DNA of 64,000 nt from Chloroflexota bacterium (GCA_964291655.2 OZ219802.1:288001-352000); one strand, 5' to 3'; counted from the first letter of the stretch, positions 1-64,000 are shown. The notes: a model not told the origin generated them from the sequence alone. Program-made: numbers and translations.

Positions 1-942
1 GGGGAAGAGACGCGACACAACAAAATACTCGGCGATAGTAGCTCCGGCTACGGCCACGTGATGCTCGTGCGGCTGCAGGAGCAGGTTGATCCCTTGAGTC
101 GCGGTGTGCTGGTGGATGACTCCGATCCCGACTATCCACCACTAATGGATGCGTGCGATTCGGCCCAGGCACAAGGCGGGGTAGTAATCTGGTGCCATAA
201 TGGCTGGGGCATGGAAGCGCCCATTGCGGCCTCGCTGCAGCGGATAGACGCGCTCAATCTCTTCGACCCGTATTGGCTCGACACCGAGTACGATCTCTGG
301 TATCACTTATTGAATTGCGGCTTCAAGCTACCGGCCAGCACGGGCTCAGACTGGTTCATCTGTTCGGCAAACCGCGTGTACACACACCTGGAGCAGTCCT
401 TTTCCTACGATGGCTGGCTGGAGACGCTCAAGGACGGTCGCTCCTTTATCACGAACGGGCCGGTGCTGGAACTTACCGTTGAGGGCCAGCCGCCGGGAGC
501 AAGTCTCGACCTTCGCGCAAGACATCCAAAACAGGTCCGTGTTGAGGTGCGGTGGCAGGCACATCGAACCATCGAAAGCGTTGAGATTGTCATTAATGGC
601 AGCGTGGAAGCAGGTGAGCGCGACTCCAACGGCAGCAGAGAAGGGGTCTTGAGCGCGACACTGGCCGCGCCGCACGACGGCTGGATTGCGGCCCGTTGCT
701 CCGGCAAGAGCCGGGATAGCTACGGCCATGCCCAATGGGCCCATACGAGTCCGGTGTACCTTAGAACCGGCAGTAGAGCCCCCGCCGCCAGAGAGTCGGC
801 ACAGTTCTTTGTCGCGCAGATCGAGCGGTCTCTCAAGTGGATCACGGAAGAGGGACGATTTGACGAGGCTTCCCACCGGCAGCGCATGCAGCAGCTCTTT
901 CGCGAGGGCCGAGAGTCCTTCCTTCGCTTGGCGCGAGGGTAG
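1..942 (+). CDS. PHP-fold metallohydrolase, CehA/McbA-like (5'-truncated by window edge)
   Basis: Frame 1 is open from base 1 (GEETRH...GYGHV). Motifs WCHNG, GSDWF, SFITNGP and C-terminal WAHTSPVY are typical of CehA/McbA-like proteins. Confidence 0.75.
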   Translation, partial: GEETRHNKILGDSSSGYGHVMLVRLQEQVDPLSRGVLVDDSDPDYPPLMDACDSAQAQGGVVIWCHNGWGMEAPIAASLQRIDALNLFDPYWLDTEYDLWYHLLNCGFKLPASTGSDWFICSANRVYTHLEQSFSYDGWLETLKDGRSFITNGPVLELTVEGQPPGASLDLRARHPKQVRVEVRWQAHRTIESVEIVINGSVEAGERDSNGSREGVLSATLAAPHDGWIAARCSGKSRDSYGHAQWAHTSPVYLRTGSRAPAARESAQFFVAQIERSLKWITEEGRFDEASHRQRMQQLFREGRESFLRLARG

Positions 943-993
943 TATCCTTGTAAGTGAATTTTGCGGCGAGGTGAGTGAAGAAAGGGCAATCGA

Positions 994-2244
994 GTGACGG
1001 CAGTTGATACCAACGTTCAGTGGTTGCAGTGCGTGCGCTGCGATGAGCAACTTGCCATTGGGGCACATGTGTTCGGGTGCCCCCGCTGTTTTCAAGAGGG
1101 CCGGCAAGGTCCGCTGGACTTTAGAGTTAACTTAGCAGACGGCATTCCCGCCAACTTTCAAGCGGCATGGGATGCCGGGCCGCAGCACAATATCTGGCGC
1201 TATGGGGACATGCTCCCGGCAGCAGAGCATCCCCTGAGCCTCGACGAAGGCGGCACGCCGCTGACTCACCTAGATGAGTTGAGCGATGAGCTTGGCCTAA
1301 ACGTCTACGTCAAGAACGAGACCATGAATCCGACGTGGTCGTTCAAGGACCGCCACGCTGCGGTGAATATCTCCATGGCGCGCCAACTTGGCTATTCCAA
1401 GGTGGTGGCATCTTCCACCGGCAACGCCGGCCAAGCTGTGGCGGCGTACGCGGCGCTTGCCGGATTGCGGTCGTTGATCATCGGATACCCTACCTCATCC
1501 GAACTGTTGCGCCGGGTCATGCAAATTCACGGCGCGTCGGTAGTAACTATGCCAAAGTCGGAGATCGGTACGATGATGCGGCAGCTTGTGGAAGACCATG
1601 GCTGGCTGCCGGTCGGCTCATCCGATCCAAACCCGCTCGCCAGTCCCTACGGCGTGACAGGGTACAAGACAATCGGCTATGAGGTTGCTAGCGCGCTCGG
1701 CGCGGCCCCGGACGCCATCCTGGTGCCCACTGGCGGTGGAGATAGCCTCTACGGCATCTGGCGCGGCTTGATCGACTTGCACGAAATGGGCCTTATCGAC
1801 CGCCTGCCGCGCATAGTGGGCTGTCAGACCGAGGCGACTCATCCGCTGCTCCATGCACTTACGCACAATCGGACTGAAGTCGAAGTACAGCCCGAGCCAG
1901 ACTCCCTTGCAACGTCAATCATCGAGGGACGCTGTGGCATGCACGCTCTGGGCGCTCTCCGCGCATCGGGCGGTACGGCAACCGCGGTTTCAGAAGATGA
2001 GTTGCGCCTGGCAATCCGCCGCATGGCCAGTCGCGGGTACTTCTTCGAGAGCGCCTCGCTCGCGACTATCGCCAGTCTTGTGCGGCTCCACGGTGAAGGA
2101 TACTTCAAAGCCGGTGAAACTGTCGTCTGTGTCATTACCGGCAGTGGGGTAAAGTGGCCTGACGTAATCAACCAACTTGTGCCTGCTGCGCCTCACTTGG
2201 AGCAGCCGAGCATTTCCGCTTTGGCGGATGTAATTGCACTGTGA
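994..2244 (+). CDS. Threonine synthase-like PLP-dependent enzyme (fold type II) with N-terminal CxxC..CxxC
   Basis: NPTWSFKDR (PLP Lys), SSTGNAG, PTGGGD, ITGSGVK. The context is catabolic, so it may be a paralog rather than true ThrC. Confidence 0.8.
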   Translation: MTAVDTNVQWLQCVRCDEQLAIGAHVFGCPRCFQEGRQGPLDFRVNLADGIPANFQAAWDAGPQHNIWRYGDMLPAAEHPLSLDEGGTPLTHLDELSDELGLNVYVKNETMNPTWSFKDRHAAVNISMARQLGYSKVVASSTGNAGQAVAAYAALAGLRSLIIGYPTSSELLRRVMQIHGASVVTMPKSEIGTMMRQLVEDHGWLPVGSSDPNPLASPYGVTGYKTIGYEVASALGAAPDAILVPTGGGDSLYGIWRGLIDLHEMGLIDRLPRIVGCQTEATHPLLHALTHNRTEVEVQPEPDSLATSIIEGRCGMHALGALRASGGTATAVSEDELRLAIRRMASRGYFFESASLATIASLVRLHGEGYFKAGETVVCVITGSGVKWPDVINQLVPAAPHLEQPSISALADVIAL

Positions 2245-2263
2245 GAGAACAGAGGAAACCATT

Positions 2264-3769
2264 ATGAAGCAATCGCATCGGGTTGCCGTAGGCTCGATCT
2301 TGACCGAATGCAACCAGTTCGGCGGTAAGTTGATCGAGCGGGCCGAGTTCGCCCGCAGCCAACTCGCGCGCGGAAATGAAGTTATGTCAATCGCTGGCGG
2401 CGCTGTTGGCGGCATGTTGCAGACGCTAAAGGATCAGAACGCCGACATTGTGCCGCTCGTCGTGGCGAGCGCCTACCCCGGTGGGCCGATTGCGCACGAT
2501 TGCTATGACCGGCTCAAGACAGACCTGCTGGAAGATCTCAGCAATGCCCTGCCCGTGGACGGCGTGCTGCTGGCGCTGCACGGGGCGGCGGTCTCGACGG
2601 AAGTCGATGACGTGGAGGGCGACCTCATCACAGCCGCGCGGAAGATCGTAGGGCCGGATGTGCCAATCGTCGGGACGCTTGACCTGCACGCCAACGTGAC
2701 AACCCAGATGATGCGTCACGCCGACGGTCTCGTGGCGTGGGAGACATATCCACACGTTGACCCATACACTACCGGTGTGCGCGGGGCACGGCTCTTACTT
2801 GGAACACTCGACGGCGCATTTAAACCCGCCATGGCTATGGCCAAAGTGCCTATTTTTGCCAGCGCCATCAATGCGAGCACGGTGGGTGACGGCCCCTTTG
2901 CCAACGTGATGCGCCTGGCAAAGTCATTTGAAGAGCAACCGGGAATCCTGTCCACCAGCGCGTTGCACGCCCACGCGACAATTGATGTGCCGGAACTGGG
3001 CGGGGGCGGCCTGGTGATTACGGACGGCGATGAAGCGCGGGCAGTGGACCTGGCTCTACAGATTGCCAACCTCATGTGGGAGAAGCGCTTCGCCCTGGAG
3101 CCGGATACGCTCGCTCCTGAAGTGGCGGTTGAAGCGGGCCTCAAGATTCCAGGGGGTCCCGTCATCTTGATCGAGTGCGCTGACTGCGTCGGCGGCGGAG
3201 CTGCCGGAGACAGCGTGTTTACGGTCCCCGTGCTAACGGGATTGAGCGAGGGATTTGCGATCGTGCCGGTAGTCGACCCTGAAGCCGCAGCACTCTGTCA
3301 TGAAGCCGGTGAAGGCGGTACGGTCACGGTGGCACTGGGGCACAAGATCGATCCCCAGTGGGGCAGTCCGCAGACCATCTCCGGTGTCGTCAGATCCCTA
3401 AGTGATGGAAAGTTTCAGTATACTGGCGGCATCTGGGCAGGCGAGTGGGCGACCATGGGGCCAACGGTGGTACTGGAGTGTGGCAGTGCTCAGATCTTGA
3501 TTACGACGTACGGCACGTATGAGTGGCGGGACGAGCAATTCCGCGCACTGGACATGGATATCGAAGGCGCAAAATTCATCGTCGCCAAGAATCCGATGAA
3601 CTATAGCCAAACCTATGGTGAATTTGCGCAAGGCGAATTCGTCCTGGATACGCCCGGCGCCACGCCGCCGACACTGCGGCACTTTACCTATCACAAGGCG
3701 CCGCGTCCTTATTTTCCAATCGCTACCGATATTCCAAATTTCGCCCCCACCGTCTTGCGCGGCACCTAG
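2264..3769 (+). CDS. MlrC/M81 family metallopeptidase
   Basis: ECNQF, LALHGA, DLHAN and YPHVD motifs. RBS GAGGA upstream of ATG 2264. Confidence 0.85.
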   Translation: MKQSHRVAVGSILTECNQFGGKLIERAEFARSQLARGNEVMSIAGGAVGGMLQTLKDQNADIVPLVVASAYPGGPIAHDCYDRLKTDLLEDLSNALPVDGVLLALHGAAVSTEVDDVEGDLITAARKIVGPDVPIVGTLDLHANVTTQMMRHADGLVAWETYPHVDPYTTGVRGARLLLGTLDGAFKPAMAMAKVPIFASAINASTVGDGPFANVMRLAKSFEEQPGILSTSALHAHATIDVPELGGGGLVITDGDEARAVDLALQIANLMWEKRFALEPDTLAPEVAVEAGLKIPGGPVILIECADCVGGGAAGDSVFTVPVLTGLSEGFAIVPVVDPEAAALCHEAGEGGTVTVALGHKIDPQWGSPQTISGVVRSLSDGKFQYTGGIWAGEWATMGPTVVLECGSAQILITTYGTYEWRDEQFRALDMDIEGAKFIVAKNPMNYSQTYGEFAQGEFVLDTPGATPPTLRHFTYHKAPRPYFPIATDIPNFAPTVLRGT

Positions 3770-3789
3770 CAAAAGGAGCACATGCACAA

Positions 3790-5196
3790 ATGTCCGGCGT
3801 CGACGTCAACGACATCCACTCACAACTCAATCCCACCACCGTTGATCGGGTCGTACCAGTTGACTCGTTGCAAGCAATCCAGTCTGCCATCGCCACTGCG
3901 CAGAGTGAAGGGAAGTCGCTCTCCATTGCCGGTGGGCGGCATGCGATGGGAGCGCAACAGTTCGGCAGCGACACAATTCTCATTGATACGGTGCCGCTGA
4001 ATCGGGTGCTGGACTTCGACGCCGATGCAGGATTAATCACAGTAGAAGCGGGCATCTACTGGCCGGAGCTCATCGCAGCCATTCGCCAAGCAGCGCCGGC
4101 GCATCCGACGCAATGGGCTATCGCTCAGAAGCAGACCGGGGGAGACCGGATGAGCATGGGCGGTGCGCTGGCAGCTAACGTGCACGGCCGTGGTCTCCGC
4201 ATGCGACCGATAATCGCTGACGTTGAATCGTTCGTTCTGGTTGATGCCACCGGGAATGCCTTGAATTGCAGCCGCTCAGAAAACAGTGAACTCTTTCGAC
4301 TGGTAGTTGGAGGATACGGGCTTTTCGGCGTGGTCTATAGCGTAACGCTGCGGCTTGTGCCGCGACAGAAGCTCCGGCGCGCCGTCACTGTAATCGATAT
4401 TGATGAACTCATGCCGGCATTTGCGCAACGGATCGAGGAAGGTTTCCTCTACGGCGACTTCCAATACTCAATTGACGAATCGTCTGAAGGCTATCTGACG
4501 AAGGGTGTGTTTTCCTGCTACCGTCCGGTCGCGCCGGATACGCCAATTCCGGCGGAGCAGCGGGAGCTTTCCGTTGACGATTGGCGGCGCTTGATTCTCT
4601 TTGCCCACGTGAATAAGCCGCAGGCATTTGAGCAGTACGTTGCGCACTACCTCGCGACCAACGGCCAGATATATTGGTCGGACCTGCATCAGCTCGGCTA
4701 CTACGAGGAAAACTACCACCGCATGCTCGACCAATACGTCGGCGCTGCGGCGCCGGCAACGGAAGTAATTACCGAAGTCTATGTGCCGCGCCAATCCCTG
4801 GCGGCTTTTATGCGTGACGTTCGCGAGGATTTCCGGCAACACAAGACTGAAGTCGTCTATGGCACCATCCGTCTTGTGGAACGTGATGAGGAGAGCTTTC
4901 TGGCCTGGGCGCGAGAGAGCTTTGCCTGCGTCATCTTCAATCTTCATTTGTCCCATACACCGGAAAGTCAGGCAAGCGCCGCGGCAGCGTTCCGCCGCCT
5001 GATTGACCGGGCAATCCAGTACGACGGCAGCTACTACCTGACATACCACAAGCACGCCACCCGCGCGCAGGTGGAGGAGTGCTATCCACAGTTACCGGAG
5101 TTTCTCCAACTGAAGCGGCGCTACGATCCGGGCGAGCGATTCCAAAGCGACTGGTATCGCCACTACGCCGCGATGTTTGCTGACTCGATGGGCTAA
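3790..5196 (+). CDS. FAD-linked oxidase (PCMH/VAO-type, ALO/DprE1-like)
   Basis: GGRHAMG, GGALAANVHG, GGYGLFG, C-terminal KRRYDP..FQS. AAGGAG RBS upstream. Confidence 0.8.
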   Translation: MSGVDVNDIHSQLNPTTVDRVVPVDSLQAIQSAIATAQSEGKSLSIAGGRHAMGAQQFGSDTILIDTVPLNRVLDFDADAGLITVEAGIYWPELIAAIRQAAPAHPTQWAIAQKQTGGDRMSMGGALAANVHGRGLRMRPIIADVESFVLVDATGNALNCSRSENSELFRLVVGGYGLFGVVYSVTLRLVPRQKLRRAVTVIDIDELMPAFAQRIEEGFLYGDFQYSIDESSEGYLTKGVFSCYRPVAPDTPIPAEQRELSVDDWRRLILFAHVNKPQAFEQYVAHYLATNGQIYWSDLHQLGYYEENYHRMLDQYVGAAAPATEVITEVYVPRQSLAAFMRDVREDFRQHKTEVVYGTIRLVERDEESFLAWARESFACVIFNLHLSHTPESQASAAAAFRRLIDRAIQYDGSYYLTYHKHATRAQVEECYPQLPEFLQLKRRYDPGERFQSDWYRHYAAMFADSMG

Positions 5197-5492
5197 GTAC
5201 TGTCACCATTCACCAGTGGTTTAGGGTCGGAGGCGGCAGCCGTGTCCGTCGACAGTTGTATGCTAAGACGCTCCAAGCGTAATGTTGTCCGAAGACATGC
5301 ACTACGTGACGCGTTGTCACGTAGTCAACGTTAAGTTAGGGTGTGGCAATTCTTACGTCTGCACGAGCGCTGCGTCTAACACTGTGAATGTTTACGGTGC
5401 TGATGTCCCATTTGGCGTAGGGTCCAAGATACGTCCGGCTATGCGAACTAACGCCCAGCGAGGAGTAGTGCTCCATCAAGATCAATGAACCG

Positions 5493-6152
5493 ATGACAGT
5501 CTTGACCGACTTGTTGCTTGCCATTTGCAATGCCAAGTGGGGTATCGCTCTGCTGCGGCAAGGAATCTCGCAGCGCCAGTTCTCCCAGATCACATGGGGC
5601 ATAGGATTCCTGGCCGCAGCAGTTGCGGCAGTGCTTGGCGGCACGTCGCATGCCGTGGGGGACCAGTCGCCTGCGTTGCGGCGCAAGCTGTGGAAAGGGA
5701 CGACCCTGGCCACCGGGTTCACGAGCGCAGGCATGTTTGCGAGCACGGTGGTAGCCTCCGCGTCGCAGCCCCTCAAGGGGAGACTGCTCTTGGGCACGCT
5801 ACTGAAGCTGTTGGCATACTGCGGTTGGATGGCATCCCGCGGCAAGTTTCTCTACGTAATCATCGACTACGGATCCGCCATGGCGGGTGTCGCGGCGTTT
5901 CATGTGCCTTACGTTTTCCGTAGAGGCGCCGGAGACTCACGGTATTTGCTGAGCGGTGTCTTCATTTCGCTGCTCGCCGCATTCGTTCAGATACGCAAGA
6001 TCAAGCTTCACCGCCACTTCAATCACAATGACTTGTATCACGTCATCCAGATCGGCGCGTGCTATCTCTTCTACAGGGGCGGGCGGCTTCTGCAGGATCG
6101 CCGAGATGGGGAGGTGGACGAGGGGGGCACCAAGACAATCGGCGTGCAGTAG
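5493..6152 (+). CDS. Multi-pass membrane protein (DUF6962-like)
   Basis: Several hydrophobic segments; GGxxH in TM2 and C-terminal FNHNDLYHVIQ. Confidence 0.6.
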   Translation: MTVLTDLLLAICNAKWGIALLRQGISQRQFSQITWGIGFLAAAVAAVLGGTSHAVGDQSPALRRKLWKGTTLATGFTSAGMFASTVVASASQPLKGRLLLGTLLKLLAYCGWMASRGKFLYVIIDYGSAMAGVAAFHVPYVFRRGAGDSRYLLSGVFISLLAAFVQIRKIKLHRHFNHNDLYHVIQIGACYLFYRGGRLLQDRRDGEVDEGGTKTIGVQ

Positions 6153-6263
6153 AAGACATGCGCCAGTGTGCCGGTCGGTACCGGCGAGGCGCGGTCACGG
6201 CAGGCAGAATTTCGCTCTTCCTATACCAGTCCCTGCACACTTTGCCGCGAGTGAGGAGAGGTA

Positions 6264-7541
6264 ATGTCGCGTAGCAACCGAGAACGTGTTTCCCTTCCGT
6301 ACCTAGCCCGGATCAGTGTCTTCTGGCTGGGACTCTCAACTGTTTGGGCGGGTCTGAATGTTGTCTACCTACCTGACCGCGTTGAAGCACTGGTGGGCAC
6401 GGCGCACAAGGGCACCTACCTGGGCGTCCTAGTTTCCGTCGGCCTCATGGTTGCCATTGTCGTCCAGCCAGTTATGGGCGCGGTGAGCGACCGCACGACT
6501 TCGCGATGGGGCCGCCGCAAGCCGTACATGCTCTTGGGCTCGCTCTTGAGCGCTCTCTTTCTCTTGCTGATGGCTGCGGTCAGCACCTATGCACTGCTTT
6601 TCGCGGTGGTGATCCTGCTGCAGGTCTCAGCCAATAGTGCACATGGGCCGTATCAAGGCATCATCCCCGATCTGATTCCGCGGAACCAGCGGGGCCGCGC
6701 ATCGGGCTTCTTTGGCTTAGCCAACAATCTTGGCGTCCTGCTGGGTGCGCTCGTGGCCGGGCAATTCCTTGACCGGGGCCAACCGGGCAACTATCTGTTG
6801 GTTGCTGCAGGAGTGCTCGCATTCGTAGCAATTGTCTCGGCGCTGACCATTCAAGAAGACCCGTTGGAAGCAAAACCGGAGTTTGCGGGTATAGCACATG
6901 AATTTCGCACGCGCCTTGCGGAGTTGCGTTCGAGGCCGGGGTTCACTTGGATCCTGCTCTCCCGTTTGTTCTTTTTCATGGGACTGCTGGCTGCAGACCA
7001 GATTCTGCTCTTCTTTGTGCGCGAACGCCTTGGCATGAGCGAGAATGCCGGCCTCTCTGTGACCATGGCGCTTGGGGTGCTCATCGTAGTGGCGGGACTG
7101 GTCACAGTACCGGCAGGCTGGATTTCAGATCGCATAGACCGGCGCAGCCTGGTTTTCGCCGCCTGCAGTGTAGGGTTGGTTGCATCCTTGATTCTGCTCT
7201 TTACGACAAATTTCGCAACCCTTCTCGTTGGATTTGCCGTGCTCGGTGGGGCTGTTGGAATGTTCACTGCCGCGGACTGGGCATTGGCGATTGACCTCAT
7301 CCCCGATCCCAGAGCGCCCGGCCTGTACATGGGCCTCACCAACTTGGCGACTGCCGGCGGGGACGCACTCGGGAGCCTCAGCGCGGGGGTCGTGCTGGAC
7401 ACCTTCAACGGCATACAACCGCTGCTGGGCTACACCGCCGTCTTCATCATGATGGCGGGATTCTTCGCACTGAGCGCGGGAATTATGCTGAAGGTACCGA
7501 ATGTCTCCGTAGAGGAGCGAGATGCAGAGACGGACGCGTGA
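6264..7541 (+). CDS. MFS transporter (SLC45/sucrose-like)
   Basis: About 12 TM segments; GAVSDRT..WGRRKPY and GWISDRIDRR loop motifs. Confidence 0.85.
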   Translation: MSRSNRERVSLPYLARISVFWLGLSTVWAGLNVVYLPDRVEALVGTAHKGTYLGVLVSVGLMVAIVVQPVMGAVSDRTTSRWGRRKPYMLLGSLLSALFLLLMAAVSTYALLFAVVILLQVSANSAHGPYQGIIPDLIPRNQRGRASGFFGLANNLGVLLGALVAGQFLDRGQPGNYLLVAAGVLAFVAIVSALTIQEDPLEAKPEFAGIAHEFRTRLAELRSRPGFTWILLSRLFFFMGLLAADQILLFFVRERLGMSENAGLSVTMALGVLIVVAGLVTVPAGWISDRIDRRSLVFAACSVGLVASLILLFTTNFATLLVGFAVLGGAVGMFTAADWALAIDLIPDPRAPGLYMGLTNLATAGGDALGSLSAGVVLDTFNGIQPLLGYTAVFIMMAGFFALSAGIMLKVPNVSVEERDAETDA

Positions 7542-7716
7542 GACTAGCGGGGATAGCCCTGCTCAGATAGAATACCGCGATCGCAAACTGGATTTGACCA
7601 GTCGTTTTCGTGGCACACAATTGCGATCAAGGCTGGGAGAGTCCAGGAAGCCAAGGCAATGGGCAGCGCAAACAGCTCGAACTCTAATAGTGCCGGCTTA
7701 GAGACGTGACCCTAAA

Positions 7717-9072
7717 CTATGCCAGCACTCCGCCCTTTTGCGCCACGAGCATCTCTTGGAGAGTGCGACGGTCGACGTGCTCGTTCGGCTCTGTGCCGTC
7801 CATGGGACACACGCCTGCCGGGCACACTTTTTCTATAATGTGAGCATCGTACTCTTGGCGGAAGTTACGCACGGTGCTCACCACCGGCCAAGGGGCAAAC
7901 TGGCCGAGTCCGCAGAACGATGCGCCCATCATATCGGTGGAAGCATGTTCAATGAGATCAATGGTATCGGGCGCAGCCACGCCGTGGCGGACACGCTCGA
8001 CCAACATGCGGAGGACCCGGGTACCGTCGCGGCAAGGGAAGCAGAAGCCGCAGGACTCTTCCTCAAAAAACGTTGCATCTCGAATTGCCGCGTCGACAAC
8101 GCAGGAGTGGTCGTCCATAACGATGACGCCCGCCGTACCGAGGATAGTTCCGGCCGCCTGCACCGGTTTGAAGTCAAGGACAAGATCGATCATGTCGGCA
8201 GGTAGAATTGCGCTGGATGCACCGCCGGGCTTCCAGGCCTTGAGCTCGCGCCCCTGCCAAACACCGCCGGCGTGCTCATAGATCAGTTCCCGCGCGGTGG
8301 TTCCCATCGGCAGTTCGTAAACCCCCGGGCGCTCAACGTGGCCGGAAACGCAGTAGATATTTAAACCGGACCCCTCGTTAACTCCCAGGTTACTCCACCT
8401 CTCACCGCCATTGAGGACAATATCGGAGAGATTGGAGAGAGTCTCCACATTATTAATGAGCGTGGGTTTGCCGAATAGACCTTCATTGGCAGGGAAGGGC
8501 GGTCGTGCGCGTGGGTAGCCTCTCTTCCCTTCAAGGGAGTTCATAATGGCGGTTTCTTCGCCGACGATGTACGCTCCCGCGCCACGCCGTAAGTACAATT
8601 CCACGGAGAAGTCGGTGCCGAGTATGTTCTTGCCGATGAGGCCGCGCTCGTAGGCCTGTTCTATGGCGTGCTTGACTCGTTCATATGCTAAGAAGTATTC
8701 ACCCCGGATATAAATGAAGATGATGGAACATCCGGTAGCGTAGGCTGCCAGCAAACAGCCCTCCACCAAGAGATGGGGGTCTTCCTCGCCAATGACACGG
8801 TTGGAAAAAGTACCGGGTTCACTTTCATCGAAATTGCACAGGACGTACTTGGGCTCACCCCGAGCTCCCACCAGGAAATTCCACTTCATTGCCGTGGGAA
8901 ATCCGGCCCCGCCACGACCACCCATGTTTGCGGCGCGCACCTCATCGTGCACGGCTGAAGGGGTCATCTCAGTCAGTGCTTTGCGCAGAGCGGCATAGCC
9001 ATCGTGCGCCATGTAAGACTCGATGTCCTGAGAATTCTCATTGTGTATTCGCCGCAGGCAGACCTGCTCCAT
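7717..9072 (-). CDS. nuoF: NuoF/HoxF-like FMN/NAD(H)-binding diaphorase subunit
   Basis: GRGGAGFP, CNFDESEPGT, GAGAYIVGEETA, NNVET, SCGFCFPCRDG...FCGLG [4Fe-4S] ligands. Confidence 0.85.
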   Translation of the reverse strand: MEQVCLRRIHNENSQDIESYMAHDGYAALRKALTEMTPSAVHDEVRAANMGGRGGAGFPTAMKWNFLVGARGEPKYVLCNFDESEPGTFSNRVIGEEDPHLLVEGCLLAAYATGCSIIFIYIRGEYFLAYERVKHAIEQAYERGLIGKNILGTDFSVELYLRRGAGAYIVGEETAIMNSLEGKRGYPRARPPFPANEGLFGKPTLINNVETLSNLSDIVLNGGERWSNLGVNEGSGLNIYCVSGHVERPGVYELPMGTTARELIYEHAGGVWQGRELKAWKPGGASSAILPADMIDLVLDFKPVQAAGTILGTAGVIVMDDHSCVVDAAIRDATFFEEESCGFCFPCRDGTRVLRMLVERVRHGVAAPDTIDLIEHASTDMMGASFCGLGQFAPWPVVSTVRNFRQEYDAHIIEKVCPAGVCPMDGTEPNEHVDRRTLQEMLVAQKGGVLA

Positions 9073-9111
9073 GCTGTTCGCTCCTCGCGGCCGTCGGGCT
9101 ACATCTGCGCA

Positions 9112-9606
9112 CTAACCACTTTCACTGCTGGCTGCAACTTTAGCCTGAACCTTTTCGAGAGCTTCTGATCCAGTCACCTGCCCCACTGCAACCTCGTTGA
9201 TCAATAGCGCCGGCGCCTGCTCACAAAGTCCCAGGCACATAACCTCTTCCACTTCAAATGCGTCTGGCTGCGCTGCGGCTGCCTCTTCCAACGTATGCAG
9301 CACCTCCTGCGCGCCGCGCAGGTGACACGAGAGATTCACGCACACGCGCGCGATAACGGGCGGCTTCGGCTCAAAGAAGAACATTGTGTAGAATGTCGCG
9401 ACGCCAAATAGCTGCGCCTTTGTCTGCCCCAGGGCCTCCGCCACCATGCCCACGGCTGTGGGTTCCAGATAACCGAATTGCCGTTGCACAGCGTGAAGCA
9501 TATCGAGCGTCGAGCCCGGCTCTTGCTTGCACTCCTCAATCTCGCGCGCTAATGCGGCGTATTTAGCGGCATCAACGCTTTCGACTTCTCTCGGTGGCGT
9601 GGCCAA
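9112..9606 (-). CDS. nuoE: NuoE/HoxE-like [2Fe-2S] subunit
   Basis: GVATFYTMF, CVNLSC...CLGLC ligands. GGAGG RBS upstream of TTG. Confidence 0.85.
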   Translation of the reverse strand: MATPPREVESVDAAKYAALAREIEECKQEPGSTLDMLHAVQRQFGYLEPTAVGMVAEALGQTKAQLFGVATFYTMFFFEPKPPVIARVCVNLSCHLRGAQEVLHTLEEAAAAQPDAFEVEEVMCLGLCEQAPALLINEVAVGQVTGSEALEKVQAKVAASSESG

Positions 9607-9639
9607 TGGCTGTCCTCCGCTTTGTTCACGTGGTGGCGG

Positions 9640-10677
9640 CTATGTCTCCGGCTTATCGCGTTTGGTAAAGATATCCATATCACTACTGTGACCCGGAGCG
9701 AGCCGAGCATCGGGGTTAATATACCGCACTGCTTGATTCACTGCCATAGCCGCCTCGGACGCACCGCACGCAATCAGATTGATCTTCCCCTCGTAAGCGG
9801 CAATATCGCCTGCAGCATAGACACCGGGCCGGCTCGTAACCATCGTCGCGGGATCTACCTTGATGCCCTTCCTGCCTTCAAGGTCAACCCCCCACTTTCG
9901 TATGACAGTCGTGTCCATCAGGAATCCAATGCAAATCAGGATTATGTCCACTTCAAGATCGAAAGTCTCTTTCGAAGTGAGATTCGTGATGGTGACTCCC
10001 GTGAGCTTGCCGTCAGTTAAGTGCAACTCACTGGCTTCATGCCGGGGGAAATGCACGTCCACCTCCGAGTAAATGAGTTGGCGAACTGTAGCCTCGTGCG
10101 CCTGCCAGACCGGCAGGCGGTGAATGAGCGTCGCCATCTTTGCGACTTTCTCAAGTTCAAGCGCCCAGTCGAGTGCCGAGTCTCCCCCACCAATGATCAG
10201 CACACGCTTGTCGCGGAACGTTTCCAGGTTCTTCACTGTATAGAAGACCTGCTTGTCTTCCAGGGGCTCGATGCCGGGAATCTTCAATTTGCGCGGCGCC
10301 AGCGAGCCATTGCCGTTGGCAATGAGTACGGTCTTGCTCTTGAATTCCTCGCCGCTTTGCGAATGAAGCACGTAGACGCCGTCGCGCTCTTCAAGTTCCG
10401 TTATTTTCTGTGAAAGAATTATGGGATATTGCCACTGGTCTGCTTGCTCATGCAAAGCCGCAACCAGATCCTTGGCGAGAATCGCCGGGAAGCCAGCCAT
10501 ATCGTAGACGTTCTTCACCGCGTATAGGGCTGAAAGGGCGCCGCCTATTTCATCCATTGCTTCCACAAGCTGTGTATCGAGATGGCGCACTCCGGCGTAG
10601 AAAAGCCCAAACAACCCCGTAGGGCCACCTCCAATAATCGTAAGGTCCTTTACGCCATCTCCCCCGTTCTCCACCAT
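9640..10677 (-). CDS. TrxB-like ferredoxin-NAD(P) reductase (YumC/FNR type 2 family)
   Basis: GGGPTGLF, GGGDSALDWA, YAAGDI, no redox CxxC, C-terminal PGHSS tail typical of the YumC family. Confidence 0.8.
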   Translation of the reverse strand: MVENGGDGVKDLTIIGGGPTGLFGLFYAGVRHLDTQLVEAMDEIGGALSALYAVKNVYDMAGFPAILAKDLVAALHEQADQWQYPIILSQKITELEERDGVYVLHSQSGEEFKSKTVLIANGNGSLAPRKLKIPGIEPLEDKQVFYTVKNLETFRDKRVLIIGGGDSALDWALELEKVAKMATLIHRLPVWQAHEATVRQLIYSEVDVHFPRHEASELHLTDGKLTGVTITNLTSKETFDLEVDIILICIGFLMDTTVIRKWGVDLEGRKGIKVDPATMVTSRPGVYAAGDIAAYEGKINLIACGASEAAMAVNQAVRYINPDARLAPGHSSDMDIFTKRDKPET

Positions 10678-10704
10678 TTCACAGTGCTCCTTCCAGCAGT
10701 GTCT

Positions 10705-10818
10705 CTAACCCTCGGTAATTGCTCGCTCCATCATTCGTGCATCCAGTATCACGTCGCTTCCGCTCCCCACAGCTATAGGATACAAGAATGGCTCATGCGT
10801 TAGAATTATCGTGCTCAT
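10705..10818 (-). CDS. Possible 37-aa small protein overlapping the glcF stop
   Basis: ATG preceded by GGAG; fills the glcF-FNR gap. No homology recognised. Confidence 0.2.
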   Translation of the reverse strand: MSTIILTHEPFLYPIAVGSGSDVILDARMMERAITEG

Positions 10819-12154
10819 TGCTCTCCGCTGCCTGATAGGCTTTTTCAAGCAGTTCCATTGTGTGAATTGATCGCGTTGCTTCTCCGCTTGCAGCCAGGGC
10901 ACTGTCCATTTGCAGCATACAACCCGGATTGCCAACAACGACGAGTTCAGCGTCCGTTGCCGCGATATTCTTGACTTTCGGCGCTACAATGCGCTGCGCC
11001 ATGTCGGCCTGCACAACGTTATATACGCCCGCGCTGCCGCAACAGTGATCGGAGTTCTTCATCTCTACAAATTCAAGTCCCGGAATTGCTTGCAGCAGGG
11101 CGCGCGGCTGTGCTCGCACCCGCTGTCCGTGCGCCAGGTGGCAAGCATCTTGATACGTTACGCGCTTGTTTACCGGCCCAAACGACGTGTCTACCTCAAT
11201 ATCGGCCAAGAATTCGCTAACGTCTTTCACCTTCTCTGAAAAGTCGCGGGCGCGGAGGGCATATTTGGGATCAAGCTCAAGCAGAATGTCGTACTCCTTG
11301 AGCGCAGTACCGCAGCCGGCCGCGTTGCTGATGATGACGTCCAAGTCATAGGATTCAAAGGCGTCAATGTTCTGCCGGGCCAGGTCTTTGGCTGTCTCAC
11401 GGTCCCCGGCATGGACACCTAAAGCGCCGCAGCAGCGTTGGCTCTTGGGTATCACCACCTCGCACCCATTGCGTGAAAGGACGCTCACGGTTGCCCGATT
11501 CGTTTCACCGAAAAAGTATGGCATGATGCAACCGGTCACAAACCCCACCCGGCGTTTCGTCTCACCACGAGCTGGGACTACCTCCACGTCGGGCGCGGCA
11601 TAGAATTCGTCAGACAACTTAGGCAGCATCGTTTCGGCATGACCGAACTGCCCAAAGAGCTTCAAGACACCGCTGCCTCGCACTAACTTCTGCAACCCGG
11701 AGGATTGGTAGAAACGGAGGATGTTGGCAACCAGACTCAGTCTGCGGGGAAATGGAAATGTCTGTTTGAACACGAGCCAGCGCAGGAAGCGTGGGACCAT
11801 CCCACCGGGCTTCGCTTGAATCGCCTCGCCGCGCGCTGCCTCGATGATCTTGCCATACTGTACTCCCGATGGACAGGCAGTCTCGCAGGCCCGGCAATCC
11901 AAACAAAGGAATATATGTTGCAGAAACGTCTCATTGATTGGAATGCGCTCTTCTTTGGCCGCTTTGACGAGATAGATGCGGCCCCGCGGACTCTCCATCT
12001 CGAGGCCCGTTTCCCGGTACGTGGGACACGCATTGAGACAAAGTCCGCAGTGCACGCATTGGGCAAGGTCCTCATCCGTAAGGCCTTCAAAGCGTACGCG
12101 TTCATTGTCAGAATCTGGAATAACGAGCCCTGGCTTGCCGACATCGGTATTCAC
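10793..12154 (-). CDS. glcF: Glycolate/2-hydroxy-acid dehydrogenase Fe-S subunit
   Basis: CVHCGLCLNACP and CLDCRACETACP ferredoxin motifs plus two CCG domains (RCCGALG, HCCGSAG). Confidence 0.88.
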   Translation of the reverse strand: MNTDVGKPGLVIPDSDNERVRFEGLTDEDLAQCVHCGLCLNACPTYRETGLEMESPRGRIYLVKAAKEERIPINETFLQHIFLCLDCRACETACPSGVQYGKIIEAARGEAIQAKPGGMVPRFLRWLVFKQTFPFPRRLSLVANILRFYQSSGLQKLVRGSGVLKLFGQFGHAETMLPKLSDEFYAAPDVEVVPARGETKRRVGFVTGCIMPYFFGETNRATVSVLSRNGCEVVIPKSQRCCGALGVHAGDRETAKDLARQNIDAFESYDLDVIISNAAGCGTALKEYDILLELDPKYALRARDFSEKVKDVSEFLADIEVDTSFGPVNKRVTYQDACHLAHGQRVRAQPRALLQAIPGLEFVEMKNSDHCCGSAGVYNVVQADMAQRIVAPKVKNIAATDAELVVVGNPGCMLQMDSALAASGEATRSIHTMELLEKAYQAAESNEHDNSNA

Positions 12155-12190
12155 GTTGGACTTGCTCGCCTTATCTAGAGTGAAATGGTG

Positions 12191-13531
12191 CTAAATCTTC
12201 GCTACGAATCGGCCTGGATTTAGAATGTTGCGTGGATCGAAGGTCTGCTTGAGGCTGCGCATGACGCTTAGTCCCTGAGGACTCGGTCCCCAGACGTCAA
12301 AGGCGGCCTTGAGCGCCGGCGAGCCTCGTTGCAAGATCAAACTACCCCCATGTTCCTGGCTCACTGCTCGGGCATGCTGCAAGAAGCTGAGAAGCTTGGC
12401 CGATGTAGCCGAATGGACAGAGGGGTCTTGCTCTTGCCCGTCCGCCGACCGAATTCCACACTTTAGTGAGCCGCTGAGAGGATCGGCTAGAACTCCCACT
12501 GCTCCCTCAACGGGCGCTGCCGAGCGCAAGAGGTCTGCATAGACGTGCCGCACTTCTGTTGGTACGGCGCTCGCCTTTAGCAAGACATCCGTTGGGCCAC
12601 CAACCGACCCCACGTCCACGCATGCTTGCCACAGGGACACCCCGTCCTCTTCGCAAACTACCTCTGCGTCAATCCCGCCCCCTGCAGTTCCTGCCGCCGA
12701 GGCGTCGCGGACCTGCCGTGCCACAGCTCCTTGTGCGCCCATGAAGCGGACAAGAAGCACATGGCCGCCACGGACTGCGCCAAACAAACACTGTTGAGCG
12801 GCTGCATTACCGACCACGGCCGCCGCCGGATGGTACGCGCGTATGGCGGATGCTGCCGCAAAGGCCGCGCCGAATTCCTTAAATGCGAGAATGAGGGTTT
12901 GATCAGCCTTTGGCAAAGGATACACCTTGAATGTGGCTGTGGCGATAACCCCCAACGTACCGAGGGCGCCGACCTGCAGCTTGTGAAGACCGAACCCGGC
13001 CACGTTCTTTACCACCTCGCCGCCGCTCTTGACAAGGGTGCCGTCACCTTGGACGAATTGCATGCCCATAACCAGGTCCTTGGCAGTACCGAATGCAAAC
13101 CGGAGCGGCCCGTGCGCGTTCACCGCCACGGCTCCGCCAATTGTGGCTCTCTCTGGGCGGGGCACCTCAAGCGGCAGAGTCTGGCCATGTTCGCGCAGAG
13201 TCTCTTGCAAGACGGCCACGGTCACGCCCGCCTCTGCCGTCACAATGAGGTCGGCAGGTTCGTATCCCGATATCGCATTAAGTCCCGCGGTGGAGAGTGC
13301 CACGCAGGTATCAGTTGGGGGCGCGCCAAGATCGAGCATGGTGCCGCCGCCTATGGGGGTGGTTGAAGCCCCGGCGGCGTTTAGTTCCCCAACGACCTCA
13401 GCCAATTCTGCAATAGCACGAGGCGCCACACACAACGACGGCTGCTTGCCGTCTATAGTAGGACTCTCGGTAGTGACCGCATCATGCGAGACGATCTGAG
13501 CGAGCTGGGTGTGGAGTGTCTCAGTCAGCAA
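12191..13531 (-). CDS. glcE: Glycolate dehydrogenase FAD-binding subunit
   Basis: YEPADL.VTAEAG, GGEVVKNVAGF, GALGTLG, FDPRNILNPGRF; lies between glcD and glcF. Confidence 0.85.
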   Translation of the reverse strand: MLTETLHTQLAQIVSHDAVTTESPTIDGKQPSLCVAPRAIAELAEVVGELNAAGASTTPIGGGTMLDLGAPPTDTCVALSTAGLNAISGYEPADLIVTAEAGVTVAVLQETLREHGQTLPLEVPRPERATIGGAVAVNAHGPLRFAFGTAKDLVMGMQFVQGDGTLVKSGGEVVKNVAGFGLHKLQVGALGTLGVIATATFKVYPLPKADQTLILAFKEFGAAFAAASAIRAYHPAAAVVGNAAAQQCLFGAVRGGHVLLVRFMGAQGAVARQVRDASAAGTAGGGIDAEVVCEEDGVSLWQACVDVGSVGGPTDVLLKASAVPTEVRHVYADLLRSAAPVEGAVGVLADPLSGSLKCGIRSADGQEQDPSVHSATSAKLLSFLQHARAVSQEHGGSLILQRGSPALKAAFDVWGPSPQGLSVMRSLKQTFDPRNILNPGRFVAKI

Positions 13532-13545
13532 CGCGTATCTGCATC

Positions 13546-14997
13546 CTACTTCCAGACCGCAGTAGTAGTAGAGTGGACCGGGGACTTGCCGATGTGGATT
13601 TTCGCTGCATGTGGACCTTCACCGGTGGGGAATATTTTTGTGGGGTTGAACAACCAGTAAGGATCGAAAGCGCGCTTGAGCTTGCGCATAGACTCCAAGT
13701 CTTCTTCGCTATAGAGCCAGTCCATGTACTCTTGCTTTTCGGTGCCGATGCCGTGTTCCCCCGAGAGTGAGCCGCCGGCGTCAATGCACGCGCGAATAAT
13801 CTCCTCACCCGCTGCAATAACCCGTTGCACCTGGTCGCTATCGCGCACGTCAAAGAGCAGATTGGGATGCAGGTTGCCGTCACCGGCATGAAATACATTG
13901 GCGATAATGATGTCGTAGCGCGCGGCCACGTCTTCAACAAAGCGCATAATCTCCGGTAGTTTTGTGCGGGGTACGACACAATCCTGGATATAGTAGTTTG
14001 GCGCCAGCCGACCCAATGCGCCGATGGCCCCCTTGCGTCCCTTCCAAACCGCCTCCCGCTCAGCGGCAGTCTGCGCCACTCGGATTTCACGGGCACCTGC
14101 CTCACGGCAGAGGTTTAGAATTGCTTCCCGCTGTTCGTCGAGTTCCTCCTGCATGCCGTCGATTTCGATGATAAGCACACCACCGGCATCGGAGGGGTAG
14201 CCGACATGATGCGCTTCTTCAATTGCTTGGGTGACGACCTGGTCCATAATCTCCAGTGCGGCAGGAATAATGCCATTGCCAATGATGGATGAAACTGCCT
14301 GGCACGAGTCTGGGACACTCTCGAAAATCGCAAGGTAGGTCTCAACTGCTTCCGGAATTGGCAGCAGCTTGACAAGGATCTTAGTCACCACACCCATGGT
14401 GCCTTCGGAGCCGATAATTGCGCATAGGAGGTCATAGCCCGGTGCGTCCGGCGCCTTGCCGCCAAGCCATGCCACTTCACCGCCTGGAAAGACCACCTCC
14501 AGGCCCATAACATGATTAATCGTGCAGCCATAGCGCAGGCAATGGGCACCGCCGGAGTTTTCGGCGACATTGCCCCCGAGTGTGCATGCATATTGACTAG
14601 ACGGGTCCGGAGCATAATACAGCCCCAAGTGCTTAACTTCGTCGGAGAGTTCGAGGTTTACCACCCCAGGTTCCACGAGCGCGGTGCGATTCTCTTCGTC
14701 GATCTCAAGAATGTCCCGCATGCGGCTGACAGAAAGCAGTATGCCGTTTTCTTCCGGCACGGCGCCGCCAGAGAGGCCCGTTCCGGCGCCCTTCGGTACC
14801 ACCGGTACCTTCAATTCATTAGCGACAACCAGTATCTCACTGACTTCAGCCGTGGTGCGTGGAAAAGCTACGGCGGCGGGTAGTTGGGCGTCAATTGATG
14901 CGTCGCGCTCGAAGACTATGAGGTCTTCCGGAAGATGAACGACGTGCTCCGGTCCAACAATGGCCTGCAAGCGCTCAACGAGTTCACGTGTGTCCAT
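13546..14997 (-). CDS. glcD: Glycolate/D-2-hydroxy-acid dehydrogenase FAD subunit
   Basis: GAGTGLSGG, PDPSSQ..CTLGGNVAENSGG, FHAGDGNLHP, GEHGIG. Confidence 0.9.
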   Translation of the reverse strand: MDTRELVERLQAIVGPEHVVHLPEDLIVFERDASIDAQLPAAVAFPRTTAEVSEILVVANELKVPVVPKGAGTGLSGGAVPEENGILLSVSRMRDILEIDEENRTALVEPGVVNLELSDEVKHLGLYYAPDPSSQYACTLGGNVAENSGGAHCLRYGCTINHVMGLEVVFPGGEVAWLGGKAPDAPGYDLLCAIIGSEGTMGVVTKILVKLLPIPEAVETYLAIFESVPDSCQAVSSIIGNGIIPAALEIMDQVVTQAIEEAHHVGYPSDAGGVLIIEIDGMQEELDEQREAILNLCREAGAREIRVAQTAAEREAVWKGRKGAIGALGRLAPNYYIQDCVVPRTKLPEIMRFVEDVAARYDIIIANVFHAGDGNLHPNLLFDVRDSDQVQRVIAAGEEIIRACIDAGGSLSGEHGIGTEKQEYMDWLYSEEDLESMRKLKRAFDPYWLFNPTKIFPTGEGPHAAKIHIGKSPVHSTTTAVWK

Positions 14998-15135
14998 GGC
15001 GTACTACCTAAACTCGATTCGTGCCTATCCGCCTCCGACCCACCAATCACTGTGATGATACCATAGCCCAAATACTGCGAACAAAAACCTGGGGGCTGCC
15101 TGCCTGAGCTTTCTGCCGCATCCAATGAGGCAGGG

Positions 15136-15149
15136 GATTCCCGGGAATC
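15136..15149. promoter_or_regulatory. Perfect 14-bp palindrome GATTCCCGGGAATC, candidate operator in the divergent glcD/kinase region
   Basis: Seen directly. A minus-strand TTGACG at 15174-15169 would place a weak -10 over it. Confidence 0.3.
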
Positions 15150-15200
15150 TCGTTTCGGCAATTACTACCGTCAAACCTAAGAAGAGGACGTCCTGCAACG

Positions 15201-16259
15201 GTGTCAAGAACTCTCGAATTCGACGCAATGCAACTGCACATGACCCAAATCGAGCCTCCCATCGGGCCGGTTCGCTTGTTGCGTCCCGTTACCGGAGGTG
15301 GCGCTCAAGGAGCGAGAGTTTGGCAGGGTGTCTTGGCTTCAGGCACGCACGTTGCAATCAAGCAACATGCACACCCCGGAGCGGGAGATGTTGAGTACGG
15401 TGTGCTGGAAATGCTCTACCGGCTTGGCGCCCCGGTTGCGCGCCCACTACTTTGGCAACCGGAGGCGCGCACACTTATTACGGAGTGGACAGGGTCTCGC
15501 ACACTTGCCGCGGCGATCCAGGAAACCGGCCAACACCGGGAATCGCAGTCTCACGAACTGCGCCGTTTGACCCATGGCTTAGTTCAGAGTTGCACCGCTC
15601 TTGAGACTGCTTTTCAGGGGCTAGCCGCGCGGATGCCGTTTGGCTCAACAGGTGAGCAAGAACGCCGCCGCACGGAGGTCCGGGCGAGGTGCCGTCACGC
15701 GCCTGAGACGTACGAGCGACTTGCGGACTTCTGCGGTCTCGCGATACCGCAGGGCTGGACATCAGCCCTGCGTAAGGCATGGACAGCAGTAGCAGAATCT
15801 ATGTGCAGCGGCAAAACGACGTTCGGCGGTCGCGACTGCACGCCGCGCAACGTGCTTGTTGACGGTTCCGAGATACGGTTTGTGGACTTTGCAGTCGTCG
15901 GCCTCGATTGGCCGGAAGCGCGGCTGGCGCAGTATGCCGCCGCCGTGGCGGCCGGCGCGACGACACAGCCGTTTCAGACCCTCTTGACCCATGGCGAACC
16001 GCAGTGGTACGTTGATAGTGGGTGCATTGAAATTCCACAGTTGGACATGCATCACTTGTTAGTGTGGAGCGAGGTATTGCGGTTGCTTCTCGACGGGAAG
16101 CTGGGAGTGCCAAGTTCCCCGAGCAACTTGCTGGGTCGAAAACTAGACCAGGCAGTGAAGTTGGCGCTCACTCCTTTGGCCCCCACGACACCCGGAGAGT
16201 TGGTACGCTCACTCGTCGCCACAGTCTTTGTACACGGGTCGATCTCATTGAAGCAATGA
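15201..16259 (+). CDS. APH/choline-kinase-like phosphotransferase
   Basis: GGGAQG loop, VAIK, catalytic loop GRDCTPRN, VDF; start codon uncertain. Confidence 0.65.
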   Translation: MSRTLEFDAMQLHMTQIEPPIGPVRLLRPVTGGGAQGARVWQGVLASGTHVAIKQHAHPGAGDVEYGVLEMLYRLGAPVARPLLWQPEARTLITEWTGSRTLAAAIQETGQHRESQSHELRRLTHGLVQSCTALETAFQGLAARMPFGSTGEQERRRTEVRARCRHAPETYERLADFCGLAIPQGWTSALRKAWTAVAESMCSGKTTFGGRDCTPRNVLVDGSEIRFVDFAVVGLDWPEARLAQYAAAVAAGATTQPFQTLLTHGEPQWYVDSGCIEIPQLDMHHLLVWSEVLRLLLDGKLGVPSSPSNLLGRKLDQAVKLALTPLAPTTPGELVRSLVATVFVHGSISLKQ

Positions 16260-16273
16260 GGAAGGATAAAACG

Positions 16274-16543
16274 ATGGCAGAGGAATGGAAGCCGCGGGAA
16301 CGCGAGCTGGTAATTGATGGCCTGGAGTGGGTAGGTCGGATGGCCGATAAGGCACGTGCCCAGCATGGCGGCTACATCGGCGAGTACATCTACCCATGCC
16401 CCATGGATCAGCAGGTGCTGCGCGATCTGGGCATGAGCTCGGAAGAGTTCAAGCAAATCGCCGTCGAAGCCGGTACGGATAACGAGCTGGCAGCCAAGGT
16501 AAAGGCCACTTCCGGCAAGGAGACCGTGGCAACACCCACGTGA
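16274..16543 (+). CDS. Small DUF5069-like protein
   Basis: W..RM.DKARA...G..GEY.YPCPMD pattern; AAGGA RBS. Confidence 0.65.
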   Translation: MAEEWKPRERELVIDGLEWVGRMADKARAQHGGYIGEYIYPCPMDQQVLRDLGMSSEEFKQIAVEAGTDNELAAKVKATSGKETVATPT

Positions 16544-16632
16544 ACCGCAATCATTGTCGGGACTCTTAGCTCAGCTATCCGCCGAGTCTTGCCGGCCGAT
16601 CGCACCTAGAGGCGATGTTTGCAAGCAAACTT

Positions 16633-16668
16633 ACATACCCGCGCCAAGCGCGGGTATGTTATATTCTT
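16633..16668 (+). terminator. Rho-independent terminator
   Basis: Perfect 12-bp stem ACATACCCGCGC-caa-GCGCGGGTATGT followed by T-rich TATATTCTT. Confidence 0.6.
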
Positions 16669-16755
16669 GGGAGCACAACAGAATAGGAGATCTTGATTGC
16701 AATCGAGTAACAGAGTCAACTGGCAAGTATTGCCTGCGCCGCTTGCGATCTGCCA

Positions 16756-17970
16756 GTGACGCGCGATCAAAAAAATGCTGCGCTATTCGGCGCCGTCCTC
16801 GGTCTTCTTCTAAGCGGAGGGTATCTGGTTGCCCGCAGAGTTGCCACACGTGTGCAGCCGAACATCATCGACTGGCAGCGCACAGAGCGCATCGCCATGC
16901 GCATTGCCGCGCGCAACCCGGAGGGCGTTCTCCCAAGCGGAACGCGAGAATCACTCCTCACGGACTATCAGGCGCTGGTGCAGCTCAGCCACGATCAGAT
17001 TACACCCTTCATTCAGCTTGACACTGCCCCCCGCAGCCATGAAGTAGAAGTGCTGGACCGTCCCCTATGGGTCCAACGCAATCTCACCACTGTGCAACGC
17101 CTGTTGCAGCCCTTGGAAGACGTGTACCTGGAGAGTGTTGGGTCAAATAGCAACACGTTGTTCCGACTTGCGCACGGGAGCATGCAACTCACTATGTCTG
17201 CGCAGATGGGTATCGTGTTGGGCTTTCTTTCGCGAAACGTATTAGGTCAATTCGACATGCCGTTCTTGGCGCCGCCCGCCTCCAAGGAGAGTGCGGCTCT
17301 TGATCAGTCAAGCAGAATCTACTTTGTTGAACCCAACATTCGCCGTCTGCAGCAACGTCTCGACATCCCGCCGGACGCGTTCCGGCTCTGGATCGCGCTT
17401 CATGAGACCACCCATGCCATTCAGTTTCAGGTGGCACCTTGGCTTGCAGGGCATCTCGGAAGCCTTATCGAGTCGTACGTAGAGAGCTTCCGCGAGTTAC
17501 TCCGCGAGTCTTCCCACCCGTTGCGCGCGATGCTCTTGCCCGGGGCTGAAGCTACAGAGGATCGCGAGCGCCTCGGTGGGTTAGTCAGTCTCCTCACGAC
17601 GCCGGAACAACGAGACATGCTTGCGCGCGTGCAAGGTGTGATGAGCCTTGTGGAGGGCTACAGCAACTACATCATGGACGCTTTGGGCGAGCAGCTCATT
17701 ACCGGATTTCCCACCATGCGGAAACGGCTGGAAGAACGCAAACGCGGTTCGCTCGAGCGGGCCGTTATGCGGCTGCTTGGTTTTGACCTTAAGCTCGCGC
17801 AATATCGCCTCGGTGAGCGCTTTGTGCGCCAGGTTGTGGATAGTGAAGACATGTCCTTTCTCAACCGCGTCTGGGAATCAGAGCACGCCATGCCGACGCT
17901 GGATGAGATCAATGCGCCCGATGAGTGGGTGGCGCGCATGCAGGGAGTTCGTAGCGCACCGAACCCATAG
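16756..17970 (+). CDS. Zinc-dependent metalloprotease-like hydrolase (DUF2342/Zincin_2) with N-terminal TM
   Basis: VLGQFD, WIALHETTHAIQF (HExxH), MSLVEGY, KLAQY..GERF. Confidence 0.8.
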   Translation: MTRDQKNAALFGAVLGLLLSGGYLVARRVATRVQPNIIDWQRTERIAMRIAARNPEGVLPSGTRESLLTDYQALVQLSHDQITPFIQLDTAPRSHEVEVLDRPLWVQRNLTTVQRLLQPLEDVYLESVGSNSNTLFRLAHGSMQLTMSAQMGIVLGFLSRNVLGQFDMPFLAPPASKESAALDQSSRIYFVEPNIRRLQQRLDIPPDAFRLWIALHETTHAIQFQVAPWLAGHLGSLIESYVESFRELLRESSHPLRAMLLPGAEATEDRERLGGLVSLLTTPEQRDMLARVQGVMSLVEGYSNYIMDALGEQLITGFPTMRKRLEERKRGSLERAVMRLLGFDLKLAQYRLGERFVRQVVDSEDMSFLNRVWESEHAMPTLDEINAPDEWVARMQGVRSAPNP

Positions 17971-18048
17971 GTGCGCGACTTGGAATCTTGGGGCTGCCAA
18001 CCGAGCAGTAGTTCTGCACACGGCCGCACTTTACAACGTCACTACCTG

Positions 18049-18720
18049 CTAGTCCTCGCTCTTGCGCACGACGTCCCCTACCTCTGACGGCTGCGCAAAT
18101 GCAAAGTCCGGCTTTTCCCCGAGCAACGCCTCTTGATCCACCGCCCCCCAGAGCGCAGCACCGGTGCTTACTCCTGCCAAGCGGCCGCACTGGATGTCTG
18201 TGTCGCTCTCTCCAATGAGGAGCGCTTCTTGGGCGGATGCGCCACTCACTTCCAAGGCTCTGGTTGCGGCATCGGCAAAGGGCTTGGGCCGTTCTATATC
18301 GTCTTGGAAAACTACAGCGCTCACGAAGGATGCCAGCCCGCTGGCTTCCATGTCCTTACTTCCTGCCGCCCGCGTGCTGCCGGAGAGGACAACGACGGTC
18401 GTTCCCAGATCAACCAGCGCGGCCAGCATTTCCGGGACGCCGGGAAACGGCACGATGGACTCATGCCGGCGGCTTTCCCAGTGCTCCAAGAAGACCCGGC
18501 GCAATTCATTTGCCACGGGCTCGCGTCCTTCGGCGGCGGCAACAAAGGGGTCTTCAAGCGGGCCGGAGAACTGCTCGGCAAGATCTTCGCGCGAAAACTT
18601 GCCTGGAGCCCATTGTTCCAATGCGGCAAACGTGGCTTCGAGAACGGCGGGGCGGACGTCGACCAATGTGCCGACAAGATCAAATATGCAACACCGAATG
18701 GCTGCTGGCGCCATTAGCAT
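18049..18720 (-). CDS. HAD-superfamily hydrolase (PpaX/Gph-like) with non-canonical motifs
   Basis: FDLVGTLVD, RPKP, IGESDTD, ALWG. Confidence 0.75.
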   Translation of the reverse strand: MLMAPAAIRCCIFDLVGTLVDVRPAVLEATFAALEQWAPGKFSREDLAEQFSGPLEDPFVAAAEGREPVANELRRVFLEHWESRRHESIVPFPGVPEMLAALVDLGTTVVVLSGSTRAAGSKDMEASGLASFVSAVVFQDDIERPKPFADAATRALEVSGASAQEALLIGESDTDIQCGRLAGVSTGAALWGAVDQEALLGEKPDFAFAQPSEVGDVVRKSED

Positions 18721-18735
18721 GTCTCAACAGTCTGG

Positions 18736-20349
18736 CTACCCATCTGTCACGAGGATTGCGTACTCCAAGGAGTCCGCAAGCGCGGAGTAACTGGCTTCGA
18801 TGATGTTCGTGGAGCTACCCACCGTACTCCATTCGGAGTGGCCGTTGGTGCTTTCGATCATCACCCGCACGCCGGCCCTGGTAGCGCTGCTTTCATCGAG
18901 TACGCGCACCTTGTAGTCCATCAGCCGCACCCGTTCAAGCTGGGGATAGGCGGAAACGAGGGCCTTACGCATAGCCGTGTCCAGAGCGTTCACCGGACCG
19001 TTCCCCTCTGCAGCCGTGTGCTGCACCTCATCGCCCACCTGGATCTTGACGGTGGCTTCCGAGAGAATACTCCTGCCGCCGCGCGTTTCGACTAGTACTA
19101 GAAAGTCCAACAGCGAAAATGGCGGCGTGTAATTGGGCTGGCGACGCTTGATGAGCAACTCAAATGAAGCTTCGGCGCCTTCAAACTGAAATCCGCGCTG
19201 CTCCAGGTCCTTGATCTCTTCCACCAAACCGTGCAGGTCTTCACTCTGGCGGGAGAGGCGCAGACCCAAGCGCTCGGCCCGCGATAGCACGCTGCTGCGT
19301 CCGCTCAATTCTGAAATAAGCACCCGCATTTCGTTCCCCACAAGCGCGGGATCAATGTGTTGGTAAGCAATCTGACTCTTCGCCATGCCGTCGGCATGGT
19401 ACCCGGCCTTGTGGGCAAATGCGGAGTGTCCCACATAGGGCATGAAGGGATTGAGCGCCATATTGGCAATCTCGCTCACGAACCGCGCCACATCGGAGAG
19501 ATGCTGCAGCTGGTCTGACTTGATAGCCGAGTGGCCAAGCTTCAGCTGCAGGTTGGGAATCACGGTGCACAGGTTTGCATTGCCGCAGCGCTCGCCAACG
19601 CCGTTTACCGTGCCCTGTACGTGTGACGCACCACTCTCTACCGCTGTCAGGGTATTGGCAGTGGCAAGATCAGCATCGTTGTGCGCGTGGATGCCGATGG
19701 GCACGTCGAACTCGGCGACAACTCGCCGAGTCACGCTTCTAACGTCGTTCGGCACGCTACCGCCATTCGTATCGCACAGCACCAGGCAGTCAGCGCCGGC
19801 TTCCTGAGCAGCGCGCAGAGCAGCCATTGCGTACTCCGGACTTGCGCGATACCCATCGAAGAAGTGTTCCGCATCGAAGAACACCTCGAGACCATGGCGC
19901 TTGAGGTAGGCAATAGTCTCGCTAATCATTGCCAGGTTGTTTTCCAGCGTCGTATCGAGAACGGCCGAAACGTGGTGGTCCCACGCCTTACCCACGATGC
20001 ACACCGCGCGAGTGCCCGTGCCAATGAGCGCCCGCACGCCAGCATCATTCTCAACGCTCGTTGACTTGTGCCGGGTACTGCCAAACGCCGTAATGGTGAT
20101 ATTCTTCCAATCAATGTCCTGTGCCAAGCGGAAGAACTCTTGATCTTTAGGGTTTGAGCCCGGGTAGCCGCCTTCCACGTAGTGCACACCCAGTTCATCT
20201 AGCCGACGGGCAATCTTGAGTTTGTCGGCGGCGGCGAATGAGAGTCCTTCAGCCTGAGCGCCGTCACGAAGAGTCGTATCGTAAACGACAGTGTGACGCT
20301 CCGACTGCGCTAGTTGAGATGCCGATCGCTCAGTCACTGTTCTAGCCAA
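18736..20349 (-). CDS. cimA: Citramalate synthase (LeuA/CimA family)
   Basis: YDTTLRDGAQAEG, GGYPGSNPKD, FFDAEHFFDG, HAHND, AFAHKAG and a LeuA regulatory domain. Confidence 0.85.
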   Translation of the reverse strand: MARTVTERSASQLAQSERHTVVYDTTLRDGAQAEGLSFAAADKLKIARRLDELGVHYVEGGYPGSNPKDQEFFRLAQDIDWKNITITAFGSTRHKSTSVENDAGVRALIGTGTRAVCIVGKAWDHHVSAVLDTTLENNLAMISETIAYLKRHGLEVFFDAEHFFDGYRASPEYAMAALRAAQEAGADCLVLCDTNGGSVPNDVRSVTRRVVAEFDVPIGIHAHNDADLATANTLTAVESGASHVQGTVNGVGERCGNANLCTVIPNLQLKLGHSAIKSDQLQHLSDVARFVSEIANMALNPFMPYVGHSAFAHKAGYHADGMAKSQIAYQHIDPALVGNEMRVLISELSGRSSVLSRAERLGLRLSRQSEDLHGLVEEIKDLEQRGFQFEGAEASFELLIKRRQPNYTPPFSLLDFLVLVETRGGRSILSEATVKIQVGDEVQHTAAEGNGPVNALDTAMRKALVSAYPQLERVRLMDYKVRVLDESSATRAGVRVMIESTNGHSEWSTVGSSTNIIEASYSALADSLEYAILVTDG

Positions 20350-20428
20350 GGAACAATCCTATCCAAGCCATTTGTGCAGTGTTTCACAATGTTACTCGAC
20401 TGAATTCTACCACAAGAGCCACGTCTGA

Positions 20429-21136
20429 TTACGTCATTTCTTCGTCCTGCTTGGAGCCCATGAGATACCAACCATAGACTAAGCCGGCGACAATCGCACC
20501 GCACAGAGGGCCAATCCAATAGACGAGGTGGTTCTCCCAGAAATTCGCGGCTACGGCCGGACCGAACGTACGTGCCGGGTTCATTGACGCGCCGGTGAGC
20601 GGACCGCCGATGAGGATATCCGCCGCAATGGTTAGACCGATGGCAAAGCCGCCAACCTTGGCAGCGCGTGGGTCCATGGCGGTGCCGAATACGACAATAA
20701 CGAGAATGAAAGTGAGAATTGCTTCAATGAGAACGGCGGTGCCAAATGAAATCTCCGCTGCCACCGCTGGTGTGCCGAGGTTGACGGATTGCCAGACATC
20801 GGTGGGGAAAACTGCACGCAAGGCAAAGCCGGCCAACACCGCGGCAACCAGCTGCGCCACTATGTAAAGTGCACCGTGTAGAATATCGATCTGCCGTCCC
20901 ACAAATGCTGCTACGGTAACAGCCGGGTTAAAGTGTCCGCCGGAAATGTGGCCGAATGCCGTTACCATAATCGCAAGCGCCAGACCGTGGGCGAGCGCGA
21001 TTGCGACCAAACCGGGACCGTCTCCCCCGCGCGAAACGATGAACGCATCCGTGACAATGGCGCCTGCGCCAATGAAGAAAAAACAAAATGTCCCAATGAA
21101 CTCAGCGACGAGTGCTTTCGGTGTATTCTCGGTCAT
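20429..21136 (-). CDS. MIP-family aquaporin
   Basis: AEFIGTF, SGGHFNPAVT and SMNPART (two NPA motifs). Confidence 0.92.
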   Translation of the reverse strand: MTENTPKALVAEFIGTFCFFFIGAGAIVTDAFIVSRGGDGPGLVAIALAHGLALAIMVTAFGHISGGHFNPAVTVAAFVGRQIDILHGALYIVAQLVAAVLAGFALRAVFPTDVWQSVNLGTPAVAAEISFGTAVLIEAILTFILVIVVFGTAMDPRAAKVGGFAIGLTIAADILIGGPLTGASMNPARTFGPAVAANFWENHLVYWIGPLCGAIVAGLVYGWYLMGSKQDEEMT

Positions 21137-21434
21137 GGCATCGCCTTTCCCTTGGATTGTTCTGTTTGCAACAGCAACATTGTCCGAACGTCTGACAGTT
21201 GTTATTGTGCAATGTGGACTGTGAATGTCAAATCAGGTAAGAAGAGAGACGAGGTTAAGCCGGATTTATGTTTATTGCCGCAGATCCTATACTCCAGAGA
21301 ACTGGGTAGTTACATTGTCCGACTGTGATTCCGAAATTGAATACCGCATTGATTCGGTGCTGCGAGTTGCAGCCAGGGCTGCTGGTCTCTTTTGTAAACA
21401 ATGAATCTAATTTACCTACTGAAAGTGAGTAACT

Positions 21435-23417
21435 ATGCCTAGATCTGAAGACGCGTCAGAAACCGGGACCGTAGCAATTACGCCGGATTCCGGCCGTGCC
21501 GGCACCTGGGGTACGTGGGTCGTGACCTACACGGTGGGCGCGGCGGGCATTGCGATCGGCGGTGGCCTGCAAGTCGCCCTCCCGCAACGCTGGCACCAGT
21601 GGTGGCGCAACTCCGCCCGCCGCGTGCAGAGCGTAGATCCCACTGCCCCTTTCTTCGTCACTGCGCATGCGGACCGCCCTAGCGTGCATCTGGGTTGTGA
21701 GGTGCTCGACGCGACCGAGGGTGAGTACGCAAAAACGTACCGGCGCAATGTAGGCTACCCGACTGGGAGCCGGTATGCCTGGACGGTGCAGGTAAACGTT
21801 GTGGAAGGCGCGCTGCAGGCGGGTGACACCATCACCGTGATCTACGGTGACATGAGTCATGGCGGTCGCGGCTTCACGCCGCCCCTATGGACGGGATCGC
21901 CGGAGCGCGTGCGCGCTGCCGTGGATCATTCAGGCGCTGGGACATTTACGCTCTTGCCGGACGCGGCCCTGCCGTGGCTGCATAGCGAGCCGGGGCCACC
22001 GGTAGAATTGTCCATCGTACTTGACTCTTGCGGTGTCGTGGGCCGGAGTACGCGTGTACGCATGGTGGCACTGGATGAATTCCATAATCCAGTCCCAGCT
22101 CCAGACACTGTTGTGTATCTGGTCGTCGAAACGGGGGCGGCCACCATACGAGAAAACCCAGTAAAACTCAGTGACGCAAGCACGTGGGGTTGCAGGGAGT
22201 TTTCGCTAACCCCGACCGAAGAGGGAGTCCTCCGTCTGCGGGGCACAACCCAGGACGGGATACTGTACAGTTTTTCCAATCCGTGCAAAGTGCTTGCCGC
22301 TTCAGCGAGTGGACCGGATGCGGCTAGCGACGGTCTTTTTTGGGGCGACATTCACTCACACAGCAATTACTCTTGGGACGGCACGGGCACACGGGACGAT
22401 CACTTCCGCTACGCGCGCTACGCCTCGCTGCTTGACGTTTACAGCGCCACTGACCACAACGATAGACGCAGCATGAGCCAGGAAGACTGGCAGCAAAACG
22501 TCGCCTACACGAAAAAGTGGCACGAGCCGGGAGTGTTCGCCACGATTCTTGGTTACGAGGCGAGCTTTGGCGCGCCCTACGGCCACCACAACGTCTACTA
22601 TCGCGGCGGCGAGGGGCGGCTTTACTACCATGACGAGGAAAACCCGGAGGAGATTTGGCAACGGGGAGAGCGCGGAAATTTAGCTGGCGAGATGTTCACC
22701 ATCCCCCATCATACCGGCGGCTTCGCCCGTCCGGGAGGCGGCGTGAAGCACGACTGGAGCATTCACGACCCGCGGTTTCGCCCAAGCATTGAGATTTACT
22801 CGTCTCACGGCCTTAGCGAGGAGTACGCGCCGGACCATCCCATTTCGATGGACGTTTCCGACTTTACCTTCAACGGCCCCGGCGATCCCGGCAACTACAC
22901 GGTGGACGCGTGGCTGGCGGGACTCAAACTCGGCACGATCGGCTCGTCGGACAACCACGGATCGCAGCCTGGGAAAGAGGGCTTTGGCACCATGGCGGTC
23001 TGGGCGCCGGAACTGACCCGTGAAGCGGCCTTTGACGCCATCCGCAACCGACGTACGTATGGCAGCACAGGCTCCCGCATCTACCTGGAATTCACAGTCA
23101 ATGGCGAGCCGATGGGCGGCGAAACGACCGTTGCCGCCGAGCAGCCAGTCGCCGTGCATGTTGAAGCGCTGGGCACCGGCCCGCTTCGTTGGATCCACAT
23201 CTTACGCGGCGACCTCGACCAGCCGAAGACAGGCTTCTCCGTCGTCCATCAAGAGTGGTTCCCCGGCAGCAGCGCGCCATTGGACTTCACCCTAGATTGG
23301 ACCGACGAAAGTCCACCAGCCCGCGCAATCTACTACGTCCGCGTCCGCCAACGCGACCTCGTCCACGGCCGCGTCGCCCAGGCCTGGAGCAGTCCCATAT
23401 GGGTGACGACAGCCTAA
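21435..23417 (+). CDS. PHP-fold metallohydrolase, CehA/McbA/DUF3604-like
   Basis: WGDIHSHS..S.DG, ATDHND, GHHNV, IPHHTG, GSSDNH, AWSSPIW. Confidence 0.8.
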   Translation: MPRSEDASETGTVAITPDSGRAGTWGTWVVTYTVGAAGIAIGGGLQVALPQRWHQWWRNSARRVQSVDPTAPFFVTAHADRPSVHLGCEVLDATEGEYAKTYRRNVGYPTGSRYAWTVQVNVVEGALQAGDTITVIYGDMSHGGRGFTPPLWTGSPERVRAAVDHSGAGTFTLLPDAALPWLHSEPGPPVELSIVLDSCGVVGRSTRVRMVALDEFHNPVPAPDTVVYLVVETGAATIRENPVKLSDASTWGCREFSLTPTEEGVLRLRGTTQDGILYSFSNPCKVLAASASGPDAASDGLFWGDIHSHSNYSWDGTGTRDDHFRYARYASLLDVYSATDHNDRRSMSQEDWQQNVAYTKKWHEPGVFATILGYEASFGAPYGHHNVYYRGGEGRLYYHDEENPEEIWQRGERGNLAGEMFTIPHHTGGFARPGGGVKHDWSIHDPRFRPSIEIYSSHGLSEEYAPDHPISMDVSDFTFNGPGDPGNYTVDAWLAGLKLGTIGSSDNHGSQPGKEGFGTMAVWAPELTREAAFDAIRNRRTYGSTGSRIYLEFTVNGEPMGGETTVAAEQPVAVHVEALGTGPLRWIHILRGDLDQPKTGFSVVHQEWFPGSSAPLDFTLDWTDESPPARAIYYVRVRQRDLVHGRVAQAWSSPIWVTTA

Positions 23418-23538
23418 AATCATGGACATGGCTGCAAAAGCCACGCTATGATCGCAGTGTAGTATTGGAGTTGTGATGCGAGAATGCGTGCCGCATCCCA
23501 ACATTCAGGTCTTGAAGTGAAACCGTAAGGCTACTCTC

Positions 23539-23850
23539 ATGAGTCAAGACGCAAAGCAAGAGCCTCCTCTGTCCACCGCCACCGTAGAGAGTGTTGTGGT
23601 ACCAATTCTTAGACGATATGGGGCAAAGCGGGCAGGCCTCTTTGGATCTCTCATACACGGTAACCTTAGGCCTGAGAGTGACATTGACTTGGTGGTGGAA
23701 TTACCAGAGGGGGCCAGTCTTTTGGATCTTGCCGGCCTCGGCCTGGACCTGGAACAGGCGTTGGGCCGCAATGTTGATATTCTGACCTATAACTCAATCC
23801 ATCCGCGCCTCCGCGAGAGCATCCTCGCAGAGCAAATTGTCGTTCTCTAG
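23539..23850 (+). CDS. MNT nucleotidyltransferase antitoxin (MntA-like)
   Basis: GS-x10-DxD (GSLIHGNLRPESDID); GRNVD. Confidence 0.88.
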   Translation: MSQDAKQEPPLSTATVESVVVPILRRYGAKRAGLFGSLIHGNLRPESDIDLVVELPEGASLLDLAGLGLDLEQALGRNVDILTYNSIHPRLRESILAEQIVVL

Positions 23851-23854
23851 ACCA

Positions 23855-24199
23855 ATGCCCACAGACCCTACCGTCTACCTTCAAGACATCCTAGAGAGTA
23901 TAAACCTCATCGAGGTGTATACAAGAAACCTCACACGGTCAGAGTTTTTAGCCTCGCAGGAGAAGCAGGACGCCGTGATACGCAGATTGGAAATCATTGG
24001 TGAAGCAACGCGTCATCTCCCTGCGGAAACTACTGCCGCCCACCCAGAGATTCCTTGGGTCCGTATCATTGCAATGCGCAATCGACTGATCCACGCCTAC
24101 GGACTGGTAGACCTTCAACTCACGTGGGCAGTCGTCGAGCATGAGCTACCGAAGCTTAAAGAACGGGTGCGCACGCTCCTTGAACAGTACGAAAAATAG
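23855..24199 (+). CDS. HEPN/DUF86 RNase toxin (HepT-like)
   Basis: R-x4-H-x-Y (RNRLIHAY), LEIIGEA, PEIPW; 4 nt downstream of the MNT gene. Confidence 0.88.
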   Translation: MPTDPTVYLQDILESINLIEVYTRNLTRSEFLASQEKQDAVIRRLEIIGEATRHLPAETTAAHPEIPWVRIIAMRNRLIHAYGLVDLQLTWAVVEHELPKLKERVRTLLEQYEK

Positions 24200-24218
24200 T
24201 GACCATTCACCGTGGCCC

Positions 24219-25319
24219 CTAATTGGAACTGCTCGCAACGTTACGCCTTGGAAAAGCCGCATGGGCCTCCTTGAGAAAGTCACGGAACACTTCCGAATCC
24301 AGGGTGTAGTCTTGCTTGATGTAAAGCCTGCCCCACGGGTTCTGTGGGTCGATTGAGATTGAACTAGGCAGTCTAAGCTTCTCCGCCAGTGTGGCGTCAG
24401 TCGAGTACTCGGCTACTCCCAACCTTTGGGCCAGATTCGCTTGGGTAAATGTGCCAATTCCCATGCGAAAATCCATAACCAATGAGGATGTACGTGCATT
24501 TATGTATAGCCATCGGCGGTTTTTGATCCCGTACGAGACGTAAAACTTCTGGTTCCAGTGCGGGCCTTCAGCATCCTCAATCGTTTCGTCTATGAGACTG
24601 GTCAGTTGAATTAGCATTTCACTCGACCTAGGACCGCACCGCTCTTCTAAATGCCACTTTCTGCCATTGTTGATCCAAGGGCGTGGACCACCGCCGTCTC
24701 CGATACCAACACCCTGAAAACGGTCAACCGGCAATGGGACGATGAGTCGCGGTTGCAAGAGTGTGGCATCCCCTTCCCGATACACCTCCACTTCAATCGC
24801 CTTAATGTCGATACCATGCTCTCGCAGCCAGAGCGCCACGCTGCCCAGCTTGTCGCGAATAGCGGAGCCAACTAGGATTGTGCGCTGGTCGGCATTCAAT
24901 GCTGGCACGTCCCCGGTGTCATTGTCAGCGCAGAACTGTGCAAACACATCATCGAGGCTAAATTCAGTCTCGCCGCCCTCTTTGAAGAAACGTTGTGCTT
25001 ACCGTTCAAAGTCTGCAGTGTGCCAACGTGAAACGTAACTCGCATAGCGCAGGGCTTGCATGTCGACGGGATCCGAAAGTTGGTCGCGCTTCAACTCAAT
25101 GATCACGCCGTTTCCTTCAAGATCAAGCGCAAGAATGTCGATTCGATCCTTTACGTCTGGTATCAACACTTGGCGTCCAATGACAAGTAGCGGTTCATCC
25201 AGGAACTCCGGATTAGCAATTATCCAGTCCTCCAAGTGCTCTTCTAAGAATTGCTGCTGATCGAGCGTTGTTTCTGCTATTTGCTGCAGACCGTCTTGCG
25301 TGGTCTTCCAGATAGGCAT
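24219..25319 (-). pseudogene. NucS/DUF91-like PD-(D/E)xK endonuclease interrupted by one in-frame TAA
   Basis: EHLEDWI, RIDILALD, VIIELKR, QALRYAS. TAA at 25001-24999 is followed in frame by AQRFFKEGG.. and runs into ORF 24947-24219. Confidence 0.75.
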
Positions 25320-25434
25320 AGAAGTCCTTTCCTCACACAGCCTCGGCAGTTTCTGGCACACTGTAGACGAACTATACAGTTTTGATCGCGCTGTTGGTCT
25401 CGTCGATACGATGGATAGAAAAAGGGGTTTTGCC

Positions 25435-27324
25435 GTGGCTGAAGAACAGAGTTCACCACAACAATACGGCGTTGTGGTCGCTAGAAATGTCATGATGACG
25501 GCCCGTGATGGCGTCAAGCTCGGCACAGATGTGTATCGTCCGGCGCTTCCTGCCGACGGCAGCGCGGGTAGCATCGGGCTAACGCAAGACGACCTGGAAG
25601 CCGTAGAGGGTGCGTTTCCCGTTATTCTCGAGCGCACGCCGTATGACAAGACGGGACTTGGATTGCGGCGGAAGGGGCACTATTATGCGCGGCGGGGGTA
25701 CGTGGTGGTGATCCAGGACGTGCGGGGACGGTTTACGTCTGAGGGCGAGTGGTACGCCTTTGGCGATGAAGGGCCGGACGGATACGACACTTGCGCCTGG
25801 ATCGTGGAGCAGCCATGGTCGAACGGCAAGATCGCTACCACGGGTTGCAGTTACGCCGGCTGTACGCAAAGCGCCCTCGCGTCGCTCAACCCGCCCGGCC
25901 TGGCCGGCATGTTCGTGGAGGAAGGGCCGTGGAATTACCACACCGCTTCCATGCGGCACAACGGCGCCTGCGAGATGCGCTTCATGATCTATGCCTTCCG
26001 CATGGCGACCACCAGCAAAGAGGCGCTCAGCGACCCGCGCCTGCGCCAGAGCCTGGATAGCGCCTTCGCCAACGTGGCGCAATGGGTGGAAAATGCGCCC
26101 CTGAAGAAGGGCGTATCGCCGCTAGCCGAGCTGCCCAGCTACGAGCAATGGCACCTGGACGTCCTCACTCACGGCGACCTGGACGAATACTGGCACCGTC
26201 CCGGCTACGGCCCGGAGCTCTTCTACGATGAACACGCCGACGTGCCGACCGTCTACTTCGGCGGCTGGTACGATTCCTATGCGCGCTCGACCTGCACAAA
26301 TTATGTCGAGCTTAGCGAGCGCAAAGAATCGCCGCAGACGCTCATCATGGGCCCCTTCACCCACGGCACCGGCAGTGCCGAGGTCTCCCACGCAGGTGAC
26401 GTCGACTTTGGCCGCGATGCCGCCATTTACGACATGAACGAGTTGCGGCTGCATTGGTACGACTACTGGCTCAAGGGAAAAGAGACCGGCGTGGGGCAAA
26501 CCAAGCCGGTGCAGATCTTCGTCATGGGCGGCGGCAGCGGCACGCGCAACAGCGACGGCCGGCTGGACCACGGCGGACACTGGCGCGCGGAAGACGAGTG
26601 GCCGCTCGCGCGCACCGCGTGGACTCCTTACTACTTGCACGCCGACGGCGGTCTGAGCTTAGATACACCCTCGCCGACCAAGCAACAGAGGCAGAGTTCA
26701 TTTACGTTCGACCCGGCAAATCCCGTCCCAACCATCGGCGGCAACCTCTCGGCGGGTGATCCAGTCCTTGTTGCGGGCGCTTACGACCAGCGCGGCGACG
26801 AGCGCTTTTTTGGGTATACCGGCAGCCTGCCGCTGGCGGCCCGGCCTGACGTTCTGGTTTTCCAGACCCCGCCGCTTGAAGAAGACATAGAGGTGACGGG
26901 CCCGCTCACGGTGAAACTCTGGATCAAATCTACCGCCGTGGATACCGACTTTACGGTCAAGCTGCTCGATGTGCATCCACCAAATGGCGACTACCCCCAG
27001 GGCTTTGCCATGAATGTCACGGACAGCATACAGCGCGCCCGCTACCGCAATAGCCGGGAACAGGCAGAATTGCTTGAGCCAAACGTACCGACGGCAATCG
27101 CCATCGAGATGTATCCGACAAGCAACGTCTTTGCGCAGGGCCATCGCATCCGGCTGGATGTCTCCAGCAGTAACTTCCCGCGCTTCGACGTGAATCCAAA
27201 CACCGGGGAATCACTGGGCCGCCACACGCGGCTGGAAGAGGCGCATAACACAGTCTTCCACGAGCCGGGACGACCCTCGCACATCGTCTTGCCAGTAATT
27301 CCCAGGTGTGAAGAACCCGAGTAA
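25435..27324 (+). CDS. CocE/NonD family serine hydrolase
   Basis: RTPY, QDVRGR, GCSYAG nucleophile, GGWYD, SSSNFPRFD; GTG start after AGGGG. Confidence 0.9.
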   Translation: MAEEQSSPQQYGVVVARNVMMTARDGVKLGTDVYRPALPADGSAGSIGLTQDDLEAVEGAFPVILERTPYDKTGLGLRRKGHYYARRGYVVVIQDVRGRFTSEGEWYAFGDEGPDGYDTCAWIVEQPWSNGKIATTGCSYAGCTQSALASLNPPGLAGMFVEEGPWNYHTASMRHNGACEMRFMIYAFRMATTSKEALSDPRLRQSLDSAFANVAQWVENAPLKKGVSPLAELPSYEQWHLDVLTHGDLDEYWHRPGYGPELFYDEHADVPTVYFGGWYDSYARSTCTNYVELSERKESPQTLIMGPFTHGTGSAEVSHAGDVDFGRDAAIYDMNELRLHWYDYWLKGKETGVGQTKPVQIFVMGGGSGTRNSDGRLDHGGHWRAEDEWPLARTAWTPYYLHADGGLSLDTPSPTKQQRQSSFTFDPANPVPTIGGNLSAGDPVLVAGAYDQRGDERFFGYTGSLPLAARPDVLVFQTPPLEEDIEVTGPLTVKLWIKSTAVDTDFTVKLLDVHPPNGDYPQGFAMNVTDSIQRARYRNSREQAELLEPNVPTAIAIEMYPTSNVFAQGHRIRLDVSSSNFPRFDVNPNTGESLGRHTRLEEAHNTVFHEPGRPSHIVLPVIPRCEEPE

Positions 27325-27519
27325 GCCAATCGCGCAAACAACCATGTGGGGAAATGTCTCCGGGCTTTGAAAGCACTGAGATTGGTGCTAGTTGCCGCGT
27401 GGCGCGCCTGCATTCTTGGTGGAACAGTAGTGAAGAGCGCGTATTGGCCGCCGAGTAGAGAGAGCAAGATCGACCTGAACAGTTGAGACTAGTACTGCAA
27501 CAATGAAGAGTGAGATTCA

Positions 27520-29415
27520 GTGAAATCAGACTCCATTCATGAACAGGCCGCCGGACTAGCGCCGGCTGACTACACCGTGCACATTGATCCGGCTGGCCCC
27601 GTCATGGTAGGTCAGTACGGCACGTGGGATATCGCCGTGACCGTTGGCGCGCAGGGCATTGCCATCGGCGGCGGCGTGCGGATTGCCCCGCCGCACCGCG
27701 AGAAACAGCGGTGGGACGTGGGTAGTGTGGTTGCAACTACGGATGTTCCCGGCACAAGCGTGCGGGTAAACGTCGTAAACGGCCACCCGCTCTCCTATCA
27801 CCACTCCCAATATCCCGTAATCTATGCCATGGTCGAGGGTAAGCCATTGCGAGGCGGGGATACCCTTACCGTCACGCTCGGCCATCCGGGCAATTACGTG
27901 TCCGGCTTTCGTCAACCGGCACAGGCGCAAGACATCGTCAGCGTAGACACGTTCTTTGAGGTGGGAGTGGATATAGAAGGAAACACCGACTATAGCAATC
28001 CGGACTATCCGGTGCGAGGCGGTGGCCGCCACTTTCCACTCCGGCGGCAACCGGCAATAGATGTCGTGCCCGCTGCGCCGGCGGCGCTCGGCCTAGTGGT
28101 GCCGCAGTTTGAGGCCGGTAAAGGTCCGGCGCAGGTCTTTGTCCATGCCAGGGACGAATTTGGCAACGTGTGCGATAGTTTTCAGGGGGCGCTCAAGCTT
28201 GAGACCGTCGGCGGCAGTGACGGCAAGTTGGAAGCTGAAGCGGATGCGACAACAGAAGAACGGGGACTAGCGGACGCAAGCATTGACGTCCCGGCGCGGG
28301 ATGGAGTCTATCTTGTGCGGGCACGGGACGAAGCCAGCGGCATCATCGGCAAGAGCTGGCCGATTGCTCCCCACTTTCGTCCAGCCGGATACAACATCTA
28401 TTGGGGCGACATTCACAATCACACTAATCTCTCCGGAGACGGCGTGCGCGACATTGACGACGCCTACTGGTACGCACGGCACATCAGCGGGTTGGACTTC
28501 GTGGCGATTACCGACCATGAGGGCGGCAAGGACTGGGAGCGCAGCAAGAAGTGCGCCAGGAAATACTACGTGCCCGGTAAATTTGCGACGTTTCTTGCCT
28601 ATGAGTACAGTAGGGCCGGGTCCTACGGACACCGCAACGTCTACTATCTAGACGACGACAGGCCCTGTCCTACGCCCGACGATCCGAACGAACTATGGTC
28701 CCAGCTGCCGCCCGGTCGCGCGCTGGTCATACCGCACCATCCGAATACGCACTCGGAAGGAGGGACGACCTTCGGCCGCTGGCAGCCGACAGACTGGGAC
28801 GTGCACCACCCGGAGTTTCAGCGGCACGTTGAGATCTGCCAATTGCGCGGCTCGTTTGAGGTTGAAGAAGTGGGTGCGCCAGTAGTTTTGGGCGGCAATG
28901 GGTCGTCGGCGCGCAGCGCCCTGGCGAAAGGGCTGCGCCTCGGCTTTGTCGGCGGCACCGACAACCACCGCGGCCATCCGGGCTCGAGCATGGATACCAT
29001 GGGTGGCATCAACTTCCGGCTGAGGCCGGTAGGCGGTCTGACCGCGGTGCTGGCAAGCGAGTGCACACGTGAATCATTGTGGGAAGCTATGCTTGCCCGC
29101 CGCACATATGCCACAACCGGCCAACACATCCTGCTCGACGTTGCCGTCAATGGCGCGTGCATGGGCAGCACCACGGCATTGGCCGCAGCATTCTTGCTAG
29201 CGGTTGCGGTGATTGGCACCGACGAGATTGCCCGCGTTGACATCATCCGCGACGGCCAAGAGGTCTATTCCATCACCGGTGAAGGCACAACTTGCGAGTT
29301 CACGTGGCAAGATTGCTCACCGGGAGCACCATGCTATTACTACGTACGTGTCATTCAGAGGGACGGCAATGCGGCGTGGTCGAGCCCCGTCTGGATTGAG
29401 GATGCGGTGACGTAG
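27520..29415 (+). CDS. PHP-fold metallohydrolase, CehA/McbA/DUF3604-like (paralog of 21435-23417)
   Basis: WGDIHNHT.LS.DG, AITDH, GHRNV, IPHHPN, GGTDNH, AWSSPVW. Confidence 0.8.
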   Translation: MKSDSIHEQAAGLAPADYTVHIDPAGPVMVGQYGTWDIAVTVGAQGIAIGGGVRIAPPHREKQRWDVGSVVATTDVPGTSVRVNVVNGHPLSYHHSQYPVIYAMVEGKPLRGGDTLTVTLGHPGNYVSGFRQPAQAQDIVSVDTFFEVGVDIEGNTDYSNPDYPVRGGGRHFPLRRQPAIDVVPAAPAALGLVVPQFEAGKGPAQVFVHARDEFGNVCDSFQGALKLETVGGSDGKLEAEADATTEERGLADASIDVPARDGVYLVRARDEASGIIGKSWPIAPHFRPAGYNIYWGDIHNHTNLSGDGVRDIDDAYWYARHISGLDFVAITDHEGGKDWERSKKCARKYYVPGKFATFLAYEYSRAGSYGHRNVYYLDDDRPCPTPDDPNELWSQLPPGRALVIPHHPNTHSEGGTTFGRWQPTDWDVHHPEFQRHVEICQLRGSFEVEEVGAPVVLGGNGSSARSALAKGLRLGFVGGTDNHRGHPGSSMDTMGGINFRLRPVGGLTAVLASECTRESLWEAMLARRTYATTGQHILLDVAVNGACMGSTTALAAAFLLAVAVIGTDEIARVDIIRDGQEVYSITGEGTTCEFTWQDCSPGAPCYYYVRVIQRDGNAAWSSPVWIEDAVT

Positions 29416-29519
29416 ACTCTTTTTTCGAGAGTGGCACTCAGCTTCTATTTGCTGTATACTGATTTGGCACGCAGTTACCGGTACTATGGCAATGAGTAAT
29501 TGACGGTCTGAGGAGACAG

Positions 29520-29915
29520 GTGATGGCCCAAGCACAAGTGGAACCCCGAGACAGTAGCTCCGAGAACCCAGCCATAGTTGCCTGGATGAAGCCGTTTTGT
29601 GGTTGGAGCAACGGGGTACGTGCCGTGTTTCTAAAGTACGGCCTCACATTCGATGATCGCGACATTATCAATAACGCCACGCACTTTGCCGAAATGGTAA
29701 AGCGCACCGGCCAGACGATGCAACCTTGTGTTGTGATTGATGACCACGTGTTGATCGATGTGTCCGGTGAAGAAGTTGAAGCGTGGCTGATCGAACACAA
29801 CTACGTCGAACAAAGTGACAAGGAACCAGACGTTCCGATTGATCGCGCTTGCGAAAACGAAGCGGAGCCGAAGCCGGTATCGCTTCAAATGAGACCGCGC
29901 TCGACTGCTCAATAG
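29520..29915 (+). CDS. Monothiol glutaredoxin-like protein (CGWS)
   Basis: KPFCGWS, TGQ..QPCV.I (cis-Pro), AGGAG RBS. Confidence 0.75.
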   Translation: MMAQAQVEPRDSSSENPAIVAWMKPFCGWSNGVRAVFLKYGLTFDDRDIINNATHFAEMVKRTGQTMQPCVVIDDHVLIDVSGEEVEAWLIEHNYVEQSDKEPDVPIDRACENEAEPKPVSLQMRPRSTAQ

Positions 29916-30358
29916 GGATATGTCCTGACAGTCGTTTCCGCATTCAAGCTATTGCATTATCCTAGCCTTAGTCCTTCTCGCAAAAACACTGCAATCGTCC
30001 CCGATTGGTCCTAGTTGGCGGAGAACAGCTGCAAGCGCCAGGCACACGTGCATATACCTCATGGTGAATTGGTAGTCTTGCAAGCATTCTTGGGTAGTAT
30101 TGTTTCTCGTCAACGTACGATGAAAAACGAAATGAGTTCACGCTCTACATTTCCATGCTCAGCTTTGCAGCATGGCAAGACTAACCCCCGTTCCTACTCC
30201 CCTTCCGGCTTCTTCTTGCTCCTCAGGGATCGCATCCCAGCAACAATCGCACCAGACTTGCCGCTGCCCTTATCAGCAGCGACGGGCCGTAGTCTCACCC
30301 ATAGGCGCGAGGTCGTCGACGCTCTCGTGCCCCAGTTCTACTAAAGGCCAATAGCAAG

Positions 30359-31684
30359 ATGTTTCCTTCACGTAAGTGGCTCTACCCTGGAATGCACGTA
30401 AAACGGTGGATTGTGCTGCTGATCGCGGGCTTTATGGCCTTCGCTCTATCCGGCGCCATGGCGCTCGCCTGGATATACAGGAATGTCGCAGTTCCTGAGC
30501 CTTTCACCGATCCGGTGCAAGCCGTAACTCTTCAGTTCATACCCCACCCGTTTCGAGAGCTTCTGGTAGGCTCCGTAGGCTTAGTTCTCATTGTCTTGGC
30601 AATTTGGAAACTCAATGCCTCGCTGATGGAGGTTGTTGCTGAACCTCGCAGAAGTGAGAGGTTGGTAGACCTTGTGTACGCTCGTCGACTGCTCAAGACG
30701 GGTCCCAGGATCGTTACGATTGGGGGAGGCACCGGCCAAGCGGTGCTCTTGCGCGGTCTAAAGGAGTTTACGAACAACCTTACGGCAATTGTGACGGTGG
30801 TTGATGACGGCGGATCGTCCGGTCGCCTGCGGCGCGAGTTTGGCGCCCTGCCACCGGGTGACGTGCGTCAATGCATCGGCGCGCTGGCTGTTGCAGAACC
30901 TCTGATGACGCGGATGCTCAATTACCGGTTTAGCAAGGGCAACGGCTTGGAAGGGCACAGCCTCGGCAACCTCATGATGCTTGCCATGGCCGACCTGACG
31001 GGAAACTTCGAATCGGGGATACGAGAACTCTCACGGGTGCTTGCCGTTCGCGGGCAAATTCTGCCTTCAACGCTCGAGAGCGTCAAGCTTTGCGCCGAAC
31101 TCGAAGACGGTCGCACCATTTCCGGTGAATCCGCAGTTGGCGACGCGGGATCGACCATCAAGCGAGTCTATCTTGATCGGCAGCATCCCACTGCCTTCAG
31201 TGAAGCCAGCCAGGCAATCCTGGATGCAGACTACATTATTCTTGCCCCAGGCAGTCTCTATACGAGCCTGCTCCCCAACTTACTGGTGCCGGAGATCTCT
31301 CAGGCGGTCGCCAAGTCTAAAGCCCTGAAGCTCTACATCTGCAACGTTGCAACGGAGCCTGGTGAGACGAGTCACTATGGTGTGGCAGAGCACCTGGAGG
31401 CGCTCAAACAGCATGCGCCGTTTGATGTTTGTAAGCTCGTGCTCGCGAATGACCAGACGTCCCTCCAATCGGCGAATGGTACCTATGAACTCGTGCAACT
31501 GCCCGCGGAAGAGCGCGAAATCGATGGGGTATCGATCGTCACGGCCGACGTAATTGACGTAGAGATTCCCTATCAGCACAGTGCGGTAAAGCTCGCCCAG
31601 GCCGTGATGCAGGTGTATAGTGACTATGGACCAACGAAGCGAGAACGCAAGCGAGCTGAAGCAGAATCGATTGAGGTCGCCTAA
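30359..31684 (+). CDS. yvcK: YvcK/GlmR (CofD-like) UDP-sugar-binding protein with N-terminal TM helices
   Basis: IGGGTG, DDGGSSGRLR, PPGD.R, GHSLGNL, PGSLYTS. Confidence 0.88.
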   Translation: MFPSRKWLYPGMHVKRWIVLLIAGFMAFALSGAMALAWIYRNVAVPEPFTDPVQAVTLQFIPHPFRELLVGSVGLVLIVLAIWKLNASLMEVVAEPRRSERLVDLVYARRLLKTGPRIVTIGGGTGQAVLLRGLKEFTNNLTAIVTVVDDGGSSGRLRREFGALPPGDVRQCIGALAVAEPLMTRMLNYRFSKGNGLEGHSLGNLMMLAMADLTGNFESGIRELSRVLAVRGQILPSTLESVKLCAELEDGRTISGESAVGDAGSTIKRVYLDRQHPTAFSEASQAILDADYIILAPGSLYTSLLPNLLVPEISQAVAKSKALKLYICNVATEPGETSHYGVAEHLEALKQHAPFDVCKLVLANDQTSLQSANGTYELVQLPAEEREIDGVSIVTADVIDVEIPYQHSAVKLAQAVMQVYSDYGPTKRERKRAEAESIEVA

Positions 31685-31757
31685 CGGAGATACAGACATA
31701 CGTTGCGCGCGCCCTGTGGCTACTACACCCGGGAGCGGAGAGGGGAACTAGAGACTT

Positions 31758-32777
31758 ATGGCACGAGTGGCAATCAACGGATTTGGCCGCATTGGTAGAT
31801 TGGCTCTGCGGGCAATTTTGGAGCGGGCGCCGGACTTAGACCCAGTTGCGGTGAACGACCTTGCAAGCGCGGAGACGAACGCGCATCTCTTCAAGTACGA
31901 CAGCAACTACGGACGCTTTAACGGCGAGATTGACGCAAGCGACCAAGGGCTAACAATCGACGGGCGACACCTTCACGCCCTTTCACAACGTGACTGGACT
32001 GCTCTGCCGTGGGGTGACTTGGACGTCGATGTTGTCATCGAGGCAACAGGTGTCGGCACCGATCGCGCTTCTGCCGCAAAGCATCTAGCAGCGGGAGCAA
32101 AGAAGGTGATCATTTCGGCCCCGGCCAAGGAAGAAGACGTGACACTGGTCCTGGGCGTAAATGATGAAGCCTACGATCCGGCTGAACACCACATCGTATC
32201 CAATGCTTCCTGCACGACGAATTGCCTCGCGCCCGTGGTCAAAGTCCTTCACGATGCGTTCACCATCCGACAAGGGCTCATGAACACGATCCACTCGTAT
32301 ACCAACGACCAGCGCATTCTCGACCTTGAACAGAGCGACATGCGCCGAGCGCGCGCCGCTGCACTCAACATCATCCCCACAACTACGGGAGCGGCAAGGG
32401 CTGTAGTGCAAGTGATTCCCGATCTTAAGGGCAAGCTCGACGGGTTTGCACTTCGTGTGCCGACGCCCACCGTATCCGTCGTTGATTTCACGTGCGAAGT
32501 TGCCGATGACGTGACGGTCGAAGACGTGAACGACGCGTTCGAGGCAGCCGCCCAGGGACGCTTGAACGGTATTCTTGGCTGCTCTAGCGAAGAGCTCGTC
32601 AGTATGGACTTCAAGGGAGACTCCCGGAGTTCGATTATAGACTTACCGTCAACCCAGGTTTCCGGCAAGCTGGTGAAAGTGCTCTCCTGGTACGATAACG
32701 AGTGGGGTTATGCGTGCCGCATTGCCGACTTAACCGCCCGCGTAGCTCAAACAATCCCCCAAGAGGCGGCTGTCTAA
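31758..32777 (+). CDS. gap: Type I glyceraldehyde-3-phosphate dehydrogenase
   Basis: [24 protein letters not shown]. Confidence 0.97.
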
Positions 32778-32818
32778 TTGTCCCGACGATAGACTGACGT
32801 GCTGGCTTCGTATGAAAG

Positions 32819-32850
32819 GGCCGTGGGTTGTGCACCCACGGTTTCTTTTA
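32819..32850 (+). terminator. Intra-operon terminator between gap and pgk
   Basis: CCGTGGGT-tgtgc-ACCCACGG stem followed by TTTCTTTT. Confidence 0.65.
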
Positions 32851-32899
32851 TGTAAATTGTGCACAAAGTACGCCACTTCGCTCCTCAGGAAGAGCATTG

Positions 32900-34078
32900 A
32901 TGAAGAAGACAGTTCGCGACATTGACGCAGCAAACAAGACAGTGTTGGTACGTGTAGACTTCAACGTGCCCTTAGCACAAGGGAGGGTTGCCGACGACTC
33001 ACGGCTGCGAGCAACAGTGCCCACAATAGACCTTCTGCGTGAGCACGGGGCCAAGACAGTCCTCGTTTCCCATCTGGGTCGGCCAAAAGGTGTAACAGTA
33101 GACACACTTCGATTGGCGCCAGTAGCCGCGCGCCTTTCAGAACTGCTAGACATTCCGGTTCACTCTCCTCCCGACTGTGTCGGCCCGGCAGCAGAAGCAG
33201 CCGTAAAGGCATTGCGACCGGGAGACGTGCTGCTGTTAGAGAACGTACGCTTTCACGCGGAGGAAGAAGAAAACGACCCGGGATTTGCACGGCAATTGGC
33301 ATCACTCGCCGATGTATTCGTAAACGACGCCTTCGGCGCCGCCCACCGCGCCCATGCTTCAACGGTTGGGGTGACGGAGTTCTTACCTAGCGTAGCCGGA
33401 CTGCTGATGGATCTGGAGATTTCCACGCTTGCTCAGTTGCTGCAGGCACCGGAAAGGCCCTTCGCTGCACTGATCGGTGGCGCCAAAATCTCGACGAAGA
33501 TTGGCGTGCTCACGCACCTTTTGCAGAGCATCGACGTCCTCATAGCCGGCGGCGGCATTGCAAATACGCTCCTCAAAGCCCAAGGCAAGGCGGTCGGAAA
33601 GAGCCTGGTCGAGGATGCGCAGCTTTCGGTGGCCGAAGAATTCCTCCTAAGTGCACGCGATGCCGGCGTGGAGGTGCTACTCCCTACCGACGCCGTGACC
33701 GGCAACATTAGCGAGTCCGCGGGGGCGACTGACATTGTCGACACAAACTACGTGCCCCCGAACACGATGATTGGCGATCTCGGCCCGGAGACTGTGAAGG
33801 CGATTGAAGCTGTCCTGGCATCAGCGCGGACAGTGCTTTGGAATGGGCCGCTCGGCCTCTTCGAGCAAGAACGCTTCGCCGGCAGCACTTTTGCCATAGC
33901 CCGCGCACTCGCAAAATCTCAGGCGGTGTCCATTGTTGGGGGAGGCGAAACGGTAGCTGCGATTGAGGCGTGCGACGTGGCAGCCAAGATTACTCATGTG
34001 TCCACCGGGGGCGGTGCAACGCTTGAGTTCTTGGAGGGACGAACACTCCCAGGCGTCGCCGCGCTCATCAACGCGTAG
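32900..34078 (+). CDS. pgk: Phosphoglycerate kinase
   Basis: VRVDFNVP, SHLGRP, DAFGAAHRAH, WNGP.G, STGGGA. Confidence 0.97.
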   Translation: MKKTVRDIDAANKTVLVRVDFNVPLAQGRVADDSRLRATVPTIDLLREHGAKTVLVSHLGRPKGVTVDTLRLAPVAARLSELLDIPVHSPPDCVGPAAEAAVKALRPGDVLLLENVRFHAEEEENDPGFARQLASLADVFVNDAFGAAHRAHASTVGVTEFLPSVAGLLMDLEISTLAQLLQAPERPFAALIGGAKISTKIGVLTHLLQSIDVLIAGGGIANTLLKAQGKAVGKSLVEDAQLSVAEEFLLSARDAGVEVLLPTDAVTGNISESAGATDIVDTNYVPPNTMIGDLGPETVKAIEAVLASARTVLWNGPLGLFEQERFAGSTFAIARALAKSQAVSIVGGGETVAAIEACDVAAKITHVSTGGGATLEFLEGRTLPGVAALINA

Positions 34079-34239
34079 ACGTGCGCAATCACCGAAAGTG
34101 CCGGCCTTCCGCTCCATTGACCTGAGTTTGCGACAGGCAAATAGATACGGCGACCTTCAGCTTGCGGCAGGAGGATTGTCGTTTCAGTCGGAAGCGACTC
34201 GGCCATCAGGTGGGCAACAGGCACATACTTGTGGGCAGG

Positions 34240-35205
34240 CTAACGATCAGTGTCCCCCAGAGTACGTTGGCGGTGCAGGATGTCTGCCAACAGCGCGCGC
34301 TCAACGTCGCGACGCTTTGCTTGGGGATCGGTCCCGCTCCAGTCATGGAAGCCGCGCCCTGACTCCAGACCGAGTGCTCCTTGCGCAACAAGCTCTTTCA
34401 TGGCCTGTGGCGCGTCATCGAGCGTGCTGAGCGAAGGGTAGAGAGCTGCGGCAATTGCGACGTTCATCAGCATGCCGCCCAAGTCACGCTGTGCCAGCGG
34501 CCCGACCCGGCCCAGGCGCAGACCAAAGCCGTTGACGACAACCGCGTCGATCTCTTCTGCAGAGGCCACCCCGTTTGCCCAAAGCGCTACTGCTTCGCGG
34601 CTCAGCGCGTGCTGCAGCCGGTTGTGTATAAACCCCGGTATGTCTTTCTGCACCATTACCGGCTGCTTTCCTGCGCGTTGCCACAGGCCGTAGGTTGTCT
34701 GCATCGTTTCGTCACTCGTCTGGTCGCCGCGAACGACTTCCACCAGCGGAAGCACTGTCCCGGGCAAGATGAAGTGGCTGCCAACCACACGCTCCGGGCG
34801 TCCCGTAGCGGCAGCCATCGCTGTGATCGACAGGGAAGACGTGTTGCTGGTCAAAATCGCCTCTGGCGGCGATTCAGCATCCAATGCGGCAAAGATCTCT
34901 TGCTTCAGTGAAAGGTCTTCCGGCACAGACTCGACGACGAATTCTGTGTGCTCCACCGCAGTTGCCCGGTTGGTTGTCCCGCTTACAATGCGGAGCGCCT
35001 CCTCGGCTTGTGATTGTGTCGCCAGCTGGCATTCAATCAGCGAATCTATGCTTGCCCGCATGCGCGCTTGTGCAAGCTCTAATTGGCTTTCACATATGTC
35101 TACGAGCGTTACGGCAACACCTGCCAGTGAGAGGACCACGGCGATGTCGGCGCCCATGAGACCGGCGCCCACAACGGTGGCCTTACGAATTGCGTCAGCT
35201 TGCAC
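34240..35205 (-). CDS. 3-hydroxyacyl-CoA dehydrogenase family protein
   Basis: GAGLMG, ESVPE..LKQ, SNTSS, H..PLVE, PGFIHNRL. Confidence 0.88.
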   Translation of the reverse strand: MQADAIRKATVVGAGLMGADIAVVLSLAGVAVTLVDICESQLELAQARMRASIDSLIECQLATQSQAEEALRIVSGTTNRATAVEHTEFVVESVPEDLSLKQEIFAALDAESPPEAILTSNTSSLSITAMAAATGRPERVVGSHFILPGTVLPLVEVVRGDQTSDETMQTTYGLWQRAGKQPVMVQKDIPGFIHNRLQHALSREAVALWANGVASAEEIDAVVVNGFGLRLGRVGPLAQRDLGGMLMNVAIAAALYPSLSTLDDAPQAMKELVAQGALGLESGRGFHDWSGTDPQAKRRDVERALLADILHRQRTLGDTDR

Positions 35206-35219
35206 TCCCCAGTTCTCCT

Positions 35220-37178
35220 CTAGTTATGTCTTGATTGAATTGCTACGAGCGCCTGCAGATTGTCGATCTTGGACAGGTCTCCCAAAGGCTCCCCTTCGTA
35301 GGCTCGCTTGATCAATCCGCGCGGAGTCTTTGCCGCCAAATTCCTCGGCAGGGCGTAAACCACATAGATTTCGTCCGGTCTGCCGGCAATGTCATATGCG
35401 ACGCCCATGTGCTCCCGCAAGTCCTGAACAAAAGCCTCCGGTTCAATCGCACCGAGGGGGCGTTCGAGCACCACAAAGCACACAATGCGCTGACCAAGTT
35501 TGTCGTCGTGCGGACCGATGGCTGCCGCCTCGATCACACGCGGCGAATAAGGGTAAGCAAGCAAAGCCTGTTCGATCTTGCCGGGATCATGGTTGATGCT
35601 GCCGCGGATTATGAGGTCATCGCTGCGACCGAGAATGTACCACATGTCATCGGCATCGACCTCAACCCGGTCGGCGTGGAGCCACAAATCGTTGCCGCGT
35701 GAGAAGTAAGTTTCGAGGTATCGTTCCGGTTCGCCAAGGAAACCGCGCGTCATGGACGGAAACGGCTGCCGGCACGCAAGGTTGCCCGGCCCACCAGAAA
35801 CCGGAAGACCCTCGTCGTCTACGATCGCCAGATCCATGCCCAGCCCTGCTCCGCCCAAGGTCCCGGGCTTTAGCGGCATTATCGGAAGCGGCGACAGCAG
35901 GCAGCCGATCACTTCGGTGCCCCCGGAAATGTTCATAATTGGGCAACGGCCCTCACCGAAGATGCTGAAATACCAAGACCACGCCTGGCTATCTAGAATC
36001 TCACCGGTCGACCCGAGGATACGCAAAGTCGACCTATCATGGATGGTGAAGTCTTCGTTGACGGCGGCAAGATGACGGATTGCGGTCGGCACCAGACCAA
36101 AGATCGTGATGCGATGCCTCTCTATCAATTCAAAGAGTCGGTGGGGCGTCGGGTAGACGTGCGTGCCTTCATAGAGCACTACCGTGCCGCCGAAGAAGAG
36201 CACGCCAATGAGTTCCCATGGCGCCATCATCCAGCCAAAATTCGTAAACCAAAAGAAGCGATCATCACTTTGGCAGTCGAAGGCATAGCCTACCTCTTTA
36301 GTGATCTGAGCCATCGACCCGCCGTGGGTGTGCACGATGGCCTTCGACTTGCCGGTCGTGCCGGAGGTGAAAAGGATGAGGCTTGGATGCTCGGAATCTA
36401 CCGGCACAGTCGCACAGACCGGTTGACGCTTCCCTAAGGCGACAAAGTCCGGCCACCAAAGAACGTCCTCCGCCACCTTGCTGGGCGTTTCGAGTCTTCG
36501 GATCAACACGACGTGTTTGAGCGTAGGCACGTCTTGCGCTACGGCGCGAAGCGTCGGCCGACAGTCGGTCCACTTTCCGGCGCGTGGATATGCATCGACC
36601 ATAAAGAGAAGCTTGGCACGTCCGCGATTGAGAGACTCTGCAACGTCCTGCGGCACCGCCCGCGCGGCGATTTGCACGCAGACTGCACCGACTTTCATGG
36701 CGGCAAACATGACGGCCACAGATTCTGGCGAGACCGGTGCACACAAGCCGATCACGTCGCCCGATTCGATGCCCAAGCTCCGCATGGCAGCCGCCACCTG
36801 GCACACACTCGCGTGAAGTTCTTGGTACGTTAGAGTTCGAGTTTCTCCAGAGTCACTTTCCCAAACGAGCGCCGTCTCCGCTCCGCGTTGGTCCCGGATG
36901 TGCCGATCTATGCAATTGTGGGTGACGTTCAGAGTGCCGCCTGGGAACCACTGAGTCCACGGCATGCCGTTGGAATCGTCGTACACAGCTTCATAGGGTG
37001 TTGTCCACTCGACGCCAAGGTGTCTCAAGGCTGCGTCCCAGAACCAGGCAATGTCCCCCTGCGAGCGTTTAATGAGCTCCTGCCACGTCGGGATGCCATG
37101 ACAGTCCATAAACTCTCGTACTCGGGAGCGTGCGAGATAGTCACCATACGGTTCCCAGGCAAAGCCTCGATCCGACAT
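35220..37178 (-). CDS. AMP-forming acyl-CoA synthetase (acetate/acetoacetate-CoA ligase-like)
   Basis: FTSGTTGKSK, GSTGE, NISGGTE, GRSDD; ATG 37178 follows GAGGG. Confidence 0.85.
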   Translation of the reverse strand: MSDRGFAWEPYGDYLARSRVREFMDCHGIPTWQELIKRSQGDIAWFWDAALRHLGVEWTTPYEAVYDDSNGMPWTQWFPGGTLNVTHNCIDRHIRDQRGAETALVWESDSGETRTLTYQELHASVCQVAAAMRSLGIESGDVIGLCAPVSPESVAVMFAAMKVGAVCVQIAARAVPQDVAESLNRGRAKLLFMVDAYPRAGKWTDCRPTLRAVAQDVPTLKHVVLIRRLETPSKVAEDVLWWPDFVALGKRQPVCATVPVDSEHPSLILFTSGTTGKSKAIVHTHGGSMAQITKEVGYAFDCQSDDRFFWFTNFGWMMAPWELIGVLFFGGTVVLYEGTHVYPTPHRLFELIERHRITIFGLVPTAIRHLAAVNEDFTIHDRSTLRILGSTGEILDSQAWSWYFSIFGEGRCPIMNISGGTEVIGCLLSPLPIMPLKPGTLGGAGLGMDLAIVDDEGLPVSGGPGNLACRQPFPSMTRGFLGEPERYLETYFSRGNDLWLHADRVEVDADDMWYILGRSDDLIIRGSINHDPGKIEQALLAYPYSPRVIEAAAIGPHDDKLGQRIVCFVVLERPLGAIEPEAFVQDLREHMGVAYDIAGRPDEIYVVYALPRNLAAKTPRGLIKRAYEGEPLGDLSKIDNLQALVAIQSRHN

Positions 37179-37412
37179 AGGTCCCTCGACTACGTTGTGG
37201 AAGATGGCAGACTTGCCGCAGTACGTGCGTGACACCCCTGCCGCGCACTGGCATGATAGTATCAGATTCGGGTGTTTCAGTGACGTTGACCGCCTGCCCT
37301 CTACGATCACGAGTGGCATTGACCCAATGCTCATTCCCGCCGCTTGAGCTGTTCGCGGGCTTTCGCAAGTGCTTTCGTCTGAACGTTGCTTACCATCTTT
37401 GGGAAGCGTGAA

Positions 37413-39446
37413 ATGGCATTGCAGTACCGGACAAGTGATCTCGTTCGCTGGCTCCTAGATGGCGAATTTGTGCTCTCCGACAAAGAGAGGGGCACAATTG
37501 CGCGGATATTGTGCGAAGAGCCGGACCCTTACGAATCGCTGCATATTGTTTCCTCTATTGATAGTCTCCGTGATTCTGCCACGGTGACAAATGCATTGCA
37601 GACCATCGGCGGACGCATTCTACAGCTCGCTCCCCAGTTCGCCCTTTATTCGGAGCACGACTCATCCAAGTTGCTCGATTTCTTGCAGAGAGTAAATGGC
37701 GCACTGTTGGCACGTTTACACGAGTGTTCGCAGGCGCAAGAAGTGTCCACGGCGGAAGAACTGCAGGTCCGGGTAGGCCATCTCACCGCAATCCAGCGGG
37801 TCAACAATGTCGTGAATTCCACGCTAGACCTCGAGCAAGTGTTGGACTTGACCGTGCGGGCAGTGACGGACGTGCTCAATCTCGATGACTGCAGCATCTA
37901 TCTGTTTGATGAGAGCTTGAATTCACTTACGTTGCGCGCCACCACAGGCCTTGACCCCCATGCAATCGGACGCGTGCACTTCGATCTTGGGCAAGGTGTT
38001 GCCGGGTGGGCGGCGCAGCACGGCGAGCCGGTGACTTTGGAAAACGCTTGGGAGGACCCGCGATACCTTCATCATCCGGAGCTAGAGGACAAACCTTTTC
38101 GCGGAATGCTCACTGTTCCCATCATTCTCTACACGGTAAACAAGCTCATTGGCGTTCTCAGTTTACTGACTCGCAATACTAGAAGATTTTCGAGCGAGGA
38201 AATTGGGTTCGCTGAGACTGTGTGCGGGCAGGTTGCCATAGCTATTGAGAATGCCCGCCTCTATGAGCAGACTGACGAGAAACTACGGGAGAAAGTGAGC
38301 CAGCTCACAACACTGCAGCGCGTCTCAGCTTCGATTGGTTCAAGTCTCGACCTCAGTCAGGTGCTCGACATGATTGCACGCCACGCCACGGAGCTATCGA
38401 AAGCTGATAAAGCGGCAATCTTTAAATTGGATGAAACGTCCTACGATCTCTTTGTCATCGCGGGATACAACCTAAGCGAACAGTACAAGACTATGCGTGT
38501 CAAGGTGGGAGAAGGCGCGATTGGACGATCCGTTGCCGAGAGTACTCCGATAGGTGTTGAGGATTTGCTCGAAGATCCTCACATGGCCACTGCGTATCCC
38601 CAACTCGCGGCTGAAGGTGTCCGTTCCATGTTTTGCGTACCGCTCATCGCTCGTGATCGGGTACTCGGCGGGATTAGCGTGTTTGCTGTGGAACGGCGTG
38701 AGTTTAGCGAGGAGCAAGTCCAGCTTGTTTCAACCTTTGCCTACGATGCCGCCCTTGCAATTGAAAACGCACGCCTCTATCAGGAAGCACAGAGAGCGCT
38801 AGAAACGCAGGCCGTGCTCATGCGCGAAATGCAGCACCGGGTTAAGAACAATCTCCAAACTGTAGCCTCCCTGCTCTCATTGCAGAAGCGACGGGCAGAG
38901 TCTTCAGAAGCAGCCGGTCTTCTTGCCCTGAGCGCAGGACGAGTACAGAGCATCGCAGCCGTTCACGAACTCTTTTCGGAAGAGGATATTGGCCTGGCAA
39001 CAGTAGGAGAGATTGCCAATCGCATTATGGATATTGTTCTAAGCGACCTCGTGCCACCTAGCTTGAAGATCGCCTTCTCGATAGCTCCCGCGCCCATCAA
39101 ACTCGGCTCCAAGCAAGCGACACTGTTCGCAATTGCTCTCAATGAACTGGTTTCAAATGCCGTTACGCACGGCTTTGCTGACCGAGCCGAGGGCAGCATC
39201 CGAATTTCGGTAACCCAGGATGAGGAAATGATCGCGGTGGACGTTTGGGACAGCGGGAAGGGGATGCCGAAAGGCTTTGCTCTGCAGACGCATGCGGGGC
39301 TCGGCCTAAGTATCGTTGAGCAACTGGTCAGTCACGAGTTGTCCGGCACATTCCAGATTGAAAATGTACCCAGCGGCGGCGTGACCGCGCGGGTTGCCTT
39401 CCCGGCCGAGCGGGACGACTTCTGGACCGTGTGGTGGAAGGACTGA
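37413..39446 (+). CDS. Soluble tandem-GAF sensor histidine kinase (HisKA_2, PdtaS/EutW-like)
   Basis: Two GAF domains ending in AIENARLY; H-box QHRVKNNLQ; NELVSNA.H, DSGKG, GLGL. Confidence 0.85.
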   Translation: MALQYRTSDLVRWLLDGEFVLSDKERGTIARILCEEPDPYESLHIVSSIDSLRDSATVTNALQTIGGRILQLAPQFALYSEHDSSKLLDFLQRVNGALLARLHECSQAQEVSTAEELQVRVGHLTAIQRVNNVVNSTLDLEQVLDLTVRAVTDVLNLDDCSIYLFDESLNSLTLRATTGLDPHAIGRVHFDLGQGVAGWAAQHGEPVTLENAWEDPRYLHHPELEDKPFRGMLTVPIILYTVNKLIGVLSLLTRNTRRFSSEEIGFAETVCGQVAIAIENARLYEQTDEKLREKVSQLTTLQRVSASIGSSLDLSQVLDMIARHATELSKADKAAIFKLDETSYDLFVIAGYNLSEQYKTMRVKVGEGAIGRSVAESTPIGVEDLLEDPHMATAYPQLAAEGVRSMFCVPLIARDRVLGGISVFAVERREFSEEQVQLVSTFAYDAALAIENARLYQEAQRALETQAVLMREMQHRVKNNLQTVASLLSLQKRRAESSEAAGLLALSAGRVQSIAAVHELFSEEDIGLATVGEIANRIMDIVLSDLVPPSLKIAFSIAPAPIKLGSKQATLFAIALNELVSNAVTHGFADRAEGSIRISVTQDEEMIAVDVWDSGKGMPKGFALQTHAGLGLSIVEQLVSHELSGTFQIENVPSGGVTARVAFPAERDDFWTVWWKD

Positions 39447-39696
39447 CCGAGGGAATTGGCCTCTTGCGCTCATTTCCAAGCGCGGACCACTAAGAATCAC
39501 TTGCCAAGTGTACCTTCCACGAATTTGACCTCACAGAATCTCCTTTTGCCTGCTGTGTCTACACACTCGTGCCGGCGCTACGGCCCAATGAATTCTTCGA
39601 CTCAAACCAACAGGTCAAGGTGGGGCTTCTCCTCCCGATGAATAGCGGTATGGGCGACATACAAGGAAGTTTGCATGAATATCCCAGGAGGCTGAA

Positions 39697-40575
39697 ATGC
39701 GATTGATGATTTTGGGATCAGGCACACCCGGCTTGAGCGCCACACAGTATGGATCATCATATGTGGCGAGCGTAGGCAATGAAAGCTTCATGTTCGACTG
39801 CGGGCCGGCAACAACCTATAAACTACTCAAGATGGGAATGGCTCCTGCGGAGATCGGCTATCTCTTCTTCACCCACCATCATTACGATCACACTGCGGAC
39901 TACCCGGGATTTCTGCTCTCCCGCTGGGATACGGGTTATGGCAACGTAGCCAATTTGCAGGTGTATGGCCCGAATGACACAGCGCAGTTTACGGCCCGGC
40001 TCATTGACCCCGATACCGGCGCATTTGCACCTGATATCAAGGCAAGAATGAACCATCCGGTGAGCGTACAGGGCTTCCAACAGCGCGGCGGAGTGCTGCC
40101 GCGCACTCCACCCCAGGTAAATGTAAGGAATGTTGGGCCAGGACAGGTGTGCCGGAGCGATGACTGGGAGGTTGTCTGCGCCGCCACCAAGCACGTTCAG
40201 CCCTGGCTCAATTCGCTGGCTTTTCGTCTCAACAGCAACGATGGGTCAATTGTCTTTACGGGCGATGCCGGACCGGGACGGAGCTTGATCGAGCTTGCCA
40301 AAGATGCAGACACCATGGTGGCCATGTGTCATATGGCTCGCTCGCAGGTGCGAGAGGAAGAGCGTGACTCGAATTTGGGGACGATCTCCGCAGGTCGTGT
40401 CGCTCAAGAAGCGCGAGTGAACCGCCTCGTCTTAGTGCATCATACACGTGCCATTGGCGCCGAAACTCTGGGCGAGCCGGCGCCAGGGCAAGCGGAACGC
40501 GTTATTGCGGAAGTCGCCTCCCAGTTCAGCGGCGAAATCATTCTGGGCAGAGAGTTCATGCACGTGCAACTCTAG
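39697..40575 (+). CDS. RNase Z-like MBL-fold metallohydrolase
   Basis: LGSGTP, FDCG, THHHYDH, FTGD, LVH; AGGAGG RBS. Confidence 0.85.
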   Translation: MRLMILGSGTPGLSATQYGSSYVASVGNESFMFDCGPATTYKLLKMGMAPAEIGYLFFTHHHYDHTADYPGFLLSRWDTGYGNVANLQVYGPNDTAQFTARLIDPDTGAFAPDIKARMNHPVSVQGFQQRGGVLPRTPPQVNVRNVGPGQVCRSDDWEVVCAATKHVQPWLNSLAFRLNSNDGSIVFTGDAGPGRSLIELAKDADTMVAMCHMARSQVREEERDSNLGTISAGRVAQEARVNRLVLVHHTRAIGAETLGEPAPGQAERVIAEVASQFSGEIILGREFMHVQL

Positions 40576-40709
40576 GCAGAGTTGCGTACGGTCCACGAGG
40601 GACTTTCAAGATAGACCGACCGCAACAGCCGCGCACCTTGATCAACCCGGAGCACAAGGATGGAATCTCCAGCCTGCACGATCGTGAGCACCTTTCAGAT
40701 TGTCGCTAA

Positions 40710-41492
40710 CTACCCTTCTGCAGCGTCGTCAATGGCGCGGCGCAAGTCGGTACAAGCGCGATAGAAGATGTTCGTGTCGCAGGAAACGGAGACCATCTTC
40801 ACGCCGCGCTTGGCCCATTTGGCCGCATCCTCCGGCGTGTTTACAAATGTACCGACCACCTTGCCGTGCTGCCGGCAAAGGTTCACAGTTCGCTCGATAA
40901 CGTCGACCACCTGAGGATGACCTGTTTGGCCGGCTACACCGAGAGATTGAGAGAGATCGTATGGTCCAATGAAAATCGAGTCATAGCCCGGCACCGCGGC
41001 AATAGCCTCCAGGTTCTCCACACCGCGCGTACCTTCAACCTGGAGCACAACGGCTTGATTCTCATTGCAAACTTGAAAATAGCCCTCTGCACCCAGCGCG
41101 CCGTACTGACCGCCGCGCAGGAAGATGTGCACGCCACGCTCCCCATCCGGCGCAAATCGAGCGGCAGCAACCGCGGTTCTTGCCTCTTCTGCACTCGATA
41201 CAAAAGGCACCTGCACACCGGACGAACCACAATCGAGCGCTGGGCCAATCAGCCAGGATGCCAGCGTGGGAATACGAACCAGGGAAGCAATGCCAAAGTG
41301 ATCGCACGCGCTCACGAGATGCACGAGGCTCTCGGCATTAATGTGGCCATGCTCCTGATCAAGAATGACAAAATCAAATCCAGCGATGGCAAGGGTCTCC
41401 ACATGCGAAACGGTAGGCGCATCTACGAAGACTCCATAGAGTGTTTCATTTTGCGCGATTCTACCCCGCAGTCCGATTTGCGCAACGGTCAC
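40710..41492 (-). CDS. HpcH/HpaI class II aldolase
   Basis: LDQEHG, LVR, QVE, FIGPYDLS.SLG. Confidence 0.9.
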   Translation of the reverse strand: MTVAQIGLRGRIAQNETLYGVFVDAPTVSHVETLAIAGFDFVILDQEHGHINAESLVHLVSACDHFGIASLVRIPTLASWLIGPALDCGSSGVQVPFVSSAEEARTAVAAARFAPDGERGVHIFLRGGQYGALGAEGYFQVCNENQAVVLQVEGTRGVENLEAIAAVPGYDSIFIGPYDLSQSLGVAGQTGHPQVVDVIERTVNLCRQHGKVVGTFVNTPEDAAKWAKRGVKMVSVSCDTNIFYRACTDLRRAIDDAAEG

Positions 41493-41709
41493 TGCCCTAC
41501 TCCTTTGGCTTGTCTCAGGTTTTATTCAGCATAGTAGCTAAAATGAAGCTAGGCAAGCGAGATGTATTATCTCGGGGTTCCGTGCCTTCCCGCCGCAGAA
41601 CGGCGCACATTGCACCAGCAATCAGCTTGCGTCATTAGTGCAACGGGAGCAGCGTGTATACTTGAGTCATATTCTCCAGTAGCGGTCCGAGAAGGGTGAG
41701 GTCACCACT

Positions 41710-42654
41710 ATGGAAGGAATCCAAGACTTTGCTGAACGCGTGATCGAGAACGTCGAGAGAGTCATCATTGGTAAGCATGCGGAAGTAGAGCTATCCCTCA
41801 TTGCCCTGCTCTGTGGGGGACATGTCTTGGTTGAAGACGTGCCCGGCGTGGGCAAGACCTCGCTCGCCAAAGCCGTAGCGCGCTCCATTGGATGCAGCTT
41901 CAAGCGACTCCAATTCACTCCCGACATGTTGCCCAGCGACATTACCGGTGTCTTCATCTACAACCAAAAGACAAACGAATTCGAGTTTCGACCGGGGCCG
42001 ATCATGGCGCAGATCGTGCTCGCAGACGAGATTAATCGCGCCACACCAAAGACGCAATCAGCATTGCTCGAAGCCATGGAGGAGCACAACATCACGGTTG
42101 AAGGGCAGACCTTTCCCCTGCCAAATCCCTTCCTCGTGCTGGCAACGCAGAACCCAATCGAATACGAAGGCACCTTCCCCTTGCCTGAAGCGCAGCTCGA
42201 CCGCTTTCTCATGCGCATTGAGCTTGGCTACCCTCGTCGGGCCGATGAGATGACCGTTCTCGAGACTCAACAGCGTGCCCAACCGCTTGATGAAATTAGC
42301 CAAGTCGTGGAAGTGCGCGAATTGGTCGAAATGCAACAGCGCACGCGGGAAGTGTATGTCGATCGCCTCGTGCGCGAGTACATCGTGGAACTCGTGAACG
42401 CGACCCGTCAGCATCCTGATGTGTACTTGGGCGCAAGTCCGCGAGGCAGTTTGGCGCTCGACCACACGGCTCAGGCGCGAGCGACCCTTATGGGACGCGA
42501 TTACGCCACGCCGGACGACGTGAAATACATGGCTGTACCGACTCTCGCTCACCGCTTGATCGTCAGTCCCGGAGCGGGAGTACGGAATACAAGTACTAAC
42601 GACGTTGTCCTGGAACTGCTGGAGTCCGTGCCGGTGCCCGGAGCCAGGGTGTAA
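41710..42654 (+). CDS. MoxR family AAA+ ATPase
   Basis: [44 protein letters not shown]. Confidence 0.93.
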
Positions 42655-42716
42655 CGCCGGTCGATATTCCTCGACTCATAGCCCTACACAGAGTCATCAG
42701 GCCCGAAAGGACAGTA

Positions 42717-43304
42717 ATGGCTCGTACCAGTGCGCAAGTACCCAAGAAACGGAACTTGCTCCGTTCAACCCAACGCAGGTGTGCGGTACGCTTGGCAGAC
42801 GCCGGAGAGCAGTGGGGATGGTTTGCGGTTGCGGCGACGGCTACGGGCATCTGCGAGGCCACATTTGGGCACGAAAACATGCTGGAAGCAGGTAAGGCAC
42901 TGGAAGAGAGACTCGGCGCGCCCGTCGGAGCCAATGACGACGCTGAGCATATTGCCAAAGCCGCCGAGCAAGAACTACATGCGTTTTTCGCGGGGGAGGG
43001 AATCACGTTTAGCGTACCCATCTCCCTGGCCGGTACGGCGTTCCAACGTGCCGTGTGGGAAGAGACGAGCGCCATCGCGTACGGAAAGCTCGCTACTTAT
43101 CAGGAAATAGCAAGACGAATCGGCAAGCCCCAGGCGTATCGGGCGGTTGGCAATGCGCTGGGACAGAATCCGCTGCCCGTCTTCGTGCCCTGCCATCGCG
43201 TGATTGCGAGCGACGGCAGCTACGGGGGGTACACGCGCGGACTGCCGTGGAAAGAACGTCTGTTAGCGCTTGAGGGATCGGTCAATTTGGTGCAACTCAA
43301 GTAG
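42717..43304 (+). CDS. ogt: Methylated-DNA-protein-cysteine methyltransferase
   Basis: GTAFQ..VW, RAVG.A, PCHRV active site. Confidence 0.9.
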   Translation: MARTSAQVPKKRNLLRSTQRRCAVRLADAGEQWGWFAVAATATGICEATFGHENMLEAGKALEERLGAPVGANDDAEHIAKAAEQELHAFFAGEGITFSVPISLAGTAFQRAVWEETSAIAYGKLATYQEIARRIGKPQAYRAVGNALGQNPLPVFVPCHRVIASDGSYGGYTRGLPWKERLLALEGSVNLVQLK

Positions 43305-43329
43305 CTGCCCTCGACCTCACGAACGCCCC

Positions 43330-43692
43330 TCAGATTCCGTACGGCTTTGAGTCATCCATTTCTTGGGTTGGCGCGCTCTGCATCTCTTCCTCCCCACGCA
43401 TGTGGCTGAACATGTCGTCGTTATAGAACCCGGCTTCTTCTCCCCGATAGACGGTTACCATTAGGTCTTCGCGCGGAACTTCGGCCGAAAGAACGAGATG
43501 ATTGTCGATTTCCTCGATAACGCCGAATTGCTCGTGCTCGGAGAGGTCTTGGAACAGGACCAAGGTACAATAGACGACCGTGTGCGCATAGTGAAGTTCA
43601 ATCTGCGCAAGCTGCTCACCATTCTTGTGCACTCGATAGCCTTCAGATGAGGGAGTGCGGTACTGTCTTTCAAATACAAGCGCCGGGGTCAT
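43330..43692 (-). CDS. Acidic hypothetical protein co-transcribed with nadBC
   Basis: 120-aa ORF starting 4 nt after the nadC stop, preceded by AGGT/AAGGA; protein-like composition. Confidence 0.7.
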   Translation of the reverse strand: MTPALVFERQYRTPSSEGYRVHKNGEQLAQIELHYAHTVVYCTLVLFQDLSEHEQFGVIEEIDNHLVLSAEVPREDLMVTVYRGEEAGFYNDDMFSHMRGEEEMQSAPTQEMDDSKPYGI

Positions 43693-43696
43693 TTAC

Positions 43697-44551
43697 CTAT
43701 CCTTCAATGTCAAGACTAATATCTAATGCCGCTGCCGAATGCGTAAGCATGCCCACTGAGACAAGGTCTACACCGGCGAGGGCTGCATCTCTCACCGACT
43801 CGAGGGTAATGCCACCCGAAGCCTCCGTGAATGCTCTGCCCTTCACCATTGCAACCGCCTGTGCCATCTTTGCGGGCGGCATGTTGTCGAGCAGGATGCC
43901 ATCCGCACCTGCCTCCAGTGCCTTGGCAACCTGATTCAAGGTCTTGGCCTCAATCTGAATCTTAAGCAGATGATGAACTGAAGACCGCGCTCTCTTCACT
44001 GCCGCAGTTAATGAGCCGCACGCAGCGATGTGATTATCTTTGATGAGGACGCCGTCAAAGAGTCCAATGCGATGGTTATGGCCACCGCCAATACGGACAG
44101 CGTACTTTTCCAGCAGTCGCAGGCCCGGCGTGGTCTTGCGGGTATCGACAATAGTGGCATTCGTTTCCGCCACAGCCTCGACGAAAGCCCTCGTCAACGT
44201 GGCCACACCCGAAAGGTGTCGGAGGATGTTGAGGGCGACACGCTCGCCTGTAAGAATTGCTTGCAGCGGTCCCTCCACACGCAGGAAGGTCTCACCAGGC
44301 TTGAGGCATTCTCCGTCCGCGTGCAGCAAAGTTGCGCGTACGGCATGATCCAGATGAGTGAAGACCCTTGCGGCGATCGGATTTCCCGCCAGTACACCGG
44401 ATTGCTTGGCATGAGCGACCGCCACACCTACTTGGCTTGCAGGGACGAGGGCTTGTGTTGTAACGTCGCCTGCGCCTACGTCCTCCGCTAAGGCTCGCCG
44501 GACGAAATCGTCGATGACATTTGATGAAATGGGCAATTGAGCATTATTCAT
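43697..44551 (-). CDS. nadC: Quinolinate phosphoribosyltransferase
   Basis: DTRKTTPG.R, HRIGL.D.VLIKDNH, LLDNM, EASGG; start may be 44575. Confidence 0.95.
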   Translation of the reverse strand: MNNAQLPISSNVIDDFVRRALAEDVGAGDVTTQALVPASQVGVAVAHAKQSGVLAGNPIAARVFTHLDHAVRATLLHADGECLKPGETFLRVEGPLQAILTGERVALNILRHLSGVATLTRAFVEAVAETNATIVDTRKTTPGLRLLEKYAVRIGGGHNHRIGLFDGVLIKDNHIAACGSLTAAVKRARSSVHHLLKIQIEAKTLNQVAKALEAGADGILLDNMPPAKMAQAVAMVKGRAFTEASGGITLESVRDAALAGVDLVSVGMLTHSAAALDISLDIEG

Positions 44552-44605
44552 GGTTGTTCTGTCAATACGCCACAATTACTTGCCAGAGACTGTTTAAGGG
44601 ATATT

Positions 44606-46258
44606 TCACGTGCCCGGATAGATTACGATGCGGTGGCGCCATGCATCACTCGAATCGGGAAAATCTCGGCGATAGTGCGCACCTCGGCTCTCTGTTCGCA
44701 AGCGAGCTGCAGTCGTCGTGAGCAGTCCCATCACCAACGATGAGCGGTATTCACATTGACGCCGACTCTTGCCTACCGGCGTCCGCGCAAGCCACTCCTG
44801 CAATTGGCCTTCCGCCTCTCGCAGGCCCCGCTCCTCTCGCACGATGCCCGTATTGTGCCACATCAGTTGCTTGAGCGCTGGCAGGGCACTTCCTGCGCGC
44901 CTGCGGCCTGTTGACACGGGGGGAAGTGGAATGCGTACGTGTGAGTTCGGCGCGAGTGCCGGCTGATACCTTGCCGGCATACCGTATTCCGGTACGGACA
45001 CGCCTTGCGTGTCCAATACAATACGCCTCGCGAATACTAACGCTTCAAGCAGAGAGTTGCTCGCCAGACGATTAGCGCCATGTACACCGCTGCACGCAAC
45101 CTCCCCGCACGCATAAAGGCCGAGCAATGATGTCCGTCCATGTAGATCGGTGAGCACCCCACCCGTCATGTAGTGGGCCGCCGGGGCCACGGGAATGAGC
45201 TGGGAAGTTATGTCAATATCATATCGTTGGCAACGTGAATAGATCGTGGGAAAGTGCGTCCTCGATTCCTCTGCATCCAAGTGCCGCATGTCCAAGTAGA
45301 CGCAGCCACTCTTTGAACGGGCCATCTCCGTTACGGCGGCACGCGCGACCACGTCGCGAGGAGCTAGTTCGTCACGCTCATGGTAGCGGCCCATGTACCG
45401 TTCACCGCAGCTATTGCGCAGGTGCGCTCCCGCACCGCGCACGGCCTCGGAGATCAAGAACGACGGCGCACCCGATTTTCGCAACGCGGTGGGATGAAAT
45501 TGAAAGAACTCCATGTCCGCAATGCCCGCACCGGCCTGAAACGCCAGCGCAACGCCGTCCCCCGTTGCGATACTCGGGTTCGTGGTATAGGCAAAGAGTT
45601 GTCCGCCGCCACCGGAGCACAATACGACATTGCGGGAGCGATATGCGTGGAATGTGCCGTCTCGCACATTTAGCGCCTCGACTCCGACACAGCGCTGGCC
45701 TTGCACAAGCAATTTCGTGGCGAGATGATTTTCGCGAATAGTTACCGCGGAGCGGCGCGTATAGCGCGAGAGCGCACTCTCGATCTCAGCGCCGGTCGCG
45801 TCACCGCGCGCATGAAGCACGCGGGGCACGGAGTGCGCCCCTTCTATAGCCAAGTTGATCTCACCATGCAAGGTGTCGAAGTTTACACCAAGGGTCATCA
45901 ACTCGCGGACACAGGCGGGGCCCTCGGAGGCCATAGCCATCACGGCTTCCGGGTCGCACAACCCCGCGCCGGCAACCATAGTGTCTTCCCAGTGTAGGGC
46001 GGCGCTATCGTCAGAGGCAACTGCGGCCGCTACCCCGCCCTGCGCATATCGTGTATTTGATTGTGACAGTCGACCCTTGGTCAAGATCAGCACGGAACCA
46101 AATTGGCGTGCGTAGTGCGCGGCGTAGAGTCCGGCAATACCGCTGCCGATAATGATGTAGTCGTAGCTAACTATGTTTCTACCGCCAATTTCGACTGCAG
46201 ATGAATGCTGCACTCTAAGATACTTGACCCTGGTGCTGTCCTCAACTGAGCAAAGCAA
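44606..46258 (-). CDS. nadB: L-aspartate oxidase
   Basis: GSGIAGL, YAQGG, QFHPT, SEAVRG.G, AHY.TGG, GVHGANRLASNSL, ESRGAH; true start uncertain (possibly GTG 46213). Confidence 0.93.
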   Translation of the reverse strand: MLCSVEDSTRVKYLRVQHSSAVEIGGRNIVSYDYIIIGSGIAGLYAAHYARQFGSVLILTKGRLSQSNTRYAQGGVAAAVASDDSAALHWEDTMVAGAGLCDPEAVMAMASEGPACVRELMTLGVNFDTLHGEINLAIEGAHSVPRVLHARGDATGAEIESALSRYTRRSAVTIRENHLATKLLVQGQRCVGVEALNVRDGTFHAYRSRNVVLCSGGGGQLFAYTTNPSIATGDGVALAFQAGAGIADMEFFQFHPTALRKSGAPSFLISEAVRGAGAHLRNSCGERYMGRYHERDELAPRDVVARAAVTEMARSKSGCVYLDMRHLDAEESRTHFPTIYSRCQRYDIDITSQLIPVAPAAHYMTGGVLTDLHGRTSLLGLYACGEVACSGVHGANRLASNSLLEALVFARRIVLDTQGVSVPEYGMPARYQPALAPNSHVRIPLPPVSTGRRRAGSALPALKQLMWHNTGIVREERGLREAEGQLQEWLARTPVGKSRRQCEYRSSLVMGLLTTTAARLRTESRGAHYRRDFPDSSDAWRHRIVIYPGT

Positions 46259-46449
46259 AGCTTCAAACGGACCGAGAAAGAGCGATTTCTGTAGCCGCTT
46301 TGCCGAACGAGAAGAGGTGCGCTACGACCTCTATTCCGACTCAAATGGACTGTTTACAGAGCATTGGGTGCACCGTATACTAAATCCCAGCCTGTGCCCT
46401 TTGCTAGGGTACTGCATTACTAGAGTTTCTTACGAGGATTCGCGTCGTT

Positions 46450-47160
46450 ATGAGCGGAGAAGCGCAAGCATCGAAGGCTCGACCCACTACGGCGGGCATC
46501 GAGCGTTACTTGGAAGCAATCTACGCCTTGGGAGATGAAGGCCGCGATGACATCGCGGCAAGGTTCGCAGAGCACTTGGGCGTAGCTGCATCCACCGTTA
46601 CCGAAGCGCTCCGCCGTTTGGTCAGGGAAGGATACGTAGCACTTAGCCAGCGCAGAGAGATTGAGTTAACGCCCAAAGACCGGGAGATTACGAAACGCAT
46701 AGTACGTCGTCACCGGCTATCGGATCGGCTGCAAACAGACATGCATGGTGTTCCCTGGTATGACGTGCATGAGGAGGCGAGCCGCCTCGATCATGCTATA
46801 TCGCCCAGTGTGGAAGCCAAGCTTGCCGCTCTCTTGGGCGACCCCGCCACGTGTCCGCATAGCAATCCCATTCCTGGATCCGGAACTCCCAACCTGGAAT
46901 CGGGTTTCTACCTCGACGTGGCCAGCCAGGGCGACGTGCTTGTGGTGGAAGATATTACAGAGCAGACGGAACAGGATAGTCGTCTCCTGGAATTCTTTCA
47001 CCGCAATGGCATCGTTCCTGGTGTGATAGCCACGGTTGCCCAAATTGCGCAATCTGCCGGCGCTATCGAGCTGCGCGTTGGTGATCAGACGGTCGGCATC
47101 AGCTAGCAAGCGGCGAACTGAATCTTCGTTCAACCTGTAGAGCAGCGTCACGCCAGCATG
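46450..47160 (+). pseudogene. DtxR/IdeR/MntR-family metal-dependent regulator, apparently degenerate
   Basis: The open frame ends at TAG 47104-47106, but the same frame continues QAAN*IFVQPV like a FeoA/SH3 tail. Several metal-ligand positions are substituted. Confidence 0.6.
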
Positions 47161-47242
47161 CGATAGATCGGCAATCTAGATCGCTTGTAGATTTCGCTGG
47201 TTCAGCCGCAGTTCTAGAGGGACCACCGAAGGGCAGAGGGAC

Positions 47243-47683
47243 ATGCCGAAACGAGAATCGCGCAAGCGGAGAAAGTATCACGCAGCATCGAGAGGCAAAG
47301 GAACCTCGGGTGAGACGCGAGATACTCCTGCTGAACCTGATAGCAAAAATGGGGACGCGGATAGTCGGCCGCGGCGAGTCTTCGTATGTATTGGCTCGTC
47401 TTGCTCCGACCAAAAGAGCCGAGGCATCTTAACCGAGCTTAAGAAACAGATTGAGCGACAAGACCTCACAAATCGCACACACGTGTACACGGCGACGTGC
47501 CTCAGCCACTGCCTACGGGCGCCGGTTATGCAGGTCTATCCCGAAGGCACGCTGTATTGCAACATCCTCCCGCGGGACGTGCGCACGATCGTGACTGAAC
47601 ACTTGGAAAAGGGCCAGACGGTTGATCACTTTGCGTTTGATCCCTTCGCCACAGTTCGCTGGAACGATGAAATAGACTCTTGA
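47243..47683 (+). CDS. Thioredoxin-like [2Fe-2S] ferredoxin
   Basis: VFVC.G.SC ... TCL.HC..AP...VYPEG..Y; basic disordered N-terminus. Confidence 0.82.
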   Translation: MPKRESRKRRKYHAASRGKGTSGETRDTPAEPDSKNGDADSRPRRVFVCIGSSCSDQKSRGILTELKKQIERQDLTNRTHVYTATCLSHCLRAPVMQVYPEGTLYCNILPRDVRTIVTEHLEKGQTVDHFAFDPFATVRWNDEIDS

Positions 47684-47751
47684 TTAATTGGGACGAGGCG
47701 GCCCATTACTTACGGTCGCCATGTGAATAGTCTATTCGCGGCCTGGTTCCC

Positions 47752-48954
47752 TCACACAGATGACGGCGAGACTGAAGTCTCTTCTGCCGCAGCGTGAGCG
47801 AAGTCGCCGGCGGCTTCAGACGAGTTTCGACCTTGGAGAGCATCCTCAACTTCCGCTCGCACCACAGGTGGAAGCAACTGCTCCAAGGCATGGCCCAAAG
47901 CCTCGCTTGCAGCCACCTCACTGAAGCAGCCTAGCGCCCAAGCCGCGTGCTCCCGCAGCATGTTGGGCTCACTTTCGTCCATGAGAATACGACGAAGCGC
48001 GGGAATTGCCACCGGGTCGCCCGCATTGCCCAACGCAACGATGGCATTTCGCCTCAATCCCAGACGCTTCGTGCGCATGAGCGGCGTGCCCTGAAAGCGA
48101 TCCTTGAACTCCTCATCTGTGATCTCTAGCAGAGGAAGCAGGGGCATGGTGGGCCCGACGCCGGGCCGCGGAAGGAAGTCGTCATCGGCATCGGCAGTCG
48201 GGTAGCGATTGACCGGGCACACATCCTGACAGATGTCACAGCCAAAGACACGTGTACCCATAAGTGATCGGAGTTCGCGAGGTATGCCGCCGCGATTCTC
48301 GATGGTGAGATAGGAAATACAGCGGCGCGAATCAACCTGGTAGGGAGCCACGATTGCGCCGGTGGGACAGGCGTCAATGCACCGGGTACAGCTCCCGCAA
48401 TTCTTCTTTAGAGGCTTTGTGTATTCCAATTGCAGATCGGTAATCACTTCGGCGAGAAAGACCCATGTACCTTGCTCCTCCGTCAAGATCATGGTGCTCT
48501 TGCCGTACCAGCCAACACCGGCGCGAAATGCTGCGGCGCGATCGAGGATAGGTCCTGTGTCTGCGAAGAAGCGTGCAGAGGCGTGTTTCGATTCCAAAAA
48601 TGACACCAGCTTCTTCAGCTTTTTCCGAAGCACGTTGTGGTAGTCCCTGCCCCACGCGTAGCGTGACACGACGCCGCTGGGACCGCGAGCGCGCGGCGAA
48701 TCTGTCCGCTGCTCGCCAACGTAATAGGGAAGAGCAAGCGAGATGATTGACCGGGCATTCGAGAGCAGCCAATCAGGCCGTGTGCCGCGCTCGACTCGTT
48801 CCGAGGTATACCAAGCCATACCATCGAGATAGCCGGCCTTCAGACGGGCTCGGGCGGCAGCACGGGTCTCGGTAAATGGATGCGCGGGCGCGATGCCCAC
48901 CGGGCGGAAGCCGAGTGCGGCCGCACGCTGCTTGATTTCTTCGGTAATGGTCAT
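47752..48954 (-). CDS. queG: Epoxyqueuosine reductase
   Basis: SRYAWG.DYH, DTGP, CGSCTRCIDACPT, CISY.TIE, FGCDICQ.VCP, HEAT-repeat tail; start 48954 or 48987. Confidence 0.93.
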   Translation of the reverse strand: MTITEEIKQRAAALGFRPVGIAPAHPFTETRAAARARLKAGYLDGMAWYTSERVERGTRPDWLLSNARSIISLALPYYVGEQRTDSPRARGPSGVVSRYAWGRDYHNVLRKKLKKLVSFLESKHASARFFADTGPILDRAAAFRAGVGWYGKSTMILTEEQGTWVFLAEVITDLQLEYTKPLKKNCGSCTRCIDACPTGAIVAPYQVDSRRCISYLTIENRGGIPRELRSLMGTRVFGCDICQDVCPVNRYPTADADDDFLPRPGVGPTMPLLPLLEITDEEFKDRFQGTPLMRTKRLGLRRNAIVALGNAGDPVAIPALRRILMDESEPNMLREHAAWALGCFSEVAASEALGHALEQLLPPVVRAEVEDALQGRNSSEAAGDFAHAAAEETSVSPSSV

Positions 48955-49384
48955 GATTGCGCCAGTGAACCTTCGTTCTGCCATCACATCTTGATTGCAT
49001 TGAGAGACTCGTGTAATGCCGCTTACCCTTAGTGTAGCTCAGACGCAAAGGGAACTTCCGTGTAACCTTAGATGTCCCTCCGGCGCGGGTCGTGCGCAGC
49101 CATTGCAGCCTGAATCCCACAATTCCCGCAAGCGCACGTATGCCTCATCGCTCCCGACTATGTGTACGCGTTGCGCGACCAGCTTCTCTTCTCTCATTCC
49201 AACCGCAACAGGCGAGTTGAGCTGACACTGGCACTAAGCCGAGGTCCATTGGACTGCAAGGCGCAGCCTGGCTCACTCCCCGAGAATTTTCGGCAAATCT
49301 TGGGAGCCGCTCCGTGGTTAGGATTGCCAAGAATCCCGACACAAAAACATTGCTATTGCTTTCCACAAAAACTGCCGGATCGTC

Positions 49385-49414
49385 TTGACCCCCACTATTG
49401 GCTGCGGCTATAAT
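49385..49414 (+). promoter_or_regulatory. Sigma70-type promoter of the dcw operon
   Basis: TTGACC-18 nt-TATAAT. Confidence 0.75.
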
Positions 49415-49420
49415 TGCGCT

Positions 49421-49480
49421 TGTGGATAGAAGTGGGGATAAGTGGGGGGAAGTGTGGATAAGTCCCCCTAAGTGGGCAGG
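49421..49480 (+). promoter_or_regulatory. MraZ-binding direct repeats (10-bp period)
   Basis: TGTGGATAGA AGTGGGGATA AGTGGGGGGA AGTGTGGATA AGTCCCCCTA AGTGGGCAGG immediately upstream of mraZ. Confidence 0.8.
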
Positions 49481-49917
49481 TGACCTTGTTCCTTGGCGAG
49501 TTTCAACACACCGTGGATCAAAAGGGACGTCTCGCTATCCCGGCAAAGTTTCGTGAAGAGCTTGCGGACGGCGCCGTGGTCACGCGTGGCCTTGATAAGT
49601 GCTTAGTCATCTACCCGCGCATTGAGTGGGAAACACTTGCAGAAAAAGTCAGCCGGCTACCGCAAACCCAACCAAATGTGCGAACCCTGAGCCGTCTGCT
49701 CTTTTCAGGTGCTGTAGACCTCTCACTGGACGGTCAAGGCCGGACAATTCTTCCACAATACCTGCGCGAATATGCCGGAATCACAGCGAATGTGGCGGTT
49801 ATCGGATTATACCAGCGCATTGAAGTCTGGTGTCTTGAGGATTGGAACGCGGTCAAGACCACAACTGAAGCTGCAGGCGGCAGTCTCGCAGAACAGCTGG
49901 CTGATCTTGGCATTTAA
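49480..49917 (+). CDS. mraZ: Transcriptional regulator MraZ
   Basis: FLGEF.HTVD.KGRL.IP, D.QGR; start GTG 49480 or TTG 49486. Confidence 0.95.
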   Translation: MTLFLGEFQHTVDQKGRLAIPAKFREELADGAVVTRGLDKCLVIYPRIEWETLAEKVSRLPQTQPNVRTLSRLLFSGAVDLSLDGQGRTILPQYLREYAGITANVAVIGLYQRIEVWCLEDWNAVKTTTEAAGGSLAEQLADLGI

Positions 49918-50002
49918 CTCAATGGGAATGCTTCACGCATTTTGCGACTAAATCCAGGTTAATTGGACTTGACTTTGGACTTGAATCGTCAGGAACTGCC
50001 CC

Positions 50003-50944
50003 ATGGCCGCACAGACCGTTGCAATGCATGTGCCCGTCCTGCTACCCCAAGTATTGGAGGGTCTACGGGCGAGCAACGGTGGACGATTCATCGATTGCAC
50101 CGTTAACGGAGGCGGCCACGCCGCAGGGATACTATCTGAAAGCACTCCCGGTGGTCTCTTGCTGGGGTTGGACGTCGACCGCCAAGCACTAGTTCGCTGC
50201 ACGGCACGACTGCAGGGCTTCGGCAAACGGGCATTGCTTAAGCAGTGCAACTTCGCCCATTTGCTTGCCGAGGCAGAACACAGCGGATTCTGCAAGGCGA
50301 ACGGCATTCTCTTCGATCTCGGCATGTCGTCCCTGCAAATCGCAAATCCCGAACGCGGGTTTTCTTGGCAACAAGAAGGTCCCTTAGACATGCGCATGGA
50401 CCCGACGCAAGGTCTCACCGCAGCCACAATAGTCAATACGTGGGATCAAGAGGCCCTGGGAAACCTGATCTGGGAGTTCGGCGAAGAGCGACATGCGCGG
50501 CGCATCGCGCGGCGCATCGTCGCCCAACGACGCGATCGTCCACTGACCGTGGTCAGCGACCTGGCAAGAATCGTGCAGGCTGCCTATGGGGGCGGAAGAC
50601 ACCGCATTCACCCAGCCACAAGGACATTCCAGGCCCTGCGCATTGCCGTAAACGGTGAATTGGATCACCTGCAGAGCGCTTTGGAGCAGGCCCGTGATCT
50701 CCTCGTTTGCGGTGGTCGCCTGGTTGTCATTGCTTTTCACAGCCTGGAGGACCGCATTGTGAAGGGGTTCCTGCAGCGCGCAGCGGGGCAGTGCATCTGT
50801 CCTGGAAACATTCCACAGTGTGTTTGCGGTCCGCGCGTTACGCTTCGCGTGCTGACACGGAAGCCCGTACGGGCTGACGAGGCGGAAATCGCGAATAATC
50901 CACGCAGTCGCAGTGCGCGCCTTCGCATCGCTGAACGTGTTTGA
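50003..50944 (+). CDS. rsmH: 16S rRNA m4C1402 methyltransferase
   Basis: HVPVL, D.T..GGH, DLG.SS.Q, PLDMRM, FQALRI.VN.E, FHSLEDR, NPRSRSA. Confidence 0.96.
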   Translation: MAAQTVAMHVPVLLPQVLEGLRASNGGRFIDCTVNGGGHAAGILSESTPGGLLLGLDVDRQALVRCTARLQGFGKRALLKQCNFAHLLAEAEHSGFCKANGILFDLGMSSLQIANPERGFSWQQEGPLDMRMDPTQGLTAATIVNTWDQEALGNLIWEFGEERHARRIARRIVAQRRDRPLTVVSDLARIVQAAYGGGRHRIHPATRTFQALRIAVNGELDHLQSALEQARDLLVCGGRLVVIAFHSLEDRIVKGFLQRAAGQCICPGNIPQCVCGPRVTLRVLTRKPVRADEAEIANNPRSRSARLRIAERV

Positions 50945-50961
50945 CTGCTTAGGAGCGGCAG

Positions 50962-51435
50962 ATGGCACAACAAGACGCAATTCTACCTCGACCGAACGCA
51001 CGTGCGGACAGTCCTGAGCGCAAGCCGTGGTATTACGAACTTAGCCCGTTAGTAGCAGTGGACATGGGCATTCTCGTGCTGTTTCTTGTCGGATTGCTCT
51101 ATCTGATGCCCACGGGTCAAGTCGCTGACGCCGGCTTTCGGATTCAGGCATTGGAACGCACCATTGAGCAAGTCGAACGGGAAAACCAGCTATTGAGGAC
51201 TCAGATTGCCCAAGCCAGCGATCTGCGCACCATAGAATCTATCGCCAGAGGGCGGCTCGGCATGGTGCCGGCAAGCCGGGTGCATTTTGTGCAGGTGCCT
51301 GAACGAGCAAAGCAGCTGGTGCTGACTCAAGATGCGGAAGCAAGTGAGAAGAACTGGCCGTTCAGCACCCGATGGGACCTTGTTCGCGAGCAATTCAACG
51401 CGCTCTTCGGCGAGGAGTCTCTCAATGCCTGGTGA
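50962..51435 (+). CDS. ftsL: FtsL-like cell division protein
   Basis: One TM, a coiled coil and IE.IA...LGM; lies between rsmH and the PBP gene. Confidence 0.75.
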   Translation: MAQQDAILPRPNARADSPERKPWYYELSPLVAVDMGILVLFLVGLLYLMPTGQVADAGFRIQALERTIEQVERENQLLRTQIAQASDLRTIESIARGRLGMVPASRVHFVQVPERAKQLVLTQDAEASEKNWPFSTRWDLVREQFNALFGEESLNAW

Positions 51436-53182
51436 ACCCATCAGTGCCGCACGTATTCGCATAATCCAGGTATTCTCGCTGATGGGGGCGTTCGTCATTG
51501 CTGGCGCGCTGATCTGGTTGCATGTCCTGGAAAGCGAAAGCCTGGCATCCCTCGCGCAGGAACAGTACCAACGTGATACCCAGATCGTGCCCCAGCGGGG
51601 CAGCATTCTTGACGCAAATCGCACACTACTGGCAACTGCAGAATACCTAAACGACGTGGAAGTAGCACCCAATGTCGTGCAGGGCAGTGGCATTTCGGCG
51701 AATGAAATTGCCAGTGAGTTGACGGTACTCCTCGGCATGCCTCAAGAGCAAATTGCCGCCCTAATTGATCAGCCTGACAAGCGATACGCTCTCTTGGCAA
51801 GGGGCGTAGCTCCGGACACAAGCGAACGCATCGAGCAACTTGTGCGATCCGGCGAAGTACCCGGAATCACACTTAGCGCCGTGCCTTATCGCACGTATCC
51901 GCTCGGCATGCTTGCCGCCCACGTAGTGGGCTTTTACAGCCAGAGCGGCAGCGGGCAATACGGAGTTGAAGGATTCTACGAGGACTTGCTGCAAGGAGCT
52001 CCGGGACGGCGGTTGAGCTCCAGCGCGCCATTCGGCGGTGAGGCAGGAGAGGCAACTTGGGTGCTGCAGCCCGCCGAACCCGGTGCAGATCTGGTCCTTA
52101 CGCTGGACGGCGCAGTGCAGCACATTGTAGAGAGAGAACTCGAAGCCGCATTAGAACGCTACGGCGCGTCGGCCGGCACGATTATTGTCATGGAACCGTA
52201 TACCGGGGCCATTATTGCCATGGCGAGCCGCCCAACGTACGACTCCAACAAGTATCAGGAGTTTCACAGCCCGAATGAAGATGCGTACGCCAACCCCGCC
52301 ATCAGCCTGTTGTATGAACCGGGCTCTACGTTCAAAGTCTTTACACTGGCCGGAGCTCTAGACGCCGGCATAATCACGCCTGAAGTCAAGTTCAACGATG
52401 TCGGAAGTATGGAGTACTGGGGCGTGGAGATAAAGAACTGGGATGAAAAGGGTCATGGCGAAAGCAATATGACCGATCTCATTGCTCGCTCTAGCAACGT
52501 TGGCGCCGTGTGGGTAGGAGACCAGTTGGGTAAAGACCTCTTTTACGAGTACGTCACCGCCTTTGGCTTTGGTGCGCCGACAGGCGTAGATCTTTGGGGC
52601 GAGGTGAATGGTCTTGTTCCTGATCCGAATTCGCGATACTGGTATCCGTCTAGTCTTGCAACCAACGCTTTCGGCCAAGGCATTGCCGTAACGCCGCTCC
52701 AACTCATCACCGCCGTATCGGCCCTCATCAATGACGGCGTACTCATGCAGCCCTATGTCGTACAGGAAGTCCACACGGAAGCGGGTGTGCAACGCATCGA
52801 GCCCAGAGCGGTGCGCCGCGTCGTGCGTAGGGACTCTGCCCGCACCCTCGTTTCGATGCTTGTGGAAGCAAGCCAGCGCTCAGAGAGCAAGATGCACATC
52901 GTTGATGGGTACGATGTTGCCGGAAAGACCGGCACAGCTTCTATTCCTCTAGAGACCGGTGGCTATCACGCAGAGTTGACCATCGCTTCATACGTAGGAT
53001 TTGGCCCTGTAGAGAGTCCCAGATTCGCGATCTTAGTCAAGATAGATCACCCGACCGTAGAGCCCTGGGGATCACTGGTCGCCGCGCCGGTGTTTCGCGA
53101 AGTTGCTTCCGAATTGTTCCGCTATTACCACATTCCGCCGTCAACTCCCCAGCAAACCCTTGTGCAGGAAGGTTCAAGCTGA
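51425..53182 (+). CDS. ftsI: Class B penicillin-binding protein (division transpeptidase)
   Basis: RGSI.D, EPGSTFK (SxxK), SSN, GKTGTA, all intact. Confidence 0.9.
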   Translation: MPGEPISAARIRIIQVFSLMGAFVIAGALIWLHVLESESLASLAQEQYQRDTQIVPQRGSILDANRTLLATAEYLNDVEVAPNVVQGSGISANEIASELTVLLGMPQEQIAALIDQPDKRYALLARGVAPDTSERIEQLVRSGEVPGITLSAVPYRTYPLGMLAAHVVGFYSQSGSGQYGVEGFYEDLLQGAPGRRLSSSAPFGGEAGEATWVLQPAEPGADLVLTLDGAVQHIVERELEAALERYGASAGTIIVMEPYTGAIIAMASRPTYDSNKYQEFHSPNEDAYANPAISLLYEPGSTFKVFTLAGALDAGIITPEVKFNDVGSMEYWGVEIKNWDEKGHGESNMTDLIARSSNVGAVWVGDQLGKDLFYEYVTAFGFGAPTGVDLWGEVNGLVPDPNSRYWYPSSLATNAFGQGIAVTPLQLITAVSALINDGVLMQPYVVQEVHTEAGVQRIEPRAVRRVVRRDSARTLVSMLVEASQRSESKMHIVDGYDVAGKTGTASIPLETGGYHAELTIASYVGFGPVESPRFAILVKIDHPTVEPWGSLVAAPVFREVASELFRYYHIPPSTPQQTLVQEGSS

Positions 53183-53187
53183 CAGCA

Positions 53188-54417
53188 ATGCTGCGAATTC
53201 TACCCAGGACTATTCCTGCGATCAGGGATGACGATGAACAACACGCGCGCTGGCCGGACGTTCCGCTGACCGTATTAATGCTGGCATTGCCTCTCATTGG
53301 TTTGATTGCCATCTATAGTGCCAGTATTGCCGTTGCCTATGCAGAGACTGGTGATCCACACTTCTACTTTCGTCGCCAGCTCTTGTTCCTCGTCGTGGGC
53401 TTTGCGGCAGCATTCACCATGATGCGGATTGACTATCATTGGTTTGGCCGCATTCAATTTCTCGGAATCAACCTTTCCTTCTGGCTCCTGGCAGCCGCAG
53501 TCGCAGTACTGGTGCTAATGGCGGTGACAGACATTGGCCACTTGTCTCGGGGGTCCGTACGCTGGATCCGATGGGGCCCGTTGAGCTTGCAACCCAGCGA
53601 ATTAGCAAAGCCCGTAATTGCTCTCTATCTCGCCCAGGTCCTTGCGAGGCGCGATAAGGGAGCCAACAGGCTCGTGTATTTTCTGGCACCCACTCTGCTG
53701 GTGGGGCTGATTGCCGCAATCATCGCTCAGCAACCGGACCTCGGCACTGCAATTATGATTTTGCTCATCGGCATGTCGATTCTCGTTGCGGCTCGCATTC
53801 CGCTTCTCTATCTTGCCGGCTTTATTGTCGCCGGATCGTTCGCCGCTTGGTACGCTATTGTGCTGCATCCCTATCGGCTGCAACGGCTCACTGCGTACCT
53901 TGACCCCTTCAACCCCCAATATCAAGACAACGTTGCGCACCACAACGTCCAGGCCCTTTACGCCTTTGCATCGGGAAAGATAACCGGCGTTGGCCTTGGT
54001 CGGGGGATGCAGAAGTTCTTCTACATGCCCGAGCCCCACACCGACACAATCTTTGCCGTCATCGGCGAAGAGTTGGGCCTTATCGGGACACTGGCGGTGC
54101 TCTCTCTCTTTGTACTACTGGCTTGGCGAGGGTTTGGCGTTGCCGTCAGAGCGCCGGATTTGTTTGGACAGTTGCTTGCCCTAGGACTAACGTGCGGACT
54201 CTTCGGCCAGGCGATCCTCAACATGGCGGTCGTAACCGGCATGCTGCCTTTTACCGGCATTCCACTCCCTTTCGTCAGTGCCGGCGGTTCGTCGCTTCTC
54301 GCCAGCTCAATTGCAATGGGCATACTGCTCAATATTTCGACTCAAACAACGCAAGTTACTAGGAAAAAGAACCGTCAAACCTGGAATTCCAGGCCCGACG
54401 GTGGTCGCCAAGTGTAA
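53188..54417 (+). CDS. ftsW: SEDS peptidoglycan polymerase FtsW
   Basis: LQPSELAK, QPDLGT, PEPHTD.IF, LPF.GIPLPFVS.GGSS. Confidence 0.92.
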   Translation: MLRILPRTIPAIRDDDEQHARWPDVPLTVLMLALPLIGLIAIYSASIAVAYAETGDPHFYFRRQLLFLVVGFAAAFTMMRIDYHWFGRIQFLGINLSFWLLAAAVAVLVLMAVTDIGHLSRGSVRWIRWGPLSLQPSELAKPVIALYLAQVLARRDKGANRLVYFLAPTLLVGLIAAIIAQQPDLGTAIMILLIGMSILVAARIPLLYLAGFIVAGSFAAWYAIVLHPYRLQRLTAYLDPFNPQYQDNVAHHNVQALYAFASGKITGVGLGRGMQKFFYMPEPHTDTIFAVIGEELGLIGTLAVLSLFVLLAWRGFGVAVRAPDLFGQLLALGLTCGLFGQAILNMAVVTGMLPFTGIPLPFVSAGGSSLLASSIAMGILLNISTQTTQVTRKKNRQTWNSRPDGGRQV

Positions 54418-54427
54418 GGGTTACGGG

Positions 54428-55849
54428 GTGAATGCGCACGAGTTACAACAATTTCTGGGGACCCAACCTCGCAACGTCCATCTCATTGGGGTGGGCGGCG
54501 CCGCTATGTCTGGACTCGCGCGCATACTTACGATACAAGGACATCAGATCAGCGGTTCAGATGTGGCTGCCTCCGACAACCTCGACACACTGCGCGATTT
54601 GGGCGCTACTGTGCACCTTGGGCATGCGGCTGCCAATGTCGCCGGCTCGGATCTCACCGTGTTCAGCTCCGCAATTTTGCCCGACAACCCCGAGTTGGCT
54701 GCATCTGAGCAAGATGGTATACCTACGGTCAATCGTGCTGTGCTCCAAGGTGCGCTGTCACTTGAAAAGACCACAATCGCCGTCGCAGGTACCCACGGCA
54801 AGACAACGACAAGCACCATGATCACGCACGCGCTGCGCGCCAACAGGCAGGACCCTTCATACATGATTGGCGGTGACCCACAGAATTTCCCTCACAGCTC
54901 TCATTGGGGCACCGGATCGATCATGGTGATTGAGGCAGATGAGTTTGACCACGCCTTCCTCGAACTATTCCCAAATGTCGTCGTCATTACCGCGGTCGAA
55001 GCCGACCACCTCGATACATACGGTTCGTTAGAGAACCTGGAAAGCGCATTCCGAGACCTTGTACACAAGCTGCCCGCTGACGGCACGGTTGCAACACACG
55101 CGGACAGCGTCACCTGCCGCCGCGTTGCCGCGGTAGCTGACAGTCGGCTGAGAACCTGGTCCTTACGCGGTAGAGCCCAATGGGTCTGTACAGAGCTCAC
55201 GCCTCGCAAGGGCAACGGATATGAAGCGACGATTCAAAGTGTCACTGGGGAGCGTCTTAGCCTCTCGCTGCGCATACCAGGTGTCCACAACGTCCTGAAT
55301 GCCTTAGCCTGCGTGACGGCGCTCGATGCTGTGGGCGTTCCTGCAAGCTCGGTTGTATTGGCACTCAGCCACTTTCAAGGGGTCAGGCGGCGCTTTGAAG
55401 TGAGGGGACGAGAGAACGGGGTTACGTTGGTGGATGACTACGCCCACCATCCTACGGAAGTCCGGGCAACATTGCGCGCTGCAAGAGATTGGCACGAGGG
55501 CCGCATAGTTTGCGTCTTCCAACCGCACTTACGCAGTCGAACTGCCGATCTCTTTGACGAGTTCGCCGAGGCATTTCGCGGCGCTGACGAGCTCATACTT
55601 GCCGAAATCTATCAGCCGACCGGGCGAGAAGACCCGTTGCCTCTCTCGAGTGCAGACCTTGCAGAAGCTGTAACCAGACCAGGAAATGCGCGGTACGCGG
55701 CAACACTGAGAGACGCCCTCACCCAAGTGATGCGATTGATCGAATCTGGCGATCTCATAATCGTCATGGGAGCGGGAGATATTACTGAGCTGTGCGACCC
55801 GCTTCTCGAGCATTTGCAGAATCGCATGCCAATGGAATCACCGTCGTGA
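54428..55849 (+). CDS. murC: UDP-N-acetylmuramate-L-alanine ligase
   Basis: IGVGG..MSGLA, GTHGKTTT, EADE.D, DDYAHHPTE, FQPH, MGAGDI. Confidence 0.95.
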   Translation: MNAHELQQFLGTQPRNVHLIGVGGAAMSGLARILTIQGHQISGSDVAASDNLDTLRDLGATVHLGHAAANVAGSDLTVFSSAILPDNPELAASEQDGIPTVNRAVLQGALSLEKTTIAVAGTHGKTTTSTMITHALRANRQDPSYMIGGDPQNFPHSSHWGTGSIMVIEADEFDHAFLELFPNVVVITAVEADHLDTYGSLENLESAFRDLVHKLPADGTVATHADSVTCRRVAAVADSRLRTWSLRGRAQWVCTELTPRKGNGYEATIQSVTGERLSLSLRIPGVHNVLNALACVTALDAVGVPASSVVLALSHFQGVRRRFEVRGRENGVTLVDDYAHHPTEVRATLRAARDWHEGRIVCVFQPHLRSRTADLFDEFAEAFRGADELILAEIYQPTGREDPLPLSSADLAEAVTRPGNARYAATLRDALTQVMRLIESGDLIIVMGAGDITELCDPLLEHLQNRMPMESPS

Positions 55850-56820
55850 GCCCTACTTCAATGCAATGCAAACGTCCGCCCACTGAGGAACCGGCTGCAC
55901 AAGGATTGGCCGGTATTGCTGCCGTCGCCGTACGATCGCCGCTCAACTTGAAGCCGGCGTGGCACGAGCCTCTGGCAAGGCACACGTCGGTGCGCGTGGG
56001 CGGCCCGGCCGACCTCCTTATTCGTGTACGCTCCGAAGGGGCACTGCGCGCATTGGCGGCAGTGGCCTACAAGCAGTCTCTTCCATTTCGTGTGATTGGA
56101 GACGGGACGAATCTCATTGCCGCCGATGCCGGAATACGCGGGTTAGTGATCCGAAACCATGGCGGCAGTCGCAGTCAATGTGCTGACGGCGTTTCAATTT
56201 GGGCAGAAGCGGGATGCTCTCTTATCAGCACAGCACGTTGGGCAGCGAGCTTGGGGCTATCCGGGCTTGAAGGCGCGGCAACTATTCCCGGAACAGTGGG
56301 TGGAGCGGTAGTCAACAATGCCGGCGCGTATGGGTGGACAACAGCGGAATCGGTCACACGCATTAAGGTATTGGACCGCCATGGTGAACGCTGGATACCC
56401 GCCGACGAAATGCGGTATGGCTATCGAACCAGCATTATCAAAGAGTGTCCTGGACATGCCGTGGTGTTGGGAGCCGAAATGCGGTTGGCGCCGGGTGACG
56501 CAAGTCGAATTCTATCCACAATACAAGAGCGGTTGCAAACGCGGCAGCGCACTCAACCTACTGCTCCAAGCTCCGGTTCGGTCTTCCGTAATCCTGACGG
56601 GCTTAGCGCCTGGAAGCTCATTGACGAGGCAGGTATGCGCGGACGGGAGAGAGGGGGTGCGCACGTCTCCCCGTTGCACGCCAATTTCATCATCAACAGC
56701 GGCTCGGCAACCGCAGCAGAAGTTTTCGCCTTAATTCGAGAAATCGAAGAAGCGGTGAAGGCTCGCCTGCACATTACATTGCAGCGGGAAATCGAATTCT
56801 TCGGCGCTTGGGAGCAATAG
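55846..56820 (+). CDS. murB: UDP-N-acetylenolpyruvoylglucosamine reductase
   Basis: GGPA, IPGTVGGA..NAGAYG, YRTS, GSVFRNP, HANF; GTGA overlap with the murC stop. Confidence 0.93.
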   Translation: MSPTSMQCKRPPTEEPAAQGLAGIAAVAVRSPLNLKPAWHEPLARHTSVRVGGPADLLIRVRSEGALRALAAVAYKQSLPFRVIGDGTNLIAADAGIRGLVIRNHGGSRSQCADGVSIWAEAGCSLISTARWAASLGLSGLEGAATIPGTVGGAVVNNAGAYGWTTAESVTRIKVLDRHGERWIPADEMRYGYRTSIIKECPGHAVVLGAEMRLAPGDASRILSTIQERLQTRQRTQPTAPSSGSVFRNPDGLSAWKLIDEAGMRGRERGGAHVSPLHANFIINSGSATAAEVFALIREIEEAVKARLHITLQREIEFFGAWEQ

Positions 56821-56824
56821 ACCG

Positions 56825-57622
56825 ATGTCAGCACGAGTGCAGAAACTTGAGACACCCGGCAAGGTCAGCAATGTGGGAGGGCCCTTTCGCCTCATAGGTC
56901 GAGGGGTGCGCACATTCGGCCATCGCTGGTTCTCACTGATGATCCTGTGTTCCGTTTCGATCGCACTGTGGGGAGCTCTCACCGCACCGGAGTTTCACGT
57001 GTCTATAGTTGCAATTCGGCGCATCACACCACCAACGCTTGCCGGGGATAACTCACTCGTGAAGATTCAGTCTTTTACGGGGCTCGTGGGACAATCCATC
57101 TTCTTGCTCGATCCTCATCAGGTAACGAATCAGATTACCCAATTGCCTGCGGTGGCAGCCGCAAGGCTCTTTCTCGTACTACCGAGCCGAGCGATAGTCG
57201 AGATGGCAGAACGGCAACCGGAAGCGCGTTGGATTGCCAATGGCCATATCTTCCTGATTTCGCGAGAGGGAGTAATCATAGGGAGCGGCGATGCTCCGGA
57301 TCTCACGCTGACCTTCATCGACACCACCGGTGCGCCGCTCCATACCGGAGACCTTGTTGACGCCAGCGCCGTGGAGACGGCATTCCTCTTACAGGATCTC
57401 TTGTCGCGCTCCGGAATTAGCATCAATGCTTTCAGGTATTCAACTCGAGAGGGTCTGTCCGTCGAAGCAGCGGAGGGATGGATCGCACAATACGGCAGCG
57501 GAGATCGCATAGTTGAAAAAACTCAGGAACTACTGACAGTCCTCCAGGTTGCGCAAGATCAGCAAATCTTGCTAGACGTCATAGACCTGCAACCAAGCCG
57601 GAGTCCGACATTTCGAACATAA
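56825..57622 (+). CDS. ftsQ: FtsQ/DivIB cell division protein
   Basis: One TM, a POTRA-like region (LP.V..A...LP....ER.P.A.W) and C-terminal IDL; precedes ftsA. Confidence 0.8.
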   Translation: MSARVQKLETPGKVSNVGGPFRLIGRGVRTFGHRWFSLMILCSVSIALWGALTAPEFHVSIVAIRRITPPTLAGDNSLVKIQSFTGLVGQSIFLLDPHQVTNQITQLPAVAAARLFLVLPSRAIVEMAERQPEARWIANGHIFLISREGVIIGSGDAPDLTLTFIDTTGAPLHTGDLVDASAVETAFLLQDLLSRSGISINAFRYSTREGLSVEAAEGWIAQYGSGDRIVEKTQELLTVLQVAQDQQILLDVIDLQPSRSPTFRT

Positions 57623-57666
57623 CTGCAACAGTTGATAATGGTACTTGACAGCCACCGATTTGGGAA

Positions 57667-57695
57667 TTGCTGAATGGCAGAATCCCAGGTATAAT
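57667..57695 (+). promoter_or_regulatory. Internal sigma70-type promoter for ftsA-ftsZ
   Basis: TTGCTG-17 nt-TATAAT in the ftsQ-ftsA gap. Confidence 0.6.
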
Positions 57696-57731
57696 CTAAC
57701 CATTCTCTTCCCGCAAGGTAGGTAAAGGGAA

Positions 57732-58973
57732 TTGAGCAAGAACAATCTCATCGTCAGCCTTGACGTTGGAACGACCAAGACACGTGCGATCGCATGTGAT
57801 ACTGCGTCTGATGGTCTCCCGAGAATTGTGGGCTTAGGTATTGCGCCGACACACGGCGTGACTCGTGGCGCCGTGGTAGACATGGATGCCACCACTGGGT
57901 CAATCCGTACGTGCCTGGGGTATCTCCAACAGTCTCTCGGGCAAACACCACTCGCTACACATTTGAGCGTTAGTGGCTGCAATATCAGTTCGCAAATTGT
58001 GCGAGTTGAGACTGTGGTGAAGCAATCCAAAGGTGCGATTACCCATGCGGAAATCGACCATGTCTTGGAGTTGGCGCACAGGGCCTCGATACCAGAGGAT
58101 CGTCAAATAGTCACGGCATTCCCCGTTGGGTTTATGCTCGACGGCACTGAGGGAATTCGTGATCCCATCGGCATGTATGGAAACGTGCTCGGCGCGGAAG
58201 TCCACATGATTACGGCCAGCGTGGGGCCAATTCGTAATCTGACGTCCTGCGTCAATGCTGCAGAACTTGCTGTGGACGGAGAAATCACCGCCCAGGCCCT
58301 CGCCGCGGCAGAGGCCGTACTGTCGGACCAGGAAAAGCAGCTTGGCGTCGTCCTCGTCGACATTGGCGGCGGCACAACTGACATGGTGCTCTATACCGAT
58401 GGCGTACCATGGCATACCGCAAGTATCCCGCTTGGCGGCATTAATATTACCAAGGACATCTCATATGGCCTAAAATTGCCCCAGGATGTTGCGGAAGAAC
58501 TCAAGTTGCAGTACGCTACGGTAGTTGAAGAGGCACTTGACGACGAATCTGAAATCGATGCGCCTGGCTTCTATCCAGGTAAGTGGACGGTGCTCCAGCA
58601 GCGGGACCTTGCCATGATAGTAATGGCTCGCATGGAGGAGCTCTTAGAGTTGGTTAAGGATGAGATCCGTCGCACAGGATACTTCGATGTCTTGCCGGCC
58701 GGTGTTGTGTTTACAGGCGGCGGCTCGGAGTTACACGGTCTTGAGGAGTTAGCAACAGCAGTTCTGGGTCTACCTGTGCGGCAGGGAGTAGTCCCCCTAA
58801 TGCGGGGATTGAATGAGGACATTTGTCGACCGGAGTTTGCCACCAGTGTCGGCCAGATATTGTATGCCGCTAAACTTCAGCGGGCACGGGTGCGGCGCCC
58901 CATGAGCGCTGCACTTGGTATAGTGGCAGAGAGACTTGGGTCGCTCATGCGATCTCTTATTCCGATGAGTTAA
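57732..58973 (+). CDS. ftsA: Cell division protein FtsA
   Basis: LDVGTTK, VDIGGGTTD, AEELK, VFTGGG. Confidence 0.95.
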   Translation: MSKNNLIVSLDVGTTKTRAIACDTASDGLPRIVGLGIAPTHGVTRGAVVDMDATTGSIRTCLGYLQQSLGQTPLATHLSVSGCNISSQIVRVETVVKQSKGAITHAEIDHVLELAHRASIPEDRQIVTAFPVGFMLDGTEGIRDPIGMYGNVLGAEVHMITASVGPIRNLTSCVNAAELAVDGEITAQALAAAEAVLSDQEKQLGVVLVDIGGGTTDMVLYTDGVPWHTASIPLGGINITKDISYGLKLPQDVAEELKLQYATVVEEALDDESEIDAPGFYPGKWTVLQQRDLAMIVMARMEELLELVKDEIRRTGYFDVLPAGVVFTGGGSELHGLEELATAVLGLPVRQGVVPLMRGLNEDICRPEFATSVGQILYAAKLQRARVRRPMSAALGIVAERLGSLMRSLIPMS

Positions 58974-58993
58974 CTTTACGTAGGGTGGTGCGC

Positions 58994-60181
58994 ATGGCAA
59001 GTGGTGCAGAAAACCGCATTTCTCGACTTCCCTCAAGTTCGAGTGATGAATCGGGACGATTGGACCCCAGACAGCGCCAAGAATCCTGGGCCCACATCAA
59101 GGTTGTAGGCGCAGGCGGGGCAGGCGGCAACGCAGTAGACCGCATGATTCAGAGCGGTGTAAGTGGCGTTGAGTTTATTGCCGTGAACACCGATGCGCAG
59201 ACTTTGATGAGTTCCCAGGCCGAAAGACGAATCCGCATTGGCGACAAACTCACGAAGGGTCTGGGAGCCGGCGGACAACCCTCAGTAGGCGAAAAGGCAG
59301 CGGAAGAAGCCTACGAAGAGTTGCAGGATGCCCTGCGCGGCTCGGATATGGTATTCATTGCCGTTGGCATGGGAGGTGGAACCGGTACTGGTTCTGCGCC
59401 CGTCATTGGCGAAATCTCCCGAAACATCGCAGCCCTTACGGTCGGTGTCGTGACACGACCGTTTACATGGGAAGGCGTACCGCGCAAACGCATAAGCGAA
59501 GAAGGCATTCGCAATATTCGAGAGCATGTAGACACGCTCATCACCATCCCGAATGATCGAATTCTAGAGATTGCCCCTAAGAATACGCCGATTACGGAAG
59601 CATTTCGTTTGGCAGATGAGGTGCTGCGCCAGGCTGTGCAGGGCATTTCAGATCTCATTACACAACCTGGACTCATTAACCTTGACTTCAATGACGTCAA
59701 GGCGATAATGCAGAATTCCGGTACTGCCTATATGGCAATTGGGTACGGAAGTGGTGAGAACCGCGCTGCGGACGCAATGCGAGACGCTTTGGCCAATCCG
59801 TTGCTTGAAATGTCCATAGACGGCGCTAAGGGCATTTTGCTCAACTTCACCGGCGGGCCGGATATGAGCCTGCACGAAGTCTCGCAAGCAGCCGAGATCA
59901 TTTCCAATGCCGCCGATCCTGATGCCCAGATCATCTTCGGATCCGTTATCGAAGAATCTATGAGCTCCGACATTCAGATTACTGTCATTGCCACCGGCTT
60001 TGACGAACAAGACATTCGCCGCCCGGGTATGCGGGGCGCTGTGGAGCCTCGTAGCCCAGATTCCGGGGATCGGCCTTCTGTCATTCCAATTGGAACAGAA
60101 GAAATCGACGAAGTCGATGCGGAGCACGACCTTGAGGTGCCGACTTTCTTGCGGAAACGCATGAACCGCCAGGACCGCTGA
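58994..60181 (+). CDS. ftsZ: Cell division protein FtsZ
   Basis: GAGGAGGNA, NTDAQ, GMGGGTGTG, INLDF.D, C-terminal DLEVPTFLR; start 58985 or 58994. Confidence 0.98.
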   Translation: MASGAENRISRLPSSSSDESGRLDPRQRQESWAHIKVVGAGGAGGNAVDRMIQSGVSGVEFIAVNTDAQTLMSSQAERRIRIGDKLTKGLGAGGQPSVGEKAAEEAYEELQDALRGSDMVFIAVGMGGGTGTGSAPVIGEISRNIAALTVGVVTRPFTWEGVPRKRISEEGIRNIREHVDTLITIPNDRILEIAPKNTPITEAFRLADEVLRQAVQGISDLITQPGLINLDFNDVKAIMQNSGTAYMAIGYGSGENRAADAMRDALANPLLEMSIDGAKGILLNFTGGPDMSLHEVSQAAEIISNAADPDAQIIFGSVIEESMSSDIQITVIATGFDEQDIRRPGMRGAVEPRSPDSGDRPSVIPIGTEEIDEVDAEHDLEVPTFLRKRMNRQDR

Positions 60182-60207
60182 CGGTTCTTCCGCACGCGCC
60201 ACGAAAG

Positions 60208-60253
60208 CAGCAAAGAGGGCGAAGAGGTATTCTCTCCGCCCTCTTTGTTATTG
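60208..60253 (+). terminator. Terminator after ftsZ
   Basis: CAAAGAGGGCG(A)AGAG-gtatt-CTCT(C)CGCCCTCTTTG followed by TTATT. Confidence 0.75.
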
Positions 60254-60442
60254 TGCCTGCTACTTTCCCAATCCCGGCCACACGCGTGGCGGTCTCGTAC
60301 TACCCAATCAGGCTCCCTCAGCGTGTCCACTCTTCGTCTGCCCCGCATTGCCGAGAGGCGTCCCGCGCCGCCATTGCGCCAATCGGTCGAAGCGCATTCC
60401 AAGTCTTGAGTGTTCTGCGATTCCACGTCCGGGGCGGTCGCA

Positions 60443-62116
60443 TCACGAGGTTGGAATGACGGGCAGTAAGATGTGGGAAGGATATACCCGGTCATGGTGG
60501 ACCGTCTGTCGCGCGACCTGCCAATTGTCCTCCAGAGCATTGTTCTCGGCGCCGGTATTTAGGTTGCGGTCGAAGCGCGGAAAGTTACTTGATGAGATTT
60601 CCACGCGGATGCGATGACCGGCATGAAAGACGTTGCCAATGACCCAAAGATCGATCTCGTATTCGTAAACCTTCCCAGGCTGAAGGAGAGACGAGGTTTC
60701 CCGACCCTCACGGAACCGTGCGCGCACGATGCCGTCGCAGAGGCTCAGGGCACGGCCATCCGGGTGCACATCTACCAACTTAGCCGTCCAGTCGGTGTCC
60801 GGCTGGTCGGTGACGGCATAGAGCGTCACCTTTATCGGTCCCGTTACCTCAAGTTCGCTCTGCAGCGGCTCACTTGTGTAGCACAACACGTCCTGGCGCA
60901 TCTCGATATTCTGCTGGTCGTAGGGCCCCCACGGCACAATGTGCGGCGAGCAGCAGTTGTTTCCGCCCAGTGTCGGTACCGGCGCGATGGGGTCATAGGT
61001 GAAGCCATCGGAGGGTTCATCTGCAGGCAGTTCTATGGAAAGTCCGCCGTCGCCGTTAAGCGTATTCGCAGCGCCCCGGGAATGGAAGTACCAAGGCTGC
61101 CAGTCGGTGCGGGCAAGCGGCCACTCATGCTCGTTGCGCCACTCATTGCGCCCCATTATGAAGAGCCGTAGCGGCGGTTCATCGAGGATTCCGTTTTGTT
61201 CTCCCTTTAACCAATAGTCGAACCAGCGCAGTTCCTCACCATCCAAATCGACCATCGAATCCGCGCCAAAGTCTACTTGGCCCGTGACCCGTGAAAGGGA
61301 AAGCGCATGCGGCCAGGGGCCCATGATAAGTTGGCTCTGCCGCGCCTCCGCGGAGCCCCCATGCAGCCGCAGCTCATTCCAATTGTCAAACGTGGCCTTG
61401 GAGTAAAGATCAAACCAGCCGCCCATGTTGTATGCGGGAGCGCTTATGTCCTGCCACTTTCCGCTGTTGCCGGATTGCTCCCAATACTCGTCGTAGTGAG
61501 GATGGCGAACCCAGTCCTTCCAAAAGTCTAGGTCGCGCCCGATCGCGCTGGGGATCTTATCCACCGGTAACGTACGAAACGCGCGGCCCCAGTCTTCATA
61601 CTCGATGTTCTGGGCAGTGCGACCGTGCGTACGCGAGCCCCATGTCGCCAGCACGCCGATTTGGAGAGCGCCCTGGGTATATCCGGGCGAGTCGTAGAAG
61701 TCGCACGGGGCGACACGCGGCACGATACTGGTCAGATGCGGGCTGCCACGCCACGCGGCCGTCCACTGCGTTATGCCCAAGTAAGACCCACCTGCCATAC
61801 CAATCTTGCCGGTGCTCCATGGCTGCTCCGCAATCCACTCCACCGTGTCGTGTCCGTCATCGGCTTCATTCACCACTGGATAGTAGGCGCCGTCAGAGTC
61901 CCACCTGCCCCGCACGTCCTGAATGACAGCGGCGTAGCCCCTGGCCGCGAGGTATCGACCCTTTTCGATCAAGAGGTCGGTGTTGTTGCCGTACGGCGTG
62001 CGTACGAGAACGGTGGGCGCAGGCCCTGTACGTGCAGGCAGGAACACATCTGCGGACAAAGCCACGCCATCCCGCATCGGCACTTTGGCATCAACCAGGG
62101 TCCGAACAATTGACAC
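60443..62116 (-). CDS. CocE/NonD family serine hydrolase
   Basis: MRDGV.L, RTPY, QDVRGR, GGSYLG, GGWFD, GPWPH, SSSNFPRFD; AGGAGG RBS. Confidence 0.92.
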   Translation of the reverse strand: MSIVRTLVDAKVPMRDGVALSADVFLPARTGPAPTVLVRTPYGNNTDLLIEKGRYLAARGYAAVIQDVRGRWDSDGAYYPVVNEADDGHDTVEWIAEQPWSTGKIGMAGGSYLGITQWTAAWRGSPHLTSIVPRVAPCDFYDSPGYTQGALQIGVLATWGSRTHGRTAQNIEYEDWGRAFRTLPVDKIPSAIGRDLDFWKDWVRHPHYDEYWEQSGNSGKWQDISAPAYNMGGWFDLYSKATFDNWNELRLHGGSAEARQSQLIMGPWPHALSLSRVTGQVDFGADSMVDLDGEELRWFDYWLKGEQNGILDEPPLRLFIMGRNEWRNEHEWPLARTDWQPWYFHSRGAANTLNGDGGLSIELPADEPSDGFTYDPIAPVPTLGGNNCCSPHIVPWGPYDQQNIEMRQDVLCYTSEPLQSELEVTGPIKVTLYAVTDQPDTDWTAKLVDVHPDGRALSLCDGIVRARFREGRETSSLLQPGKVYEYEIDLWVIGNVFHAGHRIRVEISSSNFPRFDRNLNTGAENNALEDNWQVARQTVHHDRVYPSHILLPVIPTS

Positions 62117-62357
62117 AATGCGTACCTCCTAATGCTTTCATTGACTAATTCGCAATCTGGGCCGGCAATGCATGGAATTCATACGTGAGGCAGTGTAGCA
62201 CAGGTCGGCCCTATTTCGGCTGTACCCACGCGCCGCTGGAGAGGCGATTGCGACCGCCGAGCAAGTTGGGTCTTGCTACCCTGCATGGTATGATGGTGAA
62301 ACGGAAATCACCAAATCAAATCGCCTTAGATCCCCATTTTCGCTCTAAAGTACAGTC

Positions 62358-63905
62358 GTGGCAACGTATTACCTTACAACTCCGATTTACTACCCTAATG
62401 CCAAGCCCCATATTGGCACGGCATTTTGTACTATCGGCTGTGACGTACAGGCACGCTATCGCCGCTTGAAGGGCTTCGATACGTTCTTTCTCACGGGTCT
62501 CGATGAGAACAGCCTCAATGTGGAGCGCCAGGCCAGAAGCCAGGGCAAGGACCCGCAGGACTATTGCGACGAAATGGCGGAGTTCTTCCGCGATCTTTGG
62601 GACAAGCTAAACATCTCCAATGACGGCTTCATCCGCACGACTGAAGAGCACCACAAGCACGCGGCACGACTCTTATTGCAGAAGTGCTACGACGCCGGCG
62701 ACATCTACAAAGGGACCTATGCCGGGTGGTACTGCCTCCCTTGCGAGGCCTTCTACGCCGATGACGACTTGGTAGACGGCAAGTGCCCGGTGCACGATGC
62801 AGAGCCGGAGTGGACGGAAGAAGACAACTACTTCTTTGCCCTCTCCAAGTACCAGGACCGGTTGCTGGCATTCTATGACGAGCATCCGGAGTCGGTTTTG
62901 CCAGACTTTCGGCGCAATGAAGTCGTGAATATGGTGCGCGGCGAACTGCGGGACTTCAGCATTTCCCGCGCCAACAAGACGTGGGGAATTCCCGTACCCT
63001 TCGACGAAGAGCAGGTCATCTACGTTTGGTTCGATGCGCTCACAAACTACATCACCGGCGTTGGCTATGGGCAAGATGACGAATTGTTTGCCCGCTACTG
63101 GCCGGCGGATGTGCACGTCATCGGCAAAGACATCATTCGCTTTCACTGCGTCTACTGGCCGGCGATGCTGATGTCTGCCGGGGTGCAATTGCCGAAGACG
63201 GTTTGGGCGCACGGCTGGATCATGTTCCGGGGCCTGAAGATGAGCAAGTCCCGCGGCACAGGCGTAGACCCCTTCGAGATGGTGGACGAGTTTGGAGCCG
63301 ATGCGGTGCGCTACTACTTGGTGCGGGAAATCCCCTTCGACCAGGACGGCGTATTCTCGTGGGAGAGTTTCTATAACCGATACAACGCCGACTTAGCGAA
63401 CGATCTTGGCAACCTTGTGCAACGCACCACATCTATGGTTTCGCGTTACTTTGACGGGGTGCTGCCGGCCCCCGGTGACGCAACCTCCCTCGACGAATCC
63501 TTAAGGGAAGTGGCGCAGCAAGCGGTTGAAGGTGCGGAGCGCGGACTTGAGTCATGGGACCTCGACGCTGCATTAGATAGTGTCTGGACGCTTGTTACTC
63601 GTGCGAACCAATACATTGAGGAAAACGCGCCCTGGGTACTTGCCAAAGACGCCGACCAGCGGGAACGTCTTGGATCCGTGCTCTACAACGTGACCGAAGC
63701 CGTGCGCATCCTGGCCGTTTTGCTCGGACCGTATGTCCCGCAGACGGCGGATACCATACTGGAGCGCCTTGGCGAACCTCCGCTTGACGCCGGTGCCTGG
63801 GAGCGCGGCCTTGGGTGGGGGGGCTTAACCTCAGACCGAAACATATCTACCGGCAAGCCGCTCTTTCCCCGCTTAGAAGTACCCGAGTTCTCGGAAAGCA
63901 CGTAG
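62358..63905 (+). CDS. metG: Methionine-tRNA ligase (short form, no C-terminal tRNA-binding domain)
   Basis: TTPIYYPN..HIGT, CLPC..CPVH knuckle, YVWFDAL, GKDI..FH, KMSKS, LFPR. Confidence 0.96.
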   Translation: MATYYLTTPIYYPNAKPHIGTAFCTIGCDVQARYRRLKGFDTFFLTGLDENSLNVERQARSQGKDPQDYCDEMAEFFRDLWDKLNISNDGFIRTTEEHHKHAARLLLQKCYDAGDIYKGTYAGWYCLPCEAFYADDDLVDGKCPVHDAEPEWTEEDNYFFALSKYQDRLLAFYDEHPESVLPDFRRNEVVNMVRGELRDFSISRANKTWGIPVPFDEEQVIYVWFDALTNYITGVGYGQDDELFARYWPADVHVIGKDIIRFHCVYWPAMLMSAGVQLPKTVWAHGWIMFRGLKMSKSRGTGVDPFEMVDEFGADAVRYYLVREIPFDQDGVFSWESFYNRYNADLANDLGNLVQRTTSMVSRYFDGVLPAPGDATSLDESLREVAQQAVEGAERGLESWDLDAALDSVWTLVTRANQYIEENAPWVLAKDADQRERLGSVLYNVTEAVRILAVLLGPYVPQTADTILERLGEPPLDAGAWERGLGWGGLTSDRNISTGKPLFPRLEVPEFSEST

Positions 63906-63926
63906 CAGGCTGCTGCTGGTTCGCGC

Positions 63927-64000
63927 ATGACGGATACCCACGCCCATATCAACTCGCCTCGCTTTGCTGAGGACCTATCCGCAGTTGTCGACCGTGCAAT
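63927..64000 (+). CDS. tatD: TatD-family DNase (3'-truncated by window edge)
   Basis: MTDTHAHI....F..D...VV.RA and typical metG-tatD synteny. Confidence 0.8.
   Translation, partial: MTDTHAHINSPRFAEDLSAVVDRA

Follow-up and report, generated by a model that had tools for sequence, protein, structure and literature searches.

A glcDEF-FNR-nuoEF gene row in one Chloroflexota genus, most likely with relocated complex I genes in an ordinary redox neighbourhood

Beside the normal 14-subunit complex I there is an 11-subunit form, from which NuoE, NuoF and NuoG are all absent. A 12-subunit form with NuoG and without NuoE and NuoF, the type of Campylobacter and Helicobacter, is the subject of passages in PMC3144371. 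The other closest described systems are the GlcDEF enzyme of Escherichia coli, the ferredoxin-NADP reductases of the YumC type, and the HydB and HoxF subunits of hydrogenases. Passages of 10.1101/197269 deal with glcDEF and nuoEF separately. Here, we present the analysis of a gene row from a Chloroflexota bacterium in which glcDEF-like genes, an FNR gene and nuoEF stand together. The window is the whole stretch of 64,000 nucleotides that was analyzed (C2:288001-352000).

Open reading frames and domain calls with Pfam and NCBIfam models bore out the arrangement proposed by an earlier, sequence-only reading, namely glcD-glcE-glcF-FNR-nuoE-nuoF on one strand, ending at a convergent MFS gene (Table 1). 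The intergenic gaps, computed from the ORF ends, are 14, 36, 115, 33 and 39 nt in this order, and nuoF and the MFS gene are 175 nt apart. A hydrogenase gene was found neither among the six row genes nor among five neighbouring ORFs scanned, and no formate dehydrogenase gene was found within the window. The row probably consists of three ordinary redox units, i.e. a 2-hydroxy-acid dehydrogenase, an FNR and relocated complex I nuoEF, in an ordinary lineage-specific neighbourhood. The nuoEF pair most likely represents the complex I genes that are absent from the main operon.

Table 1. Genes and spacer of the row, with the gene bounding it (positions in the window).
Feature	Position	Strand	Length	Predicted product or role	Domains
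glcD-like gene	13546-14997	minus	483 aa	FAD-linked 2-hydroxy-acid dehydrogenase, catalytic subunit	PF01565 + PF02913
glcE-like gene	12191-13531	minus	446 aa	second FAD-binding subunit	PF01565, partial PF02913
glcF-like gene	10793-12154	minus	453 aa	iron-sulfur subunit	PF13183 (4Fe-4S dicluster) + PF02754 in two stretches (2 CCG)
glcF-FNR spacer	10678-10792	minus	115 nt		
FNR gene	9640-10677	minus	345 aa	YumC type, without CxxC	Pyr_redox_2, TrxR-like
nuoE	9112-9606	minus	164 aa, TTG start	2Fe-2S subunit of NADH-input module	PF01257
nuoF	7717-9072	minus	451 aa	FMN/NADH-binding subunit with 4Fe-4S site	PF01512, PF10531/PF22461, PF10589
MFS transporter gene	6264-7541	plus	425 aa	convergent, bounds the row	PF07690 (MFS_1), 138.3 bits

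The single complex I operon of the genome lies at a distance of 125 kb (C2:167.5-180 kb) and has the order rex-nuoA-B-C-D-G-H-I-J-K-L-(M-N), where the M and N positions are two NuoL-paralogue matches beyond nuoL. The genes nuoA, B, C, D, H, I and L are single-copy in the genome and all lie within this operon. At this locus (L008), a gap of 61 nt separates nuoD (10915-12120) from a nuoG of 853 aa (12182-14743), and nuoH comes next. The NuoG protein matches TIGR01973 over positions 1-606 (446.2 bits, cut-off 470.05); genome-wide, the NuoG model has no match within the window, its matches being at C2:170193-172229, on C1 and, weakly, at C2:2286-3524. The lack of nuoG noted by the sequence-only reading thus holds within the window only. 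Its suggestion of co-regulated input modules for a headless complex I stands in part: nuoE and nuoF are indeed missing from the nuo operon, but nuoG sits there, so that the complex is not headless and nuoEF would simply be its relocated NADH-input genes. The NuoF model matched two places in the genome, the row gene and a fused NuoE-NuoF of 606 aa on C1 that is flanked by formate dehydrogenase pieces. Because NuoF occurs only at these two places, the operon lacks exactly what the row supplies, and the row pair is the only unfused nuoE/nuoF elsewhere in the genome. The notion of a stand-alone diaphorase finds no support, since at the level of gene content a NuoG partner, which the sequence-only reading had named among its grounds for refutation, is encoded outside the row, in an operon without exactly these two genes.

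The two proteins carry features of an NADH-input module. NuoE (PF01257, 115.8 bits) has cysteines spaced C-x4-C and C-x3-C; its best NCBIfam model is NF005722 (95.9 bits, cut-off 141), and all NuoE equivalog models remain under their cut-offs. NuoF comprises the domains Complex1_51K, SLBB and NADH_4Fe-4S and no further cofactor domain. It scores above the cut-off of NF010120 (412.9 bits, cut-off 389) and below those of TIGR01959 (511.1, cut-off 558.65) and NF008436 (379, cut-off 749). Its sequence contains GRGGAGFPT, GAGAYIVGEETA, CGFCFPC and FCGLG, which we take to be the glycine-rich FMN/NADH motifs and the four cysteines of the 4Fe-4S site. The alignment of NuoF to solved relatives spans residues 14-423 of 451 and, judged by the alignments of FNR and NuoF to such relatives, no added docking domain is present on FNR, NuoE or NuoF.

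Several observations speak against relocated complex I genes. The top solved relatives of NuoF are of the hydrogenase type, i.e. 7t2r_B (447.5 bits), 7q4v_B (443.6 bits) and the HoxF chain 8oh5_B (420.4 bits), and such subunits (range 416-447 bits) outscore Thermus Nqo1 (2fug_1, 399.9 bits); NuoF chains of 434 aa reach about 372 bits. The C-terminal C-x-A-G-x-C pair of NuoF aligns with the start of an extra ferredoxin domain in two longer sequences, L033 and L034, and is absent from the sequences encoded in nuo operons. L033 and L034, whose NuoF genes are without nuoA-D neighbours, are taken here as related to bifurcating hydrogenases from their length and context. The scores under the cut-offs of TIGR01959 and the NuoE models, and a fork in the NuoF tree described below, point in the same direction. 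Among the best 120 database relatives listed, about 16 are long hydrogenase-type forms and the others short NuoF-type proteins, and the neighbours of the row's NuoF gene are FNR, glcDEF and the MFS gene, with no hydrogenase or dehydrogenase partner of the HydB/HoxF kind. Membership of NuoF in the Hyd/Hox group was rejected for want of the extra domains and partner genes, and because most near relatives are short.

For comparison, 61 genomes of the class and 401 genomes of the phylum were sampled, with the row's lineage as family f1 beside families f2 to f6. In the search for the glcF-FNR-nuoE-nuoF order suggested earlier, the six-gene order proved to be kept in 15/15 loci of the genus, each with the MFS gene in the same position, and the adjacency is seen in this one genus only. 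FNR was found in 18 of the 61 class genomes (the genus and one other) and in 28 of the 401 phylum genomes, and none of the 18 FNR loci outside the genus has glcF, nuoE or nuoF within 1.5 kb. The genus loci are collinear over at least 16 kb, every neighbouring gene reached keeping its order, and the nuoD-nuoG junction is contiguous in the 5/5 other genomes of the genus. In the two families nearest in NuoF identity, f6 (8 loci) and f4 (4 loci), no nuo, glc or FNR gene lies closer than 10 kb to nuoE-nuoF in 12/12 cases; ten flanking ORFs, scanned at four loci, encode among others a Mur ligase, a DNA methylase, PD-(D/E)XK nucleases and a proteasome-like protein. In the genomes of f6 and f4 that were checked, the nuoG match follows the nuoD match after at most 50 nt (5/5). 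The operon is full in the families f5, f2 and f3, with nuoF placed after nuoD and before nuoG (7/7 loci).

Since two neighbouring families carry the pair among unrelated genes, the lone nuoEF pair is older than its adjacency to glcDEF and FNR. This order of events, together with the restriction of the adjacency to one genus with a collinear neighbourhood, tells against the GlcDEF-NuoEF redox system that the sequence-only reading had put forward. The NuoF tree joins the genus with f4 and f6 (SH-aLRT 85), beside the in-operon clade; where the lone-pair clade meets the in-operon clade, the tree forks without resolution. The identity to the row's NuoF amounts to 52-56% in f6, 50-53% in f4, 48-50% in f5 and f2, and 40-47% in f3. 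The values for NuoD (55-57% in f6/f4, 47-52% in f5/f2/f3) and NuoG (37-42% and 30-34%, respectively) rank roughly in parallel, which fits vertical descent of NuoF with the rest of complex I. Homologues of glcF occur in 60 of the 61 class genomes and lie far from nuoF in each non-genus genome compared (G043, G021, G019 and G020).

To judge from their sequences, the first three genes probably encode a quinone-linked 2-hydroxy-acid dehydrogenase acting on glycolate or D-lactate. The GlcDEF domain pattern is present in order (FAD_binding_4 + FAD-oxidase_C, FAD_binding_4, Fer4 dicluster + 2 CCG), and the best models are TIGR00387 glcD for the GlcD-like protein (508.4 bits, cut-off 567.9; also 483.6 against a cut-off of 897), NF008439 for the GlcE-like protein (164.8 bits, cut-off 284) and NF008434 for the GlcF-like protein (284.6 bits, cut-off 333). 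The genome, at 97.55% completeness, gave no malate synthase domain, and its top match to glyoxylate carboligase reached 333 bits (cut-off 711); the earlier remark that glcB and gcl are missing thus extends to the whole genome for the malate synthase domain and leaves a carboligase match below the cut-off. With no such domain found, the substrate may be D-lactate or another 2-hydroxy acid. A confurcating lactate dehydrogenase of the LctBCD type, with ETF genes beside it, is not supported, as neither the six row proteins nor four flanking proteins scanned gave an ETF family match.

The FNR gene product appears to be a thioredoxin-reductase-type ferredoxin-NADP+ reductase of the YumC type. Its best solved relatives are the ferredoxin-NADP reductases 6gas (266.6 bits), 3lzw (259.3), 2zbw (258.5) and 3ab1 (235.7). 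Chains of this kind score 168-267 bits, whereas true thioredoxin reductases reach at most 96.4 bits. The alignment to solved relatives spans residues 8-334 of 345, and the sequence contains no redox-active CxxC pair.

Given the small gaps on a single strand, FNR-nuoE-nuoF, and perhaps the whole row, may plausibly be co-transcribed. It is conceivable, though we lean against it, that such co-expression was selected without physical coupling, so that the NADH-input module and FNR would rise with 2-hydroxy-acid oxidation on one six-gene transcript. In an alignment of 16 genomes, the glcF-FNR spacer, the longest gap of the row (79-137 nt), is fast-evolving except for the perfectly conserved GGAAGGAG, a ribosome-binding site just before the FNR start, and no conserved promoter or terminator motif was found in it. 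These features, with the short gaps, fit one transcript, as a functional link would also predict, and to that extent count against relocated complex I genes without such a link. However, a spacer that is the longest and evolves fast equally fits an unrecognised internal promoter. Consensus scans, which are weak for this phylum, say little here: at 7400-15400 they gave 2 promoter-like sites where 3.2 are expected and 6 terminator-like sites where 7.8 are expected, none of either kind in the spacer. Stoichiometric complex I subunits would also be odd in a substrate-specific operon. Finally, rex precedes the nuo operon, while a Rex-operator consensus matched at up to 3 mismatches twice in the window (1.91 expected), both times outside the row; in L008, where 0.60 matches are expected, a site with 3 mismatches directly precedes rex. 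The Rex-operator search thus gave no evidence for shared Rex control of the row and the nuo operon.

NuoEF might also be a free-standing NADH dehydrogenase module shared by several NuoG-like partners, or active in soluble form, e.g. with FNR, which we regard as improbable. Three families have nuoEF split from the operon, FNR lies directly upstream of nuoE in the genus, and four f6/f4 genomes have an orphan gene for an FdsA-type formate dehydrogenase of 931-940 aa with a NuoG-like N-terminus and one NuoF per genome; five flanking ORFs, scanned at 3/4 of these loci, gave no NuoE or NuoF family Pfam match. Yet the positions of orphan genes alone are weak evidence, FNR was not found in f4 and f6 (0/21 genomes at E<=1e-30), which share the split, and in the genome under study sharing is unnecessary, a fused NuoE-NuoF being encoded within the formate dehydrogenase locus itself. 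A wider version for f1, f4 and f6 is hardly to be expected either: NuoEF would now be a separately encoded, exchangeable input module that serves the NuoG of complex I and other acceptors, perhaps the orphan FdsA-type formate dehydrogenase in f4 and f6, and a co-transcribed FNR or GlcF in the genus, with NADH driving the reduction of ferredoxin/NADP or of 2-oxo acids. A single soluble or membrane-associated complex of GlcDEF, FNR and NuoEF, interconverting 2-hydroxy acids and 2-oxo acids with NAD(H), with FNR as ferredoxin link and possibly with confurcation, is very improbable: the constant, closely spaced order in the genus, the spacer without a terminator-like site and the NuoF scores that favour bifurcating hydrogenase subunits over Nqo1 are outweighed by the collinearity of the whole 16 kb in a single genus, the lone nuoEF of the neighbouring families, the glcF genes of the class without such a link, the absence of docking domains, of an ETF or other bifurcation-type domain in any of the six proteins and of the extra iron-sulfur domains of the HydB type in NuoF, and by an operon nuoG that would be left with no partner.

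The most likely course of events is that a rearrangement in the ancestor of one Chloroflexota genus brought three redox units together. By homology, GlcD would oxidise a 2-hydroxy acid and pass the electrons through the iron-sulfur and CCG domains of GlcF to the quinone pool, and FNR would link NADP(H) to ferredoxin or flavodoxin by electron exchange. NuoE and NuoF would oxidise NADH and presumably dock on the distant NuoG and, with the products of the nuoABCD-G-HIJKLMN operon, would make up a normal complex I of 14 subunits, for all of which genes are present. The proximity of the six genes would not require their products to interact, and no electron input from GlcDEF or FNR into complex I need be assumed.

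Within the window, nuoEF away from other nuo genes mimics a stand-alone diaphorase; the operon, taken by itself without nuoE and nuoF, mimics a complex I that is truncated. That the two halves fit is revealed only by the whole genome, which calls for caution in metabolic reconstructions of uncultured Chloroflexota, in which complex I is often scored by operon content. According to PMC4453560, the statistics of that study failed in Chloroflexi because 13/14 subunit genes were present in genomes that it had counted as devoid of complex I. The split into nuoABCD-G... and nuoEF, common to three families, provides a small evolutionary marker, and the idea of a shared module, if true, would bear on the recruitment of N-modules to different enzymes.

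Compared with known systems, the row's glcDEF is identical to the Escherichia coli genes (models TIGR00387/NF008408, NF008439 and NF008434) in gene order and domain content. It differs in that all three subunits stay under the equivalog cut-offs and in the length of GlcE, for which the model has 358 positions. The row's FNR is similar near full length to YumC of Bacillus (3lzw, 6gas) and to the proteins of Thermus (2zbw) and Chlorobaculum (3ab1), which likewise are without CxxC; its placement between glcF and nuoE was observed in one genus only. HydB (7q4v/7p5h), NiFe-HydB (7t2r) and HoxF (8oh5) are the highest-scoring relatives of NuoF, and the C-x-A-G-x-C at the junction to the C-terminal domain is common to L033 and L034. 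In contrast to the HydB/HoxF type, the row's NuoF lacks the N-terminal 2Fe-2S and the C-terminal ferredoxin domain and retains only the two-cysteine vestige. The 11-subunit complex I differs by its missing NuoG. The 12-subunit type resembles the operon in being without nuoE and nuoF, and differs in that here unfused nuoEF is present elsewhere and the nuoD-nuoG gap holds no substitute genes. With Nqo2/Nqo1 of Thermus thermophilus complex I (2fug) and NuoF entries such as 6hl2, the row shares the three-domain NuoF, the single-domain NuoE and the cofactor motifs; it is set apart from standard complex I by the C-terminal cysteine pair of NuoF with a 28-residue tail and by the position of nuoEF behind an FNR gene, at a distance of 125 kb from the operon.

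Six open reading frames follow one another head to tail on one strand of the window, with intergenic gaps of 14, 36, 115, 33 and 39 nt. The order, strand and gaps that the sequence-only reading had given for this glcDEF-FNR-nuoEF row were reproduced from the ORF ends and domain matches. For GlcD, GlcE and GlcF, the E. coli GlcDEF model tops the respective NCBIfam list with a score under the equivalog cut-off. The FNR protein contains no CxxC motif and matches solved YumC-type ferredoxin-NADP reductases with 259-267 bits, whereas true thioredoxin reductases do not exceed 96 bits. The expected cofactor motifs are present in both NuoE and NuoF, and a ribosome-binding site is the sole conserved element of the glcF-FNR spacer. 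Co-transcription of FNR, nuoE and nuoF, or of the whole row, is possible. In summary, each gene of the row is an ordinary representative of a family already known.

Genes of the six-gene row and the adjacent transporter gene in the window
Gene	Position	Strand or orientation	Assigned by
glcD-like	13546-14997	minus	Pfam, NCBIfam
glcE-like	12191-13531	minus	Pfam, NCBIfam
glcF-like	10793-12154	minus	Pfam, NCBIfam
FNR, thioredoxin-reductase-fold flavoprotein	9640-10677	minus	Pfam, NCBIfam
nuoE	9112-9606	minus	Pfam, NCBIfam
nuoF	7717-9072	minus	Pfam, NCBIfam
MFS transporter gene	6264-7541	convergent to the row	Pfam, NCBIfam

The assembly (3.47 Mb in the two contigs C1 and C2, 97.55% complete) harbors one set of complex I genes, located at C2:167.5-180 kb. 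Behind a rex-like regulator gene come nuoA, nuoB, nuoC, nuoD, nuoG, nuoH, nuoI, nuoJ, nuoK and nuoL, and two NuoL paralogue matches occupy the places of nuoM and nuoN. The nuoG gene encodes 853 aa and is separated from nuoD by 61 nt. This operon is complete except for nuoE and nuoF, exactly the complement provided by the row. The absence of nuoG noted from the sequence alone therefore holds for the window but not for the genome, and the suspected lack of nuoE, nuoF and nuoG from the operon is true of the first two genes only. The NuoF model matches the genome at two places, the window gene and a fused NuoE-NuoF of 606 aa on C1, which lies amid formate dehydrogenase pieces on both sides and thus has its own partner. 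By the simplest account, the window pair nuoE-nuoF specifies the flavoprotein part of complex I, which would dock on the NuoG of the operon. Most likely, the pair represents relocated input genes of an otherwise complete complex I. A new redox system formed by glcDEF and nuoEF, as had been proposed, is not upheld, because the operon with nuoG misses just nuoE and nuoF and because the row occurs in one genus only.

A NuoF search of species-representative genomes yielded 28 loci, 15 from the genus of the window and 13 more distant. The genus loci, all from records titled Chloroflexota or Chloroflexi MAGs, encode NuoF proteins with 89-95% identity and share the order of the six genes and the convergent MFS gene with nearly identical spacing (in one, glcD is cut by a contig end). 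Synteny across genomes was found, but all 15 loci belong to a single genus, the sole one of its family in the sample. This conservation counts for little, both for that reason and because the flanks are collinear in all 15 loci as well, as far as each reaches (about 16 kb in total). One flank contains genes for an ALO-like FAD oxidase, DUF6962 and MFS, the opposite flank an APH-like gene, DUF2342 and a HAD hydrolase. In the window, a second FAD-linked oxidase (FAD_binding_4 and ALO-like, 468 aa) and the DUF6962 protein are encoded at 3790-6152, just before the MFS gene; the order oxidase-DUF6962-MFS is kept in all 15 genus loci, and locus L022 carries the MFS-DUF6962 pair twice.

Homologues of glcF are present in 60 of 61 genomes of the class, and in the four non-genus genomes whose coordinates allow a comparison (G043, G021, G019, G020), glcF and nuoF are separated by distances that start at tens of kilobases and reach about 0.66 Mb. 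FNR was detected in 18 of the 61 genomes, namely all 17 of the genus (own genome included) and one other, and in 28 of 401 genomes of the phylum; at 18 non-genus FNR loci, no glcF, nuoE or nuoF was found within 1.5 kb. This distribution argues for a single juxtaposition in the ancestor of one genus. No description of the row was found in the literature searched, which, in view of the genome comparisons, reflects a local arrangement and not an overlooked system. Incomplete complex I gene sets are mentioned for Chloroflexi in PMC4453560. In three genomes of family f6 (G051, G047, G057), the glcF match contains one in-frame TGA, for which selenocysteine, a frameshift or an error is possible. One TAG lies within the FNR match of four genus genomes (G012, G014, G006, G009), though these have open frames of 345-382 aa; it is probably the gene end overrun by the alignment.

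Nineteen class-level loci around NuoF were compared (eight from f6, four from f4 and seven from the families f5, f2 and f3). Around nuoE-nuoF in the f6 and f4 loci, nuo, glc and FNR genes are all absent within 10 kb, and the flanks of such lone pairs (ten ORFs at four loci) include unrelated genes, encoding for instance a proteasome-like protein, PD-(D/E)XK nucleases, a Mur ligase and a DNA methylase. The nuoG gene directly follows nuoD in all five f4/f6 genomes checked, and the two genes are also contiguous in five of five other genus genomes. The f5, f2 and f3 loci have the full operon with nuoF between nuoD and nuoG, a position that recurs in 6 of the 13 distant loci from the NuoF search. 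From the lone pairs and nuoD-nuoG junctions of f4 and f6 it follows that the separation of nuoEF from the operon predates the genus and is independent of glcDEF and FNR. Locus L032, from a distant genome whose record is titled uncultured Cytophagia, encodes a GlcF-like CCG protein (17218-18318, 21% identity) on the downstream side of nuoF, at a distance of about 7 kb and following a second partial nuoB-C-I-D set.

Judged by homology, GlcD would oxidise a 2-hydroxy acid, with electrons leaving via GlcF toward quinone. D-lactate or another 2-hydroxy acid may be the substrate, since the genome (97.55% complete) yielded no malate synthase domain and D-lactate would not require a special downstream route. 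FNR would connect NADP(H) to ferredoxin or flavodoxin. NuoEF would oxidise NADH and pass the electrons to NuoG.

There is a modest residual possibility that NuoEF is used as a shareable module in this Chloroflexota lineage. Four f6 and f4 genomes (G043, G021, G023, G059; loci L086-L089) carry an orphan FdsA-type formate dehydrogenase gene (931-940 aa) with a NuoG-like N-terminus, and at three of the four loci none of the five flanking ORFs scanned has a NuoE or NuoF family match in Pfam. Each of these genomes shows only one NuoF match (E<=1e-40), and its nuo operon lacks nuoE and nuoF. The single pair might serve both NuoG and the FdsA-type partner.

The formate dehydrogenase locus of the own genome (C1:50.2-55.1 kb; L009 6213-11067) has an unusual order. 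Its first gene encodes the catalytic molybdopterin part, starting just past where the Fe4S4 domain would be and containing an in-frame TGA whose context is of the selenocysteine type; a tRNA-Sec gene is located at C1:574849-574947. The fused NuoE-NuoF comes second, with one TAA inside the match in the own copy and open frames of 627-628 aa in most genus relatives. Last is a 336-aa iron-sulfur protein resembling the NuoG N-terminus, with a Molybdop_Fe4S4 domain at its end, and the enzyme looks like one with a split or permuted alpha subunit. Matches to a Rex operator consensus were seen with one mismatch at window 20372-20389, between aquaporin-like (MIP) and LeuA-like synthase genes, and with three mismatches at L008 8628-8645, 30 nt ahead of the rex-like gene preceding nuoA; either may be due to chance.

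In a quick maximum-likelihood tree of NuoF (37 rows), the genus and the lone-pair clade of f4 and f6 group together (SH-aLRT 85), with the in-operon clade beside them; the fork between these clades and the long rows L033 (1038 aa) and L034 (595 aa) is not resolved. These two rows are probably hydrogenase-type homologues. Identity rankings of NuoF, NuoD and NuoG across families are roughly parallel, which fits descent of NuoEF with the rest of complex I. Two features speak against the complex I reading of NuoF. Hydrogenase-type homologues are the top solved matches of the window protein, with 447-416 bits compared with 400 bits for Thermus Nqo1. Furthermore, NuoF ends in a C-x-A-G-x-C motif (window 7717-7800) in the genus, in most rows of f6 and in one row of f4. 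In the alignment, this motif coincides with the first cysteines of the extra C-terminal ferredoxin domain in L033 and L034; in-operon rows retain its first cysteine at most. Membership in the hydrogenase type is not accepted here, as the extra domains of the long forms are missing according to Pfam. In addition, about 104 of the best 120 database relatives listed are short three-domain proteins, many of them named NuoF by their source. For these two reasons, the likeness to hydrogenase-type proteins is treated here as probable family-wide conservation together with a vestige, and not as membership.
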